Assembly (NCBI GenBank): GCA_010015805.1
Contig: ML978121.1
Coordinates: 806,001 to 870,000, forward strand
Direction of reading: 5' to 3'
DNA: 64,000 nucleotides
Source: Rhizodiscina lignyota
Taxonomy: Eukaryota
Part shown: piece by piece, positions 1 to 64,000 of the stretch
Position numbering within the stretch: the stretch's first letter is position 1
Layout: the number at the start of each line of letters is the position of its first letter
Notes under the pieces: generated by a model
The model's input: only the letters and a program-made list of their open reading frames with translations
What the model was told of the DNA's origin: nothing
The model's database searches: none
Made by a program: the position numbers and the translations under genes

Positions 1-663
1 GACCTTTTGGTGGACGCACGAAGTGGTCGTCAGCTCTCTGAAATAGACCGAACAGTCGCCGGGGAAGAGAGTCTGTATAGAAGCCTCTCGCTACCCAAAA
101 AGCTCGATCGCTCGTTCTCCCCATCAAACGCCCGCTCCATCTGGAATGGACTCAAGGTAACTACCTATCGAGTAAAGCATGGCTGGCGCAAGAATTCTAT
201 CTCAGATTCTAAACTTGGCAACAACCTTTCCGAATGTCATCGTGTCGCGCACGCACTCTGCCTACTGCAGCTGTTATTTTCCTTCACCGGTAACGCTTTC
301 CTTCGCGATATCCCGGAGGCTAAACACTTCGAGCACGCCCAGAGATTGCGCTACCTTGGGCATGCTCTGAAAGCTTTTAAGCCTGGTCACAGCACACAAA
401 ATGATGTCAGCACGGATGAAGAGAAGGAAAAGATACGTCATTTACTAGATTGGCTAGAAATGATGGGGAAGAATTATGCGGATTTTAATCTTGTCTTGCG
501 TCTGGTAGAGCGCGGTGTCAAGAGCAACGTTCCTGATGTGGGCGATTCAATCAACAAAATCACGAAAGACGTCGACGGTTTAATATCAAGGGAAAGCATA
601 TCTAATGAAGTACATCGGAAAGCCAAGCCATCGGGGCGGTGGACTGCCATTGCAAAGCATTAA
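1..663 (+). CDS. 3' part of a hypothetical protein (probably starts before the window)
   Basis: Open frame of 218+ codons from the window edge to TAA at 661-663; no recognisable motif. Confidence 0.45.
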   Translation, partial: DLLVDARSGRQLSEIDRTVAGEESLYRSLSLPKKLDRSFSPSNARSIWNGLKVTTYRVKHGWRKNSISDSKLGNNLSECHRVAHALCLLQLLFSFTGNAFLRDIPEAKHFEHAQRLRYLGHALKAFKPGHSTQNDVSTDEEKEKIRHLLDWLEMMGKNYADFNLVLRLVERGVKSNVPDVGDSINKITKDVDGLISRESISNEVHRKAKPSGRWTAIAKH

Positions 664-1081
664 GCAAGTGTAGCAGACGCTAAACTAGATACCTGGAGTA
701 TCAAATTCATTCCACTGCAGAAGCTGCTTAATAGTGATTAATTCAAAGCAGCTAAGTTCCCTTCAATCCAGACATCGTAATGCCCGAGAGTGGCGATGAT
801 CGACCGACAAGGCTGTGATTTGACTGGTCGTCGCGAGGCTGCAGCACGCGCGTCCTGCAAGGCAGATCCGACATCGTATAAGGCAAAGGAACTACTGAGG
901 CTACTTGTCGAGTAGAAGTCCAGTTAAATTGCCGTAGAATTCCCACTGGACCTAGCAAGTGGCTGAGAAAGAGAACTCCACACGAGGCCGACTCAATCGC
1001 TGTCTCCGGTCGGAACCATGAAATTTTACTGATTCCTTGAGATTGTCCAAGCCGTCGAGAGCCCTCAACCTGTCCATCAAG

Positions 1082-2676
1082 ATGAACGAATCGTACAGGC
1101 ATTTTGCCGAGAGACAGCAAAAACGTAATCCGAGTCTTGAAACCCTACTACAATTTCTTGCAACTGCGAGTTCAAGAACCAGCACATGCCGCATCATCAG
1201 CCTAGACTTCTACAACGATACTTTGAGTCCTCGACAGCGAGAGATTCAGGTCGAAAGACTTGCTCATCTACTGGGTGATCAGGGAGATGGATTCGTTGGA
1301 CGGTTCGTAATCTGCGAGGATTTGGACCCTTTGATCATTGAATGGTTAGGAACGGCACTGCAAATTGACCCAATGTTCTTCGCGGCCCACATACACCACA
1401 CTTCTGTTGGTCCAGGCTCCGATCCGCCTTCTTTGGTCACACTGTCTTCAATCTTGCATGCCAAAGAGTTTGTAAACTTACACTTCCATCGTGTCATCGA
1501 GTTCCAAGACGCACCGCCCAATCGACGAATGTTCCAGACATCCATTGTGCCACGGAAGATAATGGCAGTGCGAGTTACTGGAAACAAATGGCTGGGCCTT
1601 GAGCAACACTGCTGTTCAATATTGAGAGTCTCGTCGCAGAGCATCCCATGGCTATGTATGCAAGATATTTTTTAGGTTCAGCGTCAGTCATAGACTAATA
1701 ACTCCTAGACTTGATTCTTGTTGATCCTCCTTCCACTAACGCTATTGCTAAGGGCCACAGGGACAAGAGTTGTTCATCACCGACGAGTGTTCGCATACGT
1801 CCATTCCAAGGCGGATACGAGGATTTCCTCCCAGCTCAGCTACCCGACCAGCGAGACAGTGATATTGGGCCAGGGCGTCACTCAATGCTTGATGACATTG
1901 CCTATTACTGGACCAGGGCGCCTCAGTTGCACTTCAGGCGCGACTCTCCTACTCTTCTTTCCGCGTGCTATATACCGCTGCATCTTGTAGCCTCGGAATG
2001 GACACAGTACATTAGACTCATGTCGAGGAGCGTGAAGCAGTTTGAATACAGCGTGATGGGACTCCCAGCCTTGTTGAAAGATCTGTCAAGACTCGATAGC
2101 GATCTACAAGCCCTACAGAGCTGGCGACGCCGGACTATCACAACCATGTTCAAATTGCACCATGTGAGCAAGTTCATTAGGACTCGATGTCTTGCCGAAC
2201 CAGACTCAGGCGTTTGGACAGCTCTAGCGGATGATTTCAACGAGTTATCAGCCAATGCCGACACACACGGCAAGAGACTCGAAGCCATGGTGCCTGTGGT
2301 AACATCCTTCATCCAGGTCCTAGATAGTCGGCGCGCTCTAGCAGAGACTGCGAACATTAGCCGAGTTACTTATCTCGCGTTGGTGTTCGTTCCGCTCACA
2401 TTCGCATCGAGCCTCTTCAGCATGGAGGTCGACAATGCGCCCGGAGGTCGAGCGTTCTGGATGTATTTTGCAGTCGCTGTACCACTTTTAATTCTCGTTC
2501 TTCTCATTGCCTGGCTCCATCCCCTTGCTACTTTTGCGGTGGACCTTGGTCAGTCGTGGCTACCATGGCTGAAAATGCTGAGAGGGAATTGGAAGCCTCG
2601 TCTGCATCCTGGTGGACATGCCTCTGGAGCGGCTGAACAAGACGATCATCTGCCAGGAGCCGATCTCTACGCCTAA
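1082..2676 (+). CDS. Fungal CorA-like Mg2+ transporter domain protein
   Basis: ORFs 1037-1675 and 1711-2676 are joined by intron 1656-1708 (GTATGC...CTAAT...TAG). The C-terminus has a coiled region and two TM helices (ISRVTYLALVFVPLTFASSLFSM...FWMYFAVAVPL). The start is uncertain. Confidence 0.75.
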
Positions 2677-3456
2677 AGCTGTTCATAAGTCATCACGGAT
2701 GAGGAATTATTCCAGGAGGCTGCGAAGTGCGAGGAGCCCAACCCTGCAACAGCCGGGCTTGTGGATAATTCCGTCGAGATTGTCTGTTACGCCGATCGAG
2801 TAGTCAGTACGGATTTGACTGATTATGAGATCATAGTTTTGTAGACCGTCAATCAGGAACGTATCAGTTTGATTGGAATGCGATAATATATCCATACCAA
2901 GCCGTGGTGCGGACATTTTTATATAAGACGGAATGATGATCGCGGAACAACTAAGAATTTCTTAGCGTGCGCACTTAGATAGGCATGGTGATCTTGCCAG
3001 GGGCTAGGATAAGGAGAACTCTACTCAAGTTTCTGCTGAGCTTGACTCCATCTCGTGCTACGCAGAACCGCCTTTTCTGGCTTGGATCTTGTAGGCGTTG
3101 TATGATGCTGCTAGCCCCGCAGTCTGTAATTCGAAGAGACGAAGGTCAACAGAATTGACTCCGCGTGAACGCGTACTCTAACGGACATGGAGTCACGAGA
3201 TTCCGGTGACGCCTGCCTTACCTTACCTACCTGAGCTTTGTCCCACGTCGTGCGCAATCACTCTTGTAATGCCTTTACAATTACGTTGAGGCCGTCATAC
3301 TGCCAATAATACAGTGAATATTCTAAGCTCTCTTCATTAAATTCCTTTTCCTCCGCCGTCGCTCGACATTCCTACACACATAACCCGGGCAGCAGTAGGC
3401 GGCGGCTGCCTTGCCACTGAACGCACCTTCTATATCAACCATCGTGACGTGAGCGA

Positions 3457-4635
3457 ATGACTCTTCAAATCAGCGATGGACCGGAAGTAAACTTTTCCTC
3501 TCCTCCTGAGATTCTCTCATTAATCTTCTTCAGCAGAACAGCGAGCGAAGCAGCTCCTGCGTATGAAGACCAGAGCTGTTCTTCAACAACACTCAACGAG
3601 CTTGTCCTTCACGACGACGGCATCATGGGTTCTTCAAATTCTACAGAAAGAGCCATCTGGGATATGTTCAAAATCGGCGATGCATTCCATCTCGTTCCAT
3701 CGGCTTTCTGCGAAGCCATATCCAAAGTACTCTCGGCCTTGGAAACGACGTCAACGAGCTTGTCCCAGCTTCGTGCCTGCAACAAGGAACCACCGCAACT
3801 TAATGCACTCACCTCACATTGCCACGAGCTCTACAAGGCATATGTCGAGGTCGAACAGGTGTTCAAGGTCTACGCCAGAGTCTGGGATCCCGAAGAAGAC
3901 CTCGGTGTTGATCCCCCATTTGACCCAAAACTCATCGGAACAATCGCCTCGGTGCACTGCGCACTACAAGTTGCTCAAGCAAGCGTTTCTCGAGTCATTG
4001 GCCCCAAGAAGCACACAGGAAATCCACCAGAGTTCGAGGAGGCTGAAAAGCAGCTGGCACAGCAAGTCAAGCTCATTCAAGAGTTCCTGCCAATCATGAA
4101 GGCCGACCTCGATGAGTTCGTTCAGGTTGCTAAAGCAGTAGAAAATGTTCCGTCGTACATTAGGCTCGATGCCTTCATTGCGCCACAGTATCATAACGGC
4201 AGCATCGAGTCTCTGCGCGACGCGTTGTACCAACTCAAAGACGAACTTGCCACGGTTTTGAAGACGGTCCAAGAGCCATTCGGAGATGGCATGGCTGACT
4301 TCTTGGACGTGAACCCGGGCCTCGCGGACTTGCCCATGGAACTCGCAGAAGTCTTTAACGCCATCAACGAGGCACTCACCAACAACGGATCGGAATGGAT
4401 TGAGTCGATGCTCGGTGGGAAGCTGGCGTACAACGAGTTCCTGAAGATTTCGCATGATGACATCAGAGAGTTCAGATACGATTTCAGACAACTTCGAGCC
4501 AATTTTGTGCGGATGCGCGCATCCTGCCGTGCAAAGAACGGGACGTTGGCCGTTTGGGACGTCATCTCTGAGATCCGTAAGAAGGTGGCGGAGCTTCGGA
4601 AAATGTTCAAGGTTCCCGATACAATGGAATATTGA
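3457..4635 (+). CDS. Hypothetical helical protein
   Basis: 392-aa ORF with coding-like codon bias; possible short intron near 3487-3533; no family recognised. Confidence 0.6.
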   Translation: MTLQISDGPEVNFSSPPEILSLIFFSRTASEAAPAYEDQSCSSTTLNELVLHDDGIMGSSNSTERAIWDMFKIGDAFHLVPSAFCEAISKVLSALETTSTSLSQLRACNKEPPQLNALTSHCHELYKAYVEVEQVFKVYARVWDPEEDLGVDPPFDPKLIGTIASVHCALQVAQASVSRVIGPKKHTGNPPEFEEAEKQLAQQVKLIQEFLPIMKADLDEFVQVAKAVENVPSYIRLDAFIAPQYHNGSIESLRDALYQLKDELATVLKTVQEPFGDGMADFLDVNPGLADLPMELAEVFNAINEALTNNGSEWIESMLGGKLAYNEFLKISHDDIREFRYDFRQLRANFVRMRASCRAKNGTLAVWDVISEIRKKVAELRKMFKVPDTMEY

Positions 4636-5415
4636 GTGTCTAGGTGGATGGGTGTGAAGGTTGAGCGGCTGCTTTGCTCACGAAAAGTGACTTTGGCATT
4701 GTCATGATGTACAACAATTTATGTCAGCATGGCGCATTTCGTCGATATTGATGGGACAGACTTGAGCTTGTGTCCATTGCTTGCTCCCCTTTGCTTCAAA
4801 AGAAAAATGTCTGGTACTATCAAGAACACGCAAATCGTGGACAGTTTTGAGCAGAATGAAAACCTGATGTTCTCTATCCTCCATTATGACCTCCAGCTTG
4901 CACCAACCACAAACCTGATATCGGCCAGCCTGTGAGTTTTGAAACGACTTTCTTCATTGAAGGGCAAACGCCTAACACAACTCTCTATGGAAAGGCCGCT
5001 GGGAGGTCTCAGTAACCCCCTTTTGTTTTGGGACTCGAGTGTACATGATGAAGAGCACTCGTTGAACACATCGTCTCTTAGGAAGGCCTCAGGGTGATAA
5101 AATAGTCGGCCGTTGGGCACCTCGTAATATCTAAGCGTGAGCGGCTCTTACACTTCAAGGAAGGCGAGATCATTCCTGAAAGCATATTGCTGCATTCTCA
5201 GGAGTGTATTGGAGGTGCAAAGGATTTAGCAAATGCTCGTTGATTGACTATCATACATCTTTTGGACCTATGCTCAAACGGTCGAGCCTGCCACTGACCT
5301 TACCTCGAGTGGGAAGTAAGAGAGTATGCTACACTGACGAAAGAAACCCCCATCCTTAATACGGTATACTCACCCCCGAACGCCTTAGTCGAATGCGGAA
5401 GGGGTAAGAGAGCAC

Positions 5416-6738
5416 TCAATACCTTCGCTTTTGGCGAGACTCGTGGTCATCACCACCACCTTGATACGGCCTCTTGCGATGATGGTCCTCGCGATCGCGG
5501 TCGCGGTATCCGCCGCCGCCGACGGGCTCACGGTTGCTGCCACTGGGGCCGTTGCGTCGATCGTCGTACCTGCCGCCACCACGGTCGCCACCATAGCCGC
5601 CATCTTGACGTCCACCATACCCACCCTCACGCGGTCCGCGCGGGCCGGAAGGAGCACCCTCAGGAGCACGGCCTGAGCCAAAGCCGTTGGACTGGTAGCC
5701 GATACCACCTCTTCCACCATAGCCGCCTCGGTCTCCGCCACCGAATCCACCACGGAACCCACCTCGGTCGCCGTAGCCACCGCGGAAGCCACCGCGGCCC
5801 CGGAATCCTCCACCAATGCCTCCACGTCCGCCGTACCCACCACCGGGTCCACTTGGAGGGAACCCACCAGGTCCAGATGGACGAGCTGGGAGAGCCTTGG
5901 TGTATCCACGTCCACCTAAGCCTCCACCATAACGACGGGGTCTCCAGTTGGGAACAGTGCGGCCGCGTTCGACGTCGACAACGACCCTGCGTTCTTTGAT
6001 TCTGATGCCATCGGTCTCCTTGTAGGCAGCTGCAAGCGGTGAGAGTAACATTGAGTAAGCCATACTTTACCTTGGATAGAATGGCTTGTCTTAGGCAAAG
6101 GGGGGAGGGGTCTAGATCGCAATACCTTTCATGTCGCTTTCCTTCTCAAACACAATGAAAGCGTAACCTCTGTTCTTCTTATTCTTAGGCGCATCTTTCG
6201 GGGCAGTGACGTCGGTGACGATGCGAATCTTCAAGATTACAAGTCAGCCGTATAGTATTAGATCCGTGCAGCTAGGATACTCACTCTCTGGATGTTGCCA
6301 AAGCGAGAGAACTCGCGGCGGAGGTCTTCGGCCTCCACATCGTACTTCAAGCGACCGACGAACAGCGTCTTGAACTCATTACCCTGAACCTCGGGGTCTT
6401 TTCGCGGATCGTCTAAATGATAACATAAGTAGGGGTAATTTCGCAGCGTGGATGTTGCTACAAGTGCACAGCATACAGGTATGAGTAAATTCTTCGAGAC
6501 GTTGTTTGGCCTTCTCCTTCTTCTCTAGCTTCTTGCGATCGCGCTTTTGAAGCCAGCTCTCCGTCGGGGCGTCAGGCACCTGCTTGTCATAGTCGCGCAA
6601 TGCTGTCAGGTATTGGCCTACGCCATTGATGTTATTCGTGTGGCGGTCTTGCGGAGTATGGTCAGAAGGAGGAAGGTATCGAAGAGCTGGTCGGGGCGCG
6701 AAGAGCGCGAGGAGGTTTGGTGGAAGCTTGTCCGTCAT
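5416..6738 (-). CDS. SNP1: U1 snRNP 70 kDa protein (U1-70K/Snp1)
   Basis: N-terminus [20 protein letters not shown] with RGYAFIVFE and [28 protein letters not shown]-rich tail; three introns (about 6477-6414, 6284-6229, 6125-6030). Confidence 0.96.
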
Positions 6739-7060
6739 GTTTGGCAAGCGCAGAAACACGTGTGGAAAAGAAAAGAAGGTCAAGCTCGAACGAAGAGCAT
6801 GCTCGGTTCGAGGTTGACAGTTGGCGCGACGTGTTCTGCGGTGTTCGTGCTGTGAGGGAAGAGGAGCGAGAGGAAGGAAGGAGAACGCGGTTCAAATAAC
6901 AATATGCGACAGGGATTGCGGTAACTTCCGAGCCCCCTGCAAGGCTGCAATACTTGATAACCGCTAGACCTGATACGGACAATACTGTATCAAATCGCAA
7001 AGTCTACGCGATGCTCAACTTCATGTTGGAAGCCACGTTGTCACCAATTCTCGCACAAAC
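6739..7060. promoter_or_regulatory. Short bidirectional promoter region between U1-70K and mL43
   Basis: Head-to-head start codons separated by about 320 nt. Confidence 0.55.
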
Positions 7061-7605
7061 ATGCCGGTCGCCGCGATACGGGCGGTATCGAAGGGCCAGG
7101 TATACATGCCACTCTTCAATACCCAGATTTGTGACTAACATCCATTCCAGAACGGCGTCGGTGCATTCATCCTGCAATGCAAGAGACTCGACTTCCACTA
7201 CTGCGATTGGGCAGGGAGCTCAAAGGGCATGAAGTATGGCAACTATAAGTATGGTTTAGAAGAAATCTCACTAATTGTGCCCTCAGTGCATTCCTAAAGC
7301 ATGATCTCCCGACTTTCGCCCGCGCAAATCCCTCGATCGAAATCACAGTCTCCCCCCGACCGCGACGGCATCCCGTGATCCGCGGCCACTATATCAACGG
7401 ACGAGAGAGGGTGATCTGTGTGCGCAATCTTGAAAAGGCCCAAGTGCAACAGAAAGCAGAAATACTGAAGAATGCGAACGGGGAGAAGGTCAAGCGAGTC
7501 AACAAGCCTGTGGGCAGTCTGAATGAGAGCGTTAGAGGCGTATGGGACCCATATCGGGGAGGCGCAGTGAGCGTAAGAGATGTATTGGGCCTGCCAAAGC
7601 GGTGA
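7061..7605 (+). CDS. MRPL51: Mitochondrial 54S ribosomal protein mL43 (MRPL51)
   Basis: Spliced translation MPVAAIRAVSKGQ/NGVGAFILQCKRLDFHYCDWAGSSKGMN/AFLKHDLP...HPVIRGHYINGRERVICVRNL; two GT-AG introns. Confidence 0.92.
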
Positions 7606-7840
7606 CTGCGCGGTAATTGAATGGATGCATTGCGAGGCGTTACTGCAGGTCATTTGTGCGACTGAGAATGGCACTTTGAGAGCATTGCATGGGATAACGT
7701 CGTTTATTCCATCATCTTATATATGTATATTTGGAGACTGTATAAAGGCATCCAATTCCGTAAAATTCTCATCAATTCGTTGATTCGCTAGCAGCCATCC
7801 CACGCCGGCCATGAGCATTTATGTTGTGATGACTCCCTTT

Positions 7841-8987
<1,147 letters not shown>

Positions 8988-9569
8988 TTTGGCTGATGCG
9001 GTACAGTAACTGATCTAGTGAAGTTTGGAAATCGAGATGAAGCTTGCAAGAATGCAATTGATAATTTTCGTGGTCAATATGAGAGGGTCGGGACCCGAAA
9101 ATCGGTGAACTTTTTGAAGTGACGTGGGGCTGGACCGTGGTGGCTCCCCACCCGACAAGCTCCGCGTCTTGGATAACTTTCTGCGGTCGTCCTCGATGGA
9201 AGTATTGAATAACATCAATTTGAAGAGCTCGACAATGAAGAGAGATTTTTACCGCTCTAATATTTTGATGGCTGCATTTGTGAATGACAGATGAAGGCAT
9301 CCTGCAAATTGATGACATATTCTACTAGGCCAACGGTAACCGAGTTCTTAGACCTTGGAAAGGTAAATGGAAGTGAGAGTATATGTGAAAGTTCGTTTAT
9401 ATGTTCTTCGGAGCGTATTTCATAATAATTATATCGCTGAAAGACTCATTTACTTTACTGGCTACAGAGGCTATATGTAACAGCTACTCACTGTCCTGAA
9501 AGCTGAGGCCAGCATTTCGTCGCCCTTGAATCACTGCAAGACTGTGGATGCTCTACGAGCAAGATCATC

Positions 9570-10403
9570 CTACCACGCATCCATTGCACTTACGAGCGCT
9601 CTCAATTCTTCCTCCGCTTCCTCAAACCCACATAGTACTCTCCGCAATTCAACAGCGAAGCGAATCTTTCTCTCGCCAAAAGACCTTTGCCTCTGGTCTG
9701 TTTGACAAAGCAGCCGCAGACCGTCGGCGATGGCGCGAAACTGCTTTTCGAAGTCTTTCCAGCGCATCACATTTCCCAGCGACAGACACACAAGCTTATT
9801 CTGATCCAACTGCAGAAGCAGTAGTAGTGGCCCGTCAGGCGATTCAGCCCCTGGCAAGCTGCGTACACTGGAGACGAGATCGTGAGCTTTTAGGAGGGGC
9901 TGTGTTAGAGCCAATGTCTGTAAATCAACTTTGCGATCACGTAGTGTGAAATGATGGAAGTATTTTATTTCGAAGTTGGTTATTCTGGACTGCAGTAGGC
10001 TCATTCGGGCCCATGATGCGTTCGGTGGCGATTTCGAAGTCTGGCTTTGTGGGTCGAATATAACGACTTTCTGTCGCCCATACTTTGCAGTCTTTGTAAG
10101 GAGAGGGTTAAACTTGATGTCTAAACAAGATGAGTGTCTGATCTTCTTCGGGAAAGTATGATTAGGAGTCAAACCTGTTCTTGTAGGATCTGGCGCTAGA
10201 AACAGAGCTCGCAGCAGCTTAATAGACTTCTCAATTGTATCCTTCCAATACGGCGATACGGCTTGGACCCTAACCAAATCCTTCAGGGGCAGTTCCATCA
10301 AGATTATCTTCAAGATTTCGGGGATATGGAACATCTGGTGGCTTCCAGCATGTGTGGATGACTTCGATTTGAGCATGGCTGGGTCTAAGGTGACTGGATT
10401 CAT
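9570..10403 (-). CDS. F-box domain protein
   Basis: MFHIPEILKIILMELPLKDLVRVQAVSPYWKDTIEKSIKLLRALFL is a fungal F-box signature; likely ATG at 10403. Confidence 0.75.
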   Translation of the reverse strand: MNPVTLDPAMLKSKSSTHAGSHQMFHIPEILKIILMELPLKDLVRVQAVSPYWKDTIEKSIKLLRALFLAPDPTRTGLTPNHTFPKKIRHSSCLDIKFNPLLTKTAKYGRQKVVIFDPQSQTSKSPPNASWARMSLLQSRITNFEIKYFHHFTLRDRKVDLQTLALTQPLLKAHDLVSSVRSLPGAESPDGPLLLLLQLDQNKLVCLSLGNVMRWKDFEKQFRAIADGLRLLCQTDQRQRSFGERKIRFAVELRRVLCGFEEAEEELRALVSAMDAW

Positions 10404-12023
10404 CGTGGATGGCTTGTATGTGTTTTTGCAAGATGGAAACGATGTTAATTGTTTGAGGATATGGAGACTATGGGAATTTAAAGAAAGACATGAATCAGCC
10501 ACGCACTTATACTGGGGTTCGAAGACGGTTGAAAGAGAAATCAATAAAAAACGTTCTCTTGAAGACCACTAAGAACCGTTGGGAAAGTAAGTCATCGCAT
10601 CAGCGTTAACGTGTTGATCTTCGTTGGCCTCTGTAGAGGCACCATTACTATTGACGCTGCTCCAGTCGTCGTCATAGCAATCAAACCATCCGATCCACCT
10701 GCGCTGAATTGAACTTCAAAGTATTGAAGTCATCATCAACACCTGGCCACAAGAGCTCGCAATGCTTGGGGAGAAGGCCAGCAAGTCGTTTGACAGCGAG
10801 CACAATTCGGTCCTGGCGATGGGAAAGCGAAGATATGAGATTCGACGATTCGAATAGAATCTTTCACAAACTGCATATTTGGTAGAGACAGGAAAAAGAA
10901 AAAGGCCCCGACGGCCCGTAGATACTGTCTCAGCTCGCGCTAGCTGCTTCGGTCGCTCACATATAGCCTGCATATGGAGCCGCATCCCCACAATCTCACC
11001 TACTTTCCCCATCTTCATCCTTCAACGTCGCATCGTAACGTCAAACTCTGCTGCGCATATATGGGGCGCTCAGGAGAGTCTCTCTCGAGGTTGGCGTCTG
11101 CTGATGTCTGGTGCCAGTCTCGAGACGACACAGAATATTCCCGAACCTCGGAGAAGCGCGCACCCAGACGTACGGGACCGCGCGTCGCCTGCGCTCTGTC
11201 GCCGCCGCCTCACAGAGCCGCACGAATGGCCGTTAACGGCAGATCGGCAGCGGCGCCGTGAACTCCAACCACCTTACATGTTCCATCACAAATCTCACGC
11301 TCGAACTTTCGAAGGTGACTACGACCGTGATTCCAACGAATTATCACCTTGTGATGCTTGCGTGATGGCACCATGCCAGTCGTCTGACTGGAAAACCCTA
11401 CAACGTCATCCATGCCGTACCCGCTTATATCCGGATCGCAACTAATCACTTACACTTTGCAACTCTAATCCCATGCCACTCCGAAGGATGCCGTCCACTC
11501 TTGAGCTGCAAATGCACGATGACATGTCGGTCCAGTCAGCGCAGTGCAGCTCGCTGTAGGCTTTTAGATTTCCGTTACCAGTTCTATGGTCGCTAGTGCA
11601 ACTACTTCTCTCCTGTTTCCATTTCCGGCATATCCAAATGACGATGTGACCGTTTTCCAAGGCCGCAAGCGTGGCAATTCTCGGGCTTCAGCTCTGGAAC
11701 TCAAATTCTCATTTTTTTTTCACGGTCATCAGATTGTACTCCACTGCTTCGTATTCTCTTTTGCCCCAAGTTCGTTCTCACGCTGCCATGTGCGCTTGAA
11801 AACCTCATTGGGCGTGTACCTGTTTGACATCCGCCGACCTCCGCAAGAGTGGAGTCTACGTTGCATTCTCCCTCCAATCCACGTGAGTGAAATGCTCCCC
11901 CATGGGGAGTCGGGTTTGCCCTATAAATGGAGGCGGTGTCTTGCTCGAATTGTCATCGCTTCGACTTGAAGTTTGTTCCTAAAGCATCCTCATCTGCACG
12001 CGACAGCTTTGCCCTTAGTCACC

Positions 12024-14070
12024 ATGGGGCTGCTTGATAGGTTCTCCAAGAAGTCTTCCGAGCCCACCAACGGTGCGGCGCCCGCGCCCCGTACCGGGCG
12101 TCGTGGGCTGGGATGGAGCCTCACTGTACACTTTGATGAGAGCAATCCAAACTCCGAAACCATCGGAGCTCGGAGCAAATCGTTGTCCCACCTCGATTAC
12201 TCCCCTCTCCCACGCATTACAAGGCAGTCCTTCTTCATGGGCGTCTTAGTCTCCATGGGTGGCTTTGTGTAAGTGCATAGTATGACACGGTAGAAACATT
12301 CTAATATGCTACAGCTTCGGGTACGACACTGGCCAGATCTCCGGCTTTCTGGCGATGCCAGACTTCCTGGAGCGCTTCGGTCAATTCAGCGAGGCCAAGG
12401 GCGGCTTCTACTTCAGCAATGTCAGATCTGGTCTCATTGTCGGTATGCTTAGTATCGGTACTCTGATCGGCGCTCTTGTCGGTGGTCCGATTGCGGACTG
12501 GATCGGAAGGCGTCTGAGCATTTCTTTCTGGTGCATCATTCTATCCATCGGATTCATCGTTCAAATCTCAGCCGACCACCATTGGTATCAGGTGATGATG
12601 GGAGTAAGTAATCAGTAAACGGGCAATCTTGGTCAGTTACTAATGCGTTGACAGCGCTGGGTGTCCGGTCTTGGCGTTGGAGCTCTGAGTTTGCTTGTTC
12701 CAATGTATCAAGCTGAGACTGCTCCTCGTTACATCCGTGGCGCTTTGATCTCAACATACCAGTTTTTAATCACCCTTGGTATCTTTTTGGCCGCTTGCTT
12801 CAACTTCGGCACTTACGAGCACCAGCGTAACAACTCTGGGTCCTGGCGTATCTCTATCGGCCTTGGTTGGGTATTCGCGGCCATCCTTGGTTTCGGCATC
12901 TTGGCTTTCCCCGAGACTCCTCGTTTTGACTACCGACGTGGGCGTACCGATGTCGCCAAAAGGACTATGGAGAAGGTCTACGGTGCCCCGCCAAACCATA
13001 TCGCCATCTTTACCGAACTTGAAGAGATTGAAGCTAAGCTGCGGGCTGAGGTGAACCGTGGGAGCACCATTCGAGAATGGTACGACATGTTCTTCGCTCC
13101 GAGGATGGGTTACCGTATTCTGCTTGGTGTCGTGCTGCAGATGTTCCAACAGCTCACTGGCGCCAACTACTTCTTCTACTATGGTACTGTCATCTTCCAG
13201 GCCACTGGTATCAACAACAGCTTTGTGACCCAGATGATTCTTAATGGTATCAACTTCGGCGTCACGCCTATCGGTATCTACCTTGTCGAAGCTGCCGGTC
13301 GCCGTGTTTCTCTCATCATTGGAAGCGTGTGGATGTTCTTGATGTTCCTGATCTTCGCATCGTGCGGTAAGCCTGGCAGACCTCAGCACATTTTTATGGG
13401 CGCCTTACTGACAATGTAACAGGTCATTTCTCTCTCGACCGCCAGCACCCCCAGAACACTGAATCAACTGGTACTGCTATGATTGTCATCGCGTCCTTGT
13501 TCATTCTTGGCTTCGCTACCACTTGGGTAAGCATATGATCCTCATACGGTACTTTGAATCAATGATACTGACTTGGGCGCCAAGGGACCTATGATCTGGA
13601 CCATCTGTGGCGAGCTATACCCGTCTCGCTACCGTGCCAAGGGCATGGCTCTGTCCACTGCCTCCAACTGGCTCTGGAACTTCCTGCTCGCCTTCTTCAC
13701 TCCTTTCATTGTCTCAGCCATCGACTTCCGCTATGGATATGTCTTTGCCGCTTGCAACTTCCTTGGCGGTTTGATCATCTACTTCTTCGTCCTTGAAGGC
13801 CAAGGCCGCACTCTTGAAGAGCTTGATACCATGTACATCGAGGGCGTCCTCCCATGGAAGAGCAAGAACTGGGTTGCTCCGCCGCCAGATGAAATTGCGC
13901 GCATCAGGAAGGCCGCTGGAACCCATGATGGGCTCGATGCGGAGAATGGACAGATCAACCCTGCCGATCTTGGAATGACCAATGGGCATACCAATGGCGA
14001 CACTGATGGCATCAATGGAGCGGAGAAGAAGGAAGAGACAAATGGGCACAAGGAGGAGACGGATGTCTAA
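12024..14070 (+). CDS. MFS hexose (sugar porter) transporter
   Basis: GGFVFGYDTGQISG, DWIGRR, PETPR, QQLTGANYFFYYG and ELYPSRYRAKG sugar-porter motifs; four introns; TATAAA at about 11922. Confidence 0.95.
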
Positions 14071-14621
14071 GTCATCTTAGACGGACATGAAACTCCGAGC
14101 TATTCGAGATGTTGTGCGTGAAAGGGTTAATGTGGTGGATGTGGTTAAGCCTGAGTTGGGAGTGTCTGCGAATTCTGGAAATAATACATGATACCAAGTT
14201 GCAACTATACTCACAATAATGACATAATATTCTTGTTTAAAGTTCTGGTGTCAGATTTATTTCATTTGGACTGAGGGTGCGAGGGGAGGGTGGAATGGGG
14301 TTCTGTGGCTAGCCAATCAGAGCTGAGCTAATGCGGTTCTGTTTTGGAGCTTTAAATGGCTTCGCGACACGAGCCATCAACAACTCCACCAGGCACTTTC
14401 TTGACGCGTTATACTTCACTTTCTCTGCCGCGCCCGAACTCGCTGCAAGCTCCCTATACTGTGAAAGCATACGCGTGCGTCTTTCAATTTAAGTATTTCC
14501 TCTGCCATCCTGTCGAGGCGTGCAGTCAGAGCTCCACCCCGCCGCGGCGGGTCTCTCATCATCAATTGAGCCTTGCGCGTACGCGGTTATTTCCAACACC
14601 AACGACCTCAGAAACCCCAAG

Positions 14622-16993
14622 ATGGCTCGAGCATCGTCCATAAACTCAGACGGCACGTCGTCGACGCGTTCCAACATCAATGTCAGACCTCTTCATCTGC
14701 TTGAGAGCTCACCACCTCCGAGCGATGAGCTGCTCGGCGCGTCAAACACTCCCCCGACGAGCCTTGATCCCACTCCCAGCATTGCCTCCGACCCACTCAA
14801 GTCTTCGGACGCCGTTCCAGCACCACCAATCCTCGATCAATCCACGGCAACATCACGTAGCCGGCGCACCGTTTCTCTGAAAGTGGGTGCATATAACTTG
14901 AAAAGGCTGTCGGGGACAGATGTCCACACTCCGAACAAGTACCTGAAGACGCAGTCCAAAACGGAAGCAAAGGCAGAATCCAAATCGGAGTCAAAGGCAG
15001 AATCAAAGACGGCATCTCAACCTGCACCTGCGCGAACAAATGGTACCGTCAGCCTTAAAGGCAAGCTCTATGCAACTCTCGACAATTGGTTCTCTGCCCA
15101 GCCGCGTCAGTCCCCGGCCGATGATGCTGCCGAGTCGCGTGAGGATGACGCTGACGATGAGGTCCCGGCTCGTCCACAGCAATCAGCCAGGCCTTCCAAG
15201 CGCAAAAGACAAGGGGATGAGCGTTCGATACCTGATTCTGAGGAAGAGAGGGTGAAGACGTCTGTAACGATATCTCTCGAGGAAGCTGTTTTGATGGATG
15301 TGGACAACGACAACGACACCATTACAGTATCTCCAATGCGCAGTGTTTCCAATAAGCAGAAGGCCAAATTACAGGAGGACGAGCAAAAGCCACCCGAGAA
15401 TACAGAGAATCGACGTGCTAGCAAACGATTCAAGCCCGCCGTCACGGCTTCAGCGTCGCCAAGTCGTAAGACTCGCACGAGTGTACACAAAGTTACTACG
15501 TTGAGTCCTTCTGGTGCATCACCGGCCAAGCCAAAAGAGGCAGAAACATCTGGAACTAACGTCCGGCGCACTTCAGGACGACTCCAGGAAGTTGTCGCCT
15601 CTAGCCCTAAGCGAAGCACCCGACAGACCCAGAAAGAGATTGCTTCAGCGGCCAAGGGCAAGGGAAAGGGTCGCCTTGAAGAAGTTGCCGCTGGCAAAGA
15701 ATCCGAAGACTCAACCAATGATGCCCTGAAACCGACTTCTCAACAAGGCGCAAAGTCAAAGTTCGCAAAGGAAATGAAGACTCGCGGCAAGTTCTTCAGT
15801 GGCGAGTCTACTGATGAAGTTTTCCCGTTGCCAAATTCCTTCTTTATGGGCAGATTCGGTCCGGATGAAGGCACCTGGACCGACCTGAAGCAATCACGCG
15901 GATTCAAGCTTGGTGTCGAAGTCTTCAATCCTCAGGAGAGCAGTTTTGTTCGCGAAGGCAAGGACTGGGCAGTTACTAGGGGCGCGAAGAATGTGTTCGC
16001 TGGCGACGCCAAGAAGACCTGGAACAAGAACGAGTACACGAAGTTGCCAGACTCGAAGTGTCTATGCAAGCCTGAGTCTGGTTGCGATGAAAACTGTCTT
16101 AATCGCATTATGGAGTATGAGTGCGACGATACGAATTGCCCGATTGGAGCCGCCCATTGCAAAAACCGGCCGTTCTACGAACTGTCAAAGCGACTGGAGA
16201 AGGCAGAAGCGGTCAACAACCGTCAGAAGGAGCAGGAGAGGGTCAAGGCAGAAGCAGAAAAGCGCAGGCCAAAGTATGCTGCTATGTGTATGAGCTTCGA
16301 GCAAGGTGTCGAGGTCTTCGAGACGAAGGGCAAAGGATTTGGTGTTCGTGCACAGCGCTCGTTCGCATCGGGCCAGATCATCATGGAATACTTCGGCGAG
16401 ATTATTGACGCGGAAGAGAGGGATCATAGGATGGCAACAGTCTACAAGGACTCTTCCGTACGTCCTTGCACTCCAACTTGTTTTATGATTGCTTTTACTA
16501 ATTGAGTCAGGACTTCTACATGATGGAGTTTCACAACGGCTTCATTCTCGATGCCACTAAAGGCAGCATGTGCCGCTTTGTGAACCACAGCTGCGAACCA
16601 AACTGCGAGATCCGCAAGATGTACGTCCGCAACGGTACCGACAAGAAATCCAATATGGAGCCTCGCATGGCACTGTTTGCGTTAGAGGGCGGAATCAGAG
16701 TGGGCGAGGAGTTGACGTACGACTACAACTTTGAGTATGTATCTACCCCCCAGTATATTTGAGCAGTCTTACTAAACTTAGCCCGAAGTCCCTTCTCTAT
16801 ACGAAACGCTCAGAAGTGTCTCTGCGGCTCGGCGAAGTGCCGGGGCATCCTGGGTCCGCGCCCGCCAAAGGAGAGGGCAAAGGCAGAGGTAGTGACGAAG
16901 AAGGCTACCGCCGTCAAGCAAACGAAGAACGGAGTGATCGCGTCCAGAGTCGAAAAGAAGGTCAAGACGACGTCACTACGCCGTCGCTCATGA
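14622..16993 (+). CDS. Ash1-like histone-lysine N-methyltransferase (AWS-SET-postSET, H3K36 type)
   Basis: Long low-complexity N-terminus, AWS (CLCKPESGCDENCLNR..ECDDTNC), SET (KGFGVRA, RFVNHSCEPNC, GEELTYDYNF) and postSET (CLCGSAKCRG); two introns. Confidence 0.88.
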
Positions 16994-17546
16994 TTCACGC
17001 CATGAAGTAATTGGAGATGCCCCCGGTTTTCTCCGCCTTCTGGTCTGAGCGTCACTTCGCATCACTCTCTACGAACGACTTGTCGCAACATATCTTTCTC
17101 GATCGACTGGTTCTCTTTTGGTTTGGTGTTTGATTTCCGTTTTTGAGCTGAGTTAGTCACACGGCCAAGGATCTTTGAGTACACGTCGGACAGTGCTGTG
17201 TGCAAGCACCAAGTTATGAGACGATTTCGAGCATGGCATTCCTTTTTGGGTTTCTGTTTAATTTCATGTCCTTCGATAGGGTTGGTCACTGCGTTTTGCA
17301 TAGCAAGGAGGCTGCATGGCAATTGGGTAATGTCTTTACTTGCGTTCTTGATTCAATAATGCTCTCCTCAGGCGTATTCCCCTTCACAACATACCCCTTC
17401 AACATGCTCAGCGTTGGTCTTGTTTACTGTAATGATTGCTTTGCAATTTCCGAATAGCATTGGGGCAATACACATGATGGATGACGATCAACGTCAGCAT
17501 AGTCGAGCACTGAACTTTCTTGTAATTCAACAGAGCACTGAATCTC

Positions 17547-18853
17547 CTACTTGAACTCAACGAACTTGCTTACATCTGTCCCAAGTTCTGGTGGCTTTGC
17601 ATTCGGGCCTGCCTTCATCGCCTTGAACATTGGATGCCTGTCTGGTAGTGAATCTGTGTCTGGGTCTTGAAATGCCCAGTAAGCGGCTCGCGACATGGGA
17701 TCGACAACTTTTAAGAACATGTTCCGTCGGGCGTCTGACCACTTGTCGAGTAAAGAATCTGACGCATCACGCTGGACGATCGAGACGAGTGCGTCTGCCA
17801 GGGACGACGCGTCGAAGATACCCGTATTGAGGCCCATACCAGCATATGGATTGGTCACTATTACTTCGTTAGCAGTCAAAGCAAAAGAGACGATTTCTTG
17901 TCGTTGGACGAGGCCTCACAATGTGCTGCATCTCCAACCAACACGACCGACCTCTTCCTCATTGTCTTCGCACACAACTGCTGTGCTTTGTAAGGCGCTA
18001 TTTGGACCAACTTCCATCCTTCGGGTTTCTTTCCCGGCTCAGACGGTAGCATCTTCTCAAACTTCCTTGGAACCGCAGATTCGATCTCGTTCATGCTCAG
18101 TCCCTCCTTCCGTGACCCTTCCCCAGAGTCCTTATTCAACTGCAGCCCGAATGAGCATCTCCAAAGTCCCTTCCCATCAATCGGGGTAATGAGCCCATAA
18201 TCCTGTGGATCCGCAAAAAAGTTTGCGTCCGTCGCACTCCAGCCAAACTTCTCAAACGGATAATACAGATCTGTCGCGACCAACTGCGCTGGGAGAGTCT
18301 CGCCCTCAAACTCAATCCCCGCGGCCTTTCTCACTGCGCTCTTGCCCCCGTCTGCAGCAACAAGAAATCTTGCGTCGAAAGTTTTCTTCACACCGTCGTC
18401 ACTTGATACATCAACGTGCACCCTGCTTCCCTCCTGCGCTCTCACGCTTTCAAATCGATGACCGAACAGGACCTGCGCTCCGGCCCTTTGCGAATGCTTG
18501 AGCAGAATCTTGCAAAAGTGGCCTTGCGGTAGCAAGCACGGCCCCGGCTTTCCAGGCGGAATAGGTAATTTTGTAATGACGCTCTTGTCGCTCGTTCTTC
18601 TGAAATAGGCGCTCGTGCTCCGCAGCTCTCCCGCTGCATTCAAAACGTCGTCAAGAATGCCGGCGCGTTTGAAGTCAGGATAGATTGTCGGCATATGTGT
18701 TAGAGCTTTCGTAGAATCATCGAGACCTGAGTTGGCTTCGATGACTGTCACAGGCACCCCTGACTGGGAGAGGCGCAGGGCGAGGAAGAGGCCTACGGGG
18801 CCGGCGCCGATAATGAGAACGGGAGTCTCATTTTTGCTGGTGTCGATTGCCAT
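17547..18853 (-). CDS. FAD-dependent monooxygenase (UbiH/PheA-like)
   Basis: GAGPVG, ADGGKSAVR, LVGDAAH / NPYAGMGLNTGIFDA motifs; one intron near 17860-17916. Confidence 0.9.
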
Positions 18854-19461
18854 ATTGGAGGAACACAAAAGATGCTAATCGGAAACTGAAATGGAGAAGG
18901 GAATTGTCGAGAAGAGGTCGACCATTTGGATAATATCGTTCACGACAAGTAGGTAGCGCACAATGCAACTAGCACTCCGTCCGATACGGAAGTTCAAACG
19001 CGAATCTTGTATGGAGGGACTGTGCTAACTTTGATTAGAAAATGCTTGCGCAGAATAGGAAAAATGGCTATATTAAAAGTGCGAAGGCGTAATGTAAGGC
19101 ATCTTGTTCTAGTTAGATGAATTACTATATCGCCTTAGCTGGAGTTGCGGAGACCCGGGTGGAACAGATCGTCAGGCATGTTGCCGGAGGACGATAAATC
19201 TATTTGCGGCGGCGGTGAGAGTCAAGGCACCAGGGATCAATTGAATTTCACGAATTTTTATTCGTCTTTAAAGATATTGTGAACTCCGAAAGTGCTTCAA
19301 TGCAGCACAACTTGCCGCTCACACCGAAGCATTGCCCATGATTTTCCATCCGTACACTCTAGGAGTACGCCACTTTTTCCTGCAGAAGCATTTCAGAGAC
19401 TGTCCTTGAATATTCACGTTTTCACTCCTCCAACACCGATGTAATTGAATCCGGTCCTCGC

Positions 19462-21159
19462 TCAATAATCATCAATATCATCAATATCATCTAGCAACCC
19501 CAACTTTTCCATCAGAGACTTGGGCACCTTAATGTCGCCGACCTCAATCTGTTCTTCGGACTCAGTCCCTCCTTCGGTATGCCATTCTGCCGATGTCACA
19601 CCGTTCGTCGAGGCATGCTGAGATCCCTCAGAAGCCGATTGCACGGCTTCAAATTCCGTCTCTGCAGCATTGCCTGAGGCTTGCACTCTCGTTTCTTCTT
19701 CTCCGTTGATCGAAGGCGCCGCAGCTTGTTGCTCGCTTGTAGTAGTGTCCGCAGTGATGCCATTGGGATAGAGGTGATCGAACATTCCAGGGAAGGGCTT
19801 GCTCCTCTGCTCCTCTGAGCCATCGCCTTGGACGTCGGCATGTTCAGCCCCCAGAGTTTCCTCAGCACCATTCTCCTCATCTTCAGTCCCAGCAACCGCA
19901 CCTGTCCAAGTCACCTCGATCTCAGGGTTCTCATAGGAAGTTTGGTCGGCAACTTCATCAAACCAATCTAGCACGTCCTTGTACATAGCCGGGAAGACAG
20001 CCTCGCCCCAAATGACATTGCCAGCAGAGAATACAGGCTGAGTCACGGCACTCATGTCATCTTTGGTTAGCTGTTGCTTCTCGGGAACAGCGATCGGTGT
20101 TCCAGCTGGAGCTTCGGAAGTCATCCACGCACGGCACCGTCGCTCAAGGAAACTGTTGAACTCAGGGTTCTCGAAAGTAGATGCAGAGTGACGTGGTTCC
20201 ATGAGCGCAATCGCCGCAACTCTCGGAGCGTAATCAGCCCAGTTATCGTTCAGGTATTGAAGGAATAGATCTCCACGCGCTTGCATCCCAATGATATAGA
20301 GCTCTGCATCCGGTGCGACCAGGTCAGGATTATCAACGACGTGCTTGAACACAGATACTACATGCTCTTCAGCAGTGGTATGACCGACTATGTAGTTTGA
20401 CTCGGGATCGACCGAGATAGGATAGTGCACGAGTGATGGAACAGGTCGAGCATTCCAACTGTGGCGGCTCATCGCTCGGTTGAGATCATGTGAATAGAGG
20501 AGCTGGCCGGGATTCAGGATGATGACGCCGGGCGTGCTTGATGTGTCCAGTGAATCTGGGGAGAGTTTCTCTGATCCATTGCTTGCATCGTTCAATACCT
20601 CAGCAACACCATTTTGCGATTGACCTGAGGGGTAATCAATGCTCCAGGCGCGACCTGCGAGCTCTTGAACGAAAGAAGTGAGAGAGCCATTGTTGATACC
20701 ACCATCAGAACAGATTGTGCGATATGAGAGAATACCTAGATCCTGCATCTCATCATTGATGATGACCACGATACGCTTTTGCATGCATAGAGTATCTGGC
20801 GGCGTCGTATAGATTGGTACATGAGGTCCGTTTGGTCTCTTCGTTGTCAAGTGCGGTAGATAGAGCGATTGAATGCCGAGCCGTCTCATTCGCTTGCGGA
20901 CTTCTTCGCGAATCCAAGCTGTTGCAGTGAGTCGTCAGCGCTGCACCTTTGGGAACGAGCTGGAAGAAGTCGTACAGTTCATCGCCTCGCAGTAGACTTC
21001 GTTGTAGCGATCATTGTTTGTGATTGCATATCTGAACCTCTGATCCGGCTTCTTGACCTTACAGATCCGATCTTTGTCGTCGACGAAGAACCCAAGTTTC
21101 CCAATGTCTGCTGGGAATTTCGGATCCTCGGGCAGACCGGAAATCAGACGTCGGAACAT
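19462..21159 (-). CDS. Arb2-domain (FAM172-like) protein
   Basis: MFRRLISGLPEDPKFPADIGKLGFF...NDRYNE start, VIINDEMQDLGILSYR and PGVIILNPGQL are typical of fungal Arb2-like proteins; acidic tail; one intron near 20918-20974. Confidence 0.8.
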
Positions 21160-21698
21160 ATCGACAGTCTACGCGTGCTTTGCCCTGATTCTGAGAGAAG
21201 TACCGGGTAGTGTGGTAGGAGTTACGCGTGATGCCGACTGCAAAGATTCGAAGAAAGGTACGAGTTTGAGAAGAAATCCTTGAGCTACCTCAACCTAGTC
21301 AGGGAAGATTTGAGAGTTTAGGTTGTAAGTTAAAGCCTGGACGTTTTTCAGTTTTGTTGTTTGTAAGGTAGAAAATTTAAAAGGGAAATTGCGGCCTGTT
21401 GATGCTGCCAAGAGTTTTCTTCCCGCCGCTACGAAGTGAGGCGATTGAGCAGAGGATCTGTAGAGTGAAGAAGGAGAAAAAGTCAACCAAGGATAGATAG
21501 TTGGGACCTCATTTAACTTGATCTCCATGCGTAGCCGCATCATGTAAGGGGTATCACCCTAATCTTACACGTCACATTTATGTACAATGCCGCGCATCCA
21601 AACGCCACAAAATGCTGTCTTGAGATCTATCTTAGCGCCATCATATGAAAGATCTTGTACCCTGTCTTGGGTGTGGTCGTTGTGCCCCGTACCAATCG

Positions 21699-22209
21699 CT
21701 ACCAGCTCGCCTTTTTCACCCCAGGTATGTTGCCAGCCAAAGCATTCAGTCGAAATTGAAACTGCACAGCATAGGTCAGCACAAAAGTGTCTCTCGCCCA
21801 ATTGTGTAGATAACCATACTCTAGACATTCGGAAGTCGCCTAATATTCCTTTACCTCTACCAGCCATTATACATCTGTTCTTGATCTGTGTCGGGCGCGT
21901 GTAGCAGTGCATTTGAGTGAGTTGGAGTTGCGCCTGGGCGCGCATTCGTTGAGGAAGCGATGTATTGCGAATTATGTATCGGAGCGCTTGTCTGTGGATC
22001 CCATTGTTAGCTCATGTAACGAGGAAAGACACGAAGATGGGATTATGAGCTTGCTGGCACGAATTGAGATCAGCATCGTACCTCTGCGGCTCGACTTTCT
22101 CGAAGACCTTCCGCTTCGTGTGGTCTCGGAGTACCAAAGTGTTGACGAAGCAACCAAGGTCGAGCTTCTTCGACCTGAAAGGTGCGAATTTCGATACTTT
22201 CGGTGCCAT
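21699..22209 (-). CDS. MRP2: Mitochondrial 37S ribosomal protein uS14m (MRP2)
   Basis: FRSKKLDLG..RDHTKRK, TQIKNRCIMAGRGKG..FRMSR/FQFRLNALAGNIPGVKKASW; two introns. Confidence 0.93.
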
Positions 22210-22566
22210 GGCGATCCTCTGCGTATGTAACTGCGTTATGTAGCCGTGCGTCGTCAATGAGGAAAGTTGAAGATTGGACGACGGCTTATATAAGCGAGCT
22301 GATGCATGTGGTGCGCTAATTTCGTATGGAGCAAAAAAGTCCAAACTTCGCAAGCAACTCTCTTCGACTTACCCCATAAATCGAGGACGAAAAATGCTGT
22401 ACTCGACTGTGTTATCGATGTGGGTTCGTGGTGTTCTTCCTCGGAGTTGCAGCTCACGTTTCTATGTTAGATATCTTTGTGGAGCCGGCCTTTTTGAAGC
22501 ATGATTTTTCATTCGAAGCACATCCCAAACATCGTATTCTCCTAGAACGTCAAGTGCTGTTCTACA

Positions 22567-24486
22567 ATGTCGGACGACATATTTTCAATCAGAGATATTA
22601 AAGATATCGTTCTCTCATTCCCAGTGCATTCAAACTGGAACACAGAACCACACGATGCAGACCTTGTTCCTGCGGCTGACGGAGACGGACTGGTCTTGAA
22701 GACTATTGTACTGAACGCACTCGATGACCTCACCCAAACGACAAGCCGACGCATGTCCATGCGAGATTTAAGCGATACTCTCGATGTCGACATCAATATC
22801 CTCGACGAAATCCTTGATTTGTCTGAGAAATCTCCATGTTACTCTATCGACGGGAAGAGCTTGATTTTCATGCCGGAAGTTCACGAGCTTCTCGCGGAGC
22901 TCACTTCGAAAGCCCGAGAAGTGTTTGTGGAGGTCCAGGAATTCTGCAGGATAGCAGATATCTCGCAGCACAATCTTCTCCATCAAATCAGATTGCGAAA
23001 TGTCGAAAGCGAATATCGTCTTGGCACTGTCAAATGGTCAAATGGAGCCGGACCGAAAGCTGACTTATACATTTTCACGGATTCTCTGATGTCTACAGCG
23101 AAAGGACAAATCGCGGCCTCAGTAAAAGAAGCCCTTCAAGAAGCAAAACGTGTCGTATGGTCTAGAAAAATGATGTACGGCCTTGGCGCAACATCGTTCA
23201 CGAATCTGGTCCAAAAAGTTGCACACGATCAGATCGAGAATGGCCGTGACGAAGCATGGGCTATGGCCACAGATGACAATGACAACGTTATCTTCACGCC
23301 AGAAGCCAGCATTGCCAAAGCCAGAGATGACAGGATCGAAGCTGTGCGAACCAAAATCAAAGACTTAGACGAAAACAAGCGGGAGTTCTTCAGCATTGCT
23401 GAACTTGCGGCAGAAGCCCCAGACCTGTTCCAGGATTCCCGTTCAACGATATATGCTATGCAAGATGAGCTTCGTGGCTCGAACTCTGTCATCCTCCTTG
23501 GCGAATTTGCGGTGTCTAAGTCTTTTGTACTGCAGGCTGCATCTGTCCTCTCTTCCAAAATCCAGCAATCAGCCAATGATGCATGGGATGCCTATGCAGC
23601 TTCCCCAACAACAGTGTCGTACCCAACTGCATCTTCGACGATTTCTTTAAGAGAGCAATCAAAACTATCGGACGATAGCAAGGTTCCTGAAGAGCTCGTT
23701 CGTGTCATATTCGATACCGAGGTCGCCAAAACCGCCAAAGCAGCCTACAACGCACGTATTGCACAACTGGACGCCGAAGATGAAAATCTCTTTGCCGAGG
23801 CCTGGAGAGATGAGATTATGCTGCGAGTGCAACTCTACCATCGCGCAGTCCAAAGCCTTGAGGGAGGAAAATTACGATCGGAGCTCACGAGTTTGCTCAA
23901 TATTTATATGACGAAGGATCTCTTGCCCAGTTCGTTTATGGAAGTGGCGCGGAAAAGCGAGCAAGAATCGAGTAACGGATCTCGAAGCTTCGTTCGCATC
24001 GACCCGATGACAGGAAAGCGAGCACCTAAGTTCTATGGCAAGCGTCTAGTTCCGGCGACGGAGAAGCTTAAGACGCAATGCGAAGCTTTCGAAGAATCCG
24101 AAGATGCGGAGGCTGACCTCCAGCGCATTAGGACGGCTATGGAAGCGTTTGCCGCGAAATTCGGGATTGACTCGGTAACGGATGATGATCTCACAGGCAA
24201 GAAGCAAGCATTTCTCCAAGATATGTCAGAGAAACTAGACCCAACAAAAGCTGGAAAAGATAAAGATGGCTCAACTCTATTCCTCGCTGTCGTCTTGATC
24301 CTTATCGCTAGACATAACCAGGGATTGCTGTACGCGACTGGGCGATTTGTTCCAAGATTGCTGAAGCTTCTCAAGCCGTCTATTGGCGAGGCCCAGTACG
24401 AGCGGCTGCAAGTGCTGAAAGAGGAGGTTAAGAAAGGATTCCTAACGCCCGAGCAACGGGAGGAACTCGTCGCGATGGTCGTTTAG
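22567..24486 (+). CDS. Putative UFL1 (E3 UFM1-protein ligase 1)-like protein
   Basis: Intronless 639-aa ORF. The N-terminal winged-helix-like segments and the C-terminal LFLAVVLILIA..LLYATGRFVPRLLKLLKPSIGEAQYERL resemble UFL1 motifs recalled from memory; see findings. Confidence 0.7.
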   Translation: MSDDIFSIRDIKDIVLSFPVHSNWNTEPHDADLVPAADGDGLVLKTIVLNALDDLTQTTSRRMSMRDLSDTLDVDINILDEILDLSEKSPCYSIDGKSLIFMPEVHELLAELTSKAREVFVEVQEFCRIADISQHNLLHQIRLRNVESEYRLGTVKWSNGAGPKADLYIFTDSLMSTAKGQIAASVKEALQEAKRVVWSRKMMYGLGATSFTNLVQKVAHDQIENGRDEAWAMATDDNDNVIFTPEASIAKARDDRIEAVRTKIKDLDENKREFFSIAELAAEAPDLFQDSRSTIYAMQDELRGSNSVILLGEFAVSKSFVLQAASVLSSKIQQSANDAWDAYAASPTTVSYPTASSTISLREQSKLSDDSKVPEELVRVIFDTEVAKTAKAAYNARIAQLDAEDENLFAEAWRDEIMLRVQLYHRAVQSLEGGKLRSELTSLLNIYMTKDLLPSSFMEVARKSEQESSNGSRSFVRIDPMTGKRAPKFYGKRLVPATEKLKTQCEAFEESEDAEADLQRIRTAMEAFAAKFGIDSVTDDDLTGKKQAFLQDMSEKLDPTKAGKDKDGSTLFLAVVLILIARHNQGLLYATGRFVPRLLKLLKPSIGEAQYERLQVLKEEVKKGFLTPEQREELVAMVV

Positions 24487-25428
24487 ATGCGGTTCAAGCC
24501 AGATGCAGTTCAAGATAGACGGTGGCTTGGTGGTCCTCACGGCGGCACATTCATCGAAGCCATACAAAATCGCCGGCCTGGTCTTCTCTTGCTGTATGCC
24601 ACGTTCGCGATGGACGTTTAAAAATCACTCCGTTCTGTTCGCAAGCCTCCACGCGCTTAGGCATCCTGCGGTTAATCTATAGGAGTTCTTCGAGCATGTA
24701 GAACTATAGCCGATTTGGAATGAATACGAGAATTATGCTACCCGAGGCTCGATGCATGCGCAGGATCGTCCGCAAGGCCGTCCGCAAATTTCGCGAAGCC
24801 GCCATTAGCTGTGACTATTCGCAGAGTAGAGCACTCATCTCAACAATGATGAAAACAGCTTTTTCTCCTTCGGTCTCTCGCATTCCAGGGACTAAGGAGA
24901 CACTTCTTTAGGCTTAGCGTGACCAGCATTCGGAGGAAATCGACGAATTCATGTTTTGCGTGAAGGTCGAATTCATTCCAGCGTGAGAAGTGATTGCGAC
25001 GCCGCGAGATGTTGGCTCATCCATTATGTCAGCGCTTAAAATGCGAGCGTTGCGAGGGTGCGATTACAGTGACGAGCTAAGCTTTCGCTGTGGCAACGAA
25101 TCGAGGCTATGACAGTTCCCTTGCTCCGCATTGGATGGCGAACTGCCAGAATCTGTCACTGCAAGGGATGTATTCGCGTAGTGCTCTTTTAAACTCTGTC
25201 AGCAGGCTGCATCTGACCTGTAAACGCCGCGCAATATTTGGAACATGTCACTTCCATCTGGTGCATGCTACGTTCCGTGATGGCCTCCTCTGACGCAATC
25301 TAATAAACACGGATAGAACGCGAGACTGAAACGTCTCTTAAGTAGTCGCCGTCTCGTCTACAACCCTTGCTTTCAGCTTTTCTTTAATCGCAATTATCGT
25401 GAAAGGGATACAGGCAAGAATTTCAATC

Positions 25429-26276
25429 ATGTTGGGAACCTGGGAATACACGCTTGCGCTAACTGCGCTGCTCATGATATTTTGTAAGTGCCACCGAACA
25501 ACAAGAGATGGCTCTTGCTAACTTGCAAATAAGCGCCGGTGCCAATATTCGGCCAGGAGGTTCAAGATTATGAGAAAAGGGATTTCAGCGACTCTTTCAT
25601 CGTCTTCAACCGCTTACGAAATGGACACGCCTGCATCATGAGCATTACCTTCATCGTCCTCTACCCCCTTGGAGCAATCTCCATCCACCTGCCGATCGAG
25701 AGCATGCCTTTCTTAAGAAATACCTACCTGAAACAGAAAGTTCTCGCCATCCACGCACCCATCCAGATAATCGGCTTCCTCATGATGTGCGGAGGTATGG
25801 GCCTCGGAATTCGACTCGCTCACGATTTGGACTTCTTCAACAATCCGGTGCATGCGCACGTCGTCATCGGCCTGCTCGTCTGCTCCGTCATCATCCTGTT
25901 CCAGCCGGCCATGGGTGTCATCCAGCACCTGCATTACAGGAAGACGGGTGGGAAGAGCATTTTTGCCTACCTGCACCGCTGGACGGGACGCTGCGCCATC
26001 ATTCTGGGCATGATCAACAGTGGCCTGGGCTTCCAGCTGGCTAAGGAGAACGTGATCATCCGCTCGCACTCGTACATCAGGAACTACGTTCTCCTCGGTA
26101 TTCTCGTCGCTATCTGGTTCGCGCTCGTTGTATGGGACCAGTTCAAGCCAAAGGCTCCTAGAAACGTTACCGACGGAGGTGAAAAAGGCGTATTTGAGAA
26201 GCCTGCGTCTGATGCGCTTCCAAGCAGTGACCCGGTTCTTGCCAGTGATGGAATGACGGACGAATCGAGAAGATGA
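25429..26276 (+). CDS. Cytochrome b561-like integral membrane protein
   Basis: Signal-like exon 1, intron 25484-25533; haem-ligand His motifs HACIM, HAPIQ, HVVIG and HRWTGR in five TM helices. Confidence 0.82.
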
Positions 26277-26422
26277 AAGTGCGCAGTTCCTCGTGCGATT
26301 TTGTGTGTGCGGCATGATACCACTGTTCAATAAACGCGGAGTCTGGGATTCTGAATACTTCCTGATACCGTAGTTAGAGTAATGCTAATTAAAGTTTACA
26401 ATCGTTTGTTTCCATCATGCTT

Positions 26423-27563
26423 TTAGTCGTCCGAGACCCGCCAAACCAACCTCTCTCCGCTAGCCTCCTTGTTTCGGAGTGCATCCATCGACGCCTGCGC
26501 TCGTGCTAGGAGCGTCGGACCTTCGATGATTTTCTGTCTGTTCGGCTTCAAAGAGCCCTCAGCAAGAAGAGTCGGAATGACCTCAGGTTGGAGCTTCTCC
26601 TTGTTGCGTTCACTCTACTCAAATGTCAGTTTTGCGCTGTACTCGCATTTCCTCTCTAAGCATGCTTACTTTGAGATAGAAGTGTGTCCGAACGCCTGTC
26701 ACGTCAACGCCCTCAGCCCAATGTACATTCTCCGTCACGTCCATGGCATACACAGGCTCCAACGATGCAGTGGCATCACGCACAACGACGGGAAGCATGA
26801 CAGCGACCTTTGAGCCCTTCGTCGCAATCTTCGAGAGCGGTCTGATGCTTCCGTCGAGCGACCCAATGCTGTCAATAATATAGGGAATTGCTTTGTCGCC
26901 CCGAGCATGGACAATGGTCTCTATAACACCAGGATCATTATAGTCGAAGACTTGGGCTGCACCGAGTTCCTTGAGATAATCGGTATGGCGCTTCGAGGCT
27001 GTCGTCAAGATATTGCGGAAGCCATAGTACTTCAGAAGCTGGATCGAGAATTGGCCAACTGAAGATGAGCCACCCCAGACAAGGAATGGAGACTCTGCTT
27101 CCTTGGGGGAGAAGTTCGCCGGCTTCGGCCACGGGAGGTCAATACCAAGTTCCACATTGATGGTGTGCCATGCCGTTACAGCATTATTCGGAAGGGTCAC
27201 CGCTGCCTGTGGCTCAATTCCGGGCGGTAGTTTACCAAAAAGGAAGGCATCGCTGGTGACATACTTCTGGTGGCCCTTTTCTTTTGCAGTGCGCCATGTG
27301 AAGCCAAAGACCTGGTCACCTACAGTGAGATTATCGACGCCCTCTCCAACCTCAACAACTGGGCCAACAACACCATCACCAAGAAGGTGGGGCCACTCAG
27401 CAATGAGCAGACCTCCATCAGCTTGATGCAAGTCAAGCGGTGTTGAAGCTGTCCATTCGTTCTTGACGCGAATTTCTCCCTTTCCAGGCTTGACTGTGGG
27501 GACGTTTCGGATTTCCAATGGAGCTCTAGGCTTCACGGCCACGACGGCTGGGTGAGTACTCAT
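26423..27563 (-). CDS. MDR-family alcohol dehydrogenase / trans-enoyl reductase-like protein
   Basis: GroES-like N-terminus, AAVTLPNN, LVWGGSSSVGQFSIQ and LGAAQVFDYND; one intron near 26615-26669. Confidence 0.88.
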
Positions 27564-28984
27564 TTAGACGTGTCAAGTTAAGGGACTTTGGAAGTGAATG
27601 CTGATATGAGAGGAAATTCAAAGAGTTATAAAATGCTTGAGATGCTCTCTGGCGATAGGCAGTCACGACTGAAGACTGGCCATCGTTCCCACAATCGACC
27701 CGTACCTTATATACCTCTTTTGCAAAGACAATTGTACGATAGCTTGGAAATCAACAGCTTGCACGGCTTCCACGAACAATAAACATCATTCCAGTTGGGT
27801 AAACTTCGCGACTGTTGTTTCTGCGAACATGTGGAGGCTTAACCGTCTCTGCGGAGGAGATTACAAATGGCCGGCCACTTTTGAGGCATCAGAAATGCTC
27901 TCCCACAACGTTTGAACCTGTCAATTCCGGATTTAACAGCGAATATATGACAAACGAGTTCGTGATAATGCAGATCGCCTCTGCTTTTGTACAAGCGGCA
28001 GAGATGTTTGAGAAATGTGGAAAGCAAAGAGACGACAGAACGCGTGAACTCTGTTCGGCCGAAGTTTGACTAGCGCTAAGAAGGCATGGTATGGCCAAGC
28101 AAAGCTGCCAAGACAATCGGCCCGACATTGGGGAGATATCCATGTCATCTCACCCTTCAGCTCCGCGCCCCTTTCAACCAGCCCACACCGTTCTCAGTTC
28201 TCAGCGCTCAGCTCTCCAGCGATTGCACTTCTCATAACTCCATGACTGCCGATATCTCAACGCTCATTTCAGCGTCATACACCTGCCGTGTGTCTTCGGA
28301 TTAGTCCCAGCTATCTTTCAATCCATGTCTTGCTTCGCCATCTCCTGCAGTCTCGCCAGCTGAGGCACCATCACTGGCCTGCATCAAAAGACGGCTGAGG
28401 TCTGGCCAGAGCCTTGCAGCCACACTGAGGCATTCTATCACCACAAAACCGACATCGTGAAGACCACTTTTGGCATGACGCATTCAGCTTCGCCCCGCGC
28501 CTATCTGGATTAAGCTCTGCCACCCAGACTTAGCTGCAATATCTGCATACGCGAAGCGCATCTGCCAGGCAACGTTTTCAGCCCTAGCATGCAAGACGTC
28601 CAGTCGCTGGAGGATAAACATGGTATTTTGAGAGGCCTTGCGCCACTTGTGCATTTCCGTGAAGGCGATGCTATCGCGAATGGTTTGCTGCCCTGCAACC
28701 AGAGCACACCATCGACTCTCAGCACAGTTGTTCAGCGCTTGGAAGGAGGGGAGGCACCACGCGGACAATGGCCGCTTGCAATACGCATGGATCGGCTAGG
28801 TGGTTTCCTCATGCAACATTCACCGGCTGGACATTCAACTGTTATTGCTCTTGGTTGCGATAAAGTAGGCTGCAGTCCAGTTGCCCGACTGCACAGGTAG
28901 GCAAACACCAGAATAATTCAGCCTTTTGATATTCTTTTTGAAATCCTTCTTTTCCTAGCCCGGCCCATTCCTTTCCCTCCTGAA

Positions 28985-30011
28985 ATGGAGATGGGGAGCT
29001 ATCGATCGACTATAGAGTTTCCCGATGTCTACGCAAAGCAACCATCTTCGTACGTACGAGATATGGATACCTCGCACTCTATGGACTCACCTCTGCTCTC
29101 TCCAGACTCTGCCAGGCAGAGTCTCGGTTTTACTAAAGCAGCTATCACATTTCGCGATCAGCTGGGCAGTATCAGACGAAAGCGAGATTCAGAACAGACC
29201 GTCACATCCAGCTGGGTTCCACCTACGCCAACATTACCAGCCAAACGCGACTCCCTGGACAGAAGCATTAAGATACTACGCATTGTGCAGAGCACTTTAA
29301 CGGCGCTCCTTTCCTTGGCAATTGCGTTCATGCAGGGCCGCGTGTATTATATCTTCCTACGTACGAAAAATGTTCCTGGCGCGTGGCCGAAGACTCCACA
29401 ACTCACGCAGACTCTACTCCTATTCAGCGTCTCCGTATCTGCTTTTACGTTTGATATCTGTATGCTTTTCGCGTATCTCATGCCAAACAAGCGATTCGCC
29501 AAAAAGTTGTACAGAATCGCGAACGGAGCACACTACATTGTGACGTCCGCGAAGACCGTCGCGTACGCACTGACATCGGTAGTGTGTAAGCTAGGATTCA
29601 ACTTTGGAAACTCGAGTGGGACAAACACGGATCTGTGGAGTTGGACTTGCACGGCAGAAGCGGCCGAGTACGCCGACTATAACCAGGCTCCGTCAAATTG
29701 CGATGCGCAGGTGCGTCTCATCCCTATACACAATGATGTGACTGCAGGTGTGGCTGACGAGATCGTGATCACAGACTATAGCCTGGTACTTCGCACTCGC
29801 CCAGATCGGTATTGAGCTCATCGGCGTTGTCATAAGCCTTTTGGTCATGCAGCAGAAGATCCGGAAGCTGGGACAAGAGGATGGAGCAGAAGAAAATGCC
29901 TCGCCATCGCTGGGAAATAAACGCTACGAGAAGTTGGCTGAGCTGAGCCCAGAAGTGGACACTGAGCTCAGCGACGTGACCCCGGATGTCAATGCCACGG
30001 CTCATTTCTGA
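28985..30011 (+). CDS. Hypothetical four-TM membrane protein (MARVEL-like)
   Basis: Hydrophobic segments and a DLWSWTC...C loop; intron 29711-29774 restores a final TM exon ending at TGA 30009-30011. Confidence 0.72.
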
Positions 30012-30753
30012 TACTTTTGGGAATACAATAACGTCTGTCGCATTCGTTCTGTGTCTGGATGGCTCGTCTCACATTTCTATCTCATTCATCTGTTGCCGCA
30101 TCATCCGTAATCATTGTCAGTCTTGAATAACTTTCTTATACGAGAGAAACATCTTGTAAACGATATGTATAGAGTTGACGCATCAGATTCGTATCATAAC
30201 TAACTCATTATGCAACATGAGTGATAATTGGGCCAATCAGCGCAGGATACTGCGGAGAAGCGTGTTACTTCCCGTTTCGGTATTGACTGCTTAGGAAGCA
30301 TATAACCTCCACCATTCGAATTGATAACGTTTCGGTGTTCAACGGCGCCCGCTCTCTAGGTATCCACTGCTTATATGGAGAAAAACAATACCTTTACTTA
30401 AACGAGTAATGTCAGCGTACATAATCCGGTAGTAAGCGGCCGTGACGAGGGCACGCACCACTGACCGGCAATCAGAAACCTAAAAAGATGGATCATACCA
30501 AGATATTCATATAGGCGGATATATCTTCTCAGTCTCACAGACATGTTACGTCTTACAGGATCTTGGACATTTTTGTCAGAAATCTTCAAAAGCCGAAAGC
30601 CGAGCTGGTAGGCACTGATTCCTTGTACCATTTCCCTAATTCGCACTCGCGACGCCAGCATTGAAGCATTTCATATATTATAAAGGCTTGAGCGCATTAT
30701 CTCAGCAGTTTTCATTCACTATACAGACCTGCACGCTCTGCGGATTCGGCGTT

Positions 30754-32427
30754 ATGAATGCTCCACCAGGCCAGCGACTCGTTCCTGTCCTCATCGATGA
30801 ACAAGCCGAACGCACACCAACAAAAGTTTACGCTTCAGTCCCACAATCCTCGCAACTAGAACCGGGCTGCTATCGTGATGTAACCATCCGAGACTTCGCT
30901 CGCGCGATTGATCGCCTCTGCGCGTTTCTTGAACCGCTCATCGGGTTCAGCACGACTCTCAATACTGTCGCTTACTTTGGACCCCCCGACATTCGATATC
31001 AAATGATGATGCCTGCGCTCTCGAAGCTCGGCCATAAAGTGCTCTTCTCGGCACCGAGGAACAGTCCTGAAATGCACCTGAACCTTCTGAACAACACCGA
31101 GTGCACTACAATCTTACATTCGGCCGAGATCGACGTGCGGGCTACCATTGGCTCTGCGTACGAGGGTCGAAAGTCTCATGCAATTCCATCGTTGGACGAT
31201 CTCTTTTGGAGTATGACTGAGCCAGCCAAGCACTACTCCTACACCAAGACGTTCGAAGAGGCCAGAAACGAGCCTTATGTCATCTTTCATACCTCTGGGT
31301 CGACGGGCATGCCCAAACCAGTCCCACATACCCATGGTTGGGCCGCTGCTTTTGACTACCAGCTGCATCACCCACCCGTCAATGGTCGTCGTAGTGTAGT
31401 TTCGATGATTGCAGATCGAGGTCGCGTACTGAAGGGCTTCGCTCCGTGGCATACTTCAGGAGGAGATGCGTTCGGTCTGTTGTCAGGCGTATTCGGGGAG
31501 AACTGCTTCGTATGGTTTCCGTATGACAGAATGCCGACTGCAGAAGACGCGTTGAAAATAGCGGGGATAGCGCGCTGCAACCAGGTGAAGTTGTCCATCG
31601 ATCAGTATCAAGCCATGGCTAAGCTGAAAGGAGGGCTCGAGATGCTAGAGAGCATGGATGCAATTTGGTACGGAGGCGGCGCGATGGATGAGTCCCTTGG
31701 CAAGCTACTCTCAAAGAGGTGTCGCATGGTCAACCTTTACGGAGGCACGGAATGCGGTGCTCCTGGACTACAACTCGTGTCGGATGCGTGGAACTGCGTC
31801 AACTTCGACTCCTCGTTTCCCGGTCTCGAGTTCCGCGATATGGGGGACGGGATCTACGAGTTATTTGTCGTCCGATATCCAGGATGCGAGGACCAGCATG
31901 CAGTGTGGCATGTGTTTCCAGACATACAAGAGTGGTCACTGAAAGACCTGTGGTCGAAGCACCCCACTCTCCCGAACCACTGGGCATACCAGGGTCGTGT
32001 TGATGATTTGATTGTATTCAAAGCCGCATACAAATATAACCCTCTGGCATTCGAGGAGCATCTTCGAACACATCCACTCATTAGAGCGGCGCTGATGGCG
32101 GGTACGGGTCACAATCAATCTGTTGCACTGCTCGAATTGGACGACAGCGCGCAGTTTGATGGGACAGAGGAGAGCAAGCAGCGCATACTGGATGCCATCT
32201 GGCCAACAATGGAGGAGGCAAACGAGACAGCTCCCAGACATGCCAGAGTGTTGAGGAGCCACGTTTTGTTTACCAAGCCAGACTGTCCGATCCAGAAGGC
32301 GATGAAAGGCACAGTGCAACGAGCACCTACTCTTCGGAACTACCGGAAGGAGATTGATGATGTGTACGAGAGATTTGGTGACGAAAAGCTCGAGGGCATT
32401 ATGCCCGCTGTCGTCGATGGCAAATGA
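30754..32427 (+). CDS. Stand-alone adenylation (AMP-binding) enzyme related to NRPS-like reductase A-domains
   Basis: HTSGSTGMPKP, YGGTE, GRVDDLI and KAMKGTVQR motifs; ends without a carrier or reductase domain; intronless. Confidence 0.88.
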   Translation: MNAPPGQRLVPVLIDEQAERTPTKVYASVPQSSQLEPGCYRDVTIRDFARAIDRLCAFLEPLIGFSTTLNTVAYFGPPDIRYQMMMPALSKLGHKVLFSAPRNSPEMHLNLLNNTECTTILHSAEIDVRATIGSAYEGRKSHAIPSLDDLFWSMTEPAKHYSYTKTFEEARNEPYVIFHTSGSTGMPKPVPHTHGWAAAFDYQLHHPPVNGRRSVVSMIADRGRVLKGFAPWHTSGGDAFGLLSGVFGENCFVWFPYDRMPTAEDALKIAGIARCNQVKLSIDQYQAMAKLKGGLEMLESMDAIWYGGGAMDESLGKLLSKRCRMVNLYGGTECGAPGLQLVSDAWNCVNFDSSFPGLEFRDMGDGIYELFVVRYPGCEDQHAVWHVFPDIQEWSLKDLWSKHPTLPNHWAYQGRVDDLIVFKAAYKYNPLAFEEHLRTHPLIRAALMAGTGHNQSVALLELDDSAQFDGTEESKQRILDAIWPTMEEANETAPRHARVLRSHVLFTKPDCPIQKAMKGTVQRAPTLRNYRKEIDDVYERFGDEKLEGIMPAVVDGK

Positions 32428-33962
32428 TACCACGAACAAGACTCCGATGGCAAATGGTCCTCTTGTTAGCCTGAATATAACAAAATCATATCATATCCTA
32501 ACATCCTCTTGTGCGGTTATGTTTAAGCAAACAGATCCCATGGTGTATAAATCCCAGCTCTATCCCTTCGCGATTCCAGGCGGACGTTGTCGTTAAAGTG
32601 ACACGAATGGCAGAGACCGCGACAAAACATCCTGATTGTACTGGTCTTGTGACAACAGCAGCGATTTCAGACATCTTGGCACCTCATGGAGCCGCGAAAG
32701 GGGTTGAATGATGTATGGGATCGGATTAATGACTTCATTGAAAGAAAAGTACCCCAAGAAGCGGCATGGGATAAGATCCAAGAACACCATTAGACATATC
32801 AGAGGACTAGAAAATCGCCCATGTGTAGGACAAAAGATATTAAAGCTAAACTGGAGAAACTGCTTGAAGAAATTGGTCACGCGCAAAAGACGTACTTGAA
32901 AATGAGACAAACTGCACAGAAGTATTCAAGACACTCTTGCGCGACGAAGTGCTAGGCAAGGGGGAAGAGTACAGCTTCAGGAAGGACATTCGGAGGTTAA
33001 TCTGGAGCGTGAGCATGAGCCGGAATATCCTGCACTCGGTATTTGTGTATAGTTGCTCTGTGAAGGATATATTTAATAGTATGCGGGACCCACTAAGATA
33101 GTTTAGTGCTGCTTATGGAATACCAGAACTTTTGCCTAACTGGTCGTCATAACCCTGAGCGCACTGTGTGTGGCATCCGTGAATTGACAGGAAGTAGTGA
33201 CATTTGTTCCTTAATAACAAGACGAAAGACTGCAAGATCCCACATGTAAATTGTTTGTTGTTCAAGTGTCAAAGCGCATGGTAGGCCATGTGAGGGTTCT
33301 CGCAAACAGCCATGGTATATATCTTCAGCGGTCCAGGCCCTGAATCTGTATTGAATCATCAACTTCAGCAATCAGTACCGGAACGAACAACTTTCGTGAG
33401 CAAAATGTCATAGGGCCTTCTAACTCACGCAGAGATCTAACGGAGACGGAATCTGGATTAGAAATGGAGGAGAGTAAACGAATGCATTAAGACGCACGCC
33501 CCAGAAAGTTGGACAGAAGTACATGAACTCCGTGAAAGGATAGACAAAGACTGGAAAGATGATACTGTCAAAAATTCGCACATCAAAAGCATCATCTCGA
33601 GTCTGGAAGATGAAATGACATTGAAAAGTGGCCAAGACTTGCTACTATCGGGCGCGACAATCTTTAAGGAATGGGTAGAGGGACCATCTTCGGATCAACC
33701 TGGTCCTGCGTTCGATTGCGCAGATTGCATTGCAGGTTTGGAAGATAACTGACGCTCTAACTTTGGTGATCTAAGTTAGTGGGAGACGAAAATGGTGGAG
33801 AAAACGGGACGAGGACTCAGCCGCGCAAGGGGGAGCTTTTCCTGACTGGCATGTGTGACGCATCTTTATCATGACAAACAGATAGCTCCGCAATTTATAC
33901 AATGCCTCGTCTCAATCTCTTCTCGATGGATCCAGGCTTAACTGTGATCACTTCAAGCCATT

Positions 33963-35467
33963 ATGGCTCTCGCCAAACTCCTTGATGTCCCCGGGGGGCT
34001 TATAACGGTCTTCACCACCGCGTTGACAACTTACTTTCTGTCAATTGCCGTCTATCGCGTTTACTTCCACCCTCTATCGCACATCCCTGGACCTCTATTT
34101 GCAAAGATCACGTCTCTATGGCTCTGTCGCCATACGTACCGCGGCACCGAAGCCAGCACGCTCCTCGCCCTCCATCGTAAATACGGACCAGTCCTGCGCA
34201 TAGCTCCTAACGAGGTCGACATCTCCGATGGCGCCGCACTGAACACAATTTATGTCGCCAATGGTGGGTTTCGAAAGGCACAATGCTACAAGAACTTCGA
34301 CATAGATGGGCATGCAACGGTCTTCTCCGCACTCGATCCTAACCACCGACTACCCCGGGCGAAGGCAGTGCTGGGAATGTTTGCACTCGGTGCTATCAGG
34401 TCAGGGAACGAGAGCATTGTGGAATGCGTGGATCGAATGACAGACCGCCTGGAGAGAGAAAGTGAACGGAGCAAGACCGAAGATAAGGCTGTAAACGTTC
34501 TCAACCTTACGAGAAGTTTGGCGTTGGATGCTGTGAGCGCGTATCTGTTTGGGAAGCCATATAACGGGATCATGGAAGAGAAACTGAGCGCGAGCCAATT
34601 TGTGGACGCCTTTGTCGCAGTTGGACGCTTCTTCTACCTACCAAATTGGGCCTTCCTACTGCTAGAGATGCTCGAAGCGAGAATAGATCCAGAGAAAGAC
34701 AAAGTAGAGAAGAGCATGGTCACAGTGGATGAGTTTGTAGCGGACTTGGTGGATAATGCAAACGCTGAGGACAATACCTATCAAGGTCGACTGAAGAATG
34801 CAGGATTCTCAGATCACGAGAATAAGGCACAGTGCAAGGACTTGATGTTTGCAGGCACTGATTCTACAGGCATGAATCTAGCGACGATACTGTGGAATAT
34901 GGCGAAGCAGCCAGCTATGTATGGCGATCCAATTACTTTTCTCGTATTGCCCGCTGACATCGCAACAGCTACGCGAAGCTTCGTGAGGAACTTCTGAGCA
35001 CTCCGCCGTCGACAGACCCCATGACTTTACCGTATCTGCGCGCTGTTATCAATGAAGGCCTACGCCTTTCGATGGCCAATCCGACTCGATTCCCACGTAT
35101 CGTTCCACTGGGTGGTTTTGCTACCCCGACTCCAAAGTCGTATCATCTCCCGCCAGGGACGATTGTGGGCGTCACGCCATTCACTTTATATCTCAACGAC
35201 GAAGTATATCCTTCTCCAGAAGTGTTCAAGCCTGAACGATGGGAATATGCAACACCCAAGATGAACCGGGATCATATCCCATTCGGTCTTGGAGCTCGGC
35301 AATGCATCGCCAGAAATCTTGCCACTGTGGAATTATTTATTGCGCTTGATAAACTCGTAAGAAAAGATGTTCTGAGAGGTGCGAGAGCAATTGGCGACAA
35401 GATCGAGATCCTAGAGTGGTTCAACTCCAAAGTCAAAGATGAAAAGATAGAGATTGCATGGAACTAG
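33963..35467 (+). CDS. Cytochrome P450
   Basis: FHPLSHIPGP, AGTDST, EGLR, PERW and FGLGARQCIA; intron about 34918-34968. Confidence 0.95.
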
Positions 35468-35952
35468 GCGGCAGCCCTTTCGTCCATACATGATACAATT
35501 AGAATTGCATCATCTTGCAATCTCGTCGTGAATAAAGCGCGCATCGCGTATGCTCGCGTACCAACTGCGCAAGCTGACCCGCCATGCCTGGACTCTCACG
35601 CGCTCGTCATGGCAAGAGTTGTCCGCTTCCGGCAATTTCCCTTGCTCTAGTCGCTCAGCGCACTGTTAAAAGCGCAGAGCCGCACTGATGACCTGCATGG
35701 CATGCGGAGCTAATCCGCCTCCAGCGTCCCATGGATCCTCCTGCTCCACTTCGGCTGACCTCGGCAGTTCGTGAGGTATCCCCACCGGTACCGCAATTAG
35801 GATATTCCCGAGTTATGGGGACGCGTTTCGATGGCGACGCGATGCATATTAGAAATTCCATTTAAAGTAGGCAATGTCATTACTTCCTTAGACTTTCAAA
35901 ATCAAGCTGCTTTCTTTCCTTCGCCGTCGCAAATTCTTGCTTCATATTCAAT

Positions 35953-37498
<1,546 letters not shown>

Positions 37499-37615
37499 AG
37501 AAAGATTACAATGAGACTTTTTATAGAGTATATATCATCTGTGGTGCGCATACTAATAAGTCGCACCGCGAAGTGAATCGAAAGACCCCTTCATGCCACT
37601 CATTACCTATACTTC

Positions 37616-38568
37616 CTACTGCTTCGTCTTCCAAGTAGCATCTGCATCTGACTCTCAATTAGCGCTATCTCAATAAGAAATCGGCCCAACTCACCAGGAT
37701 GAACGTCCAGCTCAGCAATTCCTTCCCTCAACTCCTTCTTCCTCCTCCAATCACTCCCAAACCGCTCATCCCTCTCTCCAACCATTTTCTCAAACTCGAA
37801 CTGCCCACTCTCCGTGTAGCTTGTCATGAGCTTCGGCTCACCCATCGGCACCTTATCTCCGCGGTCGGTTTGCCATAGATGGTACACCTTGCCGTAGATG
37901 TGGATCACGTCCTCCATCTCTTTCGTCTCGGCGACTTCCCAGGCTGAGGCAGGAACGACGCTGGGTTGCGGCATGATGAGCATCCCGGACTTCACTTCGA
38001 AGACGTGGCTGTGCCAGAGCTTGCGCTCTTCAGGCGGAAGTGTCGAGTAGATGCGCGGCGAGACCATGTACTCGATGCCAATGAGCCTGGCGTTGGGCTC
38101 GGGCGAGTCATAGAGTATGCATTGGCGGATGTCTGAGTGCGTGTCAGAAAGTGATAACATATCCCACTTAGAAGTAGCGTATCGACATTGTGGAAAGGCA
38201 GTGTGAAGGCACTGCAGAGGCCAGATAGATGTTACCGACTGGAGAAGAGAGGACAAATAATTATGACGAGATTGAATATGGAAATTACATACCTTCATTC
38301 AAATGGCTACAGTAATGATTCGCCTCGACGCATCGTCCCGGCTCATCGACGTAGGCATGGAAAGCATTCAGATGCGCGCAGATCTGGCTGATGGGTCGGA
38401 AGTCCTATTTTGTGAAGCAAAATAATTAGCTACATTGTTATTCCTGCTACTCAATAAATGCCGGAAGCAGAATCGTACTTGTGTTGCCGATGCTCCAGTT
38501 TCAAGCACCTTGCTCTTAGTAGTGAGAGGTTCGCCAGCGGCCTTGTTCGTCACGGGTATGGAATCCAT
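37616..38568 (-). CDS. DUF1264 (oil body-associated protein-like) protein
   Basis: [36 protein letters not shown] and [14 protein letters not shown]; three introns. Confidence 0.9.
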
Positions 38569-39109
38569 TTCTTGAAGTGTAGATTAAGATAACCTTCAGA
38601 CTGCAGGGTGTGGAGACTTTTTGTTGATTTATTCTGTCTAAATACAGACCACATAAACCAGAAGGCCCTTCTCCGACGTCATCGTGATCGAATAGCATTT
38701 TGGATGTTCGGTGGCAAATCAGTTCACACATTGTTACCAGAAATGGAGGTTTATGGTGTATAATGTAAGAGGGGGAAACTATTGAAACATGCCATATTTG
38801 CCCTATGCTACTTGTAACAAGCTACCAGTATGCCGAGAACCATCCGTCCAGTTCTGTTTCTGTTTCGCGCGGCCGTCAAAGCAGCAAGCGTCCGTCGCTT
38901 CAAGGAAACAAGAAGGCAGAGCATGAGCATCGCATGCTGAGAGTGAAAGAAGTTATTGCCGCAATCTAGTGTCAACTCCATGTGCAAATGTGCATTTCCA
39001 AAGCCATGAATCTTTGCAACCGCATGAAAGCATCTCTCTTCCCATTATCCCCTGGGGATGTCACCTGAATTTTCAGAGTGCATGATGAGCCACAGAAGCA
39101 TCCCTTCCT

Positions 39110-41895
<2,786 letters not shown>

Positions 41896-42512
41896 GATGG
41901 AGATAAACTCTTTGAGGTGTGAAGCTCGAGGATGGGTTTGGCGAAGCTTGCGAGGGCGAGAGGATGAGCGTTGAGTTGTTGAAGCTTCTCTCGGGAGATG
42001 GTTGAGAGAAGAAAGTTGGAAGAGGTTGACGTTGATGAAGAGGAGGCTTTGTAGAGGCGGGAGGTGTTGGTGTTGTTGGGTGTAGGCAAGCTTAGTGACG
42101 AACGCGCTCGAAGGTGAAGGTCCGAAGGCTAGCCCTTAGCGCGCCAAGGCCCGCACGCAAGCAACACACACGTTGCCTCAAGAGACGCCAGTCAGCAGTT
42201 CAATGGAAGCGAGCCGAAGCATGCGGAATTTCTAGCATGAAAGATTACTATGGAGCGTCGGGTACACTCATGTGGCAAGCCTGCACACCGAGTCTCCAGC
42301 ATCTTCTAGATCACGTGGCAAACTCTTTGCCGCTGTGAAAACAAGCGCCGTCGGAGATGGGTCAAATCCTATTGGACCATTGGACCCGAAATATGATACA
42401 CGACTCGAGCATCGAAGTGTTCTATACAGGACATGCTAATGAATCCAATCTATAGCTGCAAAATCTACGCCATTGCCTCATAGTCCCTAGAGTGTGCGTC
42501 GAAATAAAATTC

Positions 42513-44680
42513 TTAAACTTCCTTGATCTTACATTCCCATCCCGAGCCGGCCTCAAGAAGCGGTAAACTGTGTATATCGTTAGTACCTGCTATCAACTGA
42601 CGAATGGTTAGAAAGGGAGAGCATGTACTTACCTAGCACCGAGACACCAACCCAATTCATTGCCCTTAATCTTCTTCGCGATCCTCACTTCTCTGTCAAT
42701 AGGCATCTCATAGCCGGTGTGGAGTAATGCAACCATGAAGTTCAGATCCAAACAGCTCTCGGGTCTATCCCTCAACTCTTCAAGCGCTCCGTCCACGCTA
42801 TGGAAGACATCCCAGCTTCCACTTGCTTCTCCATCACAGACGCGATGTGCCAGATCCTTCAGCTCCTGGACCGTAAAGGACTCTGGCATACCAAGCACTT
42901 GCGTGCGGTCGTAGAAATAACTGAACAGATAGACATCTTCCCTCGCGAACGTCTTCGACATCGATGGCTGGTGCACGCCATTGAAGGCGCATGGGGCGAG
43001 CTTGCATTCTGCATCCTTCTTGAGCGTCTTCTCTGCAAATGCGCGACAGAGCGCAGGGTTGCCTTCTGGAGGACCTGTCATGTTGACTGTGATGCTCTTG
43101 CCCAATGCATGGTCTTCTCCGAGCTCCAGGTCCATTTCTCTGCTCATGCCTGGGGCAATGCAAGGATTCATGACCTCTTTGCTGAGCCAGGATCGGTCTT
43201 CGCCATGCTGCTGGTGAAGATTGTCGATGACAAGCCGATGAAGATTTTCACGCGCGGACATCAAACCATAGCCCAGATAGCTATGCTGATAGAGCGTGAA
43301 CTCTCTCCCACCAAACTTGAGCTCGTACTTGTGATCCCCTTCCTCCATCTTCTCTGGCATGCCTCCATCTGGCGCTCCCTTGAACGTGGGTTCAAATACG
43401 ATCTGAGTGCTGCCGCCACCGAGATCAAAAACGGCGGCAGTGGGTGTCTTGTCAGGTCCGCCAATCTTGCCAAGCAGATAATTCGTAGTGATCCAGGCAT
43501 AGACTCCCTCATCAGTGCCCTCCATGACCTCCACGCCTCCCTTGTCAGCCGACACGAGCGGGAAGGGATATTCGTTCTCTATCCTCCTCCTGACCGCTTG
43601 TAGTATCTTGTTGCTCATCTCTGGACCCAATTTCCTCAGTCCCGCAGTTGCCTTGACCGCAATCGGTGTGCAAGCTTTCAGCTTGTCAGGCACATTCTTC
43701 ATTGCTACGTCCAAGAGAACGTCCAAACTCTTCGCCGCACCCTCCGCATCAGATTTGTAGGATGACAGACCCGAACCACCTTCCTTTTTCGCTGTTTGCT
43801 CGAAGACCTCATTTTCGAGCTCAGGGGTAGGACCGCAATTGTTGAAGCGATACACGTGGATGCGGGAGCCCGTACTACCGGCGTCGATCATGAGCGCATA
43901 TTGAATAAGCGGCTTGTTCTTGGTGTACGGGTTCGTGCATTTGTCGGTCGTGATCGACGGGTCTGTTATTGAGGCACCAGGAACGGGGGCGCCTGCACCA
44001 GTGCCTTCGCCAGCTTTTAATGGATTGTGATCTGGTAGATTTTAGCACCTTCATAAAACCACAACCTATGAACAGGATGTTGATCGAAGCCATACCACCA
44101 ACATATTTCTCGACTCTTGCCCTCTCGTTCGGTGCCAAGTACAAGAACAATAGCACAATGAAAGCAATCAACGCGCCCGCCTTGACATAACGCCCGACAT
44201 GCGCTGAGATCATCCGGCCTTGTCTTCCACTACCCTCATACACACCTCCTCCGCCTATTGAAATCGTCGGCGTGTGTCGTCCTTGCTTCTCGTAGGGGTC
44301 GCGTCGAGGGAGCAACGAGCTTGAAGCGCGGCGACGTGTTGTTCCGGACGAAGACTGTGACGAGGATTTAGAGAAGCTGAAGTATGACCAGAGACCTGGA
44401 CGGTCAACGCCCGAAGACATTGAAGGAGGAATGGTGTCGGTGGGAGGATTGTTTTACGAGTGGTCTAGCATTTGGAATCTGAGCTTGTGAGAGGGATGCA
44501 GGGGCGGGCAACGGGTGCACGCGTAAAGATTTACAGAGAGTGTCCAGATAGGATTGAAGGTAAAGACAGGTGCAGGATGGCAGTTGCAAGGTCCTGAATG
44601 TTGCTCTTTTGGACGTCCAGTTGGAAATTTTGAAAAGCCACTCAAGAGACGCTCCCTGACCCCTAAAAGACACTCACCAT
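42513..44680 (-). CDS. GDA1: Guanosine diphosphatase (GDA1/CD39 family)
   Basis: IDAGSTGSR, KATAGLR, DEGVYAW, DLGGGSTQ and GWCLGA apyrase conserved regions; type II TM anchor. Start is either ATG 44680 (ATG-only exon) or ATG 44420. Confidence 0.93.
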
Positions 44681-44989
44681 GATTAAGATCCCTGCAAACG
44701 GACTTTCAGCCTTACGGCTTGGCAGGCTAATTAAAACGCTCCAAAAACGTAGGAAGAGGCCAAACGTCACCGCCGCCACTGCCTGCTCATGGCAAAGGGA
44801 AGTGTTAAAGAACGCACACACCTGACAGCGAGCATAGATAAGTAACTCTATCTTTCACTATCTTATAAGTCTCGGTTGGCTGCTCTCACTTTCTTCCACG
44901 TTTACTTCCTTTACCTTTACGTGTCAGCTGAGTCAGTACCTTGTGCCTTGCTCTGCAGCTGTGCAGCTCCATAAACCTCGTTGGGAATC

Positions 44990-46444
44990 ATGGAGGTCCA
45001 GCTCTATGTCTACGACCTCTCTCAAGGCCTCGCTAGAGCCTTCTCGCAACAGTTTCTTGGCACCCAAATCGATGCGGTCTATCATACATCCGTAGTCTTT
45101 GGGGACGCCGAGTACTTCTTCGGCGCGGGCATCCAAACGAGCTATCCAGGGGCAACTCATCATGGCCAACCTATGGAGATCATTCCGCTGGGGAAGACGG
45201 AGATTCCGATGGAGATTGTCCTCGAGTATCTCGAGTCGTTGAAGGCAGTCTACAGCGCGGAGTCATACGACCTGTTCCTACATAACTGCAACAACTTCTC
45301 ACATGACTTCGCAATGTTCTTGGTCGGTCAAGGAATACCAAAGCATATCACGTCGTTACCCGAAAGAGTTCTCAATACACCATTCGGCCAGATGCTACGG
45401 CCTCAACTAGACAGCGCAATGAGAGGAATCACGCAAGCACCGGTTCCTCCTCCACCCTCAAGCGTTCCTCTGCATCAGCCTCAGCAGCGGACAAATGATA
45501 GAGTTAGAGATACGTCGAACCAAGCCAACAGATTCCCAGCGCTTTTCAAATATCAGAGGCCCTTTACGTACCATGCTGCGGCAGACACCCAAGAGCTCAT
45601 CAAAAAACTTGGACCTCAAGCGTCTAGCGCACTTATTCAGTCGATATTGGATTTCACATCTGTCTACAACTCCTCAACTACAGACCCTCGGGACCAACCA
45701 CTCCCGCCACTTCCAGAATTTTCTTCCTGGCTCTCCAGATCAGAAAGCCATTCTGATGCCGATACAGCCTGGGCAACATTCACCCTTCTCCGCCTTTTGT
45801 TTCGAGACAAGCGCATCACGGGCTACTTCGTCGAGCATTCAGATGCCGTTTCAGCCATCCAAAACCTTATGAAGTACGTCAGCGACTTCCCTGGTGGCCC
45901 ACCAGAGAAGCTGCGCTTGGCGGCACTGCAGACGTTATGCAATCTTTTCGACACCGATCTTAGCCATCGTATTCTAAACAGCGACATCATTGACGCTGTC
46001 ATCAAGCTCTGTACCGAAGCACTGTTGCACTCAGCAGAGGGCTTGTCTTCCACAGGAACCTTGGAACTGACAACGGCCATAGCGCTCGCGTCGGCCCGAC
46101 TAGCGTTCAACGTTACTTCGACAAACTCTCAACGCTCCGAACTCAGCCAGACTAATCAGTTTGAGCTTGCTGCCGCGGTCCTGCAGACCCTATCCCGCGA
46201 GGTGGAAGATCTTGATGCGGTTGTTGGTCTAGAGGTGTCGACTCCGCAAAACTACAAAACTCTAGAGACGCTCGTCCGAGCATTGGGTTTTTTGCTATAT
46301 GCTGCACCGAAGGAGAAGGAAATTGGCCAAGAATTACGAGACCTTGGCGAAGCTTATAGTCTTACTGGCTTACTGGATCGTGTTGAAGGTGAAGAGCGCA
46401 TGAAACCTCTAGTGAAGGATGTTAGAAGACAGGTCGGATCATGA
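44990..46444 (+). CDS. PPPDE/DeSI peptidase with C-terminal PUL-like helical domain
   Basis: VQLYVYDLS, YHTSVV (His) and HNCNNF (Cys) catalytic dyad; armadillo-like C-terminal half. Confidence 0.85.
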   Translation: MEVQLYVYDLSQGLARAFSQQFLGTQIDAVYHTSVVFGDAEYFFGAGIQTSYPGATHHGQPMEIIPLGKTEIPMEIVLEYLESLKAVYSAESYDLFLHNCNNFSHDFAMFLVGQGIPKHITSLPERVLNTPFGQMLRPQLDSAMRGITQAPVPPPPSSVPLHQPQQRTNDRVRDTSNQANRFPALFKYQRPFTYHAAADTQELIKKLGPQASSALIQSILDFTSVYNSSTTDPRDQPLPPLPEFSSWLSRSESHSDADTAWATFTLLRLLFRDKRITGYFVEHSDAVSAIQNLMKYVSDFPGGPPEKLRLAALQTLCNLFDTDLSHRILNSDIIDAVIKLCTEALLHSAEGLSSTGTLELTTAIALASARLAFNVTSTNSQRSELSQTNQFELAAAVLQTLSREVEDLDAVVGLEVSTPQNYKTLETLVRALGFLLYAAPKEKEIGQELRDLGEAYSLTGLLDRVEGEERMKPLVKDVRRQVGS

Positions 46445-46500
46445 TTATACATTAGAAATAGATTTCTTGGAGAGTTATACCTAATCACGAATATCACGTA

Positions 46501-46990
46501 TTATGTCCAGTCAGCCCAGTGATCATCATCGCCATTTGAGGTCCAATACGCCCAATCATCGAGTTCTCGGCTGTCAATTCTACTTCCGTTGTACAAGATT
46601 GGCACAGGCCCCTCCTCCTTTGGGAAGTATCCAGCCGTACAATTGTCAAATTTCATCTTGACTTGTTCCTGATCGTAGAAATGATCGTAGGTTGCGTCGA
46701 GCGCGTCGACTAGTGTTTCAACGTTTCCATCCGGATGCAGCTTCTGCCACGGCTGGACGCAAGTCGTCCCGTTACAAGTCCGGAGCACTTGTACGAGTGC
46801 GTCGAGCCGGGAGTGGACTTGGGGGATGCCGTACGTTTTGTTGGCTATCTTGATCTTGGTGCCGTTTCCCCTGCGTCAAGGAGGTTGTGCATCTGCTGAG
46901 AGTCCGTCGACATATCGTATAACTCTTGTTCAGTTACTGGACAAAGGACTGCATGTACACTAGGAGGATATTCGACATCGAGACTACATT
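46501..46990 (-). pseudogene. Arylsulfatase 3' remnant
   Basis: ELYDMSTDSQQMHNLL, then a frameshift near 46865 into RLDALVQVLRTCNGTTCVQPWQKLHPDGNV..LVDALDATYDHFY..EEGP, the typical fungal arylsulfatase C-terminus. No recognisable catalytic N-terminal part upstream. Confidence 0.75.
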
Positions 46991-48758
46991 TGATCTTGTT
47001 ACTGGTGCATGTGGAGGTGGCTTACTTCCGGAGAGCCCACAACTTCGTCCGCCACGCCCCACTCAAAGCGTCAGGGGGATTTGTACTTAAATATGGGTAC
47101 GTGGATCAACCACGCCTTCGGTCGATCTCCGCTACGGATGGCCCGGTCAGTGCCGCCCAGCTCGGTGCGGCTGACTTGGGCATCTTCAAGGGCCCACATT
47201 ACAGCTGGTACACGTCCTGAGATGCGTGGACTCTTGTAGCTTTCACCTTCTTCTTTATCTTTCAAGCTTTCAGCAAATCATACGGTAATACAAGTCCCCG
47301 TGAAATGCCTATTGCTAAATAAGCATATGCAATTGAATGTTGAGTCCCTATCCAATCTAAGCGGTCTTGTTGCGCTGAGGACGTTCACTACTGATGATAC
47401 TAGAAACGTTGAGAAGCTTCATGTTTCCAGCATTTGAAATCCTAAAGTACGCGACTGAGCTCATCGAAGCACTGGCCGAGCTTTTTGGGCGGTCGGTGAG
47501 GGAGAGATTCCCATGCCTGAATCAATGCTCCCCTAGCGCACATGTTTTACCGCTTCTGGAGGAGAACCGAGGACCTCAACATGTGGAGGAATGTTCAAGT
47601 AGCTATTAGATGCCAAGTGACGATATTTTAGCCATCTGCTGCCTTCGAATAGCGTAGGCCCAGTCCTTTGGGAACACCGTGGAAAGACCAGGAGTGGTGA
47701 GACAATGAGATTGATATGATATCTCAGAAAAGTATTGCCAGTCAGAATTAGGATGTACAAGTGCGTCGAAGGTACATTCTAAGCCAACGGAATCGGGTAC
47801 CAATCCAAGTTTGACGTAAAAGCTCCAGAAGGACGAGCTACCCGTTGATTTCGAGCTCTCAGACCGGGTGCTTCTCTAAGAGAGTACTTGAAGACATGTC
47901 TATGCAAGGGACGCACAACGGTCATTACTTGCCAGGCATTCAGGTGATGGAGTAGAGTTTCGTTCAGGGCCGAGCAATGAAGCTTTCAACAGATAGAAGA
48001 GGTAAACGCTCACACCTTATATGGAATCACCCAGAGAACAAGTTTGAACTGTATGTGGCACTTTCATGCGCGTAGCCGCGGTTGGCGATTTAGATTACGC
48101 ATCATTGTCCATGCTGGTTCGTTCAGGTTCAAACAGGGGCTTACTAGAGCTGGGCAGCTCGTACCTATTAGATACGGAAAAAGATAAATGGAGTGGGAGA
48201 TGGTTCCACTCCTGTTATGAAAGGAATGTCTAAGGTTGTGGCCTGGCTGTTGAGTTGTACGGAATACCGCCTTCAGCCGCCACGAAAATGATATGCAAGC
48301 TGATGACAAAGCCCGCGGAACGCTGAGTGATTTTGCCAATGTTTGCCCGAGGTTTCGCCACACGTACCTGCAGCGAGCCGTGTGAGAGCTATGCGAACGT
48401 TCTCTACCGCTCAGACACTCAAGCTAGCGGTAGTGCCCACCAGAGTTTGGACTTCTCGGAAACGACAGTAACGACATGGGCTTATCTCACGTAAGTCATA
48501 GGGAACACGATGCCTGATAGGTCTCAAAACAGCATAATGTCTACGGATGTGTGATCGCCCCGCGCTGCGAAGTAGCGAGCCTTAACGCCGTATCGTGGCT
48601 CCAGCTCCAGCTCCATCATGCTTTAAAATCCCAAGGCGGTGTAGCACTATTTTTTTTTCGTTTTCTTTCAAGTGAAGTCTCTCAAAGCCTTGATTCAAGT
48701 CTTTCTTCAATTTCTGCGAACGATCCTTTAGTTGTTGAACTCTGTTGCAATCTCAAAC

Positions 48759-50586
48759 ATGGCGGCAGCAAAGAATTACGAGACGCGGCTCTTCATCAAC
48801 AACGAGGTTTGTTCACAGATTCATATCTCCAATTTGGATCAATACAACTAACGAGAACTTAGTTTGTCGATGCAAAGTCCGGCCAGACTTTCTCCGTATA
48901 CGATCCTGCCGACGATTCGCTTGTTACGGACAAAGTTCAAATTGCTGGGGAAGCTGATGTTGATGCTGCGGTCGATGCTGCACATGCTGCATACAAAGGA
49001 GCTTGGGGCGCAATGACCGGTGCTGCTCGAGGGGCTTGCCTCATGAAGTTTGCTGAGCTGGTTGAACAGAAGGCAGCCGAGGTTGCACCCCTGGAGACAG
49101 TTTCCATGGGCGTGCCAGTTGCAATTGGTGGTATGCTCATGCCAATGGTCTCAGCGATATTCAAATACTATGCGGGCTGGTAAGTGGTTCTATCACTGAG
49201 ATCTGTTTATGAGCTTCTGAAGGGTGACTGTCAAGTATTGATTCTAATCTATATATCTGATTAGGGCGGACAAGATCAGTGGTGAGGCGCCTCCAACTGA
49301 TGATGGGACATATAAGATCATGCGGTACGAACCATTCGGTGTATGCGCGGGCATCGGCGCTTGGAATGCTACTCTACTATACCTTGCTGCTAAGGCCGCG
49401 CCCGCGCTGGCTGCTGGAAATACTTTCGTATTCAAAGCATCAGAATTGGCTCCACTGGCGGTTCTTGCTGTCGCGCCGCTAATCAAGGAAGCCGGCTTCC
49501 CACCTGGCACCATCAATATCATCAACGGAGACGGCAAGACTGGCGCCCTTCTGGCTTCACATATGAAAATTGGGATGATCAGCTTTACAGGCTCCGTTCC
49601 GACTGGCCGCAAGATCCAGGATGCTGCCAATAAGAGTAATATGAAGAAGGTCACGCTCGAGCTTGGTGGAAAATCGCCGTCGGTCATCTTTGATGATGCT
49701 GATATTGAGAATGCCCTGGCACAGTGCGTCAACACTATTCTACATTCGATACCACCCGTTATCAGCTAACGCTTTTTTGTAGAACTGCTCAAAGTGTAAT
49801 TATGCTGACTGGACAGGCTTGCACTGTAAGTTAGCTGGACGGTCCCCCTGACGCTGAAACGCCATATCTGATTCAATTCTTACCGCAGGCCGCTTCTCGA
49901 ACATATGTACAGGAAGGCATTGCCGACAAGTTCATAGCTGCGCTCAAGGATCGTTTTGCGGGGATGAGCGCTGCGATCGGGGATCCAAAACAACCGACAA
50001 CGATGTTCGGCCCCTTGGCCAGCAAGGGCCAATTTAACAGGGTCATGGCAATGATCGAATCTGGCAAAAAGGAGGCCACTCTTCTTACGGGTGGCACGCG
50101 CAAGGGTGACACAGGTAACTACGTCGAGCCCACGATCTTCTTGAACCCGGCGAAAGACGCCCAGATCTACAAGGAAGAAATCTTCGGCCCTGTTACCGCC
50201 GTCAAGACATTCAAGACCGAAGAAGAGGCGATTGAGATGGCCAATGACACACAATACGGTCTCGCAGGTAAGGGGAGCGATTGTGTTGAGTAACGTCTGA
50301 GCGATATCTGTGACTGACAATCTGCACAGCCTGCGTCTACACATCATCTGTGAGCCGTGCGTTGCGAGTCTCCTCGAAACTTGAAGCTGGAACAGTCACT
50401 GTCAACCAAGCATTCATGCCTTCGATCTACACAGCATTTGGAGGCTACAAGCAAAGTGGCTCTGGCCGCGAAATGGGCGGCCACGGCGTCCTTGAGTATC
50501 TGCAGATGAAATCGGTGATCATCAAGTGCGTTTGATCATGTAAACCTCCTTATGACTACTAACCAAAGTGCAGTATGGCCGTCTGA
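48759..50586 (+). CDS. Aldehyde dehydrogenase
   Basis: FTGSVPTG, TLELGGKSP, GQACTAASR (catalytic Cys across an intron), EEIFGP and FGGYKQSG; six introns. Confidence 0.95.
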
Positions 50587-51965
50587 AGCATTTTCGGGCA
50601 CTGAATAGCTCGTGTCAGGGTGGCTAACTTGGGCTTCCGCGAGTAGCGACTGCCGGAGAAGAGGAAAGCCGAAGATGCATTGGTATGTATCTATCCTGTG
50701 CGGCAACGGTACTATCGTACGACAGCAGAATGGAGCAAGTAGCAATCATCAGGCGAACCATCATTGTGATGGCTTACCGCTATTTCGAAGCGAAGAATTA
50801 TGACAACCATGTTAGGAAAATAAGATTCTTTTACTAAATACTGTCTCCAGTCGTTGTTCGTCTCAACTACATACCCTTATGAGTCTGCATTTCAACGATC
50901 TCCTACCTCGCTAAGCAGTAGAAAAATGCATAAGGATCGCTCAACCAGCTTACTGCAGGTATACCTCTAACTCCATTTACGAAACCCAAAGGCGGCACGG
51001 CTCAATAATCACGGCGCCCATTCGACCACCTCTCCTCCCACTTCCTCTTGGCAACCTCCTCAACAGTAAGTTAGGCCCTGCAGCACTCCAACTTGGGTTC
51101 TTCCAAGCATACAATATTCTCCTTTATTCTATCAAGTCTTCATCAAACATCTGCTCTCTGCTCTTCACCATTTCGTCAGGGTGTCTTCAATTTCGACGTG
51201 GTAATCTAAGGTCATGGTGCGGTGGTATTGAATCGGTAGACCCCGGAGAGAACTCCGTTATCCATCTTAACATGTGTACTCTCTGGAGCGACATTGCTTG
51301 CACCTGCATGGTCGGAATCGGCGTATTCGGTTAGATCATTCGCTGATTGGAGCCAACGACGCGGGTCAGTCGTGTGTGAACAAAGCAACATAGCCTGCCA
51401 CGCTGGGAGGACTGGCCAGTCGTGGTGACTTGTTGATAGCGGGTTGCCGTTCGGTGTACGCGTGGTTACATGCCGTGAGACAGTGCGGAAGCCCGATCCC
51501 GGAATTGGAAAATTCTCATCCGCTCGTGGAGACTTGTTAGGTCGTAAACATCAGTGCCTAATTCTGCACAGATATCAAGTTTACGTAGAAGGTAGCTGTG
51601 CTGAGAGAAACTGCGGAGATGGTTGTCTAATAGGTAGTGAACCTCCGACTGGTTTTCTAAGCACATCAATGCAGTGATCGTGACCAGGCCCAAAACGCCG
51701 GGAAATAATACTGACTTCTCTGCTGTGGACATGAGTTACCCGGTTACTGGACCTTCAGATCTTGATGTCTATGAGAATCTGCAGTTTTCAAGACTTTGAC
51801 GGGGAAGGCCATCCTTGGATTCCCACGTTAAGCGGAGTCTATGAAATACGGGATTAGCAGGCTACCATGTCGTAGAGTACCACAAATTTGGAGATCTTCA
51901 ATCGCACATAACGTTGCATCAAATATCGGCACAGTGCTGCAAGTGGCCCCAGAGAAAATCCGAAA

Positions 51966-52022
51966 TTATCCGATGTCGGAGATTTACGTTATCATTATCA
52001 GATTCAAGTTATCAATCTTATC
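51966..52022 (-). promoter_or_regulatory. GATA-box cluster including an SreA-type ATCWGATAA iron-repression element
   Basis: Five TTATC at 51966, 51989, 51995, 52009 and 52018. TTATCAGAT (51995-52003) is ATCTGATAA on the minus strand. Lies upstream of the ferric reductase. Confidence 0.65.
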
Positions 52023-52741
52023 AATGCCAAGCCACTAAATCGCCCGTCCACATACCTGCTTGGAGATTCCCTGCCCTGCCTTTTCTATTCGAGCAGGAGG
52101 CAAACTTCCTCCAAGTGTTGATCAAGCAATTTCTGAAGCAGGCCCGCCGATCATTAGCTGTCTGTTGGCGATCCAGAACAGTTGACTATATTACCATATC
52201 TTGAAGAGAGTTTGAACGATATGGAATGATGCAAGTACGTAAGTGAGTCTCTCCAAAGTATGATATTTTACCAGCCTGTTGAGTATATAGCGGGTCCTGC
52301 AGAAGAGCTCCGGGATATTGCAAATCCCAGAGTGCTTGGGCCGCGACGATGGTATCCCATGATTTCAATAAGCATGCAGAACCAACGCTTAAGACGCCGA
52401 AGCATGGCACGCCATGCATACTGCCTGTACTGGCCGGAGCCGTATCTTTCGCCCTTTGGGTGTGAGCCTTTGATTGTACCCAGGATGCAAAGCATAAGAG
52501 CGACTATGGATATACTGTAGCCGGGTTTCCTGCGAGCAGGTCAACAACCCGTGAAAAATTTTCCAGGCCACACTCAAGTTAGACATTTGCTCCGGATCAC
52601 TGGGTCATGGATCGGAAGTCTTTCGGAAGGCTCAATCAAGACGTTTCTTTTGCTGTTGGTAGGTACCTATATGTCATTCAAAGACTCTCCTTGGATCTTA
52701 TCTGATATTCCTTTCTTGTACGTCTTGAGTGGCTCTCCAAA

Positions 52742-55361
52742 ATGCTGCTCTACGGGGTTCTTCTGCTTTCTGGCTTCTATAGAATTTCATCTGTGAATGC
52801 TTTAACGAAAAATCAAGAATGTTTCGATACTTGTTTTGAGGCAATTTCTTATGTTCCTTTCGCGAAAGATGATCCGGATAATAACTACTATTCCACATGC
52901 CAGTACCCACCAAAGGTCCTCTCGATGTATGCCGCAGCAACGAAATACTGTACATCGAAGGAGATTGACGCCGGCATTACGCTCCTCTCACAGTACTGCG
53001 ATGAGTACGGCGATGGAATTCAGCTCCTTCCACTCAAAGATTTCCAACAGAACCTCACATCGGCATACATCCAACGACTGCCAGTCCTGGATCTAGATAA
53101 AGCAATGGCAACGGAGACACCTTATAGTACACCGATCATGCTTTCTCAGTCTTTCTTCGATATTATGTACAAGACAGTCACTGTGGGGGACTACGAGCCG
53201 TGGACTGACACTACATATGGGTTTGTGATACTTGGGAAGCACTCTTGCGGGATGCTGACATTACACAGTTTTGCTATGTATGGATTCTGGGGTTCGATCC
53301 TTCTCATTGGCATCGTCGGCAACATTGTCAACGCTCTGTCTTCTCGCAGCATGAGACAGAGAAGTAAAGACTCCGAGAGTCTCTCTTCTACGAAAGCTCG
53401 GTCTTACGACATCTTCAGCCGTATTCGAGACCCTATAAACAAGCACTTGGTGTTGCCACTCGCATTTGGCAGTCATCACCAGCGTCTCCTTTACGGATGC
53501 ACTGTTCCTACTCGAATTGTTGGACTTGTCGTCATTGCATATTGGTCACTTAGTCTCATCCTTTGCGCCGTCAACTATCGTACATTTCTCGGGAATGTTT
53601 AGTGAGTCGGCTGCACTATTCATGCTCCTTTCATGATTAGGCACCAAACTGACATTGTACAGTTACCCCGATATGTATGAACAGATATTACGGTATCTTG
53701 CCAATCGCACAGGCGTCATGGCTTTTTCGAACCTCCCGTGGCTTTGGATGTTCGCTGGAAGGAACAATATCTTCATCTGGGCCACCGGATGGAGCTTTTC
53801 AACTTTCAACGTCTTCCATCGTATTGTCGCCAGGGTTGCTATCATTGAAGCCATTGTCCATGCGAGTTGTTATACTGCAATGTACATGAAAGGTATAGTG
53901 TTCGATGCCGCCGAGCAGAGCTGATGCTGACTTCTCGTATAGATGACATTTATACTACTCATTATACTAAAGCTTGGTTCACCATGGGTGTTGTCGTACG
54001 TGCGGCCAATGCCCCATAAACTCATTATCACTGATTCAACGCAGGCATTAGTACTCATGTGTTTCATTCTACTCACTTCGACAATCTTACTGCGCAGGAA
54101 GGCCTACGAGCTCTTTTTGATTCTGCATATCCTAATGGCGGTGGCAGTCATTGTGAGCTTATTCTAGTATGTCATATTCCCCGTTCCATGGGAGCACTAT
54201 TGCTAATGTCTCGCCAGCCACTTGTCGCACTATGATGGTGAATACAACCCGTATCTCTGGCCGCTTGTTGCTATATGGGGTTTCGACAGGACTCTGCGTC
54301 TCATTAGGCTTGTATATTGCAACATCCGCGTTAAATTCAGTCAACGGATCTTCAAGACAACCGAGGCTATGGCTACGTACAACCCGGACTCGGATGTAAT
54401 CACTCTTGAGGTCACCCCTGGTTCGTCAATGCTCAAACCAAAGCCAGGTCAGCACTTTTTCTTGTACCAACCCTTCAGCCTGAAAGGATGGGAGAATCAC
54501 CCGTTTACTTTGGGAGCATGGAGATATCCAGGAGACATGGAACCAGTAACAAACAAATCCGGCAATGTTTTCTTTGACAAAGGCATCGAAGATTCAATCT
54601 CCACAACTGCCCGCCAGTTGCCCACAGAGGCTAGCTCTACAGCTACAGATTCGAAGGACAATCTTGTCACCGACCTTCATTTGACCTTCTGGATCCGACC
54701 TTTTGACGGCTGGACTCGTCAGCTCCGCAACAAGTGCAAATCCTCTGTTGAGGGACGATCCTGTGCGAAACTCCTGATCGAAGGTCCGTACGGTGAATCT
54801 GCGCCGCTGCAGGATTTCGAGGCAGTTCTGCTCATTGCTGGTGGAACTGGTGTCTCTGCTATCAATCCATACTTGCAAAATCATCTACGGCAGCTGAGGT
54901 CGAACCAGTCAGTTCGCACTCGAGCCATGCACGTCGTGCTATCCGCTAGGAAGGAAGCATTCATCGACGATCTTTGCCAGAAAGAACTGCGGTCTGCTCT
55001 GTGCAGTGAAGACGTTCATTTGGAATTCTTTTCAACAACCGAGGGCACACAGAGCGATGGGACGGTCGACGTGCCTTCGATTATTCCCACATCACCCGTT
55101 TCCGTTGACTCCGTCGACAAGCAATACGAATCGAGTTCCGGAAGGGAGGTCTCTCCGATGACGATACATCACCGAAGGCCTGATATCGCGTCCATGATCC
55201 TTCAATTCGCGCGAATGAACGACGCTCCTGGAACATATGAGCGAACGGCCGTTCTGGTTTGCGGTCCAGCTGGCATGGCAGATGACGCGCGGTCCGCAGT
55301 TCTGAAGGCCTTGAAGCAGGGTCTGCGTGTCGACTACTTTGAGGAAACCTACGGGTGGTGA
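52742..55361 (+). CDS. Ferric/cupric reductase transmembrane component (FRE family)
   Basis: Signal peptide, FAGRNN, FHR..H, YELFLILHI, ENHPFT, EGPYG, AGGTG, CGP and EETYGW; five introns. Confidence 0.93.
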
Positions 55362-56096
55362 ACGGTCATAAATGAGGGCGGCCGTCCCAGTGGAGTGGAA
55401 GTTCTCTTTTTCTCAGGAGTCAGCCTAGTGACGTTATTCTAGTTGCGGCTCTGTCATAGACTTCTGTGGAAACTAGCTGCCAGAGCGGGTCACTCTCTAT
55501 GGTTTCCTCATAGATGGTTCATGAATGTACAAAATTCATAGAAAAGGCTAAATGAAAACAATTTGAGGTTGAAGGGTGCTACAATAAGGTTTGACGCCTT
55601 CGGGAGTCTAGCTTCGTTTGGCTTAGTCGATTTTGTGGAGATCCACGGCCATTAACATCCACCGTTACCCATTCTGGTCGTCTGAACATCTTCACTCTAC
55701 GTACATATGCCCCCGACAGGACGAGGAACTTTCTAATCGCAGCTACAATGCCGAGCTGCGTCCCCACCTTGTCTCAGCTCAGACGGAAAGGCTCGCTCGC
55801 GAAGTTTGGGCCATCCGAAAGCCAGTCCCCATTTGGCCGACTACCCTTTTCGTTGCATTTACGCGTTATCCCACGATCGGACAAATGATTGTGGAGCCCA
55901 GCAGAATGGGCCTGGCCATGAGTGCTAGAGAGCTCCGTTGACGAGGTTGCGTCAAGTATATAATCTCTTGTGTCCCATTTTATCTTCGACTCCTCCATAT
56001 ATTCTCCAACGCATGTAAACTCCAAGACACGCCCTTTTTCTTAACTCTGTTCAACGTGTAAGGTTTTTGCTAAAGCCGGGGAATATTTTATGCAGC

Positions 56097-57837
56097 ATGG
56101 ACGGAGCAGTACAGGACACTGAGAAACCTTTGGACGACCGCGAGCTTGGGTCTTCAGCCCCCTTACCTACCCGTGATGTTGAATGGGAGACTTCAGATTT
56201 CGACCCATTAAACTGGGCAAGGTCAAAGAAATGGACTACCGTTGGTAAGCTGCCTGCTCGAAATCAAACTGTATAGAACTCTGATTCACGGGACAGGAAC
56301 TGTGTCGTTTCATACCTTCGTATCGTGAGTATAAGGCTCACCGAGCAGGACAAGCAGCATTATCTTTATGTGATGCTGACTCTCAATGAACAGTCCCTTG
56401 GCCAGTTCAATAATGGCCCCCGGTTTGCCAGAGATCGGACGTCACTTCAACATAACGAGCCCTACATTGCTCGCCTTAACGCTGACGATCTATCTTCTGG
56501 CTTGGGCTTTAGGTCCGATGCTTTTGGGGCCTCTCTCTGAGGTGTACGGGAGACGATGGGTCGTTAACATCTCCGGTGGCATATTCACAGCTTTCAGCAT
56601 CGGATGCATATTTGCACAGTCTGCCGGCCAGCTTGTTGCATTTCGATTCCTCGCCGGTATTGGGGCCTGCACCCCGATATCGATTGGTAGCGCAATCGTG
56701 GCAGATATCTTCATACCCCAGGAGAGAGCCCCTGCTACAGCTGCCTACGCAATGGCGCTCCTACTTGGGCCACCAGTGGGGCCGGTAGTGGGTGGATATA
56801 TCGCGGAGACAATCGGATTCAAGTACGGATTTGTCTTGACTGCAGCTCTGGGTGGCTGTGCAACTCTCCTGAGCTTGTGTCTCCTACCCGAGACATATGC
56901 CGAAGTCTTACGTTTTCGAGCCGAGCGGGCTGGCAAATTGAGCGGTCCACAGGAGACGGAAGGAGGCGCTGGAGGTGAGTAAACTGAGACTGGATCTGAG
57001 AGACAATTACTAAATCATCCAGTCCATATAATACATGCGTCGCGTAGGCCTATTATGCTACTCATTAAAAGCCCAATTTGTCTCGTCCTAAGCTTTTACG
57101 GGGCTCTGTACGGCTGGCGCATCTCCCTTTAAGTTTTGGTGCTGTTGCTAACAGCATTTTTAGGGTCTATGGATATCTCAACATGTTCTTTACAACATTC
57201 CCGTCTGTTTTCGGAGACATATACGGCTTTCGGCCGGGTCCTACTGGTCTCACGTACGTAGCTGGAGGCCTTGGAGAACTAACTGCTACAATGGTCGGGG
57301 GCTGGCTCGGACAGAGAATCTACCTTGACGTGAGTAACTTTTGATGCACTAAGGATACTTCCTCGTCTCTTTGCTAACTTCAAAACTCTCTAGCTCACAA
57401 GACGTAATTCCGGCAAGGCGGAGCCCGAATTTCGCATCCCCGGGATGATTCTAGGCTCGTTTGCCGTTCCGATTGGTCTCTTCTGGTTCGGCTGGAGTGC
57501 TCAGGCACACGTACATTGGATCGTTCCCATACTGGGCTCAGCAGTCTTCGGTTTCGGTCTGATGTCTGTTCTTCTACCGATGCAGCTATACCTTGTCGAC
57601 GCGTTCCGCTACGCCGCTTCTGCTCTTGCCGCAGCTGCCTTATTTCGATCTCTGCTTGCCTTCGCTATCCCTCTTTTCGCGCCGCAAATGATCCATGCAA
57701 TGGGCCTGGGAGGTACATACTCGTTTTTGGGTGGGCTCAGCATTGCAATCGGTATACCGCTCCCGATATGGATATATTTGCGAGGCAAAGAGATTCGTTC
57801 TTGGAGCAACCTATATTCTTCAACGACTGGAGAGTAA
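56097..57837 (+). CDS. MFS drug:H+ antiporter (DHA1-like)
   Basis: DPLNW...KKW, GPLSEVYGRR, LPETY and PEFR motifs; five introns. Confidence 0.9.
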
Positions 57838-58120
57838 TTTTAGAACACCATGCACGTCCGCATCATCATGCTGGACTGGGAGAAATAGCAATGAAGAAAT
57901 GGTACTGCGCGTGGAAGTTTTCAGTTCGTTAGAGTCTTTGAAAGCATGATAGACTGAAGAGAAGCATCTTTACTGCAACAAAGGGATTTGAGAAGATACC
58001 ATCTAAATCGCTGTCCATGCCTCAGGAAGATTGTGGAAGATTTTGGGATACAGGAAGGCAAGAGGATCGCCAGGAGAACTGAACAATTTGTCGAATATAT
58101 TTAAACCCACTTAAATTCCT

Positions 58121-58639
58121 CTAAAGATACTCTGCAATAATTTCAAGCTTTTCAATCCCATCGGACCAATCCTCAGAGACATCTTCCGTGGTCCAATAGA
58201 GTTGCGGGTAACCCTTATACATATCTGCGGGATTCTCACGGCAGGCCCAGCTCTTCCATTGCGAAGTTGCTTTCTGGCTATCCGTAGGCTTTTGCACCGC
58301 TACAATTACTCTCCATCTGAGCAGCTGTTCCTTATCCGGACCAAATGAGAATCCAATGTCAGCGCGGTTCTCGAATATCTCAACTTTGTACAGTCTGGTG
58401 CCAGCATGGTCTTCGCCGCCTTCATCATGGTCAACGCTCATGCAGAAGCCGAAGACCTTATCTTTAAAGGATGCCATGAGTTTCTCATCCTCCAGATAGA
58501 ATTTAATGAATTTTGGGTGATCCGGAGTCAGCACTATGTCCGCATGGCCACTTCCGGTGTAGCGAAGGTAGCGGCCATTGTATTCAGGATTTGTGCAGGC
58601 ATGGACTTTCAGGTAGAAGTACTGCTTTTGATCTGACAT
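58121..58639 (-). CDS. Hypothetical protein, 172 aa
   Basis: Clean ATG-to-stop ORF; GRYL...ADIVL and GYPQLYW motifs recall small fungal beta-rich proteins; function unknown. Confidence 0.6.
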   Translation of the reverse strand: MSDQKQYFYLKVHACTNPEYNGRYLRYTGSGHADIVLTPDHPKFIKFYLEDEKLMASFKDKVFGFCMSVDHDEGGEDHAGTRLYKVEIFENRADIGFSFGPDKEQLLRWRVIVAVQKPTDSQKATSQWKSWACRENPADMYKGYPQLYWTTEDVSEDWSDGIEKLEIIAEYL

Positions 58640-58939
58640 TGAACAGATGACTCCAGGTCTCTGTATTACTTTGTAATACGTCCGAAGAGTTGAGTTGAAC
58701 TGAGATCACCGCCCAGGCACACACCCAAATTTAATGCCCCACCACTCAGCGCAGACCATTTATCCATTGGAGTGCTTCCCATTGGTAAGCTCGAAGCTTC
58801 TGTTTGGTGCAGAGAAATCGTCTTAAGGGGGCCCGAGGCCCTAAGTAAGGTTTATTTTAATGTTCTGACAGGCTTCGGGTTTAATTCAAGCGAAAACTCA
58901 TGACATCAGGCAATACGACCTGATCAACATTAACCCTCA

Positions 58940-59056
58940 TCTTCTCCGCTCCACCAAGGGGGCAGCTCCGCTCGTGCCGCCAAAGTCCAATTCGATTGAG
59001 GCAAGTTTGCAGGGCCCTTACTGCGGGGACTGAGGTACAGTCGGACGCGCCGGGGA
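58940..59056 (+). promoter_or_regulatory. GARE-like CCNCCAA boxes and CreA-like SYGGRG sites upstream of GH28
   Basis: CCACCAA at 58951-58957 and CCGCCAA at 58977-58983; CTCCGC twice, GCGGGG and CCGGGG nearby. Confidence 0.45.
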
Positions 59057-59176
59057 TTTTCTCAACGCCTGTGCCTTGAAAGCTCGTGAAAGGTGACTCT
59101 ACATAAGTACCCGGCCTTTTCGCTTGATTTCCTGCTTGTGCGCAATTGTTTCGTCTTGTTCGCTGCAGTGTCCAAA

Positions 59177-60556
59177 ATGCGTTTCAAACAAATCCTCTCT
59201 ATTCTATCTCTCAGCGTCTGTGTTCCGTCCGTGGTTGGTTATGTTGTCAACAATGGGACCTCTTGCTATCTCTACCCAGAGTCGCTCACGCATTTTGGGC
59301 AGCCTGTAGACGACACTCCATCCATTCTCCAAGCTTTCGAGCTCTGCGGTATTAATGGCAGTGTCATCTTCACAGAGAACACTTTTCACATTAATCAAAT
59401 CATGAATACTACCAACCTTCAGAATTGTGATGTTACACTGGCGGGCGAACTTCAATTCTCAACAAACGTTCCATACTGGCTCTCTCACTCCATAAATGTT
59501 GGTTTGCAGAATCAGTCTACTGCCTGGTTAATAGGTGGCACGAACCTCTCTTTCCGCGGTGTCGGAAGTGGATGGATCAATGGCAATGGGCAAACATGGT
59601 ATACTGAGAATAAGAGCAACGCCAACCAACCTCGGCGTCCGATCACCATGACATTCTACAACAGCACAAATCTGTTCGTCGACAACTTGAATATTACGCA
59701 GCCACAGTTCTGGGCAATCTTCGTATCATTTACCAAGAACGCAACGCTGAATAACATTTATGTGAACGCTACGTCCAACGACCAGTGGAGTACGACAAAT
59801 ACCGATGGTGCCGATACCTGGAATAGCCATGGCGTATTCATGACAAACTGGACCGTTCAGAATGGGGATGACTGCATCGCAGCAAAAGGGAACACATCGG
59901 AATTGTACGTTAAGAATGCCACGTGCATCGGAGGTAATGGCATGACGATCGGCTCCGTCGGACAATATCCACTCATGCCAGACTACAACGAAAACACCGT
60001 ATTCGAAGACGTGCGTGTCATTGATTCAGGAGATGGAGCGTACATCAAGACATGGCAGGGCATCGCCGTAGGCGAGAGCTCTAACGGTGATGCTGGTGGC
60101 GGTGGCCCTGGATATGTGCGGAATGTCACCTTCAAAAACTTCCAGATCGAGAACGTTGGTTTGCCGATTCAGATATCGCAATGCATCTACAGCGAGGCGA
60201 ACGCGTCCAATTGCGAGACCTCCAAGATGGCAGTCAGCAATATCACGTGGGAGAACTTCAGCGGAACGTCCAGGTACAATATCGCTGCATCGCTGCACTG
60301 CGCAGGGAGCCATCCTTGCCCAGACATCTTTTTCCGGAACGTCAACATTTCTAGTGTGAATGAGACCAAGGGGGAGCCCGCATGGAACACAACATTGCAG
60401 AAAGAGATATACCAGTGCGCCAATATACTGAACGAGAACAGTACCAGCGGCATTCCGTGCAATCGATGGGCGCCGAGCAACTTCGGACAAGGGGTTAGCG
60501 GAAACATCCAAGAAAGCGGATCGCAAAGCCCAAGTAGGGTGAGAAAGTACTTATGA
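59177..60556 (+). CDS. Secreted GH28 glycoside hydrolase (RgxB-like exo-acting rhamnogalacturonan enzyme)
   Basis: Signal peptide MRFKQILSIL, NTDGAD, GDDCIA, GNGMTIGS and GAYIKTW; intronless. Confidence 0.88.
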   Translation: MRFKQILSILSLSVCVPSVVGYVVNNGTSCYLYPESLTHFGQPVDDTPSILQAFELCGINGSVIFTENTFHINQIMNTTNLQNCDVTLAGELQFSTNVPYWLSHSINVGLQNQSTAWLIGGTNLSFRGVGSGWINGNGQTWYTENKSNANQPRRPITMTFYNSTNLFVDNLNITQPQFWAIFVSFTKNATLNNIYVNATSNDQWSTTNTDGADTWNSHGVFMTNWTVQNGDDCIAAKGNTSELYVKNATCIGGNGMTIGSVGQYPLMPDYNENTVFEDVRVIDSGDGAYIKTWQGIAVGESSNGDAGGGGPGYVRNVTFKNFQIENVGLPIQISQCIYSEANASNCETSKMAVSNITWENFSGTSRYNIAASLHCAGSHPCPDIFFRNVNISSVNETKGEPAWNTTLQKEIYQCANILNENSTSGIPCNRWAPSNFGQGVSGNIQESGSQSPSRVRKYL

Positions 60557-60699
60557 CGGGTGGGGAAAATCAGGTCGGGCTGATGGAAGCGGATGTGTAG
60601 GAGTCTGTGGAGTGCCCATGATGGCGGTGATTGAACAAGCAGATGAGAATGGAGCACCAAATATTATGCCCATCTATCCAAGCTCTTCTAAGTCTTCGC

Positions 60700-62482
60700 T
60701 CACAAACTTCTCCCTGTCTCTCTCTCCTTTCTCCACGTCGTTCGTTCCTGCTTAGTAACGCCCGGACCTTGATATACGCTGCCCTTCAATCCACTTGCCC
60801 AGTCTTTGCCCTCTCCGTCTGCCCCCGCTTCCGTCGCCGTCAGTCTTCGCTTGTACCACTTGCCGTACACCAGAAGATAGTACAAGCGGAAGCTCAGGAA
60901 AGCCCAGGAGTCCCTTTCCAAATCCTCCGGATACGTCGCACCGAGATTTACCGCAGCCGCGATGCCACTAATACACGCGACTTCGTGAGCATTCACCAAT
61001 GTCCAGCTCGCCGCGAAGCGTGTGTGCTTCCGGCCTTGCAGCAGCCACATCCAAGGCACAACGAATGCGTAATGTGTCCATGAATGACAGAGCTGGTGCC
61101 ACCAGTCCTTCCTGATAATCTTCTCTTCGTCGATCTGGTTAAGGTCCCAGAGGTGGCCGTCACGTTCTCTGTTGAGGAAGATCGTCTGAAAGACGTGATT
61201 ATCAAAGTCGACTTCAGGCGGGAACTGTGACTGATAGTTTGTGCAATCGAAGCACATCTCAAGCTTGCTGAGGTCAGACTGGTATGGCTTGATGAGGTAC
61301 ATTGGGCGGAAATTCTTCTTGGCATAGTCGATGCGGGAGGATTGGTCAACACCTGAAAGGGACGAGACGGCTTGCTCCTCGTTGTAGCCGATTTCATAGT
61401 GCTTGCGCATGTAGTCGGCATCATAGTGCGTGACAGTAATATCATTTGCAAATTTTGCAGAACCAAGGACTTTGGATTCGCGCGTGGATATTGTGGTTCC
61501 AAGTATGCGCTTTGCTGTATCAGCCAGCACGCAGAGCACAAGCTCATCATACTCCTCCTGGACTTCTTGAACCTCCCCAGCATCGGCATTGCTGGAAGAA
61601 TCGTTCGTCACCCAGTCGCTATTCGGGTTATGACCGTCTTCAGTGGGAGTACGTTTGATGGTACGGACGACAACACCCTTGCTGTCACGCTTCATGACCC
61701 GCGTGAGTTCGGTATTGAGGCGTACGCGAACGCCTTTTTGCTCCAGGCTCTTCTTCCAGTCATTGTAAAAGTCGCTGAAGTTCGGAAAGACAACCATGGG
61801 TGGGAGATTGCTTGCGATACTGAGCTTGTCAGGAGGATACCACATGCCAAACGTGGGACTTGTGCTCAGGCGCTCCATGATCATTGAAGGGACCTCTGGT
61901 GTATAGTTGCCGGTGCCCAAGAATAACGCAACCATTGGTAGTGCGACAGTATTCGCAAAGAGATCGGAGAACCAAAACAGCTTCATGAGATACTTGAGTG
62001 GTAGGAGCGCGAAGAATATCTCGAACCACCGTACCATGCCAAGCATACGAGCGAAGCGCTTGATTTGTGATTGATGGTTGGCCAGATGCTTCGTTGGGTA
62101 TACATTCGACCAAAACTGATCATCTTTCCCGAAGGCCACCTGAAGTTTGACTGGGTCCGCCTGGTGCCCTTGTCTCGCAAACATTGTCATCGTGTGATGG
62201 AAAATATAGCTGCCCCCTTGCACACCCTGATTTAGCCAGCTTGCACCATGCTTGTTCTTGTCGATTGGGATGGAGAAGGCTTGTCCGCCGCAATAGCCTG
62301 CGGCTTCGATGAGGGTTACGTCGAATTTGTCCGGGGGCTCGGCGAGATGATGTGCACAAGACATCCCTATACAATCAGTCAATTGCTCAGCCCTCGCATC
62401 AATGGATGTATTAAGCGTCCGTACCAGCTGCACCAGCACCTACAACTAACACACGCTTCCTTTTCATCTCGTTCTTTGCCAT
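60700..62482 (-). CDS. Flavin-containing amine oxidoreductase-like protein
   Basis: Exon 1 MAKNEMKRKRVLVVGAGAA is spliced to GMSCAHHL...EAAGYCGGQA; C-terminal SWTLVNAHEVACISG. Confidence 0.85.
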
Positions 62483-63187
62483 GGTGGTTGGTAGGATTGG
62501 CTCGCTTGAGTCTCTCATATGGTGATCAAGGAGGCCGATATTTCTGTATAACAAGGCAGGAGATGACAGCCCGCGCCCGTTCGAGTGATCTGGCCATGAT
62601 AAAGAAGAAACAATCGCGTTGTTGTATGTGGTGCGTCATTGACAGGATGGAATTGGGTTGGTCGGAAAACCCCCGATCTGCACCTATCGATGAGCCGCGC
62701 TAGGATCTTGCATATCATCTCATCTCGCGTTGGTCACCTTCATTCGGTGCCATCATAATCCCCCTGATTCAAAGCATCATCATTCATACCTCCCTCCCTG
62801 TATCTGAAGTCGCATGGCATCACTTTGCTGCTAACTAGACGATGCTGGATATCTGTTTGGTGTCCTCGACATGCGTCCTTCGTACTCCGTGGAGCTTACT
62901 GGACATCTCCTAGCCCCTTTCAGTTACTCTGTCCTAACATCTGCCTTACAGCCTAAGAGATATATTAATGTTCTTCAGGTATCTTCCTCATATTGTCTTG
63001 TATTCAACTGAGCGGTCTGTTCTAAGTTCATTCCTTCGTGCTAATAATCGATGCCCGAGAGCAGCAGTCATCCGACATGTTTGCGCGACTGATAAAAGTA
63101 GCCCTCATTGACTTACTCGCCTTATATGAACCTCACTTTAGAAGGATCGGTTGCTCCGCCTCTCTCTTATTTCCCTCACTGCAATTA

Positions 63188-63702
63188 TGGATCGCAATCC
63201 AAATACGGAATCCACATCCGCATGCTCACGAGTCTTCTCAATAGCCGAATTGGTTGAGCTTATTCTTCTCTGCGTTGAGCCTGACAACTTCAATCTGTGT
63301 TGCGCTCCAAGAGTCTGCCGATTCTGGTACGATGTCACTGGGAAGGAGGGACCATCTATTCGAAAGAAACTTTTCCTGCCGCTGAGCGCTGACGAACCCC
63401 ACAATTCCGCCGCTACAGATGAAGATACGTATGCCCCTAATCCTTGGGTTGAGACACGACTTGAACCATTTCCCCCTCGGTACGTGGGATGGTGCGGTGC
63501 AACGATTTTCTTGGAGCATTTGACTAGATGCATCGGAACGCAAACGAGCGTCAAGAACGCTAAATTATTCGAGCCGCATGCAAGTTGGAGATGGATGCTC
63601 CCGTATCAACCCCCTTGTACGAGACTCCGTATCATTGAGTGTGTCCACTCCCCGAAATACGGTCCGTGTAGGCACGCTCTCATCTGCCTCCCGAACCGAT
63701 GA
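63188..63702 (+). CDS. F-box-like protein (3' end uncertain)
   Basis: VFSIAELVELILL..RVCRFWYDV..SIRKKLFL and ASWRWML motifs; may continue in another frame towards the window edge. Confidence 0.62.
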
Positions 63703-64000
63703 GTCTTTCCAAACAAGTGTCACAAGATCTCCTCAGTTTGAAGGAGATGGCTGGGGTGGAAAAACAATAGGTATGGGGCTTCTGTATCAGACTGTTCATA
63801 CGTATCTTTTGGAAGGTCCGTGGAACCGTTTCTGCCTACTGAACCCTTCACAATGTACCGATCTTTTCGCGGCGGAGATGCATGAGCAATTTCGTTGCAT
63901 ACGGCCGATATGTCTACGCTGCTTCCTTGTGGAGTTGAAGCGGCTGCATCCAGAGGTAGGGAGCGCTGAAAACAATGCAGGAACTGTAACACTTCTACTT

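Follow-up and report, generated by a model that had tools for sequence, protein, structure and literature searches.

Does the 3′ UTR of the U1-70K gene of Rhizodiscina lignyota carry sites through which U1 snRNP could adjust the supply of one of its own subunits? An initial annotation of this locus, which lies on the minus strand of a 64-kb window (the whole stretch of DNA analyzed here), had described two successive hairpins directly behind the stop codon that sequester 5′ splice sites (donors) by pairing them with a U1-like strand, and had read them as a sensor of U1 snRNP dose. In our analysis, this interpretation was partly supported, as the conservation of the donors in related fungi supports, at the level of sequence, a regulatory role connected with U1. 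What we describe is a real, conserved donor pair that probably serves U1 autoregulation.

Donors and hairpins behind the U1-70K stop codon

The coding region of U1-70K occupies positions 5416..6738 of the minus strand and consists of four exons (6738-6477, 6412-6285, 6228-6126, and 6029-5416), whose combined length accounts for the 368-aa protein P0003; over the searched region, this protein and the window are identical. In a profile search, PF12220 and RRM_1 both scored far above their cut-offs for this gene (6738-5416). The protein ends in RRY-stop, a C-terminus common to nearly all of the 120 homologues listed, which argues that the stop at 5418-5416 is real. Both hairpins and donors of the window lie in the presumptive 3′ UTR of this gene. 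Possible 3′-end signals, picked up by a motif scan (5205..5258, minus; AUGUAU at 5258 and AAUACA at 5210), are located 3′ of both donors, and the next ORF beyond the stop is convergent, with its end at 4635. On its other side, U1-70K is arranged head to head with a mitochondrial ribosomal L51/S25-domain gene (7249-7605, plus strand), a layout that is also seen in two of the relatives described below, L016 and L031.

Donor 1, GGG/GUGAGUAU (5366..5376, minus; GT at 5373), lies 42 nt past the stop, and donor 2, GAG/GUAAGG (5296..5306, minus; GT at 5303), 112 nt past it; going by these distances, both would be inside the transcript. A third donor-like site, AAG/GUCAGU (5293..5301, minus; GT at 5298), overlaps donor 2 and had previously been missed. 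It resembles the GUAAG-GUCRG tandem of lichen-type relatives, a likeness only, as covariance models did not demonstrate homology. The 5′ end of the genome's own U1 snRNA reads AUACUUACCUU. Donor 1 is complementary to this end over its full 11 bases (11/11, 3 of them G-U; -12.2 kcal/mol), as are just three sites in 528,000 bases on both strands, donor 1 included, and donor 2 forms 8 contiguous pairs with it (-10.2 kcal/mol). The three real coding-region donors of the gene are weaker than either of these, at -1.9, -7.8, and -5.5 kcal/mol. By their motifs, the signals of the gene's own introns are weak: a CTRAY branch motif is absent from intron 1 (6476-6413, minus), and AAG forms the 3′ end of intron 2 (6284-6229, minus). 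The genome as a whole holds seven U1 snRNA-like loci (L001-L007), of which three keep the 5′ end AUACUUAC, while it is altered in the other four.

The 9-mer CUCUCUUAC is present twice in this region (5412-5404 and 5324-5316, minus). In hairpin 1 (5369..5408, minus), CUUACCCCU (5408-5400) pairs with GGGGGUGAG (5377-5369) over donor 1, and in hairpin 2 (5298..5321, minus), UCUUACUUC (5321-5313) pairs with GAGGUAAGG (5306-5298) over donor 2, around a loop of 6 nt; each stem comprises 9 bp, of which two are G-U. Read on the minus strand, the stems, the repeat, and the two donors had all been described correctly. The stems also held up in folding, as the MFE and centroid folds of regions of 131 nt and 221 nt all contain both of them, with predicted pairing probabilities of 0.94-1.0 across donor positions -3 to +5. 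The suggested bias toward the mRNA strand was likewise borne out, both for hairpin 2 (-9.1 kcal/mol, z -2.6, vs. -6.2 kcal/mol, z -0.07, on the opposite strand) and for hairpin 1 (-17.0 kcal/mol, z -1.9, vs. -13.2 kcal/mol, z -1.2).

As a background set, we used 194 G/GTRAG sites from 264 kb of the same genome. A local stem of at least 9 bp covers the donor at 15 of these 194 sites, and CTTAC is found at most 45 nt upstream of the donor at 3 of them, which makes two masked donors in succession uncommon. The predicted cost of opening is 8.9 kcal/mol for donor 1 and 6.6 kcal/mol for donor 2, values equalled or exceeded by 20/194 and 57/194 background sites, respectively. A 9-mer repeat was found in 113 of 1680 background windows of 118 nt, and a scan of the whole 64-kb window against Rfam 15 gave 0 matches at the gathering score. 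Judged on the window alone, the donors stand out more than the stems, which are suggestive rather than decisive.

The donor pair in fungal relatives

Relatives were taken from a metagenome scan with 357 confirmed loci, 80 of which were listed; the 64 non-fungal loci were set aside before counting. Among the matches listed, 16 loci are fungal, and 15 of these extend past the stop codon (L008 is without a stop). The 15 loci are not independent, as they represent five lineages in two groups; with the window, three broad groups were sampled. Twelve of the loci among the matches listed, six of which were tested, are closest to Mycoblastus or Imshaugia proteins (Lecanoromycetes) and are referred to as lichen-type. 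The remaining three fungal loci, L016, L030, and L031, are unplaced.

Lack of conservation in relatives had been named beforehand as grounds for refutation. The donors are conserved: all 15 fungal orthologue loci among the matches listed contain exactly two G/GTRAG sites within 140 nt past the stop, and over the first 500 nt, these loci have 2-5 such sites on the sense strand vs. 0-1 on the antisense strand. In controls, for which ORF ends are a mere proxy for gene ends, the two-site pattern was found in the window's own genome at 1 of 134 ends of ORFs of at least 200 codons and at 2 of 420 ends of ORFs of at least 120 codons, and 9 of 4024 130-nt windows show the donor pair. The relatives' own loci have it at 4 of 124 ORF ends, and 3 of these 4 are the U1-70K UTR clusters seen in another frame. 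Inspected by eye, the genome's own U1C and LUC7 genes have no G/GTRAG in the first 250 nt past their stops.

Just 3-18 of 24-31 degenerate third positions are identical between lineages, which indicates that the donor pair has persisted, or was regained, over long periods. In L016, L030, and L031, the coding region is a single uninterrupted ORF, from MTDKL to RRY, while the window and the lichen-type loci have introns; the UTR donor sites thus persist without any coding intron. Each of nine representatives (9/9) has a site that forms at least 8 contiguous pairs with U1 and surpasses in strength the real donors of the gene (-1.9 to -7.8 kcal/mol for the latter). Among the matches listed, the distance from stop to donors is 66-130 nt in all 8 relatives checked, and in L016 and L030, the donors are only 10 nt apart. 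The search for further orthologues found none in viral contigs and two short unrelated matches in prokaryote genomes.

Lichen-type loci also have a conserved GG/GUGGGUCCC, a weaker donor-like site, about 30 nt past the stop (e.g., L060:3806-3816). From its sequence and position, it may correspond to donor 1 of the window.

Possible modes of feedback and the role of the stems

We consider it likely that U1 dose feeds back on U1-70K, whatever the output. As to that output, we tentatively propose negative feedback through splicing of a 3′ UTR intron and nonsense-mediated decay (NMD). Local stems would mask the two strong U1-complementary donors in the U1-70K 3′ UTR, surplus U1 snRNP would capture a donor, and this capture would cause an intron in the 3′ UTR to be spliced out; the spliced U1-70K mRNA would then go to NMD, and U1 capture would thereby lower the level of U1-70K mRNA. 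In the window, the predicted opening cost of 6.6-10 kcal/mol nearly offsets the gain of -10 to -12 kcal/mol from pairing with U1, with a predicted net gain of about -3 kcal/mol (+2 to -6 kcal/mol in relatives). Because cost and gain nearly cancel, the masked donors would be marginal sites that are sensitive to U1 concentration.

Splicing followed by decay is favored by the location of the donors 66-130 nt past the stop in the eight relatives checked, by branch and acceptor motifs in six of eight representatives, and by precedents from Neurospora, in which splicing is described as permissive (PMC4408805) and mRNAs having 3′ UTR introns as degraded through the EJC and NMD (PMC7746235, citing Zhang and Sachs 2015). 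The branch motif (C/U)ACUGAC is found downstream of the donors in 7 of the 8 relatives used as representatives, the exception being L070, which ends early, and in 6 of the 8, a YAG lies within 45 nt of it. The full set of donor, branch, and acceptor is found in lichen-type loci and in L016. Five lichen-type loci have an intron-like architecture of 70-80 nt. In the window, the sole pair of weak branch and YAG within the first 270 nt of the UTR is a candidate (5294..5320, minus) made up of CUUAC at 5320-5316, in the 5′ arm of hairpin 2, and the acceptor CAG at 5296-5294. Together with donor 1, it would delimit a possible intron of 80 nt, and the CUUAC arm may thus double as a branch site. Intron 3 of the window gene reads GGCUUAC where lichen-type relatives read GACUGAC.

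Several points weigh against splicing and decay. For decay, a junction must usually lie more than 50-55 nt past the stop in mammals, and one at donor 1 would be only 42 nt away. In addition, a motif scan found no CTRAY branch motif in the first 690 nt of the window UTR, leaving the weak CUUAC as the only candidate. Finally, the branch-like ACUGAC of the lichen-type loci also partners the donor-bearing arm GGUCRG and could owe its conservation to structure alone; in L016, the MFE fold pairs ACUGAC with GUCAG, which that of L030 does not. Two other routes to splicing were rejected. A micro-exon (YAG/CAU...donor) would leave an upstream intron of at most 45 nt without a branch motif, and exon definition of an upstream acceptor is ruled out for the intronless group of L016, L030, and L031.

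The same sensor could also work without splicing, which we regard as possible, if rather unlikely. U1 bound to the terminal exon would block cleavage and polyadenylation, or export, in the manner of U1 interference, with two sites acting in synergy and stems damping the effect, as in human U1A. That the window UTR has no consensus branch site fits this reading, as does the preservation of both sites in the three intronless loci, and donors 10 nt apart, as in L016, L030, and the distal lichen-type tandem described below, cannot both be spliced. As described in PMC2367729, U1 interference needs the length of pairing found in each representative (at least 8 contiguous U1 pairs), its two sites synergize, and stems occlude them; retention of mRNA in the nucleus of human cells by 5′ splice-site motifs, through U1-70K, offers a further parallel (PMC9074902). 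These precedents are all mammalian, however, and our literature search found none for filamentous fungi. The complete donor-branch-acceptor sets in lichen-type loci and L016 also argue against a sensor that dispenses with splicing, as does the lack of a conserved PIE-like partner element: a single U1A-like heptamer occurs in 3 of 9 UTRs, and its position is not kept. The same 9 UTRs contained no U1-70K loop-like motif that would mimic U1 stem-loop I.

Both the proposed splicing and a block without it would draw on masking of the donors by stems, and this sequestration was partly supported, in that predicted masking recurs in the relatives. The first donor of lichen-type loci is placed in UCUUCCCU-loop-RGGG(U)AAGG, in which 47 of 48 cells are paired vs. 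29-75% in slid registers, and this 23-nt hairpin is 78-91% identical between lineages vs. 53-67% for the last intron. About 400 nt past the stop, the lichen-type loci have a tandem GUAAG-GUCRG-GUAAG in a hairpin of 17 pairs (93% paired), and in L016 and L030, the main donor is paired with a downstream arm. Opening the main donor is predicted to cost 6.5-13.3 kcal/mol in 9/9 representatives vs. a median of about 4 kcal/mol for 20 background RGG/GTRAG sites. Compared with their own shuffled flanks, most individual sites differ in opening energy by no more than one standard deviation, and best-of-two masking comparisons gave P values of 0.03-0.31 per locus.

The arms themselves are not the same in the three groups, differing both in sequence and in the side on which they lie, and the covariation check proposed for the orthologues revealed no significant covariation in the donor-masking stems of the relatives: the proximal lichen-type stem has two one-sided changes and no two-sided, compensatory change, and the 2 pairs with double changes in the distal stem were equalled by 213 of 500 shuffles. 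Covariance models built from the lichen-type loci (R1 and R2) found neither window stem at E values up to 10. Homology of window hairpin 2 with the lichen-type stem, which fits by eye, was not taken as demonstrated, as both models miss it. Because the models do not bridge the groups, masking is a recurring prediction and not a demonstrated homologous structure; on the predicted folds, gating of the donors by hairpins is plausible. The U1-mimic strand of the initial annotation was rejected as a selected feature. The arm is not conserved in relatives (the proximal lichen-type arm reads CUU-CCCU, without the A, and the U of the donor is bulged), and as full pairing with GURAG demands CUYAC, any arm that fully pairs a donor reads like the U1 5′ end, so that CUUAC gives no separate evidence. 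More generally, "U1-mimic" arms call for no explanation beyond donor pairing.

It is conceivable, though on the unlikely side, that only the donors matter and that the window hairpins are incidental, since a C/U-rich UTR easily pairs with G-rich donors without any selection for masking; this would be compatible with either mechanism. Viewed in this way, it is no surprise that the overall stability of the region is unremarkable (z 0.01), that 8/60 and 9/60 shuffles of the flanks match the opening costs of donors 1 and 2, respectively, or that the three groups differ in their arms, the proximal lichen-type stem has no compensatory change, and the covariance models fail to bridge the groups. Harder to reconcile with it are the lichen-type arm, which stays paired across lineages that have diverged at synonymous sites, the small share of background donors under 9-bp stems, and the high opening costs of the main donors in all representatives.

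An improbable explanation is a 3′ UTR intron that is constitutive or otherwise regulated, with no relation to U1 dose, in which the extra donors are alternative ends and stems tune the choice between them. The 70-80 nt architecture of the five lichen-type loci and the possible 80-nt intron of the window agree with such an intron. For this, one donor would do, however, yet the pair is kept in all loci among the matches listed, is stronger than the coding-region donors, and outlives the loss of all coding introns, and the gene product is itself a U1 subunit. Very improbable is an origin by chance, or as signals of a transcript from the plus strand, where the reverse-complement sequence, CACUGAC..CUUACC, is branch-like. 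CACTGAC at 5293-5299 (plus strand) and the convergent neighboring ORF would fit it, but it is largely refuted by the conservation of the donor pair, which goes with the U1-70K stop even though the neighbors downstream vary in identity and direction among relatives, and by a control rate below 1%.

Relation to known U1-dependent systems

The proposed feedback of U1 on U1-70K, by splicing and decay of its mRNA, has several partial counterparts. The human U1A 3′ UTR contains a bipartite U1 site that inhibits polyadenylation (Guan et al. 2007, RNA 13:2129, as described in PMC2367729). As in that system, a consensus U1 site (here with 11 and 8 contiguous pairs) is found past the stop of a gene for a U1 snRNP protein, and the site is set in damping base-pairing in the terminal exon, which here is predicted. 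Held against the U1A criterion of phylogenetically conserved pairing, stems are predicted in all groups, with a lichen-type conservation that comes without double changes and is not bridged to the window. Gene and kingdom are different, and while the single U1A site, as described, works together with a U1A-bound PIE, the fungal UTRs have at least two sites with predicted masking and lack a conserved PIE-like element.

In the U1-70K gene of vertebrates (SNRNP70), a cluster of donors in intron 7/exon 7a is rarely spliced, binds U1 snRNP, and closes a negative feedback loop involving NMD (PMC3798272). Gene and conserved donor cluster are shared with the fungal case. The vertebrate donors are intronic, however, and bring in a premature stop by activating an acceptor upstream of them, whereas the fungal donors follow the normal stop; this route is excluded at least in L016, L030, and L031, in which the coding region is intronless. 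The switch model as set out in PMC3798272 also has no masking by stems. U11/U12-65K likewise encodes an snRNP protein and has conserved donor-like sites in tandem in its 3′ UTR, where a USSE with a conserved U1 site ties the fate of the mRNA to snRNP level (PMC5473595). Its U11 sites belong to the minor spliceosome and, as described there, select an alternative acceptor and a long UTR, whereas the fungal sites are of the major type (G/GURAG), complementary to U1, and in predicted hairpins.

The plant 45ABC element of RBP45 genes (PMC13485355) shares with the window two hairpins and a donor embedded in a stem, and is described as feeding back negatively, via NMD, on a factor associated with U1. 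It is an intronic cassette exon opened by binding of RBP45, unlike the fungal element; the sequence comparison made here was the Rfam scan, which was blank. We did not class the fungal element with U1A, the vertebrate switch, or the USSE, since the defining feature of each (PIE, intronic donors, and U11 sites, respectively) is missing. By analogy, it would be closest to the human U1A site in its working, and would reach the same end as the intron 7 donors of vertebrate U1-70K.

A term search of the main text of two fungal structured-RNA screens (PMC5640933 and PMC8216456) found neither U1-70K nor snRNP, and our literature search, which covered titles, the openings of abstracts, and few subscription papers, returned no fungal U1-70K 3′ UTR element. 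In the literature found, the matching of U1-70K supply to U1 snRNP has been worked out only for vertebrates. With a short and conserved 3′ UTR element that can be mutated in haploid, transformable fungi, such matching would become open to direct testing, which would reveal whether binding of U1 past the stop can repress a fungal mRNA by splicing-linked decay or by a 3′-end block, the latter of which was not found for filamentous fungi in the literature searched.

A wider reading, which we consider speculative and unlikely, is that all major groups of eukaryotes use structured decoy donors for the autoregulation of U1-70K by U1. Filamentous ascomycetes would have moved the sensor to the 3′ UTR, where a latent intron would have both its donors and its branch site masked by stems, and only surplus U1 snRNP would license a self-destructive splice. 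If this were true, the loop would survive the complete loss of coding introns, as in L016, L030, and L031, and donor hairpins in the U1-70K intron of land plants would be a parallel. The main text of PMC12218528 makes no mention of U1-70K.

In land-plant-type loci, a long U1-70K intron contains two conserved donor-like sites about 110-120 nt apart (e.g., L009:2244-2405, L012:2533-2705, L036:2545-2713, and L061:78-245). Site 1, CCYUG/GUAAGGG, with its donor in a short C/G hairpin, was found in 33 of the 38 loci scanned among the matches listed, and site 2, AAG/GUKAGCAYGGC followed by a stem, in 30 of these 38, with a consensus fold of 14 pairs, 2 of which show double changes.

A donor-like site is also present inside intron 3 of the window gene (AAG/GUAAAG, 6073-6063, minus; GT at 6070), and its 7 contiguous U1 pairs beat the real donor. 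Splicing at this GT would insert an in-frame stop, yet leave an intron of just 41 nt. Among the matches listed, AAG/GU is similarly placed in 5 of the 7 relatives that have the intron.

What the first reader, a model, noticed from the sequence alone, without database searches (positions are those of the whole stretch)
22567..24486. Orphan UFL1-like protein lacking the E2-binding helix in a filamentous ascomycete
Seen: an intronless 639-aa ORF. By eye it aligns colinearly with UFL1 segments recalled from memory (not database-verified). DLVPAADGDGLV resembles VHTLDGKEYI. RMSMRDLSDTLDVD resembles RVNIVDLQQVINVD. LIFMPEVHELLAELTSK..VEVQEFCRIADI resembles LIDENYLDRLAEEVNDK..VTISELCKTYDL. VQLYHRAVQSL..LRSELTSLL resembles IRLFEKGMKFF..TQAALTKHL. 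LLYATGRFVPRLLKLLKPSIGEAQYERL resembles [28 protein letters not shown]. Established: UFM1, UBA5 and UFC1 are generally absent from Dikarya, and the extreme N-terminal helix of UFL1 binds the E2 UFC1. Inference: this protein starts after that helix and shows no lysine-rich loop like that of animal UFL1, so it may be a UFM1-independent scaffold repurposed for another role, such as ribosome quality control or genome maintenance.
Basis: partly seen in the sequence, partly recalled or inferred. Interest (0 to 1): 0.85.

Follow-up and report, generated by a model that had tools for sequence, protein, structure and literature searches.

The report
Truncated UFL1 relative in ascomycete fungi
This gene encodes a highly diverged fungal relative of UFL1, the enzyme that attaches the small protein UFM1 to ribosomes, in a group of fungi reported to have lost UFM1, so it may show what UFL1 does on its own.

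Summary
The 639-aa intronless ORF at 22567..24486 (+) is real, and it is a true but very divergent UFL1 homologue. Pfam UFL1_C scores above its curated cutoff. A 62-member family profile hits the human UFL1 N-terminal region in the PDB. A confident AlphaFold model (pLDDT 90.2) has human UFL1 on the 60S ribosome as its four best Foldseek matches (E 1.7e-13 to 1.4e-7).

It is not an orphan sequence. At least 150 50%-identity clusters exist. They come from several Pezizomycotina classes, are almost all labelled 'hypothetical', and share a conserved Arb2 / S14 / UFL1-like gene order.

Compared with human UFL1, the family has room for only one helix before the partial winged helix. It also shows no fifth winged helix and no PTC-loop protrusion. 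It keeps WH1-4 and a strongly conserved C-terminal domain.

The lost helix is most probably the E2-binding helix (about 70%), but one of three profile alignments says otherwise. Absence of UFM1, UBA5 and UFC1 could not be tested, because no genome is held.

The general idea that UFL1 is retained without UFM1 is already in print (PMC10183829). This fungal family appears undescribed.

The parts
22567..24486 (+). Intronless ORF of 639 aa (P0001), a divergent UFL1-family protein
22582..22620 (+). Conserved N-terminal amphipathic helix motif (aa 6-18; family consensus F-x3-D-x3-L-x3-F followed by P-P). Most likely the partial-WH helix, alternatively the alpha1 (E2-binding) helix
   Evidence: Helix 8-17 in the model with pLDDT 66-70. 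F6 86%, D10 84%, F18 71%, P19 78% conserved. Placement discussed
22621..22659 (+). Variable, Pro-rich linker (aa 19-31)
   Evidence: Highest column entropy of the N-terminal part, 3.53 for aa 21-30. Length varies between members
22660..22698 (+). Partial-WH strand/hairpin (aa 32-44), aligned to human UFL1 about 45-57, the UFBP1/DDRGK1 interface region
   Evidence: HMMER alignments. L33 92%, G39 79% conserved. Strands 33-35 and 42-44. Role of human L45 from PMC9627666
22699..23517 (+). Four winged-helix-like units (aa 45-100, 102-171, 172-244, 246-317)
   Evidence: Secondary-structure pattern of the AF2 model. VIA-align matches to WH repeats of UFL1, SelB and Stn1. Colinear with human 44-288 via P0124
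23518..23967 (+). Helical region (aa 318-467) with long helices. No fifth WH and no PTC-loop protrusion recognised
   Evidence: No PF25870 or PF23659 hit in 62 members. About 100 residues fewer than human between WH4 and the CTD (offsets)
23968..24045 (+). Lineage-specific basic insertion (aa 468-493, pI 11.6), predicted beta-hairpin, shared only with P0002
   Evidence: Occupancy 2 of 150 rows, alignment, pI, strands 476-478 and 485-487
24046..24483 (+). C-terminal helical bundle (aa 494-639), the most conserved part. Contains the Pfam UFL1_C match (aa 564-621 = 24256-24429)
21568..22209 (-). Neighbouring ribosomal protein S14-type gene, head-to-head with the UFL1-like gene. The S14 domain lies in 21568-22011. 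The first exon with ATG at 22209, 357 bp from the UFL1-like ATG, is inferred
   Evidence: Pfam Ribosomal_S14 E 4e-11. The same neighbour occurs in 6 of 13 related loci. ATG read; that exon had no Pfam hit
19465..21168 (-). Arb2-domain gene, syntenic neighbour conserved in all related loci that have upstream flank
   Evidence: Pfam Arb2 E 2.2e-41 and first exon E 4e-11. Present in 13 of 13 loci

Best explanation
The gene encodes an orthologue of UFL1 that has been cut down to a non-catalytic scaffold. [quoted passage not shown] It belongs to a conserved, syntenic family spread over several classes of Pezizomycotina. Inferred: it has lost the extreme N-terminal alpha1 helix that recruits the E2 UFC1. 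It has also lost the fifth WH and the 88-residue protrusion that carries the peptidyl-transferase-centre loop. It therefore cannot work as a UFM1 ligase in the human way, which fits fungi reported to lack UFM1. Inferred mechanism: the conserved partial WH still pairs with a UFBP1/DDRGK1-like partner to complete a composite WH. The strongly conserved C-terminal bundle still docks in the tRNA-binding groove on the intersubunit face of free 60S subunits. The protein would thus mark, hold or recycle 60S subunits (anti-association, ribosome quality control) without any UFM1 transfer.
For: UFL1 identity:
- Pfam UFL1_C on the window protein scores 27.1 bits against a cutoff of 24.
- 37 of 62 relatives hit UFL1_C and 19 of 62 hit E3_UFM1_ligase.
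- Family profiles A1 and A2 hit PDB UFL1 chains 8b9x_A and 8c0d_A at E 2e-4 to 2e-3.
- The AF2 model has pLDDT 90.2. Its four best Foldseek hits are human UFL1 on the 60S (E 1.7e-13, 8.3e-13, 1.1e-12, 1.4e-7). VIA-align gives Z 13.0-13.8 over model 5-8..639 against human 27-29..784.
- The ESM Atlas lists UFL1 clusters directly after the protein's own cluster.

A real, conserved gene:
- At least 150 clusters.
- The tree groups members largely by fungal lineage.
- Arb2 is a neighbour in 13 of 13 loci and S14 in 6 of 13, and both are neighbours in the window.

True N-terminus:
- An in-frame stop lies 7 codons upstream in the window.
- In 11 of 12 related loci a stop lies 8-29 codons upstream of the match (one ran off its contig). 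In 11 the match begins at the Met that opens the motif, and in L032 the Met lies 3 codons before it.

Only one helix before the hairpin:
- In the shortest members the motif-to-hairpin distance is 25-29 residues. That equals the distance from about human residue 23-27 to D52 and needs no gap (with numbering read from the chain printed).
- Three ribosome-bound human chains superpose from residue 27-29 onto model residue 5-8.
- Deleting alpha1 abolishes UFC1 binding and ligase activity in human UFL1 (PMC10702826 passages; PMC10937380 passages).

Missing middle:
- No WHD_UFL1_5th or UFL1-middle Pfam hit in 62 members.
- About 100 fewer residues between WH4 and the CTD.
- The human PTC loop lies in an 88-residue protrusion, 388-476 (PMC10937380 section 9).

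CTD:
- It holds the lowest-entropy block of the family, aa 571-600, and is the best-matching part to human.
- In human it occupies the A, P and E tRNA sites and clashes with the 40S (PMC10937380).

Context:
- The UFM1 pathway is reported as lost in fungi.
Against: - The A1 profile aligned the fungal N-terminal helix to human alpha1, not to the partial-WH helix, with posterior marks of 6-8. The family consensus E-D-I-R-E-L-x3-F matches 5 of 10 positions of the human alpha1 stretch printed there, including I8, L11 and F15, and sits at almost the same distance from the initiator Met. A retained alpha1 would imply a retained E2-like partner.
- With crystal chain 8c0d_A, VIA-align did not include the model's N-terminal helix (model 29..146).
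- Absence of UFM1, UFC1, UBA5 and DDRGK1 in this genome was not tested.
- No RNA data support expression (one search listed no RNA run).
- Ribosome binding is inferred only from conservation of the CTD.
- Deleting the C-terminal region did not affect 60S UFMylation in vitro for human UFL1 (PMC9627666 passage), so the CTD is not the only ribosome contact there.
- The human WH4 residues that contact RPL10a (W256, F260, Y266, L275) correspond to E, Q, F, A in P0124, in a weak 2.6-bit alignment.
- The protein and its CTD are acidic overall (pI 5.0 and 5.2).
Confidence: 0.55

Rival explanations
1. It is still a working E3 for UFM1 or a UFM1-like modifier. The conserved N-terminal helix would be alpha1, the lineage would cryptically retain a UFC1-type E2 and its modifier, and the partial-WH helix rather than alpha1 would be what was lost.
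For: - A1 profile alignment of the fungal helix to human alpha1.
- The consensus E-D-I-R-E-L-x3-F against the human stretch containing I8, L11 and F15, which are the residues whose mutation abolishes UFC1 binding.
- Strong conservation of this helix (F6 86%, D10 84%, F18 71%), which implies a binding partner.
Against: - The alpha1 alignment was not reproduced with profile A2. A3 did not reach UFL1 at all.
- The Orbiliomycete members, which are closest to canonical UFL1 by Pfam score, have the helix 4-6 residues from the strand, as the human partial-WH helix does, and have lost the F15-equivalent.
- It requires an internal deletion of about 20 residues in every member, rather than a simple N-terminal truncation.
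- The literature reports the pathway as lost throughout fungi.
Confidence: 0.12
2. It is a UFL1-derived tandem winged-helix scaffold that no longer acts on ribosomes. It would instead bind nucleic acid or organise another complex, for example in genome maintenance or as a PCI-like assembly, as the first reader also suggested.
For: - Generic WH matches to Stn1 (Z 9.5, rmsd 2.1 over 72 residues) and SelB WH2-4 (Z 8.2).
- Human UFL1 WH domains are described as PCI-like (PMC9627666).
- The RPL10a-contact residues are not conserved in the weak P0124 alignment.
- The PTC loop is missing.
Against: - The WH matches are single-domain fold resemblances, far below the full-length UFL1 matches.
- The most conserved part is the CTD, which in human UFL1 sits in the tRNA groove.
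- The WH region is acidic (pI 4.2-5.8), which is unlike a nucleic-acid binder.
Confidence: 0.2
3. It is a decaying relic with no function.
For: Very long branches (median end branch 1.01 changes per column). Only 19-29% identity to most relatives. No RNA run was available.
Against: - Intact 639-aa frame.
- High-confidence fold.
- Family conserved across several classes, with conserved start, motifs and synteny.
Confidence: 0.03

Closest known systems
Human UFL1 (E3 UFM1-protein ligase 1; PDB 8ohd, 8qfc, 9gy4, 8oj8, 8b9x, 8c0d)
   Same: Same order of parts: partial WH strand, tandem WH units, long helices, C-terminal helical bundle. It is the best structural match over nearly the full length. 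The shared C-terminal motif L-x-A-x-G-[KR]-x-x-P-x-[LI]-[LI]-x-x-L is seen in the alignment.
   Different: - 13-15% identity.
- 639 aa against 794 aa.
- One helix instead of two before the hairpin.
- Four WH units recognised instead of five.
- No 88-residue PTC-loop protrusion.
- A private 26-residue basic insertion at aa 468-493.
- The host lineage is reported to lack UFM1.
UFL1/DDRGK1 retained in eukaryotes that lost UFM1 (for example Albugo and Neocallimastigomycetes; PMC10183829, passages read)
   Same: The same situation: a UFL1 homologue kept where UFM1 is reported lost, which the authors take as a hint of a UFM1-independent function.
   Different: The paper's text does not name Pezizomycotina. 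Its species table is in PDF supplements that I could not read, so I cannot tell whether any member of this family was scored there.
Tandem winged-helix proteins SelB (C-terminal WH1-4) and Stn1
   Same: WH-repeat fold (VIA-align Z 8.2 and 9.5; ESM Atlas structure rows).
   Different: Only one to three WH units match. There is no sequence relationship and no counterpart of the UFL1 C-terminal bundle.

Membership tests
UFL1 (E3 UFM1-protein ligase 1) family | Sequence match to the UFL1 C-terminal domain (Pfam PF25041) | tested here: met
   27.1 bits against a curated cutoff of 24, E 3.9e-6, aa 564-621. 37 of 62 relatives also match at E<=0.01.
UFL1 (E3 UFM1-protein ligase 1) family | Sequence match to the N-terminal UFL1 region (Pfam PF09743: partial WH to WH4) | tested here: inconclusive
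   The window protein has no hit at E<=10. 19 of 62 relatives hit at E<=0.01 (best 1.5e-16, P0124). Family profiles A1 and A2, which contain the window protein, hit human UFL1 N-terminal chains at E 2e-4 to 2e-3.
UFL1 (E3 UFM1-protein ligase 1) family | Architecture: partial WH + tandem WH repeats + C-terminal helical region, colinear with UFL1 | tested here: met
   AF2 model pLDDT 90.2. Foldseek top four hits are human UFL1, E 1.7e-13 to 1.4e-7. VIA-align Z 13.0-13.8 across model 5-8..639. Four WH units are recognised, not five.
UFL1 (E3 UFM1-protein ligase 1) family | Extreme N-terminal alpha1 helix that binds UFC1 (human W5, I8, L11, F15) | tested here: inconclusive
   There is room for only one helix before the hairpin. 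Spacing and superposition favour the partial-WH helix. One of three profiles aligned it to alpha1 (not).
UFL1 (E3 UFM1-protein ligase 1) family | Fifth WH domain and PTC-loop protrusion (human 388-476) | tested here: inconclusive
   No PF25870 or PF23659 hit in 62 members at E<=0.01. Only helices follow WH4 in the model. About 100 fewer residues than human between WH4 and the CTD. No residue-level structural alignment was available.
UFL1 (E3 UFM1-protein ligase 1) family | Composite WH with a UFBP1/DDRGK1 partner | not testable with these tools
   No genome is held and no partner sequence was available. The strand at the interface is conserved (L33 92%).
UFL1 (E3 UFM1-protein ligase 1) family | Presence of UFM1, UBA5 and UFC1 in the same genome, and E3 activity | not testable with these tools
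   No genome is held. None of the 21 window ORFs of 200 aa or more is a UFM1-pathway protein, but the window is only 64 kb.
SelB / Stn1-type tandem winged-helix nucleic-acid binders | Homology beyond the generic WH fold | tested here: not met
   Matches cover only 70-120 residues at 4-13% identity. No Pfam SelB or Stn1 family hit on the window protein at E<=10.

The most novel reading that the evidence does not exclude
The Pezizomycotina family is a natural separation-of-function form of UFL1. It would have lost E2 recruitment and the PTC loop but kept, under selection, the ancestral UFM1-independent activity that the proposed Asgard origin of UFL1/DDRGK1 implies. That activity would be binding the intersubunit face of free 60S subunits together with a DDRGK-like partner. 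If so, these fungi would let the non-ligase function of UFL1 be studied in isolation.
Probability: 0.35. Interest if true: 0.75.

Novelty: new variant of a known kind. Interest (0 to 1): 0.5.

Why it matters
UFMylation is usually described as absent from fungi. UFL1's possible ligase-independent roles are discussed (PMC10937380, PMC10183829) but are hard to separate from UFM1 transfer in animals and plants.

A conserved fungal UFL1 that lacks the E2-binding and PTC-loop parts would be a natural experiment on what the scaffold and its ribosome-binding end do alone. It would also correct phylogenetic profiles that score UFL1 as absent from Ascomycota.

Retention of UFL1 without UFM1 is already published as a general pattern. 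UniRef also already labels some members by their UFL1 C-terminal domain.

Tried and rejected
- **Single-sequence AlphaFold**: pLDDT 36.9, unusable.
- **phmmer of the window protein against the PDB**: 0 hits at E<=10.
- **The search for homologous proteins with the protein and with alignment A1**: returned only the query among 7998 scored candidates. It missed P0002 (47% identity), which one search shows is in that collection. These blanks therefore say nothing.
- **Whole-genome access**: none is held, so the UFM1-cascade test could not be run.
- **The look-up of sequencing runs, kind rna**: no RNA holder listed, one DNA holder. Read laying was not used, because contigs of the source cannot show transcripts.
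- **The search of earlier findings** by place, sequence and words: nothing.
- **Supplement of PMC10183829**: only a proteomics spreadsheet was readable. The species presence/absence data are in PDFs that could not be read, so they may already list such fungi.
- **Paper searches.** 'UFL1' + 'Ascomycota' gave 1 paper, where the word is only a clade label. The six-term search with min_terms 2 listed no paper that contained UFL1. A bioRxiv preprint on UFMylation and splicing had no mention of fungi.
- **Profile A3** (12 close relatives) against the PDB: only chance-level hits, no UFL1.
- **Pfam on 7 upstream reading-frame pieces**: no UFL1 hit. This has low power for a short exon.
- **Complex prediction** of two copies of residues 1-175, to ask whether two copies complete each other's partial WH: verdict 'no answer' (score 0.02, mark 0.32). 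It is not evidence either way.
Repeated with the tighter alignment A3.
- **Model coordinates** are not exposed, so the packing of the N-terminal helix could not be inspected.
- **Considered and rejected:** a SelB/Stn1-type identity (fold-only resemblance), and an upstream exon restoring alpha1.
Full report
**Observation.** The window holds an uninterrupted ORF at 22567..24486 on the + strand, 639 aa long. The reading frame opens only 7 codons before the ATG. G+C content is ordinary for the surroundings.

Four are reproduced by HMMER. The hairpin, the R-x-S-x-x-D-L...D-V-D helix and the aa 99-132 segment align to human UFL1 when a 62-sequence family profile is run against PDB sequences (8b9x_A E 3.4e-4, 8c0d_A E 5.4e-4). 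The C-terminal motif lies within a Pfam UFL1_C match on the window protein itself (27.1 bits, cutoff 24). It also aligns to human 667-737 through the relative P0124. The fifth segment (aa 421-444) was never displayed residue by residue, so it stays untested.

On its own the window protein is too diverged for phmmer against the PDB (0 hits) or for Pfam's N-terminal UFL1 model.

**What it is.** The nearest is P0002, at 47% identity over the full length.

I looked up 30 proteins for names, and 22 carried an organism. All are Pezizomycotina.
- By lookup they include Orbiliomycetes, Coniocybomycetes, Candelariomycetes, Sareomycetes and Vezdaeales.
- By my own recollection of their taxonomy, many are Dothideomycete genera.
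- None of the 22 is from Eurotiomycetes, Sordariomycetes or Leotiomycetes. This is not evidence of absence.

All are labelled hypothetical or uncharacterized, except two UniRef names reading 'E3 UFM1-protein ligase-like C-terminal domain-containing protein'.

Of 62 full-length members, 37 match Pfam UFL1_C and 19 match E3_UFM1_ligase at E<=0.01. None matches the UFL1-middle or fifth-WH models.

With the 150-sequence alignment, AlphaFold gave a confident model (pLDDT 90.2, pTM 0.63). Its four best Foldseek matches in the PDB are human UFL1 bound to the 60S subunit (E 1.7e-13, 8.3e-13, 1.1e-12, 1.4e-7; 581-759 alignment columns; 13-14% identity). Global TM-scores are low (0.24-0.31), as expected for a flexible multi-domain clamp. 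VIA-align gives Z 13.0-13.8 for model 5-8..639 against human 27-29..784. The ESM Atlas places UFL1 clusters right after the protein's own unnamed ascomycete cluster. Membership of the UFL1 family is therefore well supported.

**Anatomy.** The model has the following parts:
- a helix at aa 8-17 (pLDDT 66-70);
- a coil;
- a hairpin at aa 33-44;
- four winged-helix-like units (aa 45-100, 102-171, 172-244, 246-317);
- long helices (aa 318-345, 375-429, 435-467);
- a small hairpin at aa 476-487;
- a helical bundle at aa 494-638.

Conservation is highest in the bundle (aa 571-600). Next come aa 431-460, the N-terminal helix and the hairpin.

Through P0124, fungal 23-261 is colinear with human 44-288, and fungal 540-610 with human 667-737. 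So about 100 residues are missing between WH4 and the C-terminal domain. The human PTC loop is part of an 88-residue protrusion, residues 388-476 (PMC10937380 section 9). No fifth WH is recognised in the fungal family. The deficit fits loss of that protrusion and of about one WH unit, but no residue-level structural alignment was available to prove it.

The window protein and P0002 alone carry a basic insertion at aa 468-493, pI 11.6.

**The N-terminus.** Human UFL1 has alpha1 (aa 1-25), which binds UFC1, followed by a partial WH whose interface with UFBP1 centres on L45, and then WH1 from aa 52 (PMC9627666 passages). The contact residues W5, I8, L11 and F15, and the mutants L11R/F15R, I8R, F15R and Q19R, come from PMC10702826 and PMC10937380 (passages).

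The fungal family has a single helix. It lies at the very start of the protein, with consensus F-x3-D-x3-L-x3-F-P-P.

The start is genuine:
- In the window, an in-frame stop lies 7 codons upstream.
- In 11 of 12 environmental loci whose match reaches residue 1, a stop lies 8-29 codons upstream; one ran off its contig. In 11 the match begins at the Met that opens the motif, and in L032 the Met lies 3 codons before it. Several of the 12 are copies of one sequence.
- Seven upstream frame pieces in the window show no UFL1 match.

So one of the two human helices is missing. Which one is not settled.

For loss of alpha1:
- In the shortest members the motif-to-hairpin distance is 25-29 residues. That matches the human distance from about residue 23-27 to D52 without any gap.
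- The Orbiliomycete members are closest to canonical UFL1 by Pfam score. They have the helix 4-6 residues before the strand, as in the human partial WH.
- Three ribosome-bound human chains superpose from residue 27-29 onto model residue 5-8.
- A simple N-terminal truncation is more parsimonious than an internal deletion.

Against loss of alpha1:
- Profile A1 aligned the helix to alpha1 across a 20-residue human insert.
- The consensus shares E, I, R, L and F with the human stretch printed there.
- Profile A2 did not reproduce this alignment, and A3 did not reach UFL1 at all.
- Pfam's local alignments start only at the hairpin.
- VIA-align against crystal chain 8c0d_A omitted the helix.

I put loss of alpha1 at about 70%.

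**Context and descent.** The window carries, head-to-head with this gene, an S14-type ribosomal protein gene. Its domain lies at 21568-22011 on the minus strand (E 4e-11). A putative first exon has its ATG at 22209, 357 bp from the UFL1-like ATG. That exon was read and is inferred. Beyond it lies an Arb2-domain gene.

Of the 34 related metagenome loci, I examined 16. Thirteen of these had at least 2.4 kb of upstream flank.
- All 13 have an Arb2 gene in the same place.
- 6 of the 13 show the S14 domain at E<=1e-6 among ORF pieces of 110 aa or more.

This synteny holds although the proteins share only about 20-25% identity with the window protein. That supports orthology and vertical descent.

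A quick tree was built from 26 rows: the named members, the window protein and three unnamed relatives, out of the 151 proteins held. It groups the Coniocybo-, Candelario-, Sareo- and Vezdaeales members together (SH-aLRT 100) and the Pleosporales-type members together (99). It places the window protein with unnamed relatives next to Aulographum, Microthyrium, Tothia and Venturia (97). Branches are long and several forks are unresolved.

No UFM1-pathway gene is among the 21 window ORFs of 200 aa or more.

**Mechanism.** Shown: a UFL1 fold, a conserved partial WH, and a conserved C-terminal bundle.

From the literature:
- The human bundle sits in the tRNA groove between 28S helices 69 and 38a, occludes the A, P and E sites and clashes with the 40S (PMC10937380).
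- The partial WH must be completed by UFBP1 (PMC9627666).
- Deleting alpha1 abolishes E2 binding.
- The pathway is reported lost in fungi (PMC8057497), while UFL1 and DDRGK1 are often kept where UFM1 is lost (PMC10183829).

Inferred: the fungal protein is a ligase-dead scaffold that pairs with a DDRGK-like partner and binds free 60S subunits.

Weak points:
- No genome was available to test the cascade.
- No expression data were available.
- The RPL10a-contact residues do not appear conserved.
- The human C-terminal region is dispensable for 60S UFMylation in vitro.

**Comparison and novelty.** This is a UFL1-family member with a reduced architecture, in a clade for which I found no description. 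Only one paper in the library holds both 'UFL1' and 'Ascomycota', and there the word is a clade label. The species table of PMC10183829 could not be read and may bear on this.

The general pattern of UFL1 kept without UFM1, and the suggestion of a UFM1-independent role, are already published. Automatic annotation already tags some members.

I rate it a new variant of a known kind, of moderate interest.

Noticed in passing
window 19465-22566 (minus strand); L002, L005, L010, L013, L014, L021, L023, L024, L027, L028, L029, L030, L032 upstream flanks: Conserved microsynteny. An Arb2-domain gene and an S14-type ribosomal protein gene lie upstream of, and divergent from, the UFL1-like gene. This holds in the window and in related loci (Arb2 in 13 of 13, S14 in 6 of 13), even though the UFL1-like proteins share only about 20-25% identity with the window protein. 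In the window the two start codons are about 357 bp apart, which suggests a shared bidirectional promoter.
   Followed up: partly
window 23968-24045 (aa 468-493): A 26-residue strongly basic insertion (pI 11.6), predicted as a beta-hairpin between two C-terminal helices. It is present only in the window protein and its nearest relative P0002, with a conserved core (F-x2-I-D-P-x-T-G-K ... G-K-R-L-V-P-A). Its position in a loop of the C-terminal helices recalls, loosely, the human PTC-loop protrusion. No homology is claimed.
   Followed up: partly
L002, L010-L012, L024, L027, L030 (start of the match): In several relatives the reading frame from the conserved Met closes after 63 or about 185-190 codons while the tblastn match continues. 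Those genes probably have introns. The window gene and L004, L008, L009 and L020 are open over about 632-641 codons.
   Followed up: no
L001, L002, L005, L010, L029 downstream flanks: A PAPS-reductase-domain gene follows the UFL1-like gene in 5 of the 16 loci examined. It does not do so in the window, where the next ORFs are a 212-aa ORF without a Pfam match (25638-26276) and an alcohol-dehydrogenase-like ORF (26622-27563, minus strand).
   Followed up: no
window 44990-46441 (+): An ORF with a PPPDE/Peptidase_C97 domain (E 1.2e-42) followed by a PUL domain (E 6.8e-18). PPPDE is, to my recollection, a ubiquitin-like-protein peptidase family. It is unrelated to the finding, as far as was checked.
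   Followed up: no
family members P0117-P0150 (about 560-610 aa): A subgroup that includes Meristemomyces and Neophaeotheca has the same N-terminal motif (A-P-I-F-A-S-P-D-I-A-A-L-V-A-A-F-P-P), but most of its members give no Pfam UFL1 hit at all at E<=0.1. It sits on a very long branch (1.9).
   Followed up: no
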